DNA of 64,000 nucleotides. Origin: Prorocentrum cordatum (lineage: Eukaryota). The stretch spans positions 1-64,000 of the forward strand of contig CAUYUJ010000258.1 in assembly GCA_963575745.1 (NCBI GenBank). Direction: 5' to 3'. A program made the translations under genes and the position numbers. The first letter of the stretch is position 1. The number at the start of each line of letters is the position of its first letter. A model generated the notes under the pieces. That model ran no database searches, was not told where the DNA came from, and saw only the letters and a program-made list of their open reading frames with translations. Below are positions 1 to 64,000 of this stretch, one piece after another.

Positions 1-928
1 CTGCCTCCTCTTGCTCCTCCTCCTCCTCCTCCTCCTCCTCTTGCTTTTCCTCTTCACTCCTCCTCCTCCTCACCCTCCTCCTCCTGCTCACCCTCCTCCG
101 CCTCCTCCTCCCTCCTCCTCCTAACTCCTTCCTCCTACCTCGTGCTCCGTCGCCCTCTTTTCGAGAAGCTGCCCGCCGAGCCCGCGGGGGGCGGCGGCCC
201 TCCGCGCCGGCCATGCTGGCATCGCGCCCTGCCATGCTGGCATATGAACATTTGGTTTCAATCCTCCTCCTCCTCCTCCTCCTCCTTCTCCTCGTGGGGT
301 CCCCAGACACCCTCGCGTCGTGAAAAAATCAGGACGGGAGGTTTTTCCTATTTGCAGCCTCGGGGGGCCCTGACCGGGCCTCGGGGCCGTCAAACAACGA
401 GTCGGGGTGGAAAAAATCGGCCCCGGGGGGAAGCGGTCGAGAGGTCGGGGGCCGTGTTCGACTAGACGTAAGAGTGACCTTTCGCCGGAGTGACCTTTGG
501 TGCGGGCACAGATGGGTCCTCAGCTGGCTGAAACGAAGCAGGAGCAGCGGCTTGCGCGCCCAGGTTTGGTCCCCCCTCGGCCCCCAGAAAGCCGCGCACC
601 AAAGGTCACTCTTACCCAGGGTCACTCTTGCGTGTAGCCGACGTGTGTCGAGAAAATCGAGACGCCAGATGGTCGGGGAGGCCTCCAGAGAAGCCACGCG
701 GGGGGACAGGACGGGGGCCTGGGCAGCGCCCGTGGCTCGGGCCCAGGGGCGCCAAACGCAGAGCTCCGTCGCAGCAGCCAGCGCAAAGCTCTCGACGGGA
801 CCCGGGGACCCTCCGCTCCTCCTCCTCTTCCTCCTCCTCCTCCTCCTTCTCCTCCTCTCCCTTCTCCTGGTGCCTGCGGCGTGATGGCGGATGCGTGGAC
901 CTCGGGCAGCGCCGTCACCCAGGAACCG

Positions 929-942
929 TCCTCGTCGTCGTT

Positions 943-991
<49 letters not shown>

Positions 992-997
992 GCGTCA

Positions 998-1033
<36 letters not shown>

Positions 1034-1042
1034 GCGTCGTCA

Positions 1043-1079
<37 letters not shown>

Positions 1080-1450
1080 TGGGAGCCTGCGAGCTTGCCG
1101 TGGCAGGCCGCTGCGGCCCTCGGCCGCCCTGCGCGCTCGCCGCGCCCTGCGCGGGCGCGCCGCGCCCGCGGAGGGGGCCGGAGAGCCGGCCGGGGCGCGG
1201 TCTCCTCCGCCGGGAGGGGCCGCACCCGTCGGGTGCCGTGCGCCCGGCGCCTCCCTGGAGGGCGTCGTCGTCGTCGTCGGCGGCGTCGTCGTCACCGTCC
1301 TCGGCGGCCTCCTCGGCGTGCGTCGGCGTCGGCGTCGACGGCGTCGTCGTCGCCCTCGTCCTCGGCGTCGCTGTCGCCGTCGTCGCCGCCGTCGCCGTCC
1401 TCGGCCTCGTCCTCGGCGTCGTGGTCGCCGCCCTCGTCGTCGGAGCGTCG
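929..1450. repeat. (GTC)n / CGT-rich microsatellite
   Basis: Direct inspection. Confidence 0.9.
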
Positions 1451-2499
1451 TCTCCACGAGGGCTCCCGCCCTCCTCGCCGTGGCCCTCCCGCGCGCATCA
1501 CCCTCCCCGTGCGTCGGCACCCCCGCCTGCGGCTGCACTGGGCGGGCGGCGCTCGTTTTTCGGCAGGCGGGCGCGCCGAGGTTGCATGCTCAAGCCGAGA
1601 AAGGTGATCTTTCGGGTTGGGAGGATGGGGTTGGAGAAATGATTGGATCGTTCGTAATACCTCGTGGTGTGTTGAACGGGCTTGCCGCACAGTCCTGCCC
1701 TGCATCTTGCGGACCCCTTCCTCCCAACACGATACTCGTCTTTTTCACAAGCGGCACACCTCGAGTGCGGTCTCTTCTGCCGCTGCGTCTGTGCATGCGC
1801 TGATGCTAGGGCCGTCACGCTTTTTCATCACCCTGTGGCTGACAGCCAGCCTCTGGTGCGGGTTGTAGTAGAAGTCTAGCGGACACGCGCGGCGGTGCCC
1901 GTGTCTAGAAACGTTCGCCTCGTGCCTCTCCTCGGCGCCCGGGCACACGTCGCATCTTCGGGGGACCTCTCGTCCGTCCCCAAGATTGTTTTTTTTGTGC
2001 CCGACGCGGGCTCGATGCGGACTCGACGCTTATTTGGCGTGGATTCGACGCGGATTCGGTGCGGACCTCGACGAGCCCGACGTGGATTCGACGCGGCTTG
2101 GTGCGCGACGGGACAGACGTGGCCCCCCGAAGATGCAGACGAGGTCCCGCTCGCGGTGGGGCGCGCGCCACCGCGAGCGACGCCTTGTCGGAGTGGCATT
2201 GGCAATTTCGACGGCGCGCAGAGGGGAGGGGGGTGGCCGCAAAGGGGCGGCCTTCTAGGAAGGCTGGGGGTTCTTCTTGGAAGGCCCCTGGCTCCGAAGA
2301 CCCCCCCCTGCCTGATGGCCTTCGGCCCATCCCTTCACCGCACTGCTTGGCCCTTTGGGTATCTTGGGATGCATACAGGGGGCCTTGTGAAGGTGTCTTG
2401 GTGCCTCCCTGTGGGCTTCTTGGGGGCCTTTTTCGGGGCCTCTTCGGCACACGCGTAGACGCCCGCACCGCCCTGATGACATTGCTGCCACTCCTCCTC

Positions 2500-3882
2500 G
2501 CGTGCACACACACGCACACACGCACGCACGCACGCACGCGCACGCGCAAACGCACGCGCACACGCACACGCACTCGCACACACAAAGAAACACACAAACA
2601 CACGCACACACACACACGCACACACACAGACGCACACACACACACGTGCGCACACACACTCACACTTTTTGGCGTCGCGGCGCCGCGCGCAGCGACAGGG
2701 CGTCCACCACATAGACACACACGCACACAAACACACACGGACGTACGCACGCACACACAACACACAACACACAGCACACGGCACACACGCACACACACAC
2801 GAGCACGCACGCACGCACACTTAACACATAAAACACAACACACAGCACACAACAGACAGCACACAGTACACAACACACATCACACAACACACACCACACA
2901 GCACAAAACACATAGCATACATCACACAACCTACACACACGCAGCACACACGCACGCAAGCACGCATGCACACACGCACGCGCACGCACACACACACACA
3001 CACGCACACGCACACGCACACGCACACGCACACGCACACGCACACGCACACGCACACGCACACGCACACGCACACGCACACGCACACGCACACGCACACG
3101 CACACGCACACGCACACGCACACGCACACGCACACGCACACGCACACGCACACGCACACGCACACGCACACGCACACGCACACGCACACGCACACGCACA
3201 CGCACACGCACACGCACACGCACACGCACACGCACACGCACACGCACACGCACACGCACACGCACACGCACACGCACACGCACACGCACACGCACACGCA
3301 CACGCACACACGCACACGCACACGCACACGCACACGCCACGCACACGCACACGCACACGCACACGCACACGCACACGCACACGCACACGCACACGCACCG
3401 CACACGCACACGCACGCACACGCACACGCACACGCACACGCCCACGCCCACGCCCACGCCCACGCCCACGCCCACGCCCACGCCCACGCCCACGCCCACG
3501 CCACACGCCCACGCCCACGCCCACGCCCACGCCCACGCCCACGCCCACGCCCACGCCCACGCCCACGCCCACGCCCACGCCCACGCCCACGCCCACGCCC
3601 ACGCCGCCCACGCCCACGCCCACGCCCACGCCACACGCCCACGCCCACGCCCACGCCACGCACACGCACACGCACACGCACACGCACACGCACACGCACA
3701 CGCACACGCACACGCACACGCACACGCACACGCACACACACGCACACGCACACGCACACGCACACGCACACGCACACTCACACGCCACACGCAACACGCA
3801 CACGCACACGCACACGCACACGCACACGCACACGCACACGCACACCACACCCACACCCACACCACACCCACACCCACACCCA

Positions 3883-3917
<35 letters not shown>

Positions 3918-4990
3918 GCGCACACACGGACGCACACGCGCACACGCACGCACACGCACGCACGCACACACGCACAGATACACACACACACACTCACTCA
4001 CACACACACACACTCCCTCGAACCCTCTCATACACACGCGCACACGCACTCACGCAGACACGCACACAGACAAACGCAACCACGCGCTCACACACGCACG
4101 CACACACACACACGCACGCACACACACAGACACACGCACGCAAGCACACACACGCACACGCACACAAACACGCACACGCACACGCACACGCACACGCACG
4201 CACGCAAGCACGCACACACGCAAACACGCGCACACCCGCGCACCCGCGCACACGCGCACTCGCGCGCACGCGCACACGCGCACACGCGCACACGCGCACA
4301 CGCGCACGCGCACACGCGCACACGCGCACACACACACACCCACACACGCACACGCACACACGCACACCCACACCCACACCCACACCCACACCCACACCCA
4401 CACCCACACCCGCACCCGCACGCGCACGCGCACGCGCACGCGCACGCGCACGCACGCACGCACGCCCCCCTCCCCCCCCCACACACAACACACACTACAC
4501 ACCACAGTCACCTCACAACACGCACACCACACACACACACCACACACACAACACCACACACAACACACACACAACACACACAACACACACAACGCACACA
4601 ACACACAACACACACAGACCACACGACGCACCACACACACCACACAACACACAACACACATCACACACAACACACAACACACAGCCCGCACATCCCACAC
4701 ATCCCACACACCACACACAACATACACACAACACACAACTCAGACTCACACTCACATTCACACTCGCACTCACACTCACACCCACACTCACACTCGCACT
4801 CACACTCACACTCACACTCACACGCACACGCACACGCACACACAGGCACACGCACACGCACACGCACATGCACATGCACAATTCACACAACACACAACAC
4901 AAAAATCTCAGCGCACACACAACACACATAGCACACACAGCCCACACAACCACAGCACACAACACGCACACACACACACTCACACTCGCG
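2500..4990. repeat. Compound CA-rich microsatellite: (CACACG)n, (CCCACG)n, (CA)n
   Basis: Direct inspection. Confidence 0.95.
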
Positions 4991-5934
4991 CACGATTTTG
5001 TGCTTCGTGCGGCCCGCTCCGCGCGAGGCTTCCGCACGCTCGTGGAGGGACTGCGAGGAGGAGGAAGAGGAGCAGGAGGAGGAGGAGGACGAAGCTGACG
5101 AAGAGGAGAAGGAGGAGGAAGAGAAGGATGACGAAGGGGAGGAGGAGGAGGAGGAGGAGGACGAGGATGACGAAGAGGACGAAGATAAGGAGGATGAGGA
5201 GGAGGATGAGAAGGAAGGTTACGAGCTTCATCCTCTGCCTCCTCCTCTCCCCTTCCCCTCCGTGTGCTGCTCCTCCTTCCCCTACTGACTGTCTCTTGGC
5301 CGGGACTGCTCTCAGACCTTTTGGATTCCCGGTGCGTGCCTTCTCTTTTCTCTCCGCTCCCTCTTTTCTCCTCCTCAGTTCCCCCTCCTCTTCCTCTTCT
5401 TCCTCCTCCTCCCGTTCTTATCCTCCTCTGCCCTCTCCTGCTTCCCGCCCTAGAGCAGTTGTGGCCCTCCTGGATGACGAGGCCCTCCCGAATGGCGAGG
5501 CGGAGCCGAGAGCACACGCCCTTCGAGGCGGCCGCCTCGTTAGCACGGCGGCCTTGAGAGCTGCGAGCGAAGGGGCCGCTGCTGCTACGACCGTGCGCGC
5601 GCGCTTCAAGCAAATGGGCGCATCGCGATGTTTTTTTTATCGCTCGATGGGCCCGCAGAGGCCTCGGGCGTCCTGCGAAGGTCAGCGTCGACGAAGGGTG
5701 TGTCTCTGGATTTCGTATAGTAGGGTTCCTTATCGTATGTGTCTACTCTAGCGTGTCGTGTCCGCTGCTGCGACACGCTAAGCAACAGTTCCAAGCCGTG
5801 TTGTCCTTATCCTGCCCCTCTTTGCTCGTCCCCACAAGACCAGGCGCAGCGTCGAGGATCTGCAGGCGCGGCTGATCCGCAAGGATGGGCTCGGCGGGAT
5901 GTGGGAGGCTTTCCTGGAACGGAAGAACCAGTGC

Positions 5935-6449
5935 CATACATACATACATACAGACAGACAGACAGACAGACATACATACATGTATGCATGCATACATACA
6001 CATCTATGTATGACATACAGAGAAAGAGAGAGAGAGAGAGAGAACGACAGAGAGAGAGAGAGAGAACCAAGAGAGAGAAACAAGAGAGAGAGAGAGAGAG
6101 ATAGAGAGAGGACGAGGAGGAGGAGGAGGACGTGGATGACGACGATTGCGATGCTGATTGTGATGAGTACGGTGGTGATGACGACGATGTGGAGAACGGT
6201 TCGGATGCTAATTCCGATGATGATGCTGATGCTGATGACGATGATGATGATGCTGATGATGACGACGATGATGATGATGAGGATGATGATGATGGCTGTG
6301 GCAACGATGATAGTGATGACGACGGTGTTGACGATCATGATGGTAGTGGTAGTGGTGGTTGTTATGGCGACGGTGATGACTAGGAGGGAGGTGATGACGA
6401 ATATGACGACGACAATGATGACGATGATGATGTTGCTGCTGCTGCTGCC

Positions 6450-6480
<31 letters not shown>

Positions 6481-7050
6481 ATCATGATGATGACTATGAT
6501 GAGGATGATGATGAGGGTGAGGATGGGGGTGAGGGAGACGGGGATTGAGGATGATGATAGTGCTGCTTCTGATGATGTTGATGATGATTTTGGCGATGGT
6601 AATTGCGCCGATGCTGATGATGCCGATGCTGTCGGCGATGATGATGACAATGATGTTGATGGTCATGATGATGCTGCCCATGATGATGCTGATGACGAGG
6701 AGGATGCGGAGGAATTAGGGGAAGGAGGAGTAGGGAGGAGCAGGGGGACGAGGGGGAGGATGATAGGAAGGATGAGGATGAGGCTGACGATTCTGATGAT
6801 TTTGATGCTGAGGATGCTGATGATGCTGATGATCATGATGCTGATGATGATGTCGATGCTGCTGATGGTGGTGATGATGATGATTGTGATGACGATCATG
6901 TCAATGATCATGATGAAAACGATGACGATGCTGATAATGATGATGGTGATGCTGAGGATGCTGATGCTGATGATGATGATGAGGAAGAGAATGAGGATGA
7001 CGATGAGGATCAAGATGATAATGAGGATGAGGAGGAGGAGAAGGAAGAGT
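5935..7050. repeat. (CATA)n, (GA)n and degenerate (GAT)n microsatellites
   Basis: Direct inspection. Confidence 0.9.
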
Positions 7051-7447
7051 GAAGAGTGGAACTGAGGTCGTGCTCTCCCATGGCCTTGTTGTTCGCCAGG
7101 GCTTGTATGTACAGTAGCATACAAGGATCAGGCACACATCTGTCTTAACAGTATCTGGCCCTGCGACAAATCCATGAGTAGTGGCATACCCCACTTCTCC
7201 AAGATCGACAAGCTGAAAGTACACACACACACGGCATTGTATGTGCCACGTCTCATTTTTGAGAGGTGGTATCTGAGTGTATCATTTCAGCTGGGGAGCA
7301 ACCAGCATGATTGACATCTCGATGCTGTGCCAGTGCCCAGGACAGCGTGATATTTGTATGACGCTGGGTAGCACATGGAATAGAAAGGTGATACCACACA
7401 GAGAAGGGTACATCGGATGACTCTTTCTGAAGTGCTGGAGGGGTCGC

Positions 7448-7969
7448 GCACACACCACCAACACACACCCACATACATCGCCCAGCACGCGACACACACA
7501 CACACACACCAGACGACGCACAACACAACACACAACACACAACGACCAACATATAACATCCAGCACACAACACGCAGCACACAATCCACACGGCACACAG
7601 CACACACAACAACGCACACAACACACATATATTCACAGACGCACACACATGCACCGCACACAACCAACGCAGCACACAAACCATACCACACACGGACAGC
7701 CACACACACCACACCCACGACACACGCAGGCACGCACTCACACAACACGCACACAACACACGCAACACACACATACACTACACACAGCATGCCCACACAC
7801 GCAAACAAATTCACACACTGACGGACGCACACGCACACGCACACGCACACGCACCCACACACGCACACGCACATGCCTCCCCAACCAAACACATACACAC
7901 ACCCACACACACACATACGCACACACACGCGCACACTCACGCACGCGCACACGCACACGCACACGCATC

Positions 7970-8010
<41 letters not shown>

Positions 8011-8134
8011 GCACACGCACACGCACACGCACAAGCGCACACGCACAAGCGCACACGCACACGCACACGCACACGCACGCACACGCACCCGCACACGCAG
8101 CGCACACGCGCGCACACGCACACGCACGCACACG

Positions 8135-8167
<33 letters not shown>

Positions 8168-8720
8168 ACACACGCACACCGCACACGCACGCGCACACGC
8201 ACGCGCGCACACGCGCACACGCGCACACGCACACACGCACACGCGCACACGCACACACGCACGCACGCACACACGCTCACACGCGCACGCGAACACACGC
8301 ATTCACGCACAAACGCACACGCACACGCACACGCACGCACGCACGCACGCGTGCACACTTACACGCACACGCACACGCACACGCACACGCAGACACACGC
8401 ACACGCACACGCACGCACGCACACGCACGCGCACACACGCACACGCACACGCACACGCACACGCACACGCACATGCGCACGCGTACGCGCACACGCTCAC
8501 GCACACGCACACGCACACACCCGCAGCCACACTCTCACACACATACACCGCATACACAAACAAGACACAGCACACACAGCACACACGACACACACACAGG
8601 CACTCTCACACACCATTCACATCAACACACAATACACAACACACAACATGCACAACACTTACAGCACTTACAGCACTTACAACGCTCACAACGCTTTCAA
8701 CATACAACGCGCAAAACACA
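7448..8720. repeat. CA-rich compound microsatellite (left flank of YR element)
   Basis: Direct inspection. Confidence 0.9.
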
Positions 8721-8790
8721 ATGACCAACGACCCCGTGAATACCTGTGTGCCGGAGGTAGCAAGAGAGTGTTCCATAGCTTTTTTGGTTC
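8721..8790 (+). repeat. Split direct repeat A1 of YR retrotransposon
   Basis: ATGACCAACGACCCCGTGAATACCTGTGTG...TTTTTGGTTC, repeated at 16172-16241. Confidence 0.95.
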
Positions 8791-8906
8791 AGTCAGCTGG
8801 CATTCGAAAGGTCCGTCCGGCAGCGAGCGGAAGCCCAGATACCGCTCTACCTGCCTTCGGCGCCTTCTTCGGGTGCAGGGCTCGCCCTCAGCCCAGCCGC
8901 GCGCGG

Positions 8907-10377
8907 ATGATGCCGCCGCTGCGGAGGCGCCCTGCCGGTGCGGGTCGCGGCGGAGGAGGTGTCGCCAAGCGACCGGCCGGCGCTCCAGGCGGAGGGAGAG
9001 CGGCGCGCTCGCGGAGCCAAGCCCGGCAGCCCAGGAGGGCGGCACGCGGCGAGGCCGAGGACGAGCCTGAAGCAGAGTCAGGCCCTTCTGGGGAGACATG
9101 GTATAAAAATCAGTCTTTTGAGCTCGGGCCGGGCTCCATCCTCGAGGTTGCACTCCACGGGGATGCGAGCACCTCATTCTGCAAGCTGCTGAAGATGCAT
9201 TCCGGCGAGGTTGGCGGCCACTACTATGACGTGTGGTGGTGTGGCAGCGGGGACAGAGGGGAACGTTCAGAGCTCAAGAGCGCGTACAAGGAGAATATCA
9301 AGCCAGACCTGCACCTCTGCGATTCTTCCTCGTGCAAGGGGGCGAAGGGTCGCCGGTCGGTGCTGCACGCCCACCGGTGGCGACTGCGCAGCGCCTCGGC
9401 GATCACCGAGAACCATTTCACCAACCCCCCGCCGACAGCTGTGGCGAATGCCGAGGAGGATGAGGAGGAGGAAGGTGCCGCTGCGGATGATCGCGTGGCC
9501 GGCTATCAGGGCAGGACTGAGCTGAAGAAGAGGCTGGAGGTCCTCAAGGCGAGGCTTGGTAAGGAGAGGTCGCCTGCAGGCGGCGGCCAGCCTGCGAAGA
9601 GGAGGAAGAAGGAGGACGAGGACGATGTCGATGATGAGCCACAGCGTCGGGGTTCCGTACTCGATCGTCCTGGGAATGCTGATGCAGCCTCCTCGCGCTT
9701 CAAGATGTCTGTTAAGGATGCCCTGGAGGAGGTCCACCAGCGCTTCAGTGATAAGCAGGATGAGGAGAGAGCCAGGCGGAAGAGAAGGAAGCGTTCGTCA
9801 CACGAACGTCATGGCCATCACCGGCGCCGTTCGCCCAGCCCTTCGACAGGTAAGTCTTCGAGTGCCTCCTCACATTCGCGTTTTCGCGGAGCCCGGGCCC
9901 CACACGAGCGCTTACAGCACCGTATGAGGGAGCGACCGGGCGAGATCTTGAGAGCAGGCGTTGGACAAGATGCGTACGTACCTCATACAGAGGGAGGGGG
10001 TCGACGACGCCAAGCTCTCGGGCTTATCGCCCGTGTTCGAGGCCTGCCTGACCGGCGTCTTCTTCCCAGGCGCGGGTCGCGACGTCTCTCTCCGGAACCG
10101 CGACGAGCTGAGGACGCTGGCAGCAGCAGTGGACCACATACTGCGGGGCGACACCCTCAAGGCGGCGGAGATGCTGGTGTGCCGGTTCCAAGCCGTGGAG
10201 ATTTCCCACGTGGACGGCTCGTGGCACTTCGCCCGTCACCTCACGGCGCTGGGGGAGGCGGCCGTCTCCAGCGTGACCAGCGAGGAGCGGGCCAAGGCGG
10301 TGCGGGCCGAGCAGAGGGAGCTGAAACTCAAGGCATTGGCCCAGGGCCTCGGGCAGCGAAAAGATGCGACCTACTGA
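8907..10377 (+). pseudogene. Gag-like ORF1 of YR retrotransposon (frameshift near 9955)
   Basis: ATG at 8907 (MMPPLRRRPA...), HLC...C...LH segment and Arg/Ser-rich region. Continues in another frame (9961-10377) with the helical block RDELRTLAAAVDHILRGDTLKAAEMLVCRFQAVE...GSWHFARHL. First ORF of the element. Confidence 0.7.
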
Positions 10378-11424
10378 GGGTGGGGCCGCGGAGCGTTGGA
10401 GCCCCCCAGCGCTCCCACCCCCTTCGGGAACAGTCGCGGGGCCCCCGCCTCCTCCTGGTCAACATGGCGCGGAGATGCCTTCGGAGGGCCCTGGGTCAGC
10501 CATGAGAGACCCTGCCTTCGGAGTCCGGAGGGTTTCTCTCGCCGCCGCCCCGGAGGCGAGCAGATCCGCCCCCCGGCTGACGGCGGGTCCCAGGGCGAGC
10601 GAGGGGGCGCCATGGAGGGGCCCGGCTGCTGCGGCGAGACCAGTAGGCCAGCATCCGCCCAGGGTGGAACGGGCTCTTCCGGACGGTCGGCCACCCGGCA
10701 GCCAAGGTGCTGGGACGCAGGGTCGAACGCGCCCAGGGCTGAAGAGAGGGAACTGGGTGGCGAAGAAGATCGAGGAGAGGAAAGCCGCGCAGGCAGCACG
10801 GAGGTCCGCCCGAGGTCAGCGGTGAAGGAGGCAGACGAGGACAGCGACGAGGAGTTGCGGCGGATTTCCCGGCGGCTGGGCGAGCCTGGCCTGGACATGG
10901 CCATGCTGGGGAGCATGCTTTACGAGTTCGCGCACATGCATCCTGAGTCAGTTCATGCTGGGGTTTCTCGCCTGCTTCGTGCACGCGATGGGTGCCCTTC
11001 CACCCGCTGGGTCTGGGCCGAAACATCTCGGTGTGGTAGTCTCTCGGAACATGGATACACCCTGATGTCGTTCTGGCGCCGCGGCTCGCTGCCGCCGTCG
11101 GGATCCTCGTTGGACTTACCACCTCGTCGTCTGTGCTACTTGACAGGCTGGGGCTGACGTCCTCGGGTCGTTCCCTTGTCCGCACCTGGACGTTGGAACG
11201 TTACCGCGCCATTTTGGCTGCGCTAGGTGGTCTCGGTGCCTACCTCAGGCCTGTTGGACGCACCTGCATGCCCGTTCAGGGGCTGTCACGGCACCTGGAT
11301 TGCATCGGCTTCGGCTTCCTGGACGCTGCCGTGAGCCGCCTGATCCGCGGCCCTGCGCGCGTTAGGTAATTTAGTCGCGTCCGCGGCCCGTTCGCGACCT
11401 TCCGCCGCTGGCGCTTCCGCCTGC

Positions 11425-11509
<85 letters not shown>

Positions 11510-11619
11510 TATTTTTTTTTTCTCCTTTTCCTTTTGTTTATATATATATATATATGTATAAACAAAAAACGCGCTGGGTTAGAGCGTAGCGTGGGGGGCC
11601 GGGCGCGCCGTTACGACGG

Positions 11620-12960
11620 ATTCGGCGTGCCTCCTCTCCTACCTCTGCCCTTGCCTTCAGATTCCGGGGAGGAATACGCCCTCAGCCTTGCAGACATCCC
11701 CAGCGATCAACAGACTCACCTGGGAGCGAAGCGCCTGCTACTTGCTCCAAGCCTGGCCGTGCGCAAGTGGTTATTCGTCATCGTGGTTCTGCTGAGCGCT
11801 TGGTACATGGGCGAGCAGCCTGCCTACACGATGCCTCCTAAGCCTTCGCTGCAGCAGCGGGTGGCGTATGCGCAACTCGCAGCACAGGTGGCCTTCTTCG
11901 TCGAGGGCCACGCCATTGTCACGCCGGCTCGCAATTGGTCGAGTTATCTGCACTCCAAGGATATCACTTACGAGGGCGAGGCGGCACAGAGAGCGCAGGC
12001 ACTTAGTTGGGCACAGGTCCTCCCAGACTTACCGCCGAAGGACAGGTGCGCCGCCCTGGACGTCATGCGTCTGGCCGCTGGCCCCGTCGCGCGTTACCTC
12101 GCCAAGCTGGCGGAGAGCCTTGTGGACCTCGGTTCTTTTCGAAAACGGCCGCGCCCGGGCAAGATGCTCATCAAGTCTGGCGAGGCTGTGCCGCTTGCGA
12201 CGGGCCTGTATGAGCGCCGCCTTCTTGTCCCACTCCTGGAGGAAGACTTGGTCAAGGTTGCAGGCGAGCCGCTGTTGAACGGCTGGTTTGGCATCGGAAA
12301 GGGCGAGTTTTTTGATGAGCACGCTCCGGAGCATCCTGGTGATGAAGTCCTTCGATTGATAATGAACTTGACCGCTACTAATGAGTGCGCAAGGGGGTTC
12401 GGTGGCGACATTGCGGCTTTACCGTATTTTTGCCAATGGAAGGCGTTCAGCGCTGATGAGGAACACTCTCTGACTTGGTCTTGGGACGACTTAAAAGGAG
12501 CATATTACATATTTTCTTTCCCAGAATGTTGGGCGCCGTATTTCGCCTTCGATATGAAGTTCAAGACGGCCGATTTCATGCTCCCCTCCAGGTTCGATGG
12601 CCACTGCGCCGGCTTCACATCTTAGGCAGGCCCTCGCCTTATCATTCGCTGCCGCTGGAGCGGGAGCTGCGCAAGGACAAGCCGGTCCCACTTCTGGCCC
12701 CCTCGAGGAATTCCAGAAGCTCTGGCAGGTATACTGCGACGACAGTGACTTCCCAGAGCTTGTCCCCTTGCTGTACGGCGACTCTGGCTCGGCCGAGGAT
12801 GTGCCAGGATCTAGTCCGCCTAGGGTGCGTTCCAACCCGTTCCAGGACGAGGCCAGGCGTCACTTCGAGGAGTACGGGCTGTCGCTTTCCAGGAAAAGCG
12901 GGACGCAAGAGGATGAGGCGAGACGACTAGGAGCTTGTACTCATGGTTCTTAGGCGGTCT
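11620..12960 (+). pseudogene. Reverse transcriptase domain of YR retrotransposon (frameshifted)
   Basis: LNGWFGIGK, LRLIMNL and WSWDDLKGAYY (RT motif A) in ORF 11534-12625; WQVYCDD (YxDD motif C) in ORF 12597-12953. The motif B region appears lost or frameshifted near 12600. Confidence 0.85.
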
Positions 12961-13244
12961 TGTGGCCAGGCGCCCACAGGTGGGCCGATGTGCTGGGCCT
13001 TACTGGCCACGTGCTCTCACGCCGGCGGACAGCGCGCAAGCCTCTGCAGATCTTGGCTGGACATTGGAACCATGTGTGCACTTTCCGCCGGGAGGTCTCT
13101 GGGGCCTTGCACGGCACGTGGCAGTTCATCACATTCTGGCTGGAAGCAGGGCAGCGCGACCTCGACATCAGCATCTTGCGCGAGTTCCTCGGCCTGTTGA
13201 TCATGGCGCCCTTGGTGCAGTTTAACCTCCGGAGCCCAGTGTCG

Positions 13245-14945
13245 CCCGTCATCACGGCTTCTGATGCCTCGGAGACCTGATGGGCTTCTGCGCGGCGACA
13301 GAGATGACAGAGGAGGCGAGGCTCTTGTTGGTTAAAGAGCTGGGGGCTTCGCTTGCCCGCGGTCGCGACAAGTGGGGTCTGCTCGAGCTGGGGAGTCGCA
13401 TTGGCGGCATTCGGCGAGCGTTTGACTTGCTCGGGGTCGAGGTCGCCTGCTACGCCCACGGCGCGTAAGGGGAAGCAGGCCAGCGCGTGCTTGAGCACGC
13501 GTGGCCAGGGGTGTCGTTCCTTGACGGGCTCCTCGGGGCGGAGCCGCAGGATTGCCGCGAATGGTTGGAGACGGCGTGCCACCTCGAGCACCTCGTGGCC
13601 TACTTGCAGCCATCGTCGACGTGCACCGCCTTGCAAGAGGAGAGGCGCCAGCGCTCTAAGAACGCAGTGTTGGCAGAGATCGCTGGCTTTATGTATTTGG
13701 TGGCCGGCCTGAGAAGGAGCCACCCGTGCCTGAGCGTTCACTACATGGTGGATGTGATGCAGCTCCCTGGGCTACCTACGTCTCTGCCGATCGAGGACAT
13801 CACGCGGCTCGTGGGCTGCGACTGCGTTGAGGTGGACTTCGAGGACTGGGGTGCGACGAAGCGGAAGAGGCTCCCATGGGCCAGCTGGGAGCTATCGCCC
13901 CCCTGCTTCGCACATGCTGGTTCGGAGGAGGCTGCGCCTCTAGCAGCATCTCGGTAGCAGAAATGCGCGTTGAGGCCCAAGGAGTTCCAGTCGGCTGCAT
14001 TCGAAGCCTTTGTGGGGCTTCGCCGGAAGAGGAGATCGGGGGAGTTGCTCGCCGCGGAGGCCGGCACGGGGACTTCCGCATCATCGTTCGCTCTAGAACT
14101 GTGGGCGCTTGATGGTGCCCGTTTTTCCTCTCGAGCAGTACGAGGCGAGCAACTTGGTCAGGGCGGCGCGGGTATGGCGGCCCCTCGTTTCTGAGGAGCG
14201 CGCGTGCAGGCTTGGCTACGCGTGGGAGCACTTGGACAGCGTGCGCGGGCCGAAGCATGCCCGCAGATGCCTCGTGGAGGCCGAGGGGGAGAAGCTGGTT
14301 TTGCTGGGCAACGCTGCTCCGGCGCCTCTACTTGCCTGGGGTCTGGGCTGCCTCCTGCATCGTGAAGGGGTTCTTCAACGCGAGCCATCCATATGCACTA
14401 GCTGGGGGTGGCCGGATGCGGAGGAGGTTCAAAGTGCCAACCTGATCCTAGGCGGCCCTTGGCAGCAGGTGGGCCCCAGTGATCTTCAAGCTCATGCGAT
14501 CTGGCAAATGGTGAGAAATTCAAGTTATCTGGGGAGCGACGTGCGCATTGCCGACCAGACGTTCTACAGGCCTGCAGTCTGGCCCTGGAGAGGGGCCAAT
14601 GCATCAAAGTGGAGTTGGAAGATTATCGCTAGTTTCCCTTATCAGCCTCAGCATATCAATGTTCTTGAGATGAAGGCGCTCATTACGTCGTGCCTGTGGA
14701 GGTTTAAAGATTGCCGGGCTCTGGGCGCTCGGATTGTCTTCTTCTGCGACTCTCAGGTTACGTTGGCGGTGCTGGCGAAGGGCGGGGCCAGTTCCAAGGC
14801 CCTGCGAGCACCCTCACTTCGGTTCAACGCTCTCATGCTCTGTTCTTCGGCTACACCGTATTACGTCTACGTGAGCACTGCCAGCAACCCGGCAGATGCT
14901 CCAATCCGCTATCGCCATGACGGGAGTTACGAGGAGGAGGCGTGA
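13245..14945 (+). pseudogene. RNase H domain split by an inserted methyltransferase-like domain
   Basis: First catalytic motif VITASDASE at ~13248-13275. Remaining motifs HINVLEMKAL (~14652), FFCDSQVTLAVLAKG (~14740) and YVSTASNPAD (~14870-14897) lie about 1.4 kb downstream. Confidence 0.82.
13370..14360 (+). pseudogene. C5 cytosine DNA methyltransferase-like domain (degenerate; catalytic PC motif not retained)
   Basis: Motif I-like GLLELGSRIGGIRRAFDLLG, motif VIII-like KRKRLPWASW, motif IX-like WRPLVSEERACRLGY and motif X-like LLGNAAPAPLLAW, in canonical order. Motif IV/VI positions read AYLQPSS/YMVDV. Confidence 0.72.
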
Positions 14946-15900
14946 GCAGCTTGGCCGGAGGACGAAGCAAGAGCGGAAGTGGGAGAGGCATCAAATTGGG
15001 AAACTACGAAATCTGGTGCTAGCGAAATCAACTCTCAGGCGCTATAAAGACGCAGTTCTGTATTACTTCGCGTTCATGGAAGAGCGTGGCAGGCGCATTC
15101 CGGGTGACGCCTATAAGCTGGATGACAGCGTGCAAAACTTCATCGAGCATTTGTGGGGCGAAGGAGAGCCCAGAGGATATGCCGGGGACGCCATCTGTGG
15201 GTTTCAACATTTCGCTCCAGCGGTCAAAAAGAATTTGTCTGGGTCGTGGAGGCTCCTTGGTACATGGCAGTCTCATGAGGTACCTTGTCGGGCAGAGCCG
15301 ATCACAGATGACGTAGCAATGGCGCTCATCGGCAGGGGGCTGCGCGAGAACGATGCCGGCATGGCTGCTGCTTATTATTTTGCTTATCGTTGCTATATGC
15401 GCACGGGCGAGGTTTACTGCAGAACCGCTCAAGATTTTACCCTTGACCTTCGATCTCGTACGGTTCACAACGACATGGGATGGATAAAAGGAGGCAATAG
15501 GAGAGGTGCCCGAGAGCCGGCGCACACCGATCATGAGGCGACGTTTTTGTTTTTGGCGAATGCGTTGTGGAACGCGCCGCCTGGCAAAGCGTTGCCCCCG
15601 CAGGGTGAGATGCAGCTGCGAGTAAGTTTCAAAAAGCACATCGTCGCTCTGGGTCTCGACCCGGATTCATATAAACCCTATTCTTTTCAAAGGGGTGGAG
15701 CGACCAGCGCTTTTTGGGCATCTGCCTCATGCGACATTGTCATGAGCGTGGGGGGGTGGATGTCGAGCCGGACGGCACGAAAATACATTGATACGTCTAG
15801 GGCAGCACTCAACGCTCAGACTTTCACAGTTTGCCAGGAGCAACGCATCCGGGCGGCCAAACGCATCTTTACTGAATTCCTGGGGGGCTTGACGCAATAG
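14917..15900 (+). CDS. Tyrosine recombinase of YR retrotransposon
   Basis: Uninterrupted ORF overlapping the end of the RNase H ORF. Motifs YMRTGE (Arg I), WIKGG (Lys), YSFQRGGAT (HxxR box variant), GGWMSS (Trp), RKYI (catalytic Tyr). Confidence 0.9.
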   Translation: MTGVTRRRREQLGRRTKQERKWERHQIGKLRNLVLAKSTLRRYKDAVLYYFAFMEERGRRIPGDAYKLDDSVQNFIEHLWGEGEPRGYAGDAICGFQHFAPAVKKNLSGSWRLLGTWQSHEVPCRAEPITDDVAMALIGRGLRENDAGMAAAYYFAYRCYMRTGEVYCRTAQDFTLDLRSRTVHNDMGWIKGGNRRGAREPAHTDHEATFLFLANALWNAPPGKALPPQGEMQLRVSFKKHIVALGLDPDSYKPYSFQRGGATSAFWASASCDIVMSVGGWMSSRTARKYIDTSRAALNAQTFTVCQEQRIRAAKRIFTEFLGGLTQ

Positions 15901-15968
15901 TGCATGCTGCGGCCCCGGGATGTTCCTCGCTCCCCCGCCTCCACCCGCATCATCAGAGGGGTGCGTGA

Positions 15969-16568
15969 ATACAGAGAGGGGTGAATCCTACAGGCCTTGG
16001 CGTGGGAGGGCGCCTGCCTGGATTCTGCAGGCCTTGGCGCGGGAGGGCACCTGCCTGTCACTCCTTCGCTTTGCGATTTCCCGCGGACTCTGGCACGCTT
16101 AGCGCGCCTGCCCGGCGTGGCGAATCGCGCGCCCATTGGCGCCAGCTGGCGCCGTAGGCGCAACGACAGGTATGACCAACGACCCCGTGAATACCTGTGT
16201 GCTGGAGGTAGCGAGAGAGTGTTCCATGGTTTTTTTGGTTCCCGTGTCCACCCAGCCCCACATTATATAAAACGTTCTTCCTTGGAAGGCTGAGGGCAAG
16301 CCGCAGTGGGAAGCAGTGATGGGGTGAATCCTACGGGCCTTGGCGCGGGAGGGCGCCTGCCTGGATACAGAGAGGGGCGAATCCTACAGGCCTTGGCGTG
16401 GGAGGGCGCCTGCCTGGATTCTGCAGGCCTTGGCGCGGGGGGGCGCCTGCCTGTCACTCCTTCGCTTTGCGATTTCCCTCGGGCTCTGGCGCGCTTAGCG
16501 CGCCTGCCCGGCGTGGCGAATCGCGCGCCCATTGGCACCAGCTGGCACCGTAGGCGCAAAAACAGGTA
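15969..16568 (+). repeat. 3' terminal B1-A2-spacer-B2 repeat block of YR retrotransposon
   Basis: B1 15969-16172, A2 16172-16241, B2 16365-16568; internal subrepeat GGCCTTGGCGYGGGAGGGCRCCTGCCTG. Confidence 0.93.
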
Positions 16569-16569
16569 C

Positions 16570-17045
16570 AAATACCAACCCACACACACCGCACAGCACA
16601 CGCCACACACACAACACACAACACACAACACACATAACACAACATGCACTACACAACACAACACGCGCCACACACGCCACACCCGCGCACCCACGCACAC
16701 ACGCACGCACGCACGCACGCACACACAACACAACACAACACAACACAACACAACACAACACAACGCAACACACAACACAACACAGCACAACACAACACAA
16801 CACAACACAACACAACAAAACACAATACACCACACACACCCACACCCACACACCCACGCACCCACAAACCAACGCACGCACACGCACGCACGCACGCCCG
16901 CCCGCCCGCCCGCCTGTCCGCGCGCGCGCTCGCACGCACGCACGCACAGACGCACGCACGCACGCGCGCGCGCGCAAGCGCGCGCGCACGCATGCACGCA
17001 CGCACGCGTACACGCAGGCACGCACGCACGCAGGCACGCAGGCAG

Positions 17046-17080
<35 letters not shown>

Positions 17081-17089
17081 CACACGCAC

Positions 17090-17130
<41 letters not shown>

Positions 17131-17920
17131 CGCACACACGCACACACGCACACGCACACGCGCACACGCGCACACGCGCACACGCGCACACGCGCACACG
17201 CGCACACGCGCACACGCGCACACGCGCACACGCGCACACGCGCACACGCGCACACGCGCACACGCGCACACGCGCACACGCGCACACGCGCACACGCGCA
17301 CACGCGCACACGCGCACACGCACACACGCACACACGCACACACGCACACACGCACACACGCACACACGCACACACGCACACACGCACACACGCACACACG
17401 CACACACGCACACACGCACACACGCACACACGCACACACGCACACACGCACACACGCACACACACACGCACACACGCACACACGCACACACGCACACACG
17501 CACACACGCACACACGCACACACGCACACACGCACACACGCACACACGCACACACGCACACACGCACACACGCACACACGCACACACGCACACACGCACA
17601 CACGCACACACGCACACACGCACACACGCACACACGCACACACGCACACACGCACACACGCACACACGCACACACGCACACACGCACACACGCACACACG
17701 CACACACGCACACACGCACACACGCACACACGCACACACGCACACACACACGCACACACGCACACACGCACACACGCACACACGCACACACGCACACACG
17801 CACACACGCACACACGCACACACGCACACGCAAACACAAACACACACGCACACACACACACGCACACCACACACACCACCCACACACCCACACACATTCA
17901 CACACATACACACACGCACT
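16570..17920. repeat. CA-rich compound microsatellite including (CACACACG)n (right flank of YR element)
   Basis: Direct inspection. Confidence 0.93.
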
Positions 17921-19054
17921 ACACGTAGACCAATCCACGTGGAAGTCCAGTTTCCAGTGATTGCACACACCACGTCCTACACATCACATTGGCAGGTCCC
18001 CAAGAGAGGAAGGAAGAGGAGGATCATGAGCATGAGGAGGAGGAGGAGGAGGAGGAGGAGGAGGAGGAGGAGGAGGAGGAGGAATAGGAGGAGGAGTGAG
18101 GAGGAGGAGGGAGGATGGAGGAGTAGGAGGAGGAGGAGGAGGAGGAGGATGAGGAGGAGGAGGAGGAGGAGGAGGAGGGGGAGGAGGAGAAAAGGCAGTA
18201 AGAGGCGCCCTTTCGGTCGTTCTGGGGCTTCCTCTTGTAGCAAGAGCCTCGCCTTCACCGTACTGGTGGTTTCACAGGCTCTGGAGCAGGTGGGCCGTTT
18301 TCGTTTCGACTTCGTTTTGCGGTAAGGGCGGATTCGAGACAACAGCGAGGGAACACGAAAACATAACGAAAACGAAAAACACCGTTTAGGTTCAGCCCTG
18401 CTCTGGAGCACCCCTGGCCATACTAAAATCCATAGGGCCGCAGAAAAACCTAAACTGTCTCCCCCTCGGACCCCTTCGAAACCCTGGGACGCCTCCTGGA
18501 CCCCCCCATCCCACCCCCTCTCGAGCTTCCTCGAACCCCCTTCGCACTCCCTCTCGAGCTTCGTCGAAACCCCTTCGACCCCCCTTGAACCACCTCGAAC
18601 CCCTTCGATCCCCCCCTTGTCCTGATTTGTCACGGCCCGAGGGGGGTATGCGTCGAGCCTCCTGGAGCTTCCTCCGCTCGCAGGACGTGCCGGAGCGGCC
18701 CCCGCGAGCCCAGGGCGGCCGCCCGTGTGCTGAGCCAACGGCCGCTGGCGGCTGGGCCCTCGCGAACCTTCCTCGAGCCCCCCTCGAACCCCCTCGCGCC
18801 CCCGAGAGCCCCTTAGAACCGCCTCGAGCCCCCTCGACCTCCCTCGAGGCCCCCCTCCACTCCGGAGCCCCCCGCGAACATCCGCGAGCCTCCAGAGCCT
18901 CCTCGTGCATCCTCGACACTCCTCGAGCCCCCTCCGCCCCGCAGGAGGGGCAGCAGCCGTGAGCCGAGACCGGGCCGGCCGCCCCGCTGCCGCCGAGCCC
19001 CAGGCCAGCTAGGCGGCTGGGTCGTTGGCGTCCAACTGCGCAACTGCCGCGGCG

Positions 19055-19460
<406 letters not shown>

Positions 19461-21159
19461 TCCCCTGAGATCCTGGCTTTGCGATTCTTTCACGCCGCGC
19501 GTTTTCGCTCAGTTTCGAGCCTCAGGACCATCATATATCGATCGGGCTCGAGAAACGCGGTATACAGATGTGGTCTAGGGCTCCAGTCGTTTTTTTTCGC
19601 GATGCCGTTTTTTTTTCCGCATCGTCGAATCTCAAGGTCGTTGTCGTCGCCATGTTGGTTCACTTGATTTTGTTTTGTGCCAGGTTGCGATGAGGCACTT
19701 GGATTTCGATCGTTTGGTCAATTGGGGATGCTTGCCCCATGCCCTGATCCTCGTGTCTGCTGAGCGAAAGTCTGGAGTTATTGTTTCCATGATACCTTTG
19801 GCGAGCAAGCAGCTTTTATCGAAGACCAGGCTTCTGCGGCAGCAGTTGGCCATAATCTACAAGGAGATCAGCAATCTGAAGGCCAAGCCCCCAAACGCTA
19901 TTCCTTGACCTGTGGGACTGAACTTGGACTCGCTCTTGGAAGGGCTTCCCGTATCTCGTCGATTGTACTTTGAGGCCGCAGAATTTCCCTCCACCCCCCA
20001 CCGAGTGCGTGCCCGGTTGCCCCCTGGAGGAACTGTTGGCGGAACCAGCTGGCGCTATTAGCCTTGCTGGCAATGTGGTTGGCGGTGAAGGGAAGGCGAG
20101 CCGCGGGAGGACTTTGCTCCTCACGTTGTGGGCACGGAGCTACAGTCGTCTATGATTCACAAGCCATCGGTCGCTACATGGGTGCTGTCCGTGCCAGGCT
20201 GCACTGGATCCGCTGCCACTTGAGGACCCGATGGAAGTCTCACCACCACCTTGCAAACATCTGTTTCTGCTGAATAGAAGCGCAGGTGCCGACGTGACCT
20301 CCGTGGACGAAGCCGTGGCGGCAACCCAACAGGGCGACTTTGTGCGACTTGCGGGATTGATGCAGGCAGATACGATGATCCGGGAGAGTGTGGTCCCTTT
20401 GCTCCATGTCTGACTTCCCTCCTGCATGGAGAATTGCCAGTCGTGGAAAAAGGGCACCACAGAAACTAGCGCAAAGCATGATGAGTTGACCGTGGACATC
20501 GACCCCCGGACTAAGAACTTGGAGCACAGCGAGAATCTTGCAGCACCAGCGTCGCCAGAGGCCGCTTGAGGTCAGACCCAGCTGTGATTTTGCGAGACCG
20601 GGAGCGTGCCGTGGCCAAGGCGCTGTCGCTGACAAGGATGTGCTGGACGAGACCCGTGTAAAACTGAAGCGCGCCCATATTCAGGCAAAGGTTTTGCGGG
20701 AGGTGGAATTTCTCTGGATACCTTGAGGCGTTGCGAGCGCAACAGTTCCGAATGGAGCAGTTAATCATTTGGGCCAGCGGATTTCAATTGATACTGCATT
20801 CGTTTCGGAATTAGGCTCTCCTCACGTTCGCAACGGACTTGTATTTCTGGGCAACGGCTTTTACTATTTTCATGGAAGTGATTGGCCTACAAGTGTGTGG
20901 ATCGAGGTGACGGTTGTATATGCAGGTATGGGCAGATATTACAACCGGTGACAAGAGGCAATCGACAGTCACCCGACAGGGGTGACAAACGAATGGTTCA
21001 CTTCGAACTGTTGAGTGTTGAGGCTTCGGGGTACTTCACTCTTGAGACTGGCGGCGTGACTCGTCGTCGTCGTGACCGCCGCCGCTGTCGTCGTCGCCGC
21101 CGACGTCAATGTCGCCGTCGCCGCTGTCGCCGCCGCCGTCGCCGCGGCCGTCGTCGCAA

Positions 21160-21208
<49 letters not shown>

Positions 21209-22713
21209 TAACCCGCGCCCATTCGTCGCCGTCGTCACCGCCGTCCTCATCCCCCCCGCTCCTCATCCTCCCTCCTCTTCTTCCTCCTCCCCACTCCTCC
21301 TCCTCCTCTCTTGGAGGGGCAGGGGGAGCAGGGGCCGGGGGAGCAGGAACTCGGGGAGGTATCTTGAGCCTGGCCTTGCCAGCCTTCTTGGCTCGTGTTC
21401 GCACCCAGGCGATGTCCAGACTTTTCCAACGCGCGCTCCCCAGAAGCCCCGACCATCTCCCTGGGAGGAGGAGGAGGAGGAGGAGGAGGAGGAGGAGGAG
21501 GAGGAGGAGGAGGAGGAGGAGGACGAGGAGCAGGAGCTCTTCATCCTGAGTCGTCCTTGGACGATTCCCGGGACCTGGTGAGGGCCCCCAGAGAGGCCAA
21601 GAGCGGCGCAGAGCTTCGCCCCGAGCTTGCTCCATGATGCGAGCACGTCAGGGCTGGGGCCGTGGTGCTTTTGCCCACACCCCCGACGTCAGGATTCTGT
21701 TGCTAGCGTCGACCCCTGGAGGTCTCGGCCCCTTCCCCGGGGACCAGTTTCTCATCCCGGGTCGTCCACGGCTCCGAGGTCTGGCGAGGGCCCCAGGAGG
21801 CCGACAGTAACGAGAAGCTTCCCGTCAGGATTCTTGCATGACCCGAGGGGATCGTCGTCGTCCTCGGCGTCGTGGGGCCTGGAGCTCTTTGGAGCCCACC
21901 TCGGAGCGCAGGGCGCGCCTGGAGCTCTCGGCGTCCTGGAGCTCTCGGCGTCCTGGAGGGGGCAGTCGTCGTCCTCGGCGTCCTGGGGCTCTCTCGGGGC
22001 CCACCTCGGAGCGCAGGGCGCGCCGCGGCCAGAGTGTCGGCCGCGGGGGCAGGCCGCGGCCAGTCTGGGGGCGCAGCCCGCGCGGGTCGCGAGCGGGTCG
22101 CCGCCAGGTCAAGGGAGAGGTGTATCCGGAGCTCCGTGCCGCGGGCGCGGGCCCGCAGCACGCGGGCGAAGGCCCTCGTTCGGGTCGGGCGAAAGGGGGG
22201 GATTGGGAGGGGCGGGGTTACGAAATTGGCTGCGTGCAGCTGGTTTTGGCCTCGCCGAGGGGCCCACTCCTCGATACGTAGCCGCCTCCGGCGCCGGGAG
22301 GCGCCGGGAAAAGCAGCCACGTGAGCTGATTCTCCCCCCCCCCCCCTTTGCTATCCCCTCCTTTTTCGCCCGACCCGCCGACCCGAGGTTCGTGGTCCGA
22401 GTCCGCGCCCCTCCCTCGCCGCCCACCGAACCACCCCGACCCGGCGCAGAGGCCCCGAGGCGCCCCCGATTTCCAGTGTGGGGGGGGGGGGGTCGGGGGA
22501 ACATGGGAAAACACACATGGAACCCGCCCCCCCCAGCCCGAAATTCGTGCGAAATTCGGGTGGGGGGAACATGGAAGAACACACATGGAGCCCGCCCCCC
22601 CCCCCCAGCCCGAAAGTCGTGCGAAGTTCGGGTTTTCGGGCTCGGTTGGGGTGGTCTAGCAGGTAGTCGCTCGCCCGCGCCTCCCCTGCGCGGCCGCCGT
22701 GCCCCTCTTTCGT

Positions 22714-22750
<37 letters not shown>

Positions 22751-22836
22751 ACGACGACGCCGACGCCGACGACGACGCCGACGCCGGCGGCGACGCCGAC
22801 GCCGACAGCGACGCCGACGCCGACGGCGACGGCGAC

Positions 22837-22905
<69 letters not shown>

Positions 22906-23489
22906 GATGAGGACGAGGACGCGCACGGAGCCGCCGAGGACAGCCGAGAGCGTCACGGGTGGGTTCAGCCACGCACCCATGGCCACTTGTACAGGCGTAC
23001 CCCTGAGGGAGGAACCCTGTTCGTGAGGGAGGGGCTCCGTGTTATGGAAGAAAGGGGCTCCATTCCTGATTCAGGGTTCGTTTTGACAGCGTTTCGAATG
23101 TACGAGCGTTCGGCCCCCTCGCGCTGGCTTCGCTGTTGTCATGCCGCTCTCTCCTCCGGGGTGTGGGGTGTGGGGAGTGGCCGGAGTGGCGCGCAGGATG
23201 GGATCGAGGACAAAGCCCACGGCTTCGAGGAAGGCTGCCCCAGGCCGTCGCTTGTGCACCCTTCTTGGATTCGCCCCTGTGCTGCTACTCTCGTGGCGCG
23301 ACGCCAGGCGGCAGGAGTGAGCAGCCTCTTCGGGGACCTTGGCACTCGGCTCGTCGTGGACCTCCCGCGCGGCTGTCTCTTTCCTGGCCGCGTTTGCTCG
23401 CCGACCGGGGAAGCGCTGCAGAGGAGAGCGCGGCAAGACCGCAGCGGAATCCTCCGATCCTTCGGCGTGTGTGCGGCGCTTTTCTGTTT

Positions 23490-23549
23490 GAGTCGTCGTC
23501 GTCGTCGTCGTCGTCTTCGTCGTCGTGGTTGTCGGCGGCGGCGGCGGCG

Positions 23550-23624
<75 letters not shown>

Positions 23625-23684
23625 TCCACGTCCTTGTCGTGCCTCGTCGTCCTCGTCCTCGTCGTCGTCGTCGTCGTTGTCGTG

Positions 23685-23752
<68 letters not shown>

Positions 23753-23807
23753 TCTCGTCCTCGTCGTCGTCGTCGTCGTCGTCGTCGTTCTCGTCCTCGT
23801 CGTCATC

Positions 23808-23867
<60 letters not shown>

Positions 23868-23868
23868 C
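23490..23868. repeat. (CGT)n/(CCTCGT)n microsatellite
   Basis: Direct inspection. Confidence 0.9.
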
Positions 23869-24168
23869 CGCTCCCTCCTTTTCCCTAGGCCCTCCTCCTT
23901 AAGCGATCCAGCCAAGCGGCAGTCAAACAACGTCGTAATCGGTTTGAGGCGCTTAAGCCCCTCCCTTGGATCCCTTCCCTGCCAGGGGGGTGGTCCAGGA
24001 GGGCGTCCTGGTGGGGGTCCCGAGGGGGGTCCCGACGGGGTCCCATGGGGGTCCCTGGGGGGCCCGGGGGGGTCGTGACCTCCCCCCAGGCGGTCTCCCC
24101 ATATGGAGAAGGGGGGGCGGTGTGGAGAGAGGGGGGCGGGGGGGTCCCATACCCCCTCGGGGAATGAA

Positions 24169-24447
24169 CAAAAAAATCATGACGGGAGGTTCTTCCTAAT
24201 TTTCGGCCTCTGGGGCCCCTCAACGGGCCTCGGGAGCGCCAAAAAACGACTCGGGATGCAAAGCCGGTCCCGGGGAATGGGTCGAGATCTCTGGGCCCAG
24301 ACCCCCGACGTCATGATTTTTTCATTACGTCGACCCCATTCCCCGGGACCGGTTTTTCATCCTGAGTCGTTTTTTGACAGTCCCGAGGGCCGGTTAAGGC
24401 CTCCAAAGGCCGAAAATGAAGGAAAACCTCCCGTCTTGATTTTTTCA
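24169..24447. repeat. ~280-bp imperfect palindrome made of two inverted copies of a dispersed repeat
   Basis: AAAAAATCATGACGGGAGG...AAAAAACGACTCGGGATG...CCGGTCCCGGGGAATGGGTCGA pairs with TCGACCCCATTCCCCGGGACCGG...CATCCTGAGTCGTTTTTT...CCTCCCGTCTTGATTTTTT. Related single units near 320-445, 21715-21810, 25430-25530 and 54970-55090. Confidence 0.8.
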
Positions 24448-24703
24448 TTACTCGAGGGGGTCTGGGGGGGTCGACGTCACGAAAAAATCACGACGTCGGG
24501 GGACGGGGGGGTAGCCTCCCTGTTGGCCAGGGGAGGGCAGGACCCCTCCCCCCGCCTCGGCCCCGGCGGCCCTGGCCCCCGGCCCCAGCCCGCCCCGGTC
24601 TTGTGCCCGCGGCCACGGCCCGGGTCCCCGCCGGGATCCTCGTCGTCCTCGTCGACGTGGTCGTCGTCGTCGTCGTCGTCGCCGCCGTCGTCGCCGTCGT
24701 CGT

Positions 24704-24772
<69 letters not shown>

Positions 24773-27227
24773 CGTCGGCGTCGTCGTCGCCGCCGTCGTC
24801 GTCGTCGCCTTCCTGCGCCCTTCGCCGCCCCCCCCCAGAACTGCCCCCTCCGGCGGCCTGCTCCGCGCCTCCCCCGCCATGGCGCGTGCGGCGCTACCAG
24901 CGCGCTGCCAGGCCCAGGGGCGCCGGGGAGGAGCTTCTGTAGCCTCGGGCGGGGGGCGTGTCGGCCGATGTCGTCGGGCTCCAGGCCCGACGCTCCAGAA
25001 AGCTGGAGGAGGAGGAGGAGGAGGAGGAGGAGGAGGAGGAGGAGGAGGAGGAGGAGGAGGAGGAGGAGGAGGAGGAGGCGGGTTTGGGGCCGTTCTCGGC
25101 CTCCAGGGGCCCTCGCCGCTCCTCGGGACCGTCGAGCAACGACTCGGGACGAGAGACCGGCCTCAGGGAAGTGGTGCGGACCTCCGGGGCCCACGCCTCG
25201 CAGAAGTTGGAGCGGCCAGATATCTGGGGGTTCTCACCCTGACCTTCCAGAGAGCTATTTTGTAGCACTGGAGACCCAAAAACCTAAAAACCTGAACGAA
25301 ACAGCCTAAAACCAAGACGTAGAATAGCTCTGGGATATGGTTTTATGTCGGGTGCTATTTTTTAGCCCTCCTGGAAGGTCAGGGCACCTGGACCCCCTCG
25401 CGTTGTGAAGAAATCACGACGGCAAGTGTTTCGCGATTTTTGGGCTCCGGGGGCCCTTCCCGGGCCTCGGGATCGTCAAAAAACGATTCAGGATGAGAAA
25501 CCGGTCCCCGGGGAATGGGTCGAGACCTCTGGGAGTCGACGTTATGAAAAAGTCATGACGTCGGGGGTCTGGGTTCTCAGGTGGCCCGCCATAGACAGGC
25601 GTGCTTCACAGGGGATCCTCCCTTTCGCGCAGCAGACTTTTGTCATGCACCTCGGAGGAGCCCTCCCACGCGCGAGGAAGTGGCAAGCAGCCAGACGCAC
25701 TGGCACGGCAGAGCGAAAGGATGTCACCGGCAGTGTCGTTGGTTCTCGAGGAGAGGTGCTTCGAGCTTCCATCGGGGGCGTCTCGGGCGATTTCGTCGAG
25801 CTCCGCGTTCCCAGGCGGTGTCGCTGGTTCTCGAAGGGGAGGAACTTCGAGCCTCCATCGGGGGCGCGTCGGGCGGTTTCGTCGGGCTCTGGGTTCCCAG
25901 GCGAGCTACGCGAAAAAAGGGGGTCGTCTGCGCCGACATCGGCGCGTAAGCTGCCCGCGTAAGGGGGTGTCCGGATCGTTGCGAACGGCCGCCGTAGACT
26001 CGAGTTATGACCTGGAAGCCGTTCGCCATAAAGGAAGCCCCTGAGATCTGACGTCTCGAAAGAATTGAAGCATCGAGAAGAATCACGACTGGAGCCCCAG
26101 GCCCCGTCGTTCTGCGCCATTTCTCGAGGCAGATCGATTTGTGAGGGCCCTGGGGCCTGAATCTGGGCGGAAACGCCCGGCTGTAAAAGAAATGGAGGCG
26201 CCAGCATCTCAGGGACGGGCTTTGAGGGAAACGGATCGTTAGGTTTTCAACCCGTTTTCGGGCTCTCGAGGCCCTCCGTGCAAGGGCCCATGGGACTGCC
26301 AGAAACGACTCAGGATGAAGAGTTCGCCTTGGGAGACAGGACCCGTTTCTTCATGCCGAGGCGTCCGTGAAGGGATGCGCCCAGGAGCCTCCAGACTCGG
26401 AGCCGGCTGGGGGTCTGAGGTGGCCCAAGGGCCCAGCACTAGTTCCAACCAGCCGGGGGGGGGGGGCGGGATGTTCGAAGTTCTGGGGCCTGGAATACTT
26501 TCAGCCCTTTGTGGCCAGGCTGCACCATATGGATCCTGGGAGGGGCCCGGTCCGGGGATCGATTTTGAGAGGATTTGATTCCGACCTCCTTCCTGACATG
26601 TTGTTTGGTCCCAACAAGTTCGTACCCCCTGGCCGCCTCCAACTCCAGACCCTGAATGATTCCTCATGTGAAGAGGGCGGCGGTGATATCCATGGCCAAG
26701 CCTCAGTTGGTGTTCCACAGGTTTCCAGACCCTAGATCCCCTATCCAGTGGTTTCTTATCTACTGCCCTTACCGTAATGCTTCGGGTTGTGCGCAGACAG
26801 CCCCTCAAAGTAGCCCCAGCTGGACTCGACGGACTCCTCGAGTAGTCCAGGGCGGTCTCAACACCCTGGCGCCGCCTCTGGTGACGCCCCGCAGTACTCG
26901 GGGGCCCTTCGAGGTCAGCCGGGACTACGTTGGGGGGCTTTTTGTGCACAGCCTGAGGTATCACCAACAACCATGACCAAGATGTCGCGGGATCTTTTAG
27001 ACGCCGGTTTTGGTCTTGGTCCCTGCGGGATGCCGCAGATTTGCGAGATCGTTGCACGAATTGACGGTAGCCAAGATGGACGATGACCAAGATCGACACC
27101 GACGTTTCCACGTTCAGTCTTGGACATTGTCCTCGTTTTCTGTCCGTCCGCTACGAATTACGAACATCGCAGTTCTTGTTTCTCTTTGCCTCTGGAGGTA
27201 GGGAGGTAGGGAGGGAGGAAAGGAGGG

Positions 27228-27559
27228 GGATGATGCTGATGATGATGATGATGCTGATGCTGATGATAATATGATGCTGCTGCTGATGATGATGATGATG
27301 ATGATGATGCTACTGCTGATGATGATGATTATGCTGATGATTATGATGACGATGTTAACGATGATGATAATGATGATGATGATGCTGATGATGATGATGA
27401 TGATGATCATGATGATGACGATGATGATGATGATGCTGCTGATGATGATCATCATGAGGAGGATGAGCAGGAGCAGGAGGAGGAGGAGGAGGAGGAGTTG
27501 GAGGAGGAGGAGGAGGGATGCGGAGGAGGAGGAGGAGGAAGAGGAGGAGGAGGAGGAGG
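27228..27559. repeat. (GAT)n then (GAG)n microsatellite directly 5' of the spliced leader
   Basis: Direct inspection. Confidence 0.9.
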
Positions 27560-27560
27560 C

Positions 27561-27596
27561 CCGTAGCCATTTTGGCTCAAGCCATTTTGGCTCAAG
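27561..27596 (+). other. Dinoflagellate spliced-leader sequence plus tandem relict SL, integrated in DNA
   Basis: CCGTAGCCATTTTGGCTCAAG (27561-27581; DinoSL is DCCGTAGCCATTTTGGCTCAAG) immediately followed by CCATTTTGGCTCAAG (27582-27596). Confidence 0.95.
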
Positions 27597-30500
27597 TTCA
27601 AACCATCGCCCTGTGGCTTGAGCTTGATTGCAGCCGAGGGGCCGGCTCGAACGACTTCAGGAGCGAGCGATCCACATTTCAGCCGTCAGGGCGTGGTGTG
27701 TTGTGTGCCGCTGCTGCGGGAGCTTACTACCAGGTAGTGAATCGAGCGATGAGCGCACATGGTCAACTACCGAAGTCCGAAGATGAGCGACTCGCATTGG
27801 CACCCCGACTTTCCCTTCGCAGCATGGTCCAGGGCCTGCTGGTACTGGTGCTATCGAGTCCCCGCCTCGTGAGCATGAAGGTCGCGGACGCTGGCGTGAT
27901 GCAGGACATGATGAGAGTGAGGCGAATCGCTGCAGTCGGTCAAGAAGCTCTGAATTCTGGGAGCCCGAAGGAGATCTCAAAGCATACATCGACAGCACGT
28001 GCAGTGAGCTCCTGCAGTGGATCAGTGTCATCCAGACGTCAGCTGGCCAGCTGGCAAACACGGTCCAGACCGCATGCGCACGCCTCTCGGCACAAATGGA
28101 GAACAGGCTTGCGAGAGTGGAGTTGTAGCAGAAGAAGACGGACGCGAAGGGCGGCGATATTGCAGACAAGGTCAAGCGGCTGGAACAGATACTAGGTCTC
28201 ATGCAGCAGGAAAATCCTGCCGTGGTGGAGGGGGCTGCCAATCTTTCTTTCGACCGTGCGCCCGACCCCACCATCCTGGTCTTCCGCCCGAAGAACTACT
28301 CGAGCAGGCAGGCAGTCAGTACAATAATCGGTGGTCAACCCGATTTTGCAGAATAATAGCACTGCATTGTCAGAAGCAGCTCTCGAAGGAGAGCCAGCTG
28401 GCAAGCGTTTTGCCCTTCGTATGCACGGCAGCTCCCCCTACGGTGCACGCAGGATCAGCCAAGTCAGTGGCAGTTTCAAGGTCAGTGCCTCAGAATGGCC
28501 GCGTTTCTAGAATGTCGACGCCACGGGTGCCACATGCGAGTGCTACGTTCCGCCCGGCAAGTCTTGGGCACAGGTGAAGGGGGATATCATCTCGAAGCAA
28601 ATCCGCCCGGTCCTCACGGAGATGTGCCCAGACCGCCAAGTCCACATCAACAAGATCAAGTGCAAGGTGTCGCTGCGGTGGAAGCCCCTGGTCATGGGCA
28701 TCCCCGAGCCTGGCGATGAGGTGCCCGCTATCGAGTACGCAATGGCGAACCTCGCGTCGTTCGGCTTCGACAGGGCAGCGGTCGAGCAGCGCATCCCAGA
28801 AACCATCAGACCTCCTGAGCCTGTTTCGTGGCGTGTTGAACCCGCTCTTCGCGGTGTGTGGACCAGTTCCTCCTCCACTTCTTCCGTTTCGGTGGCGCCC
28901 TGGAACGCACAGGCGATGTCCCACCATGGGCCACAGAGGAGGACCAGGAACATCCAATATCTTGAGTCCCTGTTGAAACCAGGATCGGCTTTGGGGGCCC
29001 AGGAATCCCATGGTTCCGAGGCTGAAATTCGAGACCGATTTCGCCTGCATCCTCCTGTCCAAGCTGGGTTCTCACTCTCCCCTCCCTCGCCTCACCCTTC
29101 CGGCGGAGTGATCGCGTTTCTGCCAGATTTTGAGAAGACCCACGGCTGTCGAGATTTGCCAGTCGTGGAATCAGTAGAATGGTTGATGGGCCGTGAGCTG
29201 AATGCTCGAATGTTGTTCCCGTCGGGGGTCTGGGTCTCCCACTTCAACATTCACAACCATGGACTCTCCGCAGGTCAGAGGAGGACCATCATCGAGGCTA
29301 TCTCCAGGGGCATCTCGAAGGCCTCCGTGGATCCGACTAAAGGCTTCGTCTTCGTAGGCGGCGACTTCAACTTCTCCGACGAGTCCCCGAAGCTGCCGCG
29401 GGATCTCTCGCCTCGTACCCCCCAGCTTCACGGCGGTTCCCTGTCGGCTCCTGATGGCCCCCTTCATGTCCCCGCTCGTGCGCCCCCTCGTTCAGGAGGC
29501 CCCTGGAAGAATGTCTTAGAACTCGTAGTAACGACCGGCGTTGGTGGCCCAGCCCACTTCTGTGCAGCACAGGGGGCCCTCGGGAAGCTGGGTCGGCGAT
29601 TTAGCTTTGCGCCTGGCTGGTGCATCGCCCAGAAGTGCACATGGCGCCCGTGTGCACGGGTTTCCCGTGGGGCTGCGTCGCACGAGAATCTCCGACCATG
29701 CCGCCATTGGCGCCGCTTGTGGCGCCGCCCGGGTTCCAGATCAGCCGCGTGAGCAACGCGTCCAAAAGTCTATGTGTGAACGACCTGAGTACAATACATT
29801 AATTCATGACGCACTGTGTGAAGTCGACGACTCGGACCCGGCCCCCTCACTTCACGATTGAGCCCCACAAGGACCTTATTCATGAAGCAGCGCGGTATGC
29901 CATGCACGCTATATTTGGAGGTAAACGTTAGGATCCGTTGTCGCGACACCTTGCATGTCGCGCAATAGCTTTGGCAGCTTGGCACCGAGACGTGGCCCTT
30001 GCAGCTGAGATCATATGTTCGCGCCCCTTTGGCAATCAGTCTTTGAAGACGGATGCGCTCGAGCACGAGGTGGAGGTCATTGGCCGCACTGGTTTCAAGG
30101 CGGCCTCCGACGAGGCGAACATGGCGATGTTCAGCGCGGCCGAAGCCGAAGCCAGGAGACAACTCCAGGAATCATCCCTTCCAGAGGTTGCCGGGGCCAA
30201 GCAGGCTGGGATACTGCCCAGTCTTCAGGTTCGGTGCAGGTCATGGTTTCCACTTGGTCGAAAGCTGCCTCTCCTGGGACTTCGCGCTTGGCCAGGCCGA
30301 GCCGTTTCCGACCTCGACAGCGCTTTCCAGGGACTGGCTAGGCATTGGGGTCCAGTTTTCTCCAAGAAGGAGGTCGACCAAACCGCCGCCTTCGAGCGTG
30401 CCGAGCGGTTTCAACCAGCAGTTGATCTTTCAGGGTTGCCGCCGTTGACCGAGCGCGACATCGAACGTTGTCTGGATGAGGTCAGTCCGGGCGCCCCCGG

Positions 30501-31440
30501 ACCCGGCGAGCTCCCGCGTGGCTCTTGGGAAGACCACCCCGAGGGCACCGAAATTCTCGCTGAGATGCTCGACTGGGCGCTGGACGGCGCCCCCCCTGTT
30601 TTTGGCTTCAACAAATTGACAGAGGGCCTTCTTGGTCAAGGGCGAGGAGCCCGAGGGCGCGGAGAAAGCGGTCCGCGACCCGAGTGGCGCCAGGCCCGTA
30701 GGCGCGACAAATCACGGATTGTGAGATCTTGACCTCGGTGCGCGTGGAACCAGTTGCGCGTTCCCTTCCAAACTTTGTCCGTCGGTCCCAGCGCGGATTC
30801 GTTCCGCTCCGTAACTACGGGGGCAACGTCGTAGAGTTTGACGCCAGTGCTCGGGTCGCAAGTGCGCTTCCAGATCTCCAGCGGCGCATGCCAGCCCTGC
30901 TGGCCTTCGACTTCGGCCGGGCTTTTCCGTTTATCTCGCAGGGGCGGGTCTTCCTGATGCTGCGCGGGCTTAGCCTTCCTCCGCCCCTGTGCGAGTTTCT
31001 GTTTATGATTTGCTCGGGCGTGTCTTGTTGGGGTCGAATGGGGCCAGCTGCGTTCTTCGCAGTGTGAACCGAGGCAGGTGTGGTGCAGGGATGTCCCGCC
31101 AGTGGCGCCCTCTACGCCGTCGCGCCCCGCCCGTTCGCGGCCCATTTCGATGTGCCCCTGGAGAAACGAGCAAAAGGCCTCGCGAGACTGCGTGCTGATG
31201 TAGGGAGCGTGATCTTCGACATTAGAGCCTTGAGACAGCTTTGTGCGTTTCTTTGTAGTCGGGCGTTGAAGCGGGTGGCCAATCTGGGGCTGAAGCTCGC
31301 AAAGTGTAAGATCATCCCCGCTGTCGGCGCGTGCTCAGATGATGCTTTAGTCAGGTATTCTGTAATCTTGGATTCGGACAAGCGTGCCCGCCTAGAGTGA
31401 TTTTCCAGTTGTGCCTAAGCTCTTGTATCTCTGATTTTTT

Positions 31441-32586
31441 CCCGGAAAGGGCCTGAGCCCAGGGTTCTCTTTTAGTGGGTAAACCTGTCCCCCGGTGCCA
31501 ACTTGAAGGAGGCCGGCGAATTTTTTCCCTGATAAATAACGAGGTCGAAGGAGGCCGGCGAATTAAAATTTGAGGATGTCTCGAGCGAAACGCTTGTTTT
31601 TCAGAATTTGTTGAGGATGTCTCGAGCGAAACGTTGGTTTTGCAGAGTTGGGGATGTCTCGAGCGAAACGCTTGCTCCGCAGAGTTTGCCGAGGATGTCT
31701 CGAGCGAAACGCTTGTTTTGCAGAGCCGACCGCGACGCGGAAAAGCGCCCCGCGCGAAGGAATTTCGATGATGTCTCGACTAATTCGTTTGCTTTTGTAC
31801 GATTTCCTGGAATTTTGGCAGGATGTCTCGAGCGAAATGCACGACCCCACCCTAGCACGACCACACCCCAGCACGACCACACCCCAGCACGACCACACCC
31901 CAGCACGACCACACCCCAGCACGACCACACCCCAGCACGACCACACCGCACGACCCCAGCACGACCCCACCCTAGCACGACCCACACCCCAGCACGACCA
32001 CACCCCAGCACGACCACACCCCAGCACGACCACACCCCAGCACGACCCGACCAGCACGCACCCCCACCCCAGCAAGACCACACCCCAGCACGACCACACC
32101 CCAGCACGACCTCACCACAGCACGACCACACCCCAGCACGACCACGCCCCAGCACGACCACGCCCCAGCACGACCACGCCCCAGCACGACCACCCCCAGC
32201 ACGACCACCCCCCTAGCACGACCACCCCCCAGCACGACCACCCCCCAGCACGACCACACCCCAGCACGACCACACCCCAACACGACCATACTCCAGCACG
32301 ACCACACCCCAGCACGACCACACCCAGTCGCACCCCCGTGGAATGTTTCGTGGGGTGTCTGGTTGAGTGGTTGCCTGTTCGTGGGGTGTCTCGTGGAATG
32401 TTTCACGGGGTGTCTCGTGGAATGTTTCGTGAGGTGTCTCGGGGGTTGTTTCGTGAGGTGTCTCCTGGGATGTTTCGCGGGGTGTCTCGTGGGATGTTTC
32501 GTGAGGTGTCGCCCAGTTGGATATCGTGAAAACGTGACCATGCTGCACATGTCTATATCCCTTTCCGGGTTCGTGGGTCCATCATG
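31441..32586 (+). mobile_element. Non-autonomous Helentron-like (HINE/DINE-1-type) element, copy 1
   Basis: Inverted repeats CCCGGAAAGGG (31441-31451) / CCCTTTCCGGG (32559-32569), short 3' palindrome ending CATG, T-run flanks, internal tandem repeats. Splits the LINE RT. Ends shared with 34186-35701. Confidence 0.68.
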
Positions 32587-33011
32587 TTTGGGGTCCCGTG
32601 GCTTCCCCCTCGCCCTGCGATGCTCCTGTCGCGAAATGGGCCTGTCGGGCCAGTCTGAGCTCAAGCGCCGGCGCTCCGTCAGCTGTTGCTGCGGCGATGT
32701 ATGATAGCCGTGCTCTGTCCAGTTTGGGGCATGTTGTTCAGTTTTCTTCGGGTCCGAAAGCGGTGCTTCCTAAGGAACGCGCCATCTTCGCAGCGCTGTT
32801 TAAGATGCCCCATTGCGCCCTGTCCCGTCGCCTTCTTTTCGATCGAGAGCTGGGGCGACCCTCGACTCCGAAGCTTCAGTGCTCTTGGTCTTGCGTCGCT
32901 AATTCGAGCGTTTCTAAGGACATTCACAGCCTGGCGTGCGCGCCATGATGCGAACATGTCATCTCAGCCTTCGAGACAGTGAAGCCCGTCGCAGATGCCC
33001 CGGGTTCTGGG

Positions 33012-33685
33012 AGAGTAGTGAGTAGTGAGGAGGGAGTACGGAGTAGGGAGTAGTGAGCAGTGAGTAGTAAGAAGTGGGTAGCGAATAGTGGGTAGTGGGT
33101 AGCGATTGGTGAGTAGTGGGTAGAGTGACTAGTGACTAGTGACTAGTCAGTTGTGATTAGTGACTAGAGACTATGTAGTGATTAGTGAATAGGGAGTAGT
33201 ACGTAGTGACTAGTGAATAGTGAGTAGCGGGAAGTGAGTAGTGAGTATTGAGTAGCGATTATGGGAGTAGCGAGTAGTGAGTACTGAGTACTGTGTAGTC
33301 AGTATTGTGTAGGGAGTAGGGAGTAGCGAGTAGCGAGTAGTGGGTAGTGAGTAGTGCTTTGTGGGCAATGAATAGTTCGTAGTGAGTAGTGAGTAGTGGA
33401 TAGAGGGTAGTGGGTAATGAGTGGTGGTTAGTGAGTAGTGAGTAGTGAGTAGTGAGTAGTGCTTAGTGAGTAGTGAGTAGTGAGTAGTGGGTAGAGTGAG
33501 TACTGAGTAGTGAGTAGGGAGGAGGGAGTAGTGAGTAGGGAGTAGTGAGTAGCGAGTAGTGGGTGGTGGGTAGTGGGTAGTGGATCGTGAGTAGGGAGTC
33601 GTGAGTAGTGAGTAGGGGGTAGTGAGAAGTGAGTAGCGAATAGCGAGTAGTCAGTACTGGGTAGTAAGTAATAAGTAGTGAGTGC
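33012..33685. repeat. Degenerate 7-bp satellite (GAGTAGT)n
   Basis: Direct inspection. Confidence 0.9.
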
Positions 33686-33961
33686 TCTTTGGCGCTGGGG
33701 TTAGTGGTTGGGGTTAGGATTAGGGGTCTAGGTTAGGGTGAGGACTAGGGGTAGGGGTGGGGGGGGTCGGGTTCCGGAGTCACGGGGCGGCGTGGCGAAA
33801 GGGGGGGAGGGGGGCGGGTTCCCCGACGACTGATCGGGGAAAGGGAGGGAGGTGGGGGGGGGGGGTCCCCGACGACGGATCGGGGAAGGGGGGGAGGGGG
33901 GGGGGGTCCTAACCTCCCCCCCCCCCTCTTGGGGAGATCCAGCGGCGCACCCTCCTGCTGC

Positions 33962-34023
<62 letters not shown>

Positions 34024-34185
34024 TGCATGGCAATGGTGATTTTGACGATGGCCCACAGATGGTGATGCTGATGATGATGGTGGTGGTGATGATGATGATG
34101 CTGATGATGCCAATGATGCTGATGCTGGTGATGATAATCCGATGATGCTGATGATGCTGCTGATGATTGTAATGCTGGCCTTTTT

Positions 34186-35701
34186 CCCGGAAAGGGCCTG
34201 AGCCCAGGGTTCTCTTTTAGTTGGTTTCCCCCCGGTTTCGACGGCTGTAGGGCCGGCGAATTTCTTTTGCGATAAATAACGAGGTCGCGTAGGGCCGGCG
34301 AATTGAAATTTGAGGATGTCTCGAGCGAAACGGCTGTTTTTCAGAATTTGTTGAGGATGTCTCGAGCGAAACCCTTGTTTTGTGTTATAGATTGTTTTTT
34401 CCTGGGGACATGATTTCTGAGGATCTCTCAAGTGGATTGCTTGTTTTCACGTGCCCAGGTCTTGAGGATGTCTCGAGCGAGACGCTTGGTTTCACGCCTC
34501 CAGGTGGCCCAGACAGATGTCTAGCATGAGGATTTGTTGAGGATGTCTCGAACCAGAGGCTTGTTTTCACGTGTCCAGGTCGCCCAGGCGGATGTCTAGC
34601 ATGAGCATTTGTTGAGGATGTCTCGAGCGAGACGCTTGTTTGCACGTGTCCAGGTTGCCCAGGCGGATGTCTAGCATGAGGATGTGCTGACAACGTCTTG
34701 AGCGAAACGCGTGTTTTCACGTGTCCAGGTCGCCCAGGCACATCACAGCCCTCGGCACGGTACATCAATATCGATACCCTTAGCATTGCAGCCTGGCATG
34801 TTGCCTGGCACGTTCCGCGGAGCGTCCCGTGGCGAGTCCCCCTGGCACGTCGCGCGGTGCACGTCCATTGGCACGTTCCGTAGCGCGTCCCCTTGGCACG
34901 TCCCGCGGTGCGTCCCCATGGGCACGTCCCCTGGCACGTCGCCTGGCGCGTCCCTTGGGACGTTCCGCGGCGCGTCCTCCTGGCATGTTCCCTCTGTGTA
35001 GTTCTGGGGCAGCTACCATCTGCTCAGGCAGCTCGAGCTTACGATCCAGATCAGTTCAGTGAGGACTCGGATGCCAGGGAGGACTCGATTTACAAGGCTA
35101 TATGGAGCACAATTGCGGCATGGCACATCGCAGTTCAGCACGGCCCAGCACAGCACAGCCGTCGGCACGGTACATCAAGATCGATACACTCAACTATGCA
35201 CCTTGGCGCGGCGCGTTCCGTGGCGAGTCCACCTGGCACGTCGCGCGGCGCGTCCCCTGGCACGTCCCTCGGCACGTCCATTGGCACGTTCCGTAGCGCG
35301 TCCCCTTGGCACGTCCCGCGGTGCGTCCCCATGGCACGTCCCCTGGCACGTCGCCTGGCGCGTCCCTTGGGACGTTCCGCGGCGCGTCCTCCTGGCATGT
35401 TCCCTCTGTCGATTAGTTCTGGGGCAGCTACCATCTGTTCAGGCAGCTGGAGCTTACGCTCCAGATCAGTTCGGTGAGGATTCGGATGCCAGGGAGGACT
35501 CGATCCACAACGCTATATAGAGCACAATCGCGGCATGGCACATCGCAGTTCAGCACGGCGTAGCACAGCACAGCCCTCGGCACAGTACATCATCATCGAT
35601 ACATTCAGCATTGCATGTGCCCGTCGCCCAATCAGGTGTCTTTGAAATGTTGCAATGCCTTACATTTCTATATTCCTTTCCGGGTTCGTGGGTCGATCAT
35701 G
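34186..35701 (+). mobile_element. Non-autonomous Helentron-like (HINE/DINE-1-type) element, copy 2
   Basis: Same 5' ~200 bp as 31441 (CCCGGAAAGGGCCTGAGCCCAGGGTTCTCTTTTAG...) and same 3' end CCTTTCCGGGTTCGTGGGTCGATCATG. Between T-runs inside a (GAT)n tract. Internal ~415-bp duplication at 34745-35610. Confidence 0.68.
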
Positions 35702-35777
35702 TTTTTGGTGATGTGGATGATGATGATGGTGATGATAATGGTGAGCCCGTGAGCCCTCACATCCTGAAACTTGGAAG

Positions 35778-36145
35778 TCCTTAAACCCTTAAGCCCTGAA
35801 TACCGGAAATCCTAAACCCCTTAAGCCATTAAGCCCTTAAACCCTTGAAGGCCTTAAGCCTTCAAGCACCTAAACCCTTAACCCGTTTAAACCCTTGAGC
35901 CCTGACATTCCTACGCCATTAAGTTCAGAAGCCCTACACTTCTTGAGGCATTTAAGGCCTTAAACCCTGAAGCACCCAAACCCTTAATCCTTTAAGCCTT
36001 TGAGCGCTTAAACCCTTGAGCCCTTAGGCCAAAAATCTTTTGAACGCTGAAACTTGAAAGTAAACCCTTACACCCTTAAGCCCTTAACCCCTTAGCCCCT
36101 TAAATCCTGAAACGCTAAAACTCTCAAACCCTTCAACCCTGAAAC
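35778..36145. repeat. Degenerate telomere-like repeat (CCCTTAAA/CCCTTAAG)n
   Basis: Repeated AAACCCTT/AAGCCCTT units resembling (CCCTAAA)n. Confidence 0.6.
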
Positions 36146-37519
36146 TTTCAATCCCCGGACAAACCTGGTACAAACTCTAACCTGGGTAATCATGCTAGTT
36201 TTTGGAATACATGTGCAGACATAAGCAGATTATTTGGTTTTGGGATCTTCTAACATCGCCTCACGATTTTCATCATACAGTGACGTTATCAATCGCTTCG
36301 CTCATTCCGCTGGCCCTGGAGAGCTATTTGGGGCCTCTTGGCGCCGTCTTGGGGGCCTCTCGGGGGCTTCTTGGGGGCGTCTTGGGGCTCCTTGGCGGCG
36401 TCTTGGGCTTCCCTGGGGCCTCTTAGTGGGGCTCTTGGGGCCTCTTTGAGCGGGATTGGGAGTAGTCGATTGCAGCCACCCCCTCGGAGGCCACGATCCT
36501 CGTGAGGGGTGGCGAAAAATAGCCTCCCCCCTGGGGATCGCCTGGGACCCGGCCGGGGGTCAGCCGGAGTACTTTTCGTCCGGGGGCCCCCAGGGGCCGC
36601 CCCGCGCGCGCGAACTAGACACATTGTTGAGTAGTTACCGGAGATCTTAGCACGCCTCTGGCCCGTTGGGCCGGCGAATTTGGCCGGTTGGAATTCGTAC
36701 CAGTTTGTTTTTTCGAGCCAGTTGGAACATGTACCAGTTGGTTGGGATTAGTCCCAGTCGGTTGGAATTCGTACCGCATGCGGGATACCCCCCCCCAACA
36801 CGAGCAGGGGAAGGATGGGGAGAGAAGGCACAACTCGTTACAGCACCTACGCCCTAAAGGGCTGGTGGGATTTGTGTTCGCGCTTCGCTGTGTCCGAATC
36901 CTTTTCTAAAGTCATCCGAAGAACGCATCAGCCTCAATGTTTGTGTATGGCCGACGTCCAAGAAGGAGGAGGAGGAGGAGAAAGAGGAGGAGGAAGAGGA
37001 GGAGGAGGAGGACGAGGAGGGGGAGGAGGAGAAGGAGGAGGCGGAGGAGGTGGAGGGTAAGTGGGAGGTAGTCCAGAATAAGCTCGCCCTCTCCCTTCCC
37101 TGTCCTCCGCTTGCCCGCCTCTGTCACCACCCCCCGTGGCACTCGCTTTCTCGAAGGCCCGCCGGTGAGGAGGAGGAGGAGGAGGAGGAGGAGGAAGAGA
37201 AGGAAGAACAGGAGGAGGAGAAGGAAGAGGAGGAGGAGTAGGAGGAGGAGGAGGAGGGGGTGGAGGAGGAGGAGGAGGAGGACGAGGAGGAGGAGCAGGA
37301 GCAGGAGCAGGAGGTGGAGGGGGTGGGGAGGAGGCGGAGCAGAGCCGCGGAGGATCTAAGACGCGGGATCGGTCGTCGCATCCCCGCCTTCTGCCTCCGC
37401 CGCTGCCCCCCCTCCCCCGCGAAGGCGAGGCGCGCGCTGCCAGTGCTCCTGGCAGGACGCTTGCTTGTGGTGGGTGGGGGGGAATCATGGTCAGCTCTTT
37501 TTCTGGCCTGCTCCCGCTC

Positions 37520-37659
37520 TGTGTGTGTGTGTGTCTTGGTATGAGTGTGTAGGTGTGTGTGTATGTGTGTGTGTGTGTCTGTAGGCGTGTGTTTGTGTGT
37601 GTGGGTGCGTGTGTGCGTGCGAGCGTGCGTGCGCGCGCGTGCGTGCGTGCGTGCGTGTG

Positions 37660-37692
<33 letters not shown>

Positions 37693-39080
37693 GTGTGTGT
37701 GTCTCTGTGTGTGTGTGTGCGTGCGTGTGTGTGTGTTTGTGTGTGTGTGTTTGTGTGTTTGTGTGTTTGTGTGTTTGTGTGTTTGTGTGCTTGTGTGTTT
37801 GTGTGTTTGTGTGTTTGTGTGTTTGTGTGTTTGTGTGTTTGTGTGTGTTTGTGTGTTTGTGTGTTTGTGTGTTTGTGTGTTTGTGTGTTTGTGTGTTTGT
37901 GTGTTTGTGTGCTTGTGTGTTTGTGTGTTTGTGTGCTTGTGTGTTTGTGTGTTTGTGTGTTTGTGTGTTTGTGTGTTTGTGTGTTTGTGTGTTTGTGTGT
38001 TTGTGTGTTTGTGTGTTTGTGTGTGTTGTGTGTTTGTGTGTTTGTGTGTTTGTGTGTTTGTGTGTTTGTGTGTTTGTGTGTTTGTGTGTTTGTGTGTTTG
38101 TGTGTTTGTGTGTTGTGTGTTTGTGTGTTTGTGTGCTTGTGTGCTTGTGTGCTTGTGTGCTTGTGTGCTTGTGTGCTTGTGTGCTTGTGTGCTTGTGTGC
38201 TTGTGTGCTTGTGTGCTTGTGTGCTTGCTTGCGTGCTTGTGTGCTTGTGTGCTTGTGCTTGCGTGCTTGCGTGCTTGCGTGCTTGCGTGCTTGCGTGCTT
38301 GCGTGCTTGCGTGCTTGCGTGCTTGCGTGCTTGCGTGCTTGCGTGCTTGCGTGCTTGCGTGCTTGCGTGCTTGCGTGCTTGCGTGCTTGCGTGCTTGCGT
38401 GCTTGCGTGCTTGCGTGCTTGCGTGCTTGCGTGCTTGCGTGTTTGCGTGTTTGCGTGTTTGCGTGTTTGCGTGTTTGCGTGTTTGCGTGTTTGCGTGTTT
38501 GCGTGTTTGCGTGTTGCGTGTTTGCGTGTTTGCGTGTTTGCGTGTTTGCGTGTTTGCGTGTTTGCGTGTTTGCGTGTTTGCGTGTTTGCGTGTTTGCGTG
38601 TTTGTGTTTGCGTGTTTGCGTGTTTGTGTGTTTGTGTGTTTGTGTGTTTGTGTGTTTGTGTGTTTGTGTGTTTTTGTGTTTGTGTGTTTGTGTGTTTGTG
38701 TGTTTGTGTGTTTGTGTGTTTGTGTGTTTGTGTGTTTGTGTGTTTGTGTGTTTGTGTGTTTGTGTGTTTGTGTGTTGTGTGTGTTTGTGTGTTTGTGTGT
38801 TTGTGTGTGTGTGTTTGTGTGTTTGTGTGTTTTGTGTGTTTGTGTGTTGTTTGTGTGTTTGTGTGTTTGTGTTTGTGTGTTTGTGTGTTTGTGTGTTTGT
38901 GTGTTTGTGTTTGTGTGTTTGTGTGTTTGTGTGTGTGTGTGTGTTTGTGTGCTTGTGTGTTTGTGTGTTTGTGTGTTTGTGTGTTTGTGTGTTTGTGTGT
39001 TTGCGTGTTTGTGTGTGTGTGTGTGTGTGTGTTTGTGTGTTTGTGTGTTTGTGTGTGTGCGTGTGTGTGTGTGTGTGCGC
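37520..39080. repeat. 8-bp minisatellite (GTGTGTTT)n with GCGTGCTT/GCGTGTTT variant blocks
   Basis: Direct inspection. Confidence 0.95.
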
Positions 39081-39379
39081 GCCTCCCGCGCTCTCTCTTT
39101 GTTGTCTTTTTCCCTATGTATACATGGCAGGTATGTATATATGCACAGCTGCATGCATGTGTACGTGTAAAGTAATACCTCTCTGTACCCTCACACTCAT
39201 ATATTTGTATATGTCTAGAGAGTCATAATTGTATACAATTCACCTAGCGTGTTTATACACATATGTATGTATGCACGTAGTTATGTAGCTATGTATGCTT
39301 GCATGCATGCATGCATGCATGCATGAATGTATGTATGTATGTATGCATGCATGTGGGCATGCATGTACCGAAGACGCCA

Positions 39380-42300
39380 GCGTCGAATCGCTGGCGCCCC
39401 CTGCCTTTTGGGACGCGCCTATGTGGCCATTCGTTTGGGCAAAGTTCGGCCATGCTATTGGTTCATGCGTTCCCCCAGCCGTTGTGCAAGCCCTTCGGGG
39501 AACACGTGGGGGAGGAAGAGGAGGATAAGGAGAGGAAGGAAAAGTGAGGATGATGAGAAGGATGAGGAGACCTCTTGGTAGTTTCTTGGGCCATTCTTGA
39601 GGGCTCCTGTGAGCTTCTGGTGCCACTTGGATGCCTTCTGGGGGCCTCCTTGGACCTTTTGTTGCAGACTTGGGGGGGCTTCTTGGGGGCTTCTTTGGCC
39701 GTCTTGCGTCGTGCCTGGCCCGTCTGACGCCGTCAGAAGCCGTCTTGGGAGCCTCTCTGGGCCGTCTTGGGGCCCTGTTGGGGCGTTTCAGGGTCGTCTT
39801 GAAGGCCATCTCGGGACTCTTGGAGGTCTCTTGGGCCGTCTTGGGGTCCTCCGGGGGCCGTTTTGGGAGCCTCTTGGGGCGTACTGGGGCCATCTTGGAA
39901 GCCTCTTAGGCGATCTTGGGGCAATCTTGGATTTGGGCCGTCTTGGGCCGTCGGAAAGCCGTCGTGAAGCAAGTGCCAAACTCTTTCAAACACATGTTGG
40001 GAAATCAATGATTCTTGCCTCTACTGGCCTTCCTGGAGGACCTCTTGGAGGCATCTTGGGCCGTCTTAGTAGCCTCTTGGGCCCTTGTTGGGTCGTGCTG
40101 GGCTCTCTTGGACCATCTTGGCGGTCTTGGAGGCATCTTCGGACCGTCTCGGAGGCCATCTTGGGGCTATCTTGGGCTCTCTCAGGGCAATCTTGCCCGT
40201 CTTGGAGGCATCCTGGAGGCCGTCCTGGGCCATCTTGGACGTCTTGGAGGCGATTTGACGACTGAGGGGTGGATTTTTCCGAGCTTTCAGGGTGGCTGGC
40301 GGGCTGGGCCGAAGCCCCAGGGAGAGTTCTTTAGAATAGAACAAAAAGACCTCCCAGACATAAAGCACGCCGTGCACCCCTGCGGCAAACCACAGGGGGC
40401 GGCGGATCGAAGACGCCTACGGCGAATCACCGCCGCCCCCCGCCCCTTTGGAAGCGCCTCTGTGGCCGACAGCTGGGCCAGAGCTTGGCCAAGCTATCGG
40501 ACCATGTGTTCCCCGAGTCGGTTTGGAAAGACTTCGGGGAACGCATGGGGGAGCAAGAAGAGGAGGGGGAGGCGGAGGAAGAAAGAGGAGGAGGAGGAGG
40601 AGGAGGAGGAGGAGGCGGAGGAGGCCTCTTGGGCGTCTCTTGGGTCACTTTTGTGGCCTCCTGGGAGCTTCCTGGGGGCCTCTTGAAGGGTTTTTGGATG
40701 CCCTTGGGGGCTTCTTGGGGGCTTCTTTGGCCGTCTTAGGGAGTTCCTGGCTTGTCTGACGCCGTCGAAAGCCGTCTTGGGGGCCTGTCTGGGTCGTCTT
40801 GGTGCCCTCTTGGGGCCATATCAGGGGTTCTTAAAGGCCATCTTGGGCGTCTTGGAGGCCTCTTGGGCCGTTTTGGGGCCGTCTTGGGAGCCTTTTGGGC
40901 CGTCATGGGGCCATCTTGCAGTCCTCTTGGGCGATCTTGGGGACCGCTTGGGCCGTCGTCAGCCGTCGGAAAGCCCTCGTGAAGCAAATGCCAAAATCCT
41001 TCGAATACCTAAGGCCAATCACTGATTTTGGCATCTTCGTGTCCTCCTGGAAAACCTCCTGGCCGCCTCTTGGGCCGTCTTGGAGGCCTCTTGGGGGCCT
41101 CTTTGGCCGTCTTGGGCCATCTTGAGGCCATCTTAGGCCGTCTTGGGTGCATCTTGGGCCGTCTTGGAGGCATCTTAGGCCATCTTAGTCGTCTTGAAGG
41201 CCATTTTGGCAGTCTTGAATGCCTCTTGGGCCCTCTTGGGGCCGTCTTGGGGGCCTCTTGGGCCGTCATGGGGCCATCTTGCAGGCCTCTTGGGCGATCT
41301 TGGGGGCCTCTTGGGCCGTCGTCAGCCGTCGGAAAGCCGAAAAGAAGCAAGTGCCAACATCCTTCAAACACCTAAGGGACATCACTGATTTTAGCCTTTT
41401 CGGGCCCTCCTGGAGGACCTCTTGGAGGCCTCGTGGGCCGTCTTGGAGGCCTCTCGGGGCCTCTTGAGCAGTCTGAGTCCTTCTGGAGGCCATCTTAGGC
41501 CGTCTTGGGTGCATCTTGGGCCGTTTTGGATGCATCTTGGGGCCATCTTAGACGTCTTGGAAGCCATATTGGGCGTCTTGGAGGCCTCTTGGGCCGTCTT
41601 GGGGCCCTCTTGGGGCCGTCTTGGGGGCCTCTTGGGCCGTCATGGGGCCATCTTGCAGACCTCGTGGGCGATCTTGGGGCCATCTTGGGGACCTCTTGGA
41701 CCGTCTTCAGCCGTCGGAATGCCGAGAAGAAGCAAATGCCCAAATCCTTTAGAACACCTAAGGCACATCACTGATTTTGGCCTCTTCGGGCCCTCCTTGA
41801 GGATCTCTTGAAGGCGACTTGGGGGGCTCTTGGGGGCCTCTTGGGCCGTCTGGAACCATCGTCTTGGGTGCATCTTAGCCGTCTTGGAGGCCATCTTGGC
41901 CGTCTTGGAAGCATCTTGGAGGCCATCTTGGGCCATCTTGGGGCCATCTGGGGCAGGACAACCCTCGGCAACCACATCTGGAAGATCCTTTCGGGTGGCC
42001 GGCGGGACGGGCCGAAGCCCCAGGGGGAGTTCTTTTGGATTAAAAGAACCAACACAAAAACCGAAATCGTCTAGCACGCCAGGTACCCCTGCGATGAATC
42101 GACATGGGGCGGCGGATCGAAGACGCCTACGGCGAAGCACCGCCGCCCCCTGCCTTTGTGGAAGCGCCTATGTGGCCGAACGTTGGGGTCAGACCTGCCA
42201 AGCTATCGGACCATGTGTTCCCCGAATCGGTTTGGAAAGCCTTCGGGGAACACGTGGGCATCTTGAAGGTCATCTTGGCCGCCTGGAGGCCATTTGGACC

Positions 42301-44340
42301 CTTTCGGGTCTTCTTGGAGGACGTCTTGGAGGGCTCTTGGGCCGTCTCGGAGGCCATCTTGAGCGTCTTGGAGGCCTCTTGGGCCGTCTTGGGGGCCTCT
42401 TGGGGCCGTCTTGGGCCTCTTGGGCGATCTTTGGGGGCACTCGGGTCGTGTTGGGCCGTCGGAAGGCCGAACAAAAAGCAAATGCCACAATCCTTCAAAA
42501 ACTCATGGGACATGAATCATTTTGGCCTTCTCTGGCCTTCCTGGAGGCCCTCTTGGAAGCCTCTTGGGCCGTCTTGGGCCATCTTGGTGCCATCTTCGGC
42601 CGTCTTGGTGGGCCCCTGGCCCGTGCGACGCCGTCGAAAGCTGTTTGGGGGACCTCTCTGAGCCGACTTGGGGCCCTCTTGGAATGCTCGAGGGCCGTCT
42701 TGGAGCCCATCTTGGGCGTCTTAAAAGGCTTCCTGGGCCGTCTCGGGGGCCTCTTGGGGCCGTCTTGGGGGCCTCTAGGGCCGTTCTGGGGCCATCTTGG
42801 AGGCCTCTTGGGCGATCTTTGGGCGATCTTTGGGGCTCTTGGGCCGTATCGGGCCGTCGGAAAGCCGAAACGAAGCAAATGTCAAAATCCATCAAGCACC
42901 TACGGGAAATCCGTAGTGTTTTCGGCCTTTCCTGGCCTCATGGAGGCCCTCTTGGAGGCCTCTTGGGCCGTCTTGGGCCAGCTTCGAGCCAACTTCGGCC
43001 ATCTTGGTGGGCTCCTGGCCCGTCTGACGCCGTCGGAAGCCGTTTGGGGGGCCTCTCTGGGCCGACTTGGGGCCCTCTTGGGGTGCTCCAGGGCCGTCTT
43101 AGAGGCCACCTTGGGCGTCTTGGAGGCCTCCTGGGCCGTCTTTGTGCCCTCTTGGGGCCGTCTGGGGGCCTCTTGGGCAGTCCTAAGGCCATTTTGGAGG
43201 CCTCTTGGGTGCTCTGGGGGCGATCTTGGGGGCCTCTTGGGCCGTCTCGGGTCGTCGGGAAGCCGAAAAGGAGCAAATACGAAAAACCTTTCAAAACCTT
43301 AGCACAATTGATGATTTTGGCCTCTTTGAACTCTCCTGGAGGACCTCTCGGAGGCCTCTTGGGCCGTCTTGGAGGCCTCTTGGGCACCTCTTGGGCCGTC
43401 TTGGGCCGTCTTGGAGGTTTCTTGGGCGGACTTGGAGGCATCTCCTTCTCTCTTGGGCTGTCTTGGAGGCCATCTTGGACCATCTTGGAGGCCATCTTGG
43501 GCCAACGTGGCCATCTTGGAGGCCATCTTGAGCCGTCTTGGAGGAACAATTGGGAATTGGGCGATGGCTTGGGCGTCCTATGGGTCTTGCGGGGGCCCCA
43601 GCAGGACGCACCAGAGGCCAAGGGGGAGATCTTTTGGAGAAAGAACCAAAACCAAATCCGAGAGGGTCTAGCACGCCAGGCACCCCTGCGATGAATCGAC
43701 AGGGGGCGGCGGACCTGGTGGCCTTCGGCTCATCCCGCCACCGTGCCTGGGTTGTGGGTCTGGGGATTTTGGGAGGTTCGTTGGGATATCGTTGGAAGCT
43801 TCTCGGGTGCTCCTTGGAGGCAGTTGTGAAGCCTCGCAGTTGTGAAGCCTCTTGGCGCCGTTCGGGAGCCTCTCTTGGGTCTCTTGGGAGCCTCTTGTGG
43901 CCTCTTGTGGGCCTGCGGGAGCCCCTTGGGGCCTCTCGGGGGCCTCTTGAGGCTTTCTGGGGGCTTCTTGGGGCGGAAGGCTCGGATCGTCTGTTCATGT
44001 TCCCCCTCTTGGGGCCGTCCTGGGGCCCTCATCGGCTGTCTTGGGCGCGACTTGGACCGTTTCCGGGCCCTCTTGGAGCCTTCCTGGGGCCTCTGGGGTT
44101 GTCTTGCGGCGGTGTTGGGGACCTCTTGGGCCGTCTTGGAGCGTCGGAAGCTCGAAAAGGTGAGAGCTTCAAACGCAGACAAACCCAAAGAAAGTCCCTG
44201 GTTTTTGCCTCTTGGGGCTCTCTTGGGGGTTCTCTTGGAGCGCCCTCGGGGCCTCTTGGGGGCCTCATGGCCTGTCTTGGGGCCATCTTGGGCGAGTACG
44301 AGCGAGCTCCCTTGGGCCGCCCTGGCGGCCTGGGCGGCGT
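39380..44340. repeat. Higher-order tandem array of a CTTGG-rich repeat (GCCGTCTTGG/GCCTCTTGG/GCCATCTTGG subunits)
   Basis: Macro-units restart at GCGCCT(A/C)TGTGGCC (~39415, ~40454, ~42164) and end in GCACGCC-hairpin-GGCGGCGGA (~40365-40408, ~42073-42117, ~43671-43713). Confidence 0.85.
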
Positions 44341-45894
44341 TGCCGCCCCCCCCCCTTCCCTCCTTCCCCGGCGTAGCCGCCCCGACGCCCATTCTCCTGC
44401 CGCGCGGAAGCGGCTCCCCCCCCACCTCCCGAACGGCCTTGGAAATGGTAGGCCCCCCCACTTGACCCCGTTCCCTGGCAGAGCCCTCCCGCCCCCCCCC
44501 CCCCCCAGCAGAGCCGAAGCTCAGGCCGTAGCTTTTTGAACTCGCACGGGGGATCGTGTGATCTGTGGCCGAGGCTCGCCGTGGCCAGAAAAGCCCTTTC
44601 ATGCCCTCTTCAGCGTTCCTTGCGGTAGCACGATGGCTGTACTGTTGAGCTGGAAGAGTGTCTGGGGCCAGCCCTTTCAATCTTCCAGCCTTGGCAGGCT
44701 TTCCTCCAGTTTTTCCAGCGCTGGCGACCTCGCCCCATCTGTCTCGTGCCCGTTTCAGCCTCGCCCAGTTTTTCCAGTCCTGGCCACTTCTTCCACTTCC
44801 TGGTGGAATTTCCCATTGGCATCGCCCCTTCGTGGGGCGCTCTGCTCTCGCATCCGACGGGGGTTCTGCGCGGATTCGACGTGGATTTGGCCCGGGTTCG
44901 ACGCGGATTCGACGCATCCTTGTCGTCCTGCTCCCCCGCGCGAGATCTGCGGCGTGGCGGCGGGTCTCGGCCCCGCCGCGTGGGAAGCGCGCTCTCCCTC
45001 CCGACTCGTGGGCCGCGCCTCGCCGCGAATCCGCGCGCCCCCGCGATGCGATCCCTCCCTCGGGGGCGGCCACAGGGGCGAACAAAAAACCCCTGGGGAG
45101 AGCAGCACGCGTATCCAGGGGCGCCGATGGTCCATGTCTTCGGTGAGGCTTCTGGAGGGATGCGTGCAATGCCCGCCCCTGGGCTATTCGCCCTTGTCGT
45201 CGCCCCCGACTCCCCCCCTTTTCGCCCGACCCGACGCGTCGTGCGATGGGGGGCTGGCCGGGGCACCTTCGCGCCGCGGCCCTGGCTTCTATCCTGTCTC
45301 GCTCAAGCAGGGTCGACGCGTCCTAATCTGCCTACAGGCCCACCAGATATGCCCCAAGGGCGTTTTGTGTCTTGCGCGACATGCTCTTGGAACATTTCAG
45401 ATGCAGTCCTGAGGGGACGGGCAGACATGGGTACGATGTCCAACAGCAGTGCCTGTAGCTGTCCTCTGAAACCTTCTGACAAGATTTCTTGCCATTTTGA
45501 CAGCGTTTCCTGCCCATTTGGACACCAAGTGCTGTCAAATGGGCAGGAGCTGCTGCCAAACTGGCAAAATTGGTTGTTCGATATGGCCATGAAGGACAGC
45601 TAATCCTGCTCCAGATGAGAAGGCACTGCTTCCTGGACATCGTGCCCGTACTTTCCGTCCCCATTCCGAAATTTTCGAGTAGGAGATCGATTACAGAGTT
45701 GATTTGTCCCCAAATTGTGTTCTGTCGAGTCTGAGAGACGTGCGCAGAATGCTCCCGAGATCTGACCTGCGAACGTTCTACGCATTCTATATGGGCTTGA
45801 TGAGGAAATCAAGTTTTTTGGTACATCGATTCAGTTTTTGATCCCCTACTCGAGATCATCTTAGACTGCCAGGACGGTCGGTCCCCGCTCAATC

Positions 45895-46246
45895 GGGCGA
45901 CGAAATCTATACACATCCACTGCCCCCTGGCCGGGCCCTTCCTGGGCCTGGGAGCTGCGTGTATGCGCCCTCCTGGCCAAGCCATGGGGTATACACCGCT
46001 GCTGGGTTCAGGGTGGGCCTGGGCCTGGCCAGGGAGCAGTGGATATGTACAGTCGGGCCGCTGAAGAAGGAACCCTTCTCGTTGGGGAGGGGCTCAGTGC
46101 TTCTGACTCGTTTTTGTTGCAGTTTGTCTTAGGCATTCCTGAGGTTTTCCATGGGCGATCGAAGTTTAACTTATGGAACAGGGGGGCCTCGTTCCTTATG
46201 TATGGTTCCTTATGCCAGCGTTTCGCCTGTATAGATTTCGTCGCCC
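45895..46246. mobile_element. MITE with perfect 19-bp terminal inverted repeats (possibly hAT-derived)
   Basis: GGGCGACGAAATCTATACA (45895-45913) and its exact reverse complement TGTATAGATTTCGTCGCCC (46228-46246). Internal 29-bp inverted repeat 45910-45938 / 46021-46049. TSD degenerate. Confidence 0.7.
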
Positions 46247-46482
46247 TGCTCGACTCGTCCTCCCCAGCAGAGGTCTGGCGGGCCCCTGGCGTGCTGCACC
46301 GCCCGCTGCCTCGTGTCCCAGAAAAGGGGCGGCGCTCTCGCACGGGCTCCCTCTCGCTGCCTCTGCTCCTGCGCTCGTCGTCGAAGCAGAAGGAGTTGCA
46401 GCAGGGACAGACCAGGAGGACAACACTTTGGCGCAAAGAAGCGTCGATCGCCAGGGACATGCGGGACACAGGGGAGTGGAGG

Positions 46483-46669
46483 TATGAACTTATCAAAGCT
46501 CCCGAAGTCTTTGATCGCAATAAGAACAAGAAACCAGAAACACATCTGAGATGTTTTCCACAGCGCGCTCTGTCTGACTCAAGGGCCCTGCCACAATCCA
46601 GGGCCAAACGGTTGCGGTCGCACACGCACATGCACGAAGATAATACAGATGTACAGCGTATATCTCACA
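46483..46669 (-). repeat. 3' LTR (187 bp)
   Basis: Direct repeat of 53971-54158, bounded by the TSD GGAGG. Confidence 0.95.
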
Positions 46670-46833
46670 CCCGTGAAAGAGTAAACAAACAAATAAAACA
46701 GAGAGAAGCCTTCCCTTCAATCTGAAATAAAAATCCAAGACACAACAGATAAACATACCTAAGACTGCATAAACAAAAACAGGCATAAATACACTGCATT
46801 GTGATTCGTGAGAAAGTGTAACTAACTCAACAT

Positions 46834-49790
46834 CTAAAATAACAAATTCTCGCGCCGCATGCAAAGCAAAACCGCAAAATCTACAATCATAAACTCTCGC
46901 GCGGCATGCAAATCAAAACCGCAACGAAGAAATGAAATAATAAAAATTAGCTGTGAGCGTTCACTTGTGAACTCGGTCGTCACCTCGCCCGCTCTGCGAA
47001 CCCCTTGGGTCTCATGCTGAAACCTCCAGACGTCTCCGCTGAGCTTGTACGTCGTCATGCTCTGCACTCCCACCGTCCTGGCCATGTACACATCGCCCGA
47101 CGAGCCGCCCCGCTCCTCTCTTGGTGGCTCCTTCGGCTCGCGCTCCTCGATGCGCTCCATCTCGGCCTTCGCCCGTAGAACCGCCAGTTCCGTCTTATAC
47201 TTGTACTCGGCCTCCTTTGTCTTGATCAGGTAGGATGCAACCGGGTAGGCTCCCATTAACCCGAGAAGTAGGAACAACATGGCGAACCAGACCACAATGC
47301 CGTAGCCGTCGTCCTTGTCCTTCGTGTCGTAGCCTGCACGGGCCGCCGATCTGCAACAGCAAGTTGCGAAAACTGCCATCTGCATGAATGGGGTCGTCGC
47401 CTTCCGCGTCGCCGCCGATGTCACCGGCCTCGTCTGATCTATGCTCTCCTGTCGCTCCTCTTTGGTCTTCTTCTTCGCCGCCGTGTAGGTCGGGTCGTAC
47501 TTGAGCTGTAGCCTCCCATATCGCAAACGGTCGGCGAGGAGCTGCCTCGCCGCGATCTTCGTGAGCCCGTCCGCGTACTGCCTCTCTGAAGATACCCACC
47601 TCCAGCGTGTCATCGTAGCCTCCATCCTCTCGCGCAGCGCTAGCACCTCGATGCCGGTCCGCTTGTCCTGGAAGCTGGTGATGCTCTCCTTCTGGGCCGC
47701 GTCGTAGAGCGCCTTCGCGTCCACAACCAATGCCGACTCACCTGCCATGTGAGTGCTCTCGTCCTTCGTGATGTCCACGCCGTCGTAGATCATAGCTGCC
47801 CAGAATCGCTTCGCAAACTCCAGGCCGTCCATACCCGCTACTGCTGCCTGCGACTCCGCATGTAGTGAGGAACGTGCCATGCGCAGTAGCTTGAAGGACT
47901 TCCAGTCGATCACGCTGAAGTCGGACTCGTATCCGTCGAATGTCTTCTTGTGGCATGCCAAGATGACGTAGCCACCTTGACTGGACCCGTCTTGTCGAAC
48001 TCCCCAGGCCGCGTCCGTCATAGCTACGAACACTATGTCGCACACTTGGCCGATCTTCTTCATCTTGAGCCCGACGTCCGAGTTCTGCTTGTAGAACCGC
48101 AGCGTCTTGTTCGCCTCCTTGGCTGTGCCAACCGTCGCCGTAGGTAATTGGCCCTGGTGAATGCTGACCGAAGCCGAAAGGTGCGGGCACGCCTGAGAGC
48201 TTGGCCACTGCAACGCTCCGAGTAGGCCTCGTAGCTGCCGCTTCTCCTTGATCGTGAGCTCCCTTGTGTTGTCGCTACTCTTCTGGTCGATCGTGATGGG
48301 CTTCAGGTTCTTCGCGTAGGTCGCCATCTTCACCTCAATCTCGCTGCTATTCGACTTCGGGTTGTCCCAGTGCGGGGTCTGCGTCACGTCGCTGCCGCAG
48401 TAGTCCATCTTGTCGACCTCGATCCATTTCCTGAACTTGAACTTCCGCTTCACCTCGGTGATAACCCGACCGCAGTTACTGCCCGGCCGCCGATCTCCAC
48501 TTCCCAGCATATCGTCCACATAAAGTAGAAAGAACCCGTCGCAGTTGCCGTCCTCGTCGAAGCTGAGGAACATGCAGGGGTCCAGGGGATGCTGCTTTAG
48601 ATAGCTGGCCTTCAGGTCGTCCACCGCACGTAGCCACCAACGCCTTGGTGCGTCCACCTGGCCGTACATGGGCTTGATGAGCTTCATCAGGGTGTCCGGC
48701 TCGATGCCCATGAGCTCTGCCGCGTCTTTGGGCACCTTCGCGTATAGCTCACGCTCTTGGGGTCGTCCTTGAAGAAATGCAGTAGCTACGTCTGCTGTCC
48801 AAAGCCTCCAGCCGTTACTAGCCACCAGTAATAGCGCCATCTGTCTTGCCAATCTCGATGCTGTAGGCGATGCCGTCGGTACTGCGCCGCTGAGTGCGTC
48901 GGGGTCGTTGAAACCTTGCAGAACCAGCCGCGCCTTGGCACGTGGTGTGCCGTCGTCGTTGTTCGTCCACTTGAGCACCCGCTTCGCCTTGAGTATCCGC
49001 CGAGAGTCCTCCTCGCCGGTGGGCTTGTGAAACTCCCAGACGTCATTGCCGAAGAACTCCGTCAGCTCCTTCCGCTTGCCCTGCATGAACGCCGCGCGCT
49101 CGTGGGGCGTCATGTTCCTCGTACTGATGTCCACGAAGATGTCGCTGAGCTTTGCCTCCGTGCCGTCGAACTCCCAGCCGAATGGCAGGTCCTGACTGGT
49201 GACCATCAGCTGTAGAGCTGCAAGTTCGTCGTCCGCGTCGTCGAGGTCCGGTACTGGTACCGCGCTGCTCAGTCCAGGTTCGGGTAGCGTGCCTCGGAAG
49301 ACTCCTCCTCCAGGTCCGGTGAAAATCGCCGCCTCTGCTTTGTCCATCCCGAGCCGCTCCTTCTGAAGATTCGACATAAACCTCAACTGCGTCTGTGTAG
49401 ATCCGAGCTCCTGCTCCGATGATGGTACTGCCGCCGCTGATGACGATGATGCTGCTGGCTGCGCTGTCTGCGCTGGCTGTGCTGGCTGCGCCGCCGGTTG
49501 AGCTGCTGGCTGCTCTGGCTCTGGTGGGGGTGTCGTCGGCATCGGCTCCTGATCTGGCTGACCAGAGTTCGACGTCTGTCGACTGCCGTCGGGTGCTGGC
49601 GCCTCCGCGTCTGGAAGATCCTCCGCTGGAGCTGCCGCGGCTGGTGGCGCCTCTGGTGCTACTGAGGCTGCTGCCGCCGCTGACCCGGACGACGACGCCT
49701 GTGCTGGTACCTCCACCTCTGGGGCCGTCATAGGACGTGGACCGCCTCCTCGACGTCGCGTAGATGCTGGACCTTCGTCTCCGTCCTCCG
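46834..49790 (-). CDS. Copia RT + RNase H with C-terminal transmembrane/coiled-coil extension (3' part of pol, open frame)
   Basis: KARLVLQGF, TADVATAFLQG, LIKPMYGQVDAPRRW, LYVDDMLG (copia RT); MTDAAW, RSSLHAESQA, VVDAKALYD, QYADGLTK (RNase H). Confidence 0.92.
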
Positions 49791-50780
49791 CGTTTGTTCT
49801 TGATGAGCTTGTTGGTTTTGCCCTCGCGCCAGTAGTAGCACCGCTGGCCGATGGAAAGGTCGTGCTTGAGCGCCACATGTCGCCGTGGGAGTGCGCGTCG
49901 TAGCTTGGCTGAGGCGTCCGCCTTCATGAAGGCTAACGCCGCCATAGACCTCCTCTCCAGCACGTCCTTGAAGTCCTCGTCCTCCTTCATCTGGTACAGC
50001 GTCGCTGGTGAGAACTTGTCGCTGGAGTTGGCCATCGTCGTAGTGGGGTCCATGCCCAGAACCCACTGGCATGGCGAGTACCCCTTCGTGAACGCCAGTC
50101 GGTTGACCTGGTGGGGCACGTAGATGCACGCCTCGGTGATCAGCTTCTCGTCGAGCACCATGTTGGCCGTGCGCTCGATCGCGTCCTGACAGTAAAGCTC
50201 GATCGCTTCTCGAACCACCTGATGGCGTTGCTCCACCACTCCGAGACTCGCGTGAACCTCGCCTGCTGCGATCACGATACTAATGCTGTACTGCTGCAGA
50301 AACTGCGTGAACTTGTCCGACGCGAAGCCTGGGCCGTCGTCGGTACGTAGCTCGCCCATGGGACCGAGCTGCCTGATCCAGCCGCGCTCGACCGCCTTGA
50401 TCAGTTCGTCGGCCGTCTGCGTCTTGATCGTCCGTAGGGCACAGTACCTGGTAGCGCCGTCCACCATTGACAATATTGCCGTCTTGCCTGTCGCGGTCTT
50501 GACCCAGAACACGTCGGTATAGACGGTTTCGTTGAACTTCGTCGGCTGCTTGGCTGACGCTGTGGGGGCCTTCGGCGGGCGCTGCCGCTGCATGCAGTGC
50601 TCGCAGCGATACTCTGCCGCGCAGTTGAGCACGTTCTCTTGAGCTCCCGCTTGCTGTATTAGCCGATGTAGTACCGTCGGGTTGGGGTGCCCCATGTTCC
50701 GGTGTAGCCGCTTGACGTAGCGCAACGCCTCGGTGCCGTACTTCTCGCGTAACTGCGAGTGCACGTGGACAACCTCCTCC
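49790..50780 (-). pseudogene. Copia integrase
   Basis: HHCC zinc domain LHRNMGHP...CEHC; DDE core YTDVFW / RTDDGPGF / GVVEQRH; GQRCYYWR, then an abrupt frame change near 49795 (probable internal deletion). Confidence 0.9.
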
Positions 50781-50869
50781 TTCGTCGTCTCGTCCGTCGA
50801 GGTGGGTTTGCTGCCGCTGCTGACGTCCTCGCCGTTGTAGATCTCCTCGACCTCGGCTTCCACCATGAC

Positions 50870-51520
50870 CTGCGCCAGGGTGGCTGCCAGGATGAACGGG
50901 TAGTCCTCCGTGACCTTCGTGCGCTTGACGCCGCTGCCGTCCACGTTGCCCTCCAATGATGCGTGCTGATGGCGCCTGTCGCATCGCGTGCTCATGATTG
51001 CCTACATGAGTTTCTTGGTGGTCCTGATGGTGGTTGGCTTCTTGACCGGCTGATCGTCACTCCCTGGTAGGGTGAGGCCGTACATGCACTGGTCGAAGGT
51101 CGCCGTGTAGCCTGGTAGGTTGGACCAGGCCTTCGTCTGCCAGGGCCTCGATGTGGCTGGATGCTCCACGTGAGCGTGACGTCCGCCCTCGTGCTGGATG
51201 TGGTAGACGTCCGCCACGAACTGCAGGTGCGTCCGGTGATGCCAGTCGCGTAGCTCGATAAGGTACTCCTTCCAACCAGGATGCTGGTAGATGTTCAGTT
51301 CCTGCATGTTGGACCAGGGTCCGTACGCCGGGGAAAGATGAACTTCGTCTGGCTGTTCTTCGCGTAGCTTGCGCTTGAACCGCTCCCGGTGCTCAACCTT
51401 CGCGAAGTCCCAGCACGTGTGTAGCCCGTGTGTAGCCCGAACGTTTCGACGTCCGCTCCGAGGTCGCGTAGGCTCTGAGATAGCCGCGCCTCGCCAGCAT
51501 AGACCTCCCAGACCTTCCGT
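50870..51520 (-). pseudogene. C5 DNA methyltransferase-like domain inside copia pol, between protease and integrase
   Basis: VWEVYAGEARLS (motif I-like), WDF, HLSPAYGPWS (motif IV SPPC-like, Cys read as Tyr), HVEHP (motif VI ENP-like), FDQCMYG...VKKPTTIRT (motif VIII-like), CDRRHQH, YPFILA. Broken by an 11-bp duplication (51416-51437) and a TAG (51002-51004). Confidence 0.68.
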
Positions 51521-51591
51521 CGCGTAGTGCAGCGCTTCGCCGCTGCCCGCCGCATCGTCTGCATGTACTGGTCGCTCGCGTGCTTGATCGC

Positions 51592-53682
51592 CTAGTGGAT
51601 CTTCTGAATGAAGTTGGTCGTGACCTGCCTTTTGTCGCCGTCGTCGCTGCTGGACGTGTCCTGCTCGGTGAGCTGCGTCATGTCGCTGGAGGCGTCCGCC
51701 AGGCACCAGCATGGCTCTGGCAGGTTCGGGTCGACTGGCTGGATCGGCGTTGTCGTGAAGCAGAGGTTGCCGCAGGAAGCGTGATTTCGGCACCGATACT
51801 GCTTCATGCATTCGCCGCAGCAGTTGACCTTCACGACTCGTTGCGGGCATCCTTCTGAGTGCGCCCGCTGCGGTGTAACCTCCCACTGCTCCTCGTCGCT
51901 GCTGCTGATGTTGTCGACCTTGTAGATCTCGTCTAAGAACTCCAGGCCGATGATGGTCCTGTTGCCGTCCACGAACTCCTTGAAGTCGACCGGCTCGTAC
52001 TCGAAGTCGAACTCCGCGTCCTTCGTCTGGTCGTCCAGGTTCTCGAGCAGGTCCACCATGTAGTGGCCTTGCGGAGACGTACGCGCCTCCTCGTAGCTGC
52101 CGCCGTTCCACGCCAGCTGCTGATTCGCAAAGTCGACCTGCACTGCGAACTTCTCCAGTAGGGGCCGTGGGAAGAGGATTGGCGGCTTCCCTGGAGCGAG
52201 GTAAATGCACAGGGTCCCCGTCTTGTTCTTGAAGCTCGCTGGAATGATGCCGCACCACAGCGCGTGCCCCACCTTACCGTTGCCGAATCGGAATGGCCTC
52301 CGACACGTGTGGAACTCCAGCGTCTCGATCGGGTAGCCCTTGGAGTGGCACGCTGCCAGGTACTCCTTGGTGGTCTCCGAACCTGACATAAGCGTAGTCG
52401 CGCCGCCGTCCAGGATCGCCAACTGTGCGGGAATGATGCTGGCCGTTTTGCGGTTGTCCCAGTAGACCTCGTCAACCATCATCTCTTGATCCATCTGTCC
52501 GTGGGGCCGCTTCTTCGGTGGCTCCGGGCAGTCCTTCGCCCAGTGTCCGACTCCGCCGCATCGTAGACACGTCGCCTTGGATGGTGCTGGCCTCGTAGCT
52601 GCTTCCGCCCTCTCAGTAGGTCTCGGCCTCGTGTAAGGATTGAATGGGCGATGTGGTGCCGATGGTGGTGAGCCCGTCCGTCCTGGGCTGCCCTTTCGTC
52701 CAGCTCCTCGAGAACGTCCGCGTCCTTTGGCTGCGCCCTTACTGGGTGGGCGCCTCGGTGCTGCTGATGCTGATGATCCCGTCGCGCCAGGTACCATCGC
52801 CACGACCGGGTAGTAGCCGCGTGCGAGCTTCAGGTCGTTGAAGCGCTTGCGCGCGTCGTGGTAGGCCGCGTAGACCTCGTCGTATTCCGACACGTCGAAG
52901 TCCTGCACCGTCGCCGTATCCCGCTGATAGTAGGCCTCCTCGCAGTCGTACCAGCTCTCGTCGCCTTCCTCGGCCCAGTACTCCTGCTCGTAGCCGTCAT
53001 CGAACTCTAGTTCGTCGTCTTGGCCATAGTATGCATCTTCTTCGTAGTACTCTCCTGTCTCTTCGTCCACGTGGTACTGCTTCCGTGCATGATTAGGCTC
53101 GTATACCGTGCTCTCCTGTCCGAATGTTGTCTCCAGCGCCTCAATCACTTTGTCCTGTGTGATGTCCTTGCCCACGATGGACATGATGACTGCCTTCTGG
53201 TCTGAACTGTAGCCGCCTCGTCGTAAGATCAGCCATCCACGAACCTTGGATGGCAACTCGATGTCGATCGTCTTGAGCTTCCGCTCTGCTGCTCGAACTC
53301 TTGAGATGTAGCTGAAGAGCGTCTCTGCTCGATTGCGTCGTAGCTTGTAAAAGTACTCCTCGAAGTCATCTGCCAACTCCGTCCGCGTGTCCATCTTGAA
53401 TCGCTTCCGTAGGCGTGTGAGTAACGCTGTAGCCGCGCCAGGCTTGATCAGGTCTTCCGCCGTGAAGTCCTCAACTTCGTCCCAAGCTTCGCCTGTCAGC
53501 CCGGCCGATAACATGAGAGCCGCCTCGCCCTCCTTCTTCTCTTAGGTCAGCTTCGCTATGAACATTGTCGCCCGCTTCTCGTACTCCTTCCATCTCGAAA
53601 GTGTTCCGTCGAACTGTGGAACTCCGCGTTCCGGTAGTATTGCCTGATGGTCGTCTGCTGCTCTGCCGCCTGCTTTCGCCAT
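51592..53682 (-). pseudogene. Copia gag + aspartic protease (in-frame TAA at 53542-53544, TAG at 51592-51594)
   Basis: VPQFDG N-terminal gag motif, zinc knuckle CLRCGGVGHWAKDC, protease AILDGGAT followed by FRFGNG. ORFs 53542-54033 and 51592-53514 are in the same frame. Confidence 0.9.
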
Positions 53683-53957
53683 GATGCTGGCACTCGCTGC
53701 GTAGAGGTCGTCGTCGCCGCCGAGAAAGGTGTACTGCTGCTCTAACTCGTGCTGCTCGCTGGAGCTGCTGAAATTGTCGCTCTGGACCTCGCTGGAGGTC
53801 GATTCCGAGTTGTTGCCGAAGCTGGGCTCGAAGCCGCCTGATGTGGAGTAGTGGCCGTCGGCGCTGAGCGGTCCACAGGATATGGAGTAGTGGCCGTCGA
53901 CGCTGAGCGGTCCACAGGATATGGAGGGCGCTGACAAGCCTGCCGAGGGATCGACAG

Positions 53958-53969
53958 GCTCCGCTACCA
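53958..53969 (-). promoter_or_regulatory. Primer binding site, probably initiator tRNA-Met
   Basis: TGGTAGCGGAGC one base after the 5' LTR. Complementary to a tRNA 3' end GCUCCGCUACCA, consistent with the A1:U72 pair of eukaryotic tRNA-iMet. Confidence 0.8.
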
Positions 53970-53970
53970 A

Positions 53971-54158
53971 TATGAACTTATCAAAGCTCCCGAAGTCTTT
54001 GATCGCAATAAGAATAAGAAACCAGGAAAACATCTGAGATGTTTTCCACAGCGCGCTCTGTCTGACTCAAGGGCCCTGCCACAATCCAGGGCCAAACGGT
54101 TGCGGTCGCACACGCACATGCACGAACATAAATACAGATGTACAGCGTATATCTCACA
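53971..54158 (-). repeat. 5' LTR (188 bp)
   Basis: Differs from 46483-46669 by about 4 substitutions and 1 indel; minus-strand ends TGTGAG...GTTCATA. Confidence 0.95.
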
Positions 54159-54243
54159 GGAGGGGACGACGGATATCCAGGACACATGGAAAATATGGGG
54201 AAATCCTGGGATCTGTGTCTATGTGTGTGTGTGTGTGTGTTTC

Positions 54244-54288
<45 letters not shown>

Positions 54289-57200
54289 GTGTGTCCCTGG
54301 GCCCCTTCAAAGAAATGGCATAAGGGACAGACTTCGTTATGATTCAGACAGTTTCCACATATTTGGAGCATTTTTGATCTTCCGAACGCCCAGCGCGGCC
54401 CAAGACGGTCCCCAAGAAAGAAATCGCCCCAAGATGGCCCAAGAGGGCCCCCCCGCGTCGGCTCAACAGGGCCCCAGGACGGCCCACGAGGCCCCCCAGG
54501 TGACCCCAAGATGCTCCACGCGGGTTCCACGAGGGGCCCACGAGGAGCCCCCAAGAGGCCCCCGACAGCCTGACAGCCTGAAAAGGCCCCTCTGGAGGCT
54601 CCGAAAGGCCCGCGAAAGGAATCGAAGAGGTCCCGAGACGCTGTTCGGTCGTTTCGGCTGCGTCGCAGCCGGCTGCGGTGGGTCGGTCCGTAGGGGAACC
54701 AACGATGACATAAACATAACAATTCGGAGGTCCGCGCGGGTTTCTCGGATCGGCGCTGGAACCCCCCTGGCGGCGCCGCCGGCGCCGATCCGAGGAATCC
54801 GTGCGGACCTCCGAGTTTTTATGTTTGTGCCATTGTTTCTTCCCTTGGTCCGGTCCAGTCGGCCGTCGCGTGGTTGCAGCGTCGCCGCTCCCCTCCGGGC
54901 TGCTTGCGGGCTGTCGTCTCCGGTCTCCCCAGACATCCGATGTCTCGATTTTTCGAGACACGGGCCCCCGACCTCCCGACCACTTCCCCGGGTCCGGTTT
55001 TTCATCCCGAGTCGTTTTTTGACGGTCCCGAGGCCCGGCGAGGGCCCCGAGAGGCCGAAAACGCCGAACAACCTCCGTCCCGATTTTTTCGAGACGCTGG
55101 GTCGCTGTCGGCCCCGGGGCGGCCCTGGCCCCCCTCCAGCCCGCTCCCGCCGCGGGGTTCGGCGGCCCTCCCCGCCTGCAGGGCCCGCCGGAGGGCACGG
55201 CGCCCGAGCCGGCGGGGAGGGCCCCGCCGCTGCGCGCGCTCGCGCGCCGAGCACGCGCGGCGGCCGGGCTGCGAGGCGGCTGCGGTGCCTCCGGGAGGCG
55301 CCTTCTGCACCGGCGGCGGCGGGGGCTCGGAAGCGGCGGCGCGCCCGCGGTGCCGCGCCTGCTGGGCGTCCGTCGCGAGCGGCCGAGGCGGAGGAGTCGG
55401 CGCGCTGTCCGTCGCCGGCTCGAGAGGCCGCCGCCCCGAGGCGCGCTCGTCGGAGGAGGGCAGCTGTCAGGTCCGCCTCTCCCTCCCCTCTTCAGAGACG
55501 CGGGATACCTGGAGCCAGCTGGGAGTCTGAGGTGGTCCAGCAGGGGTTCCCGCCGGCAGGAAGGAGAGTGAGGTTGGATGCTCTGGGTTCGATGATGTTT
55601 TGTGCCTTTTTCTGGTCTCCAGGGGACATGTTCGCGGGACCGTCAAAACTGGATCTGGGGTGAAAATTCGCACCAGATGGACTGGGAGGGGTCCTGGGAC
55701 TGATTTTGAGTGGATCTGCCTTCCTCCCCTCCTCTTGGCAGGTCTCTCTAGGTCCAGCCAGCTCAGACCACCTGGCCGCCTCCAAGAGGAAAACAATCAA
55801 AGGAGAAGTGGGGAGGGATGAGGGAGGTGGACCTGCAGAAATGTCCGCTTCCTAGGGCCCTCCCCTCTGTGCGTGGGCGCGCCCGTGGCGCCCATGGAGC
55901 AGCGAGCGCTTCGGGCATGGGGTGCTTCTCCTCATGATCGGCTGGCTGCGACAGCTGCGGCGCAGCCCTAGGGAGAGGCATGGAGGTGCTACATGCCGCC
56001 GCCGCCGCCTAGCATTTGAAAGTACAGTTTTGAGGCGGGATCTAGAGGGGAAGTGAGGTGCGTATGCGTAGTCGGCCTTGCACGGTAGTTGAAGCCACCA
56101 CGGTGGTGCTATTGGGAAGGTGCCTCTTTTCGACAACATTGGGTGCCCTTGGCGGAGAGCCCAGTCGGTTTGATTTGCCAGCTTGTGTCATTGCAAGACC
56201 ATGTGGGCATTGTTCGAGGGTTGTCGCCAAGACCTGAATTCTTAATGCTTCGCGTATCCCCAGCAGTGCTTGGACCTTACTCGCCGCTGGCGCTCTCGCC
56301 TGCGGTTGCGACAAAAAAGTATCCCCAGCAGTACGCCACTGGGTTGGGAGTGCCCTTTGGTGCTCCGTATGAGTGGCTGCTCAAGCGCTCGCTGCGCTTG
56401 CCTCTCTCTTTTCCTGCTGCCTAGTCGCGGCCCGGCTAGTGATCGGACGGCTTTCGATTTGCTTCGCGAGCCCGCAGACCAAAAATGTATCCCCAGCAGT
56501 TTTTGCAGCGAGTCCCGCCTCCTGCTTGTTCCTCACTCAGCTGTCCTCTCGTTGCCTCCCTCTTCCCCCCTCCTGTTTGCGCAATTTAGACCGTAGCCTG
56601 CTAGCTACGACTCTCGGACGGCGTCTGGCGTTCCCGGTGCGCTTGCGATCAAAAAAGCGTATCCCCAGAAAAGCGTATCCCCAGCAGTCCGTCCAGAAAC
56701 GATCACCAGGATAGTCGCCCTGATCACAGAAGTTCAGGAGCACGCAGTGGAACAGGGAGGTGATATAGCCTTCTAGCTGAAGCTCGGGATCAACCTAAGC
56801 ACACCAAGGAGTGCAACTGCTGAGCCTGCCGTTGAATGAGAAGGATAAGGACGCGACATTCACAAGCCTCTGTGTAGAATTCGACAGCTTCTACGCACAA
56901 TGCCCACAGCGATCAAAGAAGGAGTTCTTTCCTAATTAGCCTCGCTCCGTCAGAGCACGAAATATCGCCTGATGGAAGTTTTCTTTCGCGCGCTCGTGGG
57001 GCACTCTTGGGCGCCGTCTTGGAAGGCGCCGTCTTGGATCTCTTCTAGGCCCCTCTTGGGGCTCTCTTGCGGACTCAAGTGGCCCATGGGAGGCGAAACG
57101 GTGAGAAGGTACAAACACTTAAAAAAACACTTAGGTGTTTGTTTCGTTTTGACCTCTCGGGGGTAACCTTGGGAGGCTACGAGTGGCCACTTGGAGTCGC

Positions 57201-58532
57201 CGTAGAGCGGTCTTGGGCCTCTTCGAGGTACGTTTGGGGTCATCTTGGGTCATCCAGGGTTATCTCGCGTCGTCTTGGAGACCATCTTGAACCTTCCGAG
57301 GCCATGTTGGAGCCATCATGGGCCATCTTCGACGCTCTGACGCCTCGCGGCTTGGGTGGGCTGTCCCAGGCCCAGGGTGCAGGGTAGGGGGAGGGTCGAG
57401 AGACCTCTTGTCCAAGCCGTCTCGCTCACTCCTACCCGTCCTTCCAACACATGAGAGGCTTTCGAGTGTCCCTGTCAAAAACCAAGGCGAAGTGGTCGCG
57501 GTGCGCCCGCGCATGCTCCAGATTTGGAGGCAATGTGTATGTTGTGTTGTATTTCGACAGGGGTGGTTGGCCTGCGCGCAGCAAGCAATATGAAGTCCCC
57601 CCCCGCCCCTGTCACTCCGCAAAGTGATCCCAGGCCCCCCGCGTTTGCTGTAAATTTGGAAGCGCAGTGTATTTGGGGTGGTTTTTGGCAAGGATGGTTC
57701 GCCTGCGCGCAGCAAGCAATATGAGCTCCCCCTGCTGCCGTCCCTGTCAACAACAGATGCAAAGTGGTCTCGGGGCGCCCCCGCATGCTCCGGATTGGGA
57801 GGCACAATGTATGCTGTATGGTTTTTTGACAGGGATGGTTGGCTTGCGCGCTGCGAGCAATATGATGCCCCCCCTACCGTCCCTGCCAAACACCACTGCA
57901 ACGTGGTCGCGGGGCGCCCGCGCATGCTCCAGCTTTGGAGACAACGTGTATTGTGTAGGTTTTTTTGGGCGGGTGGTGGGGGTGTGTGGGGGCGCAGGGT
58001 TCGGGTTGGCTGCTGGCCGTGTGGGGGAGAACAGCGCGCAAGCCGTGCTGCTCACGCCCACCCGCCCTCCCACTACACAAGTCGCACCCAAGTCTCAACA
58101 CAGGCAGGGGCCGCCATCGACAACCATCGGGAAACAATGCAGAAGCCAGCCAGGTGCGCGATGCCCGCGAGGTGCACCAGGTGCGACACTTTGGGCAATA
58201 GGTCGGCCGCCCCACAATCTCTGTCAATAACAAATTCAAAATGACGGCGGGTTTGCGAGCATCGCGTGTCGTGTGTGGGTGTGCGCTCGCAAGCACTTTG
58301 CGCTCGCTTGTTTTTGATAGGGATAGTAGGCCTTCGCACAGCAGTCAGTACCCCCCCCCAGCCCGGGCAAAGTTAATGATATATTTACCTAACAGCTCTT
58401 GCTGATAGGTTTCTAGTGGACTCACAAGAGAGCATCATGACTCCTCAGGGGGGTCTGGGCGGGACCCGGGGAGGCTGCCGCCGAAGCCGAAATCGCTTGG
58501 GACATCCTCGCAAAATCGCTCTTGGTGCTCCT

Positions 58533-58855
58533 AGAACTCCATTCCCGGGCCACATTTTGGATGCCCGGAGCCAACTGTAGGCCACTTCGTGCTCTTCGAC
58601 TTCCCAGAACTCCATTCCCGGGCCACATTTTGGATGCCCGGAGCCAACTGTAGGCCACTTCGTGCTCTTCGATTTCCCAGAACTCCATTCCCGGGCCACA
58701 TTTTGGATGCCCGGAGCCAACTGTAGGCCACTTCGTGCTCTTCAAGTTCCCAGAACTCCATTCCTGGGCATGATTTTGAATGCCCGGAGCCAACTGTAGG
58801 CCACTTCGTGTTCTTCTAGTTCCCAGAACTCCATTCCTGGGCCACATTTTGAATG
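58533..58855. repeat. 73-bp tandem repeat, ~4.4 copies
   Basis: AGAACTCCATTCC restarts at 58533, 58606, 58679, 58752 and 58825. Confidence 0.95.
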
Positions 58856-59185
58856 CTGAGGCAGGCTGATGCTGCGGCCGAGGCAGGCTGAGGCTGAGGC
58901 AGGCTGAGGCTGAGGCCGAGGCTGAAGGCAGACTGAGGCTGAGGCTGAAGCAGGACTGAGGCTGAGGCTGAGGCAGGCTGAGGCTGAGGCTGAGGCAGGC
59001 TGATGCTGAGGCAGGCTGAGGCTGAGGCTGAGGCTGATGCAGGCTGAGGCTGAGGCAGGCTGAGGCTGAGGCCGAGGCTGAAGGCAGACTGAGGCTGAGG
59101 CTGAAGCAGGCTGAGGCTGAGGCTGAGGCAGGCTGAGGCTGAGGCAGGCTGAGGCTGAGGCTGAGGCAGGCTGAGGCTGAGGCTG
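58856..59185. repeat. (GAGGCT)n/(GAGGCAGGCT)n satellite
   Basis: Direct inspection. Confidence 0.92.
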
Positions 59186-61851
59186 TGACTGCGACTGCCG
59201 TTGCCGCTGCGACTGTCATCGCGAATGCGACTACGACTGCGAGAACAGCAGAATTCGACAACTGGATTTTCATCTGAATCTTAAGGGGAATGCTTTCAGA
59301 TATGCTTCTACACATCGCTGTTAGGTTGCTTTGCCGGGATAATTTTGGATAAAAGATGCCGCCCCCCGCCGTCCGTGTCAAACAACAATGCGAAGTCATC
59401 GCGGTGCGTCCGCGCATGATCCAGACTTTGGTGAAAAGTGCGCTCCGTATTGTTTTTGCAAGGGACGGCTTCGGGTGTGCCGGCATTGCAAGCCGTAGGC
59501 AACATGCCAAACCCCATCCGTCCTTGCCAACAGCCAGCGCAATGTGACCGCGGGCCGTCTGGGTATGATCCAGATTCTGTGGTAAAGTCAAGTTGTACTG
59601 TATGCTGGGGTGTGTGCTGGCATTGTCCAAAGCAGGCAATCTGCCGCCCCCCTCCCGTCCATATCAGAAACCGATGCAAGGTGATCGCGGCGCGGTTGGG
59701 CATGATCAAGATTTTGGTGCAACGTGCATGTTGTATTATTATTCGAAGAAGGGTGGAGGGTTGTTGGCATGGTTCGTGGTTGGCTTCTGGTCGCGTGGGG
59801 GAGGAGATGTATGTTAATAAAAAGCTTTGGTCAAGACACGTCTCCCATACGGAACTTGCTTGGCTCACCCCAGCCCATCCTCCGAGTAATCAGTAGTACC
59901 CGGGTCTCATCATGTTCAGCGTTCGTCTTTGAATGGGCAGTCAGCGGGGACCGATGCAGACCCCAGGTGCGCGACGTTGGGGCGAGGTGCGCCAGGCGTG
60001 ACAGGCGCGCCATGCGCGCCAGGTGCGCCAGGCACCCCTGTGGCCCAAGCGTGCCTGGCATGCCTGGTGCGCCAGATGCGCCACGTGCTCCACGTGCGCC
60101 AAGTGTGCCGCATGCTCCAGCCGCGCCAGGTGCGCCACGTCTGGGGCACGCGCAGAGTGTGCCAGGTGCGCCCGCGCATATCGGGAAACATGGGCCGACC
60201 ATCCTCGTCGAAATCCAATACACAATCGCGGTGAAGTGGCCATCACGATGTATGGCAGGCATGCGCACAGCAGGCGATATGCCAGCACCCCCGCCGTCCC
60301 TGTCAAAACCGATGCATGGGTGCCCGTGCATTATCCAGATTTCGGCGCGAAGTGCAGTTTGTCGACTTTACCGCAAAGTTCATTTTGCAATGTTTTGATG
60401 ACATGGATGTCGGGGGGGGTGCCCGCATTGGCCATGGGTTGTCGCCGGTCGGGTGGGGGAGTGTATATCAATAAGGGGCAGTGATCAAGCTACCACCCCC
60501 GAAGGACGGCCGATTCGCTTACTCCCACCCGCCCTCCTTCCACTTCAGTAGCACTCGAGTCTCAGCATGGGCCGCCATCGACCATGATCGGGAATCACTG
60601 CAGACGTCAGCCAGGTGCGTGACGCCCGCGAGGTGCGCCACGCGTGCCAGGGCACCCCCATCATCCCTGTCGAATAGCAGTGCGCAGTGACCGCGGGGCG
60701 CCTGCGCATGATCGTTGCTGGAACGTGTGCTTAGCATTTGTCAAACAACTGCAGCGGGATCGTTTGGTGCCCGCGCATGATCAGATTTTTCCGCAACAAC
60801 GTGCACTTTGCGTATGGTGGAGGGTGTTGTCATGATTCTGGGTTCGGCCCAGGTCGGGTGGGGGAGGGGATGTGCGCTAATAGGATACGGTCAGCAACCT
60901 TCTCCCGAAGGGGAGGGAGGGGTTTGTAATGACGAGCTCCTCACGTACGCCCAGAGTGTTGGGGGGATTCTTGACGCCCTTGTGCCTATCCAGAGACGAT
61001 TTGTAGCCGAGCTATTGCGAGAAGAAGCGAAGTGGAGGAGCGTCAGTCCTCCTGTCGTCGCCGCCCTCTTGGCGCCCGTGGCACTCTGGAGGTTTCTTGG
61101 GGTTGGGTGGCTTCGAGGGCCTCTGGCGCCGTCGTGGGGCCCTGGGCGCATCTCGGGGTTATCTTGGGAGCCGTTTTGAGGTCCCAGAAGCAGATCGCAA
61201 GCGACAACGCGAGAAGGCAAACATTCTCGAACTTATATCGGTTGCTTGGCGATTTCGGTCTTTTTCGGGTGCGTCCTCAGGAGGCCCAGTGGCCACCTCG
61301 AGTCATCGTCGGGGCTGTATTGCGGGCTCTTGGGAAGCATGCTGGAGGCCACCTTTGGCCAACTTGGGCAATATTGCGAGATCTTGAGAGCCATCTGGGA
61401 CAATTTCGAAGCCATCTTGGTCCATCTAGGACGCCCCAACGCGTTTCGACCTCGCCCGTCCAGACGCCCAAAGGGAGTACGAGGGGAATGGGTGGGGAAC
61501 AATCAGGGTGAGAAGAGGTGCTGCCTTCCAACCACCTGCGTCCAGGAGGGCCGAGGGAGATCCGCGGGCCACGGCCTGGTGCTCTGCTTCACACAGTGGC
61601 TACGCGCGATTCGGTTGACCTCTCCGTCTCGGGCATCGAGAGAACGCCCATCCAGATAGGTCGACTGGGGACATTTTGCATGGTTCGCTTGACTCTGGCA
61701 TTCGATTGTGCCGGTGCAGTCCCAAGTCCGGTTTCGATGACATGTTCTGTCAATCTTCGATCTTCGCTCGTGGACTCGCGGGTGTTCGCCCCGTGGCCTT
61801 TCTCATGGTTGATGGGCCTCTTTTCCACCACCACCATTAGTTGGAGGGGGG

Positions 61852-61945
61852 AAGGAGGAGCAGGAGGAGGAGGAGGAGGAGGAGGAGGAGGAGGAGGAGG
61901 AGGAGGAGGAGGAGGAGGAGGAGGAGGAGGAGGAGGAGGAGGAGG
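61852..61945. repeat. (GGA)n microsatellite
   Basis: Direct inspection. Confidence 0.95.
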
Positions 61946-64000
61946 ACCCCCTTCCCCTCCAACTTCTGGTGGTGGTGGCGGCGGAAAACAAGCCCATCAA
62001 TGGTTGGTGGTACCTCGCCTCTGCGCACGCTGCCCTGCGGCTCGAAGACCGCCGGGCGGAACGCAACGCCAGGCCCTGGGCGCGGCACCGCGCCTTTGCG
62101 TGGTTCCGTTGCGCGTCTCCGCCTCGCAAGAATTCGGACGGAAGCCCAGGCGCCAACGCCGTGTCCGCCCAGCGGTCGCGCCAGCGCGTCGTGGACCTCC
62201 GCCTGGTCCAGGAAGAAAGCTCAGCTCGCACTGCCCGACTTCCGTTGGGGAGCACCGTGGCAAGGGTTATGAGCGGGCTGATGGGGAGGTCGGCCGGCAT
62301 CGGAACGGGTTGAGCTTCTTGATCGCGCCGCAAAAGCGCGGAGGGCAATGCGCACCCTGCACCACTTGCGCGCGGCGCTCACCCCAGCGCCCCTTGCAAT
62401 GCGACCAATCGACCATAAGGGCGGTGGGCATAGATGGCAGAACAGGCGGTCATAGACATACGCTTTCACAGGTCTGGGCGGATTTCTGGGGTCGGCTCTG
62501 AGCCTCGAAACCTTGGCCGTGGGCCCGTGGTGGCAGCGGTCTGCACGAAGGAGGGCACAGTGTGCTCGCTGATCTCGGCTGGCGTTTTTCCTTCTGTCTG
62601 TTGCCTCCCCCACCACCGCCGCCAGCGCCACTGCCAGCTACCCCCGCGCCCGCCAGCGCCACTGCCAGCTACCCCCGCGCCCGCCCCCGCGACCCCCGCG
62701 CCCGCGCCCCCCACCACCGCCGCCGGCGCCACTGCCAGCTATCTCTCTCATCGCAGTGCCGCGCGAGGAAGTTGGCCCCCCGGGCGCCTGGGCCAGAGTT
62801 GTGCCCTGGCCGCAGGCCCGCTCCCAGCCCAGGCCACCTCGGGCGAGGCCGCCCACGCACGCTGCGGCCGCCGTCTTGGCCCAGCGGCCCGCTCCCACAG
62901 CTCGCGAGTGGCGCTCGCTGTGGTCGCAGCATGGCGCCCTGCGATGTAGCTGATGGCGCCATCGATCGCCTTGCGGGCCCGCTTCTCGCGGAGAGGGGAC
63001 GGAGCGACCCGCCCTCCACTAAGGCGCGACGGGGCACTCTTTTCGAGCAGCGACCGAGCCCGCTGCCGCGGCCCTCCGTCCTTGCACGCGATGCGGGTGT
63101 GGGCTCCGTCGCCAGCGCCCCAAAAACCATTACCACAGCTCACCCTTCCCGCGAATGCTGACGCCTGCGCTGCAGCAAACGGTTGTGGGCTCCAGCTTCG
63201 GCGCCTGTGTCTCTGTGGGCAGCGGCAGGGCGACTTGCCAGAGCCTGCCGTCCCTGATCCCTGCGCGCGTCAACAGTTCGGCACTAGCAGATCGCTTCGT
63301 GCTCAAGCTTCGCCGCCGCCCAGCAGTGCTGGGGCCCGCTGGTTTTTCTGCTGGTAAATGCTGAGTCGGGCGTTGTAGCTGACTGCTTTGCTCCATCTAT
63401 CTGGCCCGCACCCCGCTCAGCAGCGGTGGAGCTGAAGCCGCCAGTGCGCCTTCGGCGCACGCTAATTCCGGCACTGCTGCTTGTCCTATTGGGTTCCACA
63501 TGTGCTCTCATCATCTCGCTGAGCAACGTCCGAGTTTGTTTTGCTGCCGCTGTAACACCTCCGCCTCGGGCGCGGAGCTGCAGAGTCTGATCTTCGCCTT
63601 TCTTCGGCCACCTCTTCGGCTTCCTACCGCCTCCGCCTCCGCATCCGCCACCTCGTCGATTTCCACTTCCTGCTCATTCTTTTTCGCCTCTGCCGCCCCC
63701 GCGCCCCTCTCAGAGGGCCCGCTGCCACCCGTCGCTGTCGCTTTTCGCTTCTCGCTCCTCCACAGCGTCAGGGGCGCTCGCTGGCTACAGCCGGCGCGCG
63801 GCCCCCGGGTCGCTGTGACTCAGATCTGTTTGGCCGCAGGCCTGCCCAGAGGTAACTAAACGACGAGATCTTCGTTCGTCTCGCTTTGACTGTGGAGCAC
63901 CCAGCAGCACCCAAGAGCGTGCGCACCGTGCCCAACAGCGCCGAATAGAGGCCGAAAAGCGCCCAAGAGCGTCCAGTAACGCAGTGTGAGGGAGATGCGT

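Follow-up and report, generated by a model that had tools for sequence, protein, structure and literature searches.

The analyzed window, a 64-kb stretch (64,000 nucleotides) of Prorocentrum cordatum DNA, contains a retrotransposon of the tyrosine-recombinase (YR) type that spans approximately 7.8 kb (8721-16568) and carries its repeats in the order A-coding-B-A-B. The element has the following components:

8721..8790, plus strand: repeat A (terminal direct), copy 1, 94% identical to 16172-16241.
8800..10377, plus strand: ORF(s) in gag position, charged and of low complexity; start approximate, called gag from position.
11636..13229, plus strand: reverse transcriptase (RT) and downstream helical region of pol; tblastn matches to P0001-P0003 at 31-41% identity (in-frame pieces).
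13230..13300, plus strand: N-terminal part of RNase H; strand β1 with the first catalytic Asp (13263) and, after a frameshift, strand β2 GFCAAT (13283-13300).
13301..14500, plus strand: Dnmt3-like C5-methyltransferase insert with flanking helices, placed by HMM, alignment, and a relative's structure; ends approximate.
14505..14915, plus strand: C-terminal part of RNase H; helix-GSDVR subdomain and strand β3 WKIIASF; E 1e-37 (HMM).
14875..15900, plus strand: tyrosine-recombinase ORF in a frame of its own, whose start overlaps the 3' end of pol; similar to the region that follows pol in relatives.
15962..16172, plus strand: repeat B, copy 1, 94% identical to 16358-16568.
16172..16241, plus strand: repeat A, copy 2.
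16358..16568, plus strand: repeat B, copy 2, forming the 3' end of the element.

The 9952-10377 portion of the gag-position ORF(s) matches the region upstream of pol in relatives (tblastn with P0031, P0113, P0011, and P0015), and Pfam searches returned no match for either the gag-position ORF(s) or the tyrosine-recombinase ORF. The RT catalytic aspartates are located at 12488, 12738, and 12741, and the RT region resembles retroviral RTs in the predicted model of a relative; the C-terminal part of RNase H contributes the catalytic residues Glu 14667, Asp 14748, and Asp 14895, and the pol frame ends at 14945, shortly after the NPAD motif. The copy is broken: pol contains stops at 12951, 13466, and 13955 and frameshifts near 12590, 12705, 13280, and 14123, of which the first stop and the first two frameshifts fall in the RT region, and the other two stops together with the frameshift near 14123 disrupt the insert. 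The repeat pairs differ at 16 of 281 sites (5.7%), or approximately 3% per copy, and no second copy of the element is present within the 64-kb window. In the recombinase ORF, we take MRTGE (15397), PYSFQRGG (15676), and ARKYID (15775) to be the recombinase motifs. Positions 15676-15699 read YSFQRGG vs. YSIRRGG in the relative P0011; the CAA codon presumably occupies the position of a likely catalytic Arg, and the change is consistent with decay of the window copy.

Three further features of the window were recorded alongside. The 5' part of pol is broken by approximately 620 bases at 10960-11590 (ends approximate) that include a T run of about 100 bases and a TA stretch (11426-11560); these bases may represent a minus-strand, poly-A-tailed insertion, for which we found no target-site duplication and, within the window, no second copy or origin. 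Long CA/CACG-type microsatellite tracts lie at both flanks of the element (approximately 7400-8700 and 16570-17900) and may point to insertion into simple repeats. A Copia-type LTR retrotransposon with three long frames (zinc knuckle, integrase core, and RVT_2) occupies 46834-53541 on the minus strand.

Searches of Pfam and NCBIfam with the window pieces alone gave no match. The Pfam family PF00145 was found in seven of the eight longer relatives retrieved with the C-terminal piece of the window, and the best solved matches of the relatives are DNMT3A and DNMT3B, both by sequence and by predicted structure; the Dnmt3-type assignment is one by similarity. The nearest relative, P0001, shares 41% identity with the window in RT, 14-37% in the insert, and 48% in RNase H. 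An insert HMM built from 62 motif-intact relatives, with the window excluded, matches the window at 13394-13897 (E 6e-13) and at 14124-14360 (E 3e-6); the read-through window piece scores 47.9 bits, vs. a best score of 2.2 among the 91 reported from 200 shuffled versions.

The motifs of this domain are unevenly preserved in the window copy. Motif I at 13379 (LGSRIG) has Phe replaced by Gly and Gly by Arg, motif IV at 13604-13627 (QPSSTC) has lost PC, and motif VI at 13748 (VDV) has EN replaced by VD, so that the FxGxG / PC / E-N/S-V signature of active C5-methyltransferases is absent. The register of motif IV is ambiguous, as SSTCT (13613-13627) can be aligned to GSPCQ with its Cys retained; the PC dipeptide is lost in either register. 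The RxR of motif VIII (13859, KRKRLPW), motif IX (14208, ERACRLGY), and the GN of motif X (14301, LLGN) are kept. The replacement of PC and ENV (LQPSS, VDV), recognized in the earlier sequence-only reading of this DNA, is thereby confirmed and extends to motif I. Among 54 complete relatives with the same arrangement, 52 keep the F and G of motif I, PC, the motif VI Glu, RxR, and GN.

The methyltransferase motifs are flanked on both sides by RNase H motifs. All motifs named in the sequence-only reading are at the positions given there. The motifs run from ITASDASE at 13251 (frame 3), through LLELGSRIGG 13379, LQPSS 13604, VDV 13748, and KRKRLPW 13859 in frame 2, to RLGY 14208, LLGN 14301, HINVLE 14652, CDSQ 14745, and NPAD 14886, again in frame 3. 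The D-E-D-D carboxylates of RNase H are all present in the window copy (D 13263, E 14667, D 14748, and D 14895), and together with those of RT all seven carboxylates are intact; the invariance of the four RNase H residues across the 56 alignment rows is partly circular, since these residues were partly used in choosing the rows. For this motif-conservation alignment, a pattern filter set aside 62 of the 117 fetched proteins as incomplete, and 23 of these were returned for the RT + RNase H tree. Wherever both motifs were found among 116 relatives, the DAS-to-HINxLE spacing is 382-529 residues, with a stretch of approximately 390 residues (393 in the window) separating β2 from the remaining RNase H fold. 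The nesting is common to all 54 complete relatives, Symbiodinium kawagutii genes included; eight S. kawagutii gene models are among the relatives, seven of which have both RNase H motifs, 431-529 residues apart. The named relatives are all dinoflagellate (Prorocentrum cordatum and Symbiodiniaceae). In the intact relatives P0001-P0008, RT, RNase H, and DNMT are encoded by a single ORF, with which the window copy is collinear and frame-broken, and in 61 relatives the nested-family Pol stops 3-31 residues after RNase H.

A sister YR family provides the uninterrupted form of this RNase H. In P0118 (labelled Symbiodinium sp. CCMP2592), the DAS and HINxLE motifs are approximately 75 residues apart; a search with this protein gave 364 proteins at E up to 1e-30, the best 150 of which were taken, and 71 of the 151 sister proteins examined (P0118-P0268) have a complete RNase H with a DAS-to-HINxLE spacing of 74-92 residues. 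The sister family shares with the nested one the homologous RT and RNase H, including an extra helix-G-x-x-x-R-L subdomain between β2 and β3; unlike it, the sister family has no insert and carries a different C5-methylase-like domain after RNase H. The latter domain shows motif I, PC, and ENP in order in 25 of 55 proteins with a long tail, and was matched by the Dnmt3-type HMM in none of 151 proteins and by Pfam in none of 29. The HMM of the sister RNase H matches the window in two places, with profile positions 1-39 at nucleotides ~13180-13300 (10.6 bits, E 0.002) and positions 88-189 at ~14600-14910 (55.2 bits). The same HMM is split in two parts on 73 of 119 targets, window included; the first part in most cases stops at profile position 39-40, where β2 ends, and the second starts from 41-44 onward, therefore the insertion point lies directly after β2. 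The insertion precedes the short helix-GxxVRL subdomain, which is present before β3 in both the nested and the sister families. Thus, the methyltransferase domain sits inside RNase H throughout the family, and this is the ancestral state of the family. The nesting proposed as a trait of the window's lineage is real, but it belongs to the whole family, as seen in 54 complete relatives, 52 of which are catalytically intact by motif.

The catalytic motif of RT varies between these families. Most nested-family RTs read YxDN rather than YxDD (40 of 56 aligned; YxDNxD in 72 by pattern among P0001-P0117), the window RT reads YCDDSD, and the sister family has DD. To judge from the residues alone, the downstream Asp might stand in for the lost RT Asp in the YxDN members.

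The fold of the split RNase H was predicted for relatives, at approximately 40% identity to the window copy, from family alignments that favour the intact fold. The AlphaFold2 model of P0001 residues 639-1226 (588 residues) has a pLDDT of 89.7 and a pTM of 0.88, with strands at 24-34 and 38-44 that correspond to β1 and β2. RNase H1 (4e19) aligns over residues 25..588 of this model (Z 13.2, rmsd 2.2, 122 of 133 residues), as do RNase H1 3aly (Z 12.7, rmsd 2.2, 120 residues) and HIV RT (Z 10.2, rmsd 2.7, 117 residues), whereas DNMT3B covers only residues 66..405 (Z 26.6, rmsd 3.1, 276 aligned); these ranges report the first and last aligned residue only. The RNase H match came from the wide structural search, and Foldseek with the 588-residue model gave DNMT3 chains only, among the matches listed. 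When the two RNase H halves of P0001 were folded as separate chains without the insert, ipSAE reached 0.78 vs. 0.01 for the best control, at a mark that 51 of 78 solved pairs and 2 of 108 mismatched pairs reach; contact agreement between runs was at least 85% and partner pLDDT at least 61. The contacts join residues 29-33 with 528-530 and 39-43 with 486-491, that is, β1 with β4 and β2 with β3, although this result may derive from likeness to solved RNase H structures. In the predicted five-stranded sheet, β1 adjoins β4 and β2 adjoins β3, and the β1-β4 pairing sets D33 next to D532; the catalytic D33 stands where the β1-β2 turn begins, and the exit of the insert, behind residue 44, is at the opposite sheet edge.

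The two halves are thus predicted to make one RNase H1 fold, with the insert looped out of the β2-β3 hairpin. Several claims of the sequence-only reading are borne out by these results. The gap between the RNase H motifs is C5-methyltransferase-like by both the insert HMM and the DNMT3B match of the relative's domain; it is inserted into the RNase H fold, as indicated by the split of the sister HMM and the alignment of RNase H1 across the insert; and the two halves assemble into one fold with the methyltransferase looped out, in the model of P0001 rather than of the window copy. The DAS motif falls within the RNase H fold by HMM and by the relative's model. The suggested coupling of RNA removal to the methyltransferase holds as far as a covalent tether is concerned, but in the predicted strand register the insert leaves β2 at the end remote from the catalytic carboxylates. 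Since the insert is placed at the sheet edge away from the active site, the model argues for covalent tethering only and not for substrate hand-off.

The origin of this arrangement can be considered from the relation between the two families. In an unrooted tree of nested and sister proteins, a single branch (100) separates the two groups; 6 of 16 sister rows entered this tree, the other 10 having been dropped by pattern. A swap of the C-terminal methylase for the nested Dnmt3 is possible on this unrooted, thinly sampled tree. A more far-reaching account would have an ancestral dinoflagellate YR retrotransposon exchange its dispensable C-terminal C5-methylase for a Dnmt3 in the β2-β3 hairpin, thereby forming a rigid RT-RNase H-methylase machine that marks cDNA during RNA removal and that several lineages then made into a dead DNA-binding module; we regard this account as tentative and rather unlikely.

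Loss of the methylase with the insert retained recurs in the family, on the evidence of sequence. Relatives that also lack catalytic motifs are P0003, P0011/P0113, P0014, P0016/P0031, and P0091, of which P0011, P0113, P0016, and P0031 are single gene models and possibly decayed copies themselves. A 25-row tree made without the insert has four changes of PC state, and the dead rows are interleaved with PC-bearing rows on trees from RT + RNase H columns only; these trees are quick or FastTree runs in which the end branch of the window is long. The AU test rejects a single clade of the window with P0003 and P0113 (p 0.03), as well as a single clade of five dead rows (p 0.0001). The insert measures 288-371 residues in those dead relatives that span it, and the full-length Pol model of the dead relative P0003 (pTM 0.88) still matches DNMT3A (E 4e-8).

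It is conceivable, though unlikely, that selection maintains the nested dead domain as a pseudo-enzyme with a role in binding cDNA or target DNA, in promoting RNase H processivity or the loading of the recombinase, or in protecting CG sites against host methylases. The window retains the full length of the insert together with RxR, motif IX, and the GN of motif X but lacks the SAM-binding and catalytic motifs, as a DNA-binding role would have it; in the IX-X region, it keeps six of nine conserved columns, as does P0091. However, the window keeps only three of nine conserved columns between motifs VIII and IX, and P0003, P0113, and P0014 lack RxR or much of the region after motif VIII and keep 0-3 of the nine IX-X columns, leaving no DNA-binding surface common to the dead lineages. 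That these lineages differ in what stays after motif VIII argues against one shared decoy function. Of the dead DNA-binding or decoy methyltransferase suggested from the sequence, the death is likely, and the decoy is doubtful given that other dead lineages lose RxR and motifs IX and X. As a separate observation, motif I reads E-L/V-G or L-G in several dead lineages (window 13379-13408; P0003, P0113, and P0091) and L-F in active ones, possibly a convergent change at the SAM-binding loop.

The timing of the loss can be assessed from the window copy itself, which keeps 61 of 80 conserved RT + RNase H columns vs. 8 of 20 in methylase motifs I-VIII (Fisher p 0.003); for the same columns, P0001 keeps 75 of 80 and 18 of 20, and P0002 76 of 80 and 20 of 20. 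To arrive at the motif codons of the window takes a minimum of 10 base changes; when 16 motif codons are tested, kept ones included, the p value is 1e-6 for 3% decay, 5e-4 for 6%, and 0.02 for 10%. The 19 conserved RT + RNase H columns that the copy has lost (6 of them in a misframed stretch) exceed what the divergence of the repeats would predict. A metagenome scan with the C-terminal piece for a further copy of this lineage returned 100 pattern matches and no confirmed relative. At 0.89-0.95, CpG observed/expected in pol carries no trace of self-methylation. Motifs I, IV, and VI were likely lost in this lineage before the window copy decayed, as far as one copy can tell.

The opposite order of events, in which the methylase was active when the window copy inserted and the motif losses are the copy's own decay, appears quite improbable to us. 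A single base suffices for each of several changes (E>V, N>D, G>R, and P>T), the Cys is retained in one motif IV register, and pol has at least three stops and 3-4 frameshifts on a long end branch; but the change of Phe to GGG takes three base changes, the Cys-keeping register takes a two-codon shift, the losses are concentrated in motifs I-VIII, and all seven RT + RNase H carboxylates remain intact in a copy whose repeat pairs differ by so little. Finally, it is highly improbable that the DAS motif is not RNase H β1 and that the methylase merely follows RT and precedes an RNase H that is complete or truncated: the N-terminal HMM match in the window is weak when taken alone and the structural ranges mark end residues only, but the sister HMM splits into contiguous parts, 122 of 133 RNase H1 residues align across the P0001 model, the predicted β1-β4 pairing brings D33 to D532, and the C-terminal part has no other D-A-x-x-x-x-G-G strand.

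We propose, with a probability of roughly 0.65, that the element is a decayed YR retrotransposon with split direct repeats, in which a Dnmt3-like domain lies between the RNase H halves and is predicted to loop out of β2-β3; that in most relatives this domain probably acts on newly made DNA of its own element as a methylase; and that it probably died here before the copy decayed and was probably kept as a structural passenger. The proposed sequence of events would start from the domain order, the one insertion point directly after β2, and the four RNase H carboxylates, all read from the sequence. In the predicted fold, the halves would form one RNase H1 domain with the insert away from the active site, so that degradation of the RNA template would still be possible. 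In the PC-bearing members, the RT would then copy the RNA, the split RNase H would remove it, and the tethered Dnmt3 might methylate CG sites in cis, its target being double-stranded cDNA or a fresh insertion of its own element. According to the main text of PMC5890265, isolated SymbioDIRS-Dnmt3 domains perform de novo CG methylation in yeast, and the cis role of the SymbioDIRS DNMT is the proposal of its authors (de Mendoza et al., 2018, PMC5890265). Because DIRS-1 cDNA is reported as single-stranded in PMC7192593, methylation may perhaps be delayed until second-strand synthesis or integration.

A C-terminal accessory domain could be lost by one stop codon; removal of the nested domain would demand an exact in-frame deletion, one leaving β1-β2 and the catalytic Asp joined to the rest of the enzyme. 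Once selection on methylation lapses, the active site would erode and the scaffold would stay, and the dead insert would be kept because a stop or a crude deletion would part β1-β2 and the catalytic Asp from the remaining RNase H. On this proposal, a published retrotransposon family is no longer a case of beads on a string but one of a domain embedded in an essential enzyme, and RNase H1 has a site that accepts an insertion of approximately 400 residues. It also offers a simple reason for the persistence of a captured host gene even when dead, and cautions that retention of a domain is no proof that its activity is used. Active and dead lineages occurring side by side make the role of retrotransposon DNMTs testable. 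The scope is modest, being a wiring detail of a known family seen in a dead copy.

Among cellular proteins, the pseudo-methylases DNMT3L and DNMT3B3 are likewise dead Dnmt3-type folds and appear among the structure matches of the P0001 model; unlike the insert, DNMT3L serves an active partner as a host cofactor. The split RuvC domain of Cas9 is an RNase H-like fold with very large insertions, located at other positions and not methylases. Compared by description, Ngaro elements share the gag-pol-YR order and the A-pol-B-A-B repeats with the window element, but their Pol is described in PMC3783388 without a methyltransferase. DIRS1-type elements are also YR retrotransposons with a methyltransferase in Pol; as outlined in PMC3783388 and PMC7192593, however, DIRS1 has inverted terminal repeats and an adenine-methylase (Dam)-like domain, whereas the window element has direct repeats and a nested C5/Dnmt3-like domain, and the strict DIRS1 features of inverted terminal repeats and a Dam-like domain after RNase H are absent from it.

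The closest known system is SymbioDIRS-Dnmt3 of Symbiodiniaceae, for which the main text of PMC5890265 gives the same A-coding-B-A-B repeats, a Pol ORF that joins a Dnmt3-like domain to RT and RNase H, and a separate tyrosine-recombinase ORF. That paper speaks of two domain orders and plots varying DNMT conservation in its Fig. 2b; its main text does not describe the DNMT as splitting RNase H, and its Fig. 1e may draw RT-DNMT-RNase_H. Both bioRxiv 10.64898/2026.05.21.726589 and PMC6338049 mention the SymbioDIRS-Dnmt3 family, without nesting in the passages that name it, and the literature searched, mostly at listing level, held no description of a methylase nested in RNase H. The SymbioDIRS-Dnmt3 family is thus already known, and its nesting within RNase H was not found in print. 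Unlike SymbioDIRS-Dnmt3, which has conserved DNMT catalytic residues, the window element has lost motifs I, IV, and VI, and we file it as a dead-DNMT lineage of the SymbioDIRS-Dnmt3 clade rather than as a canonical member.
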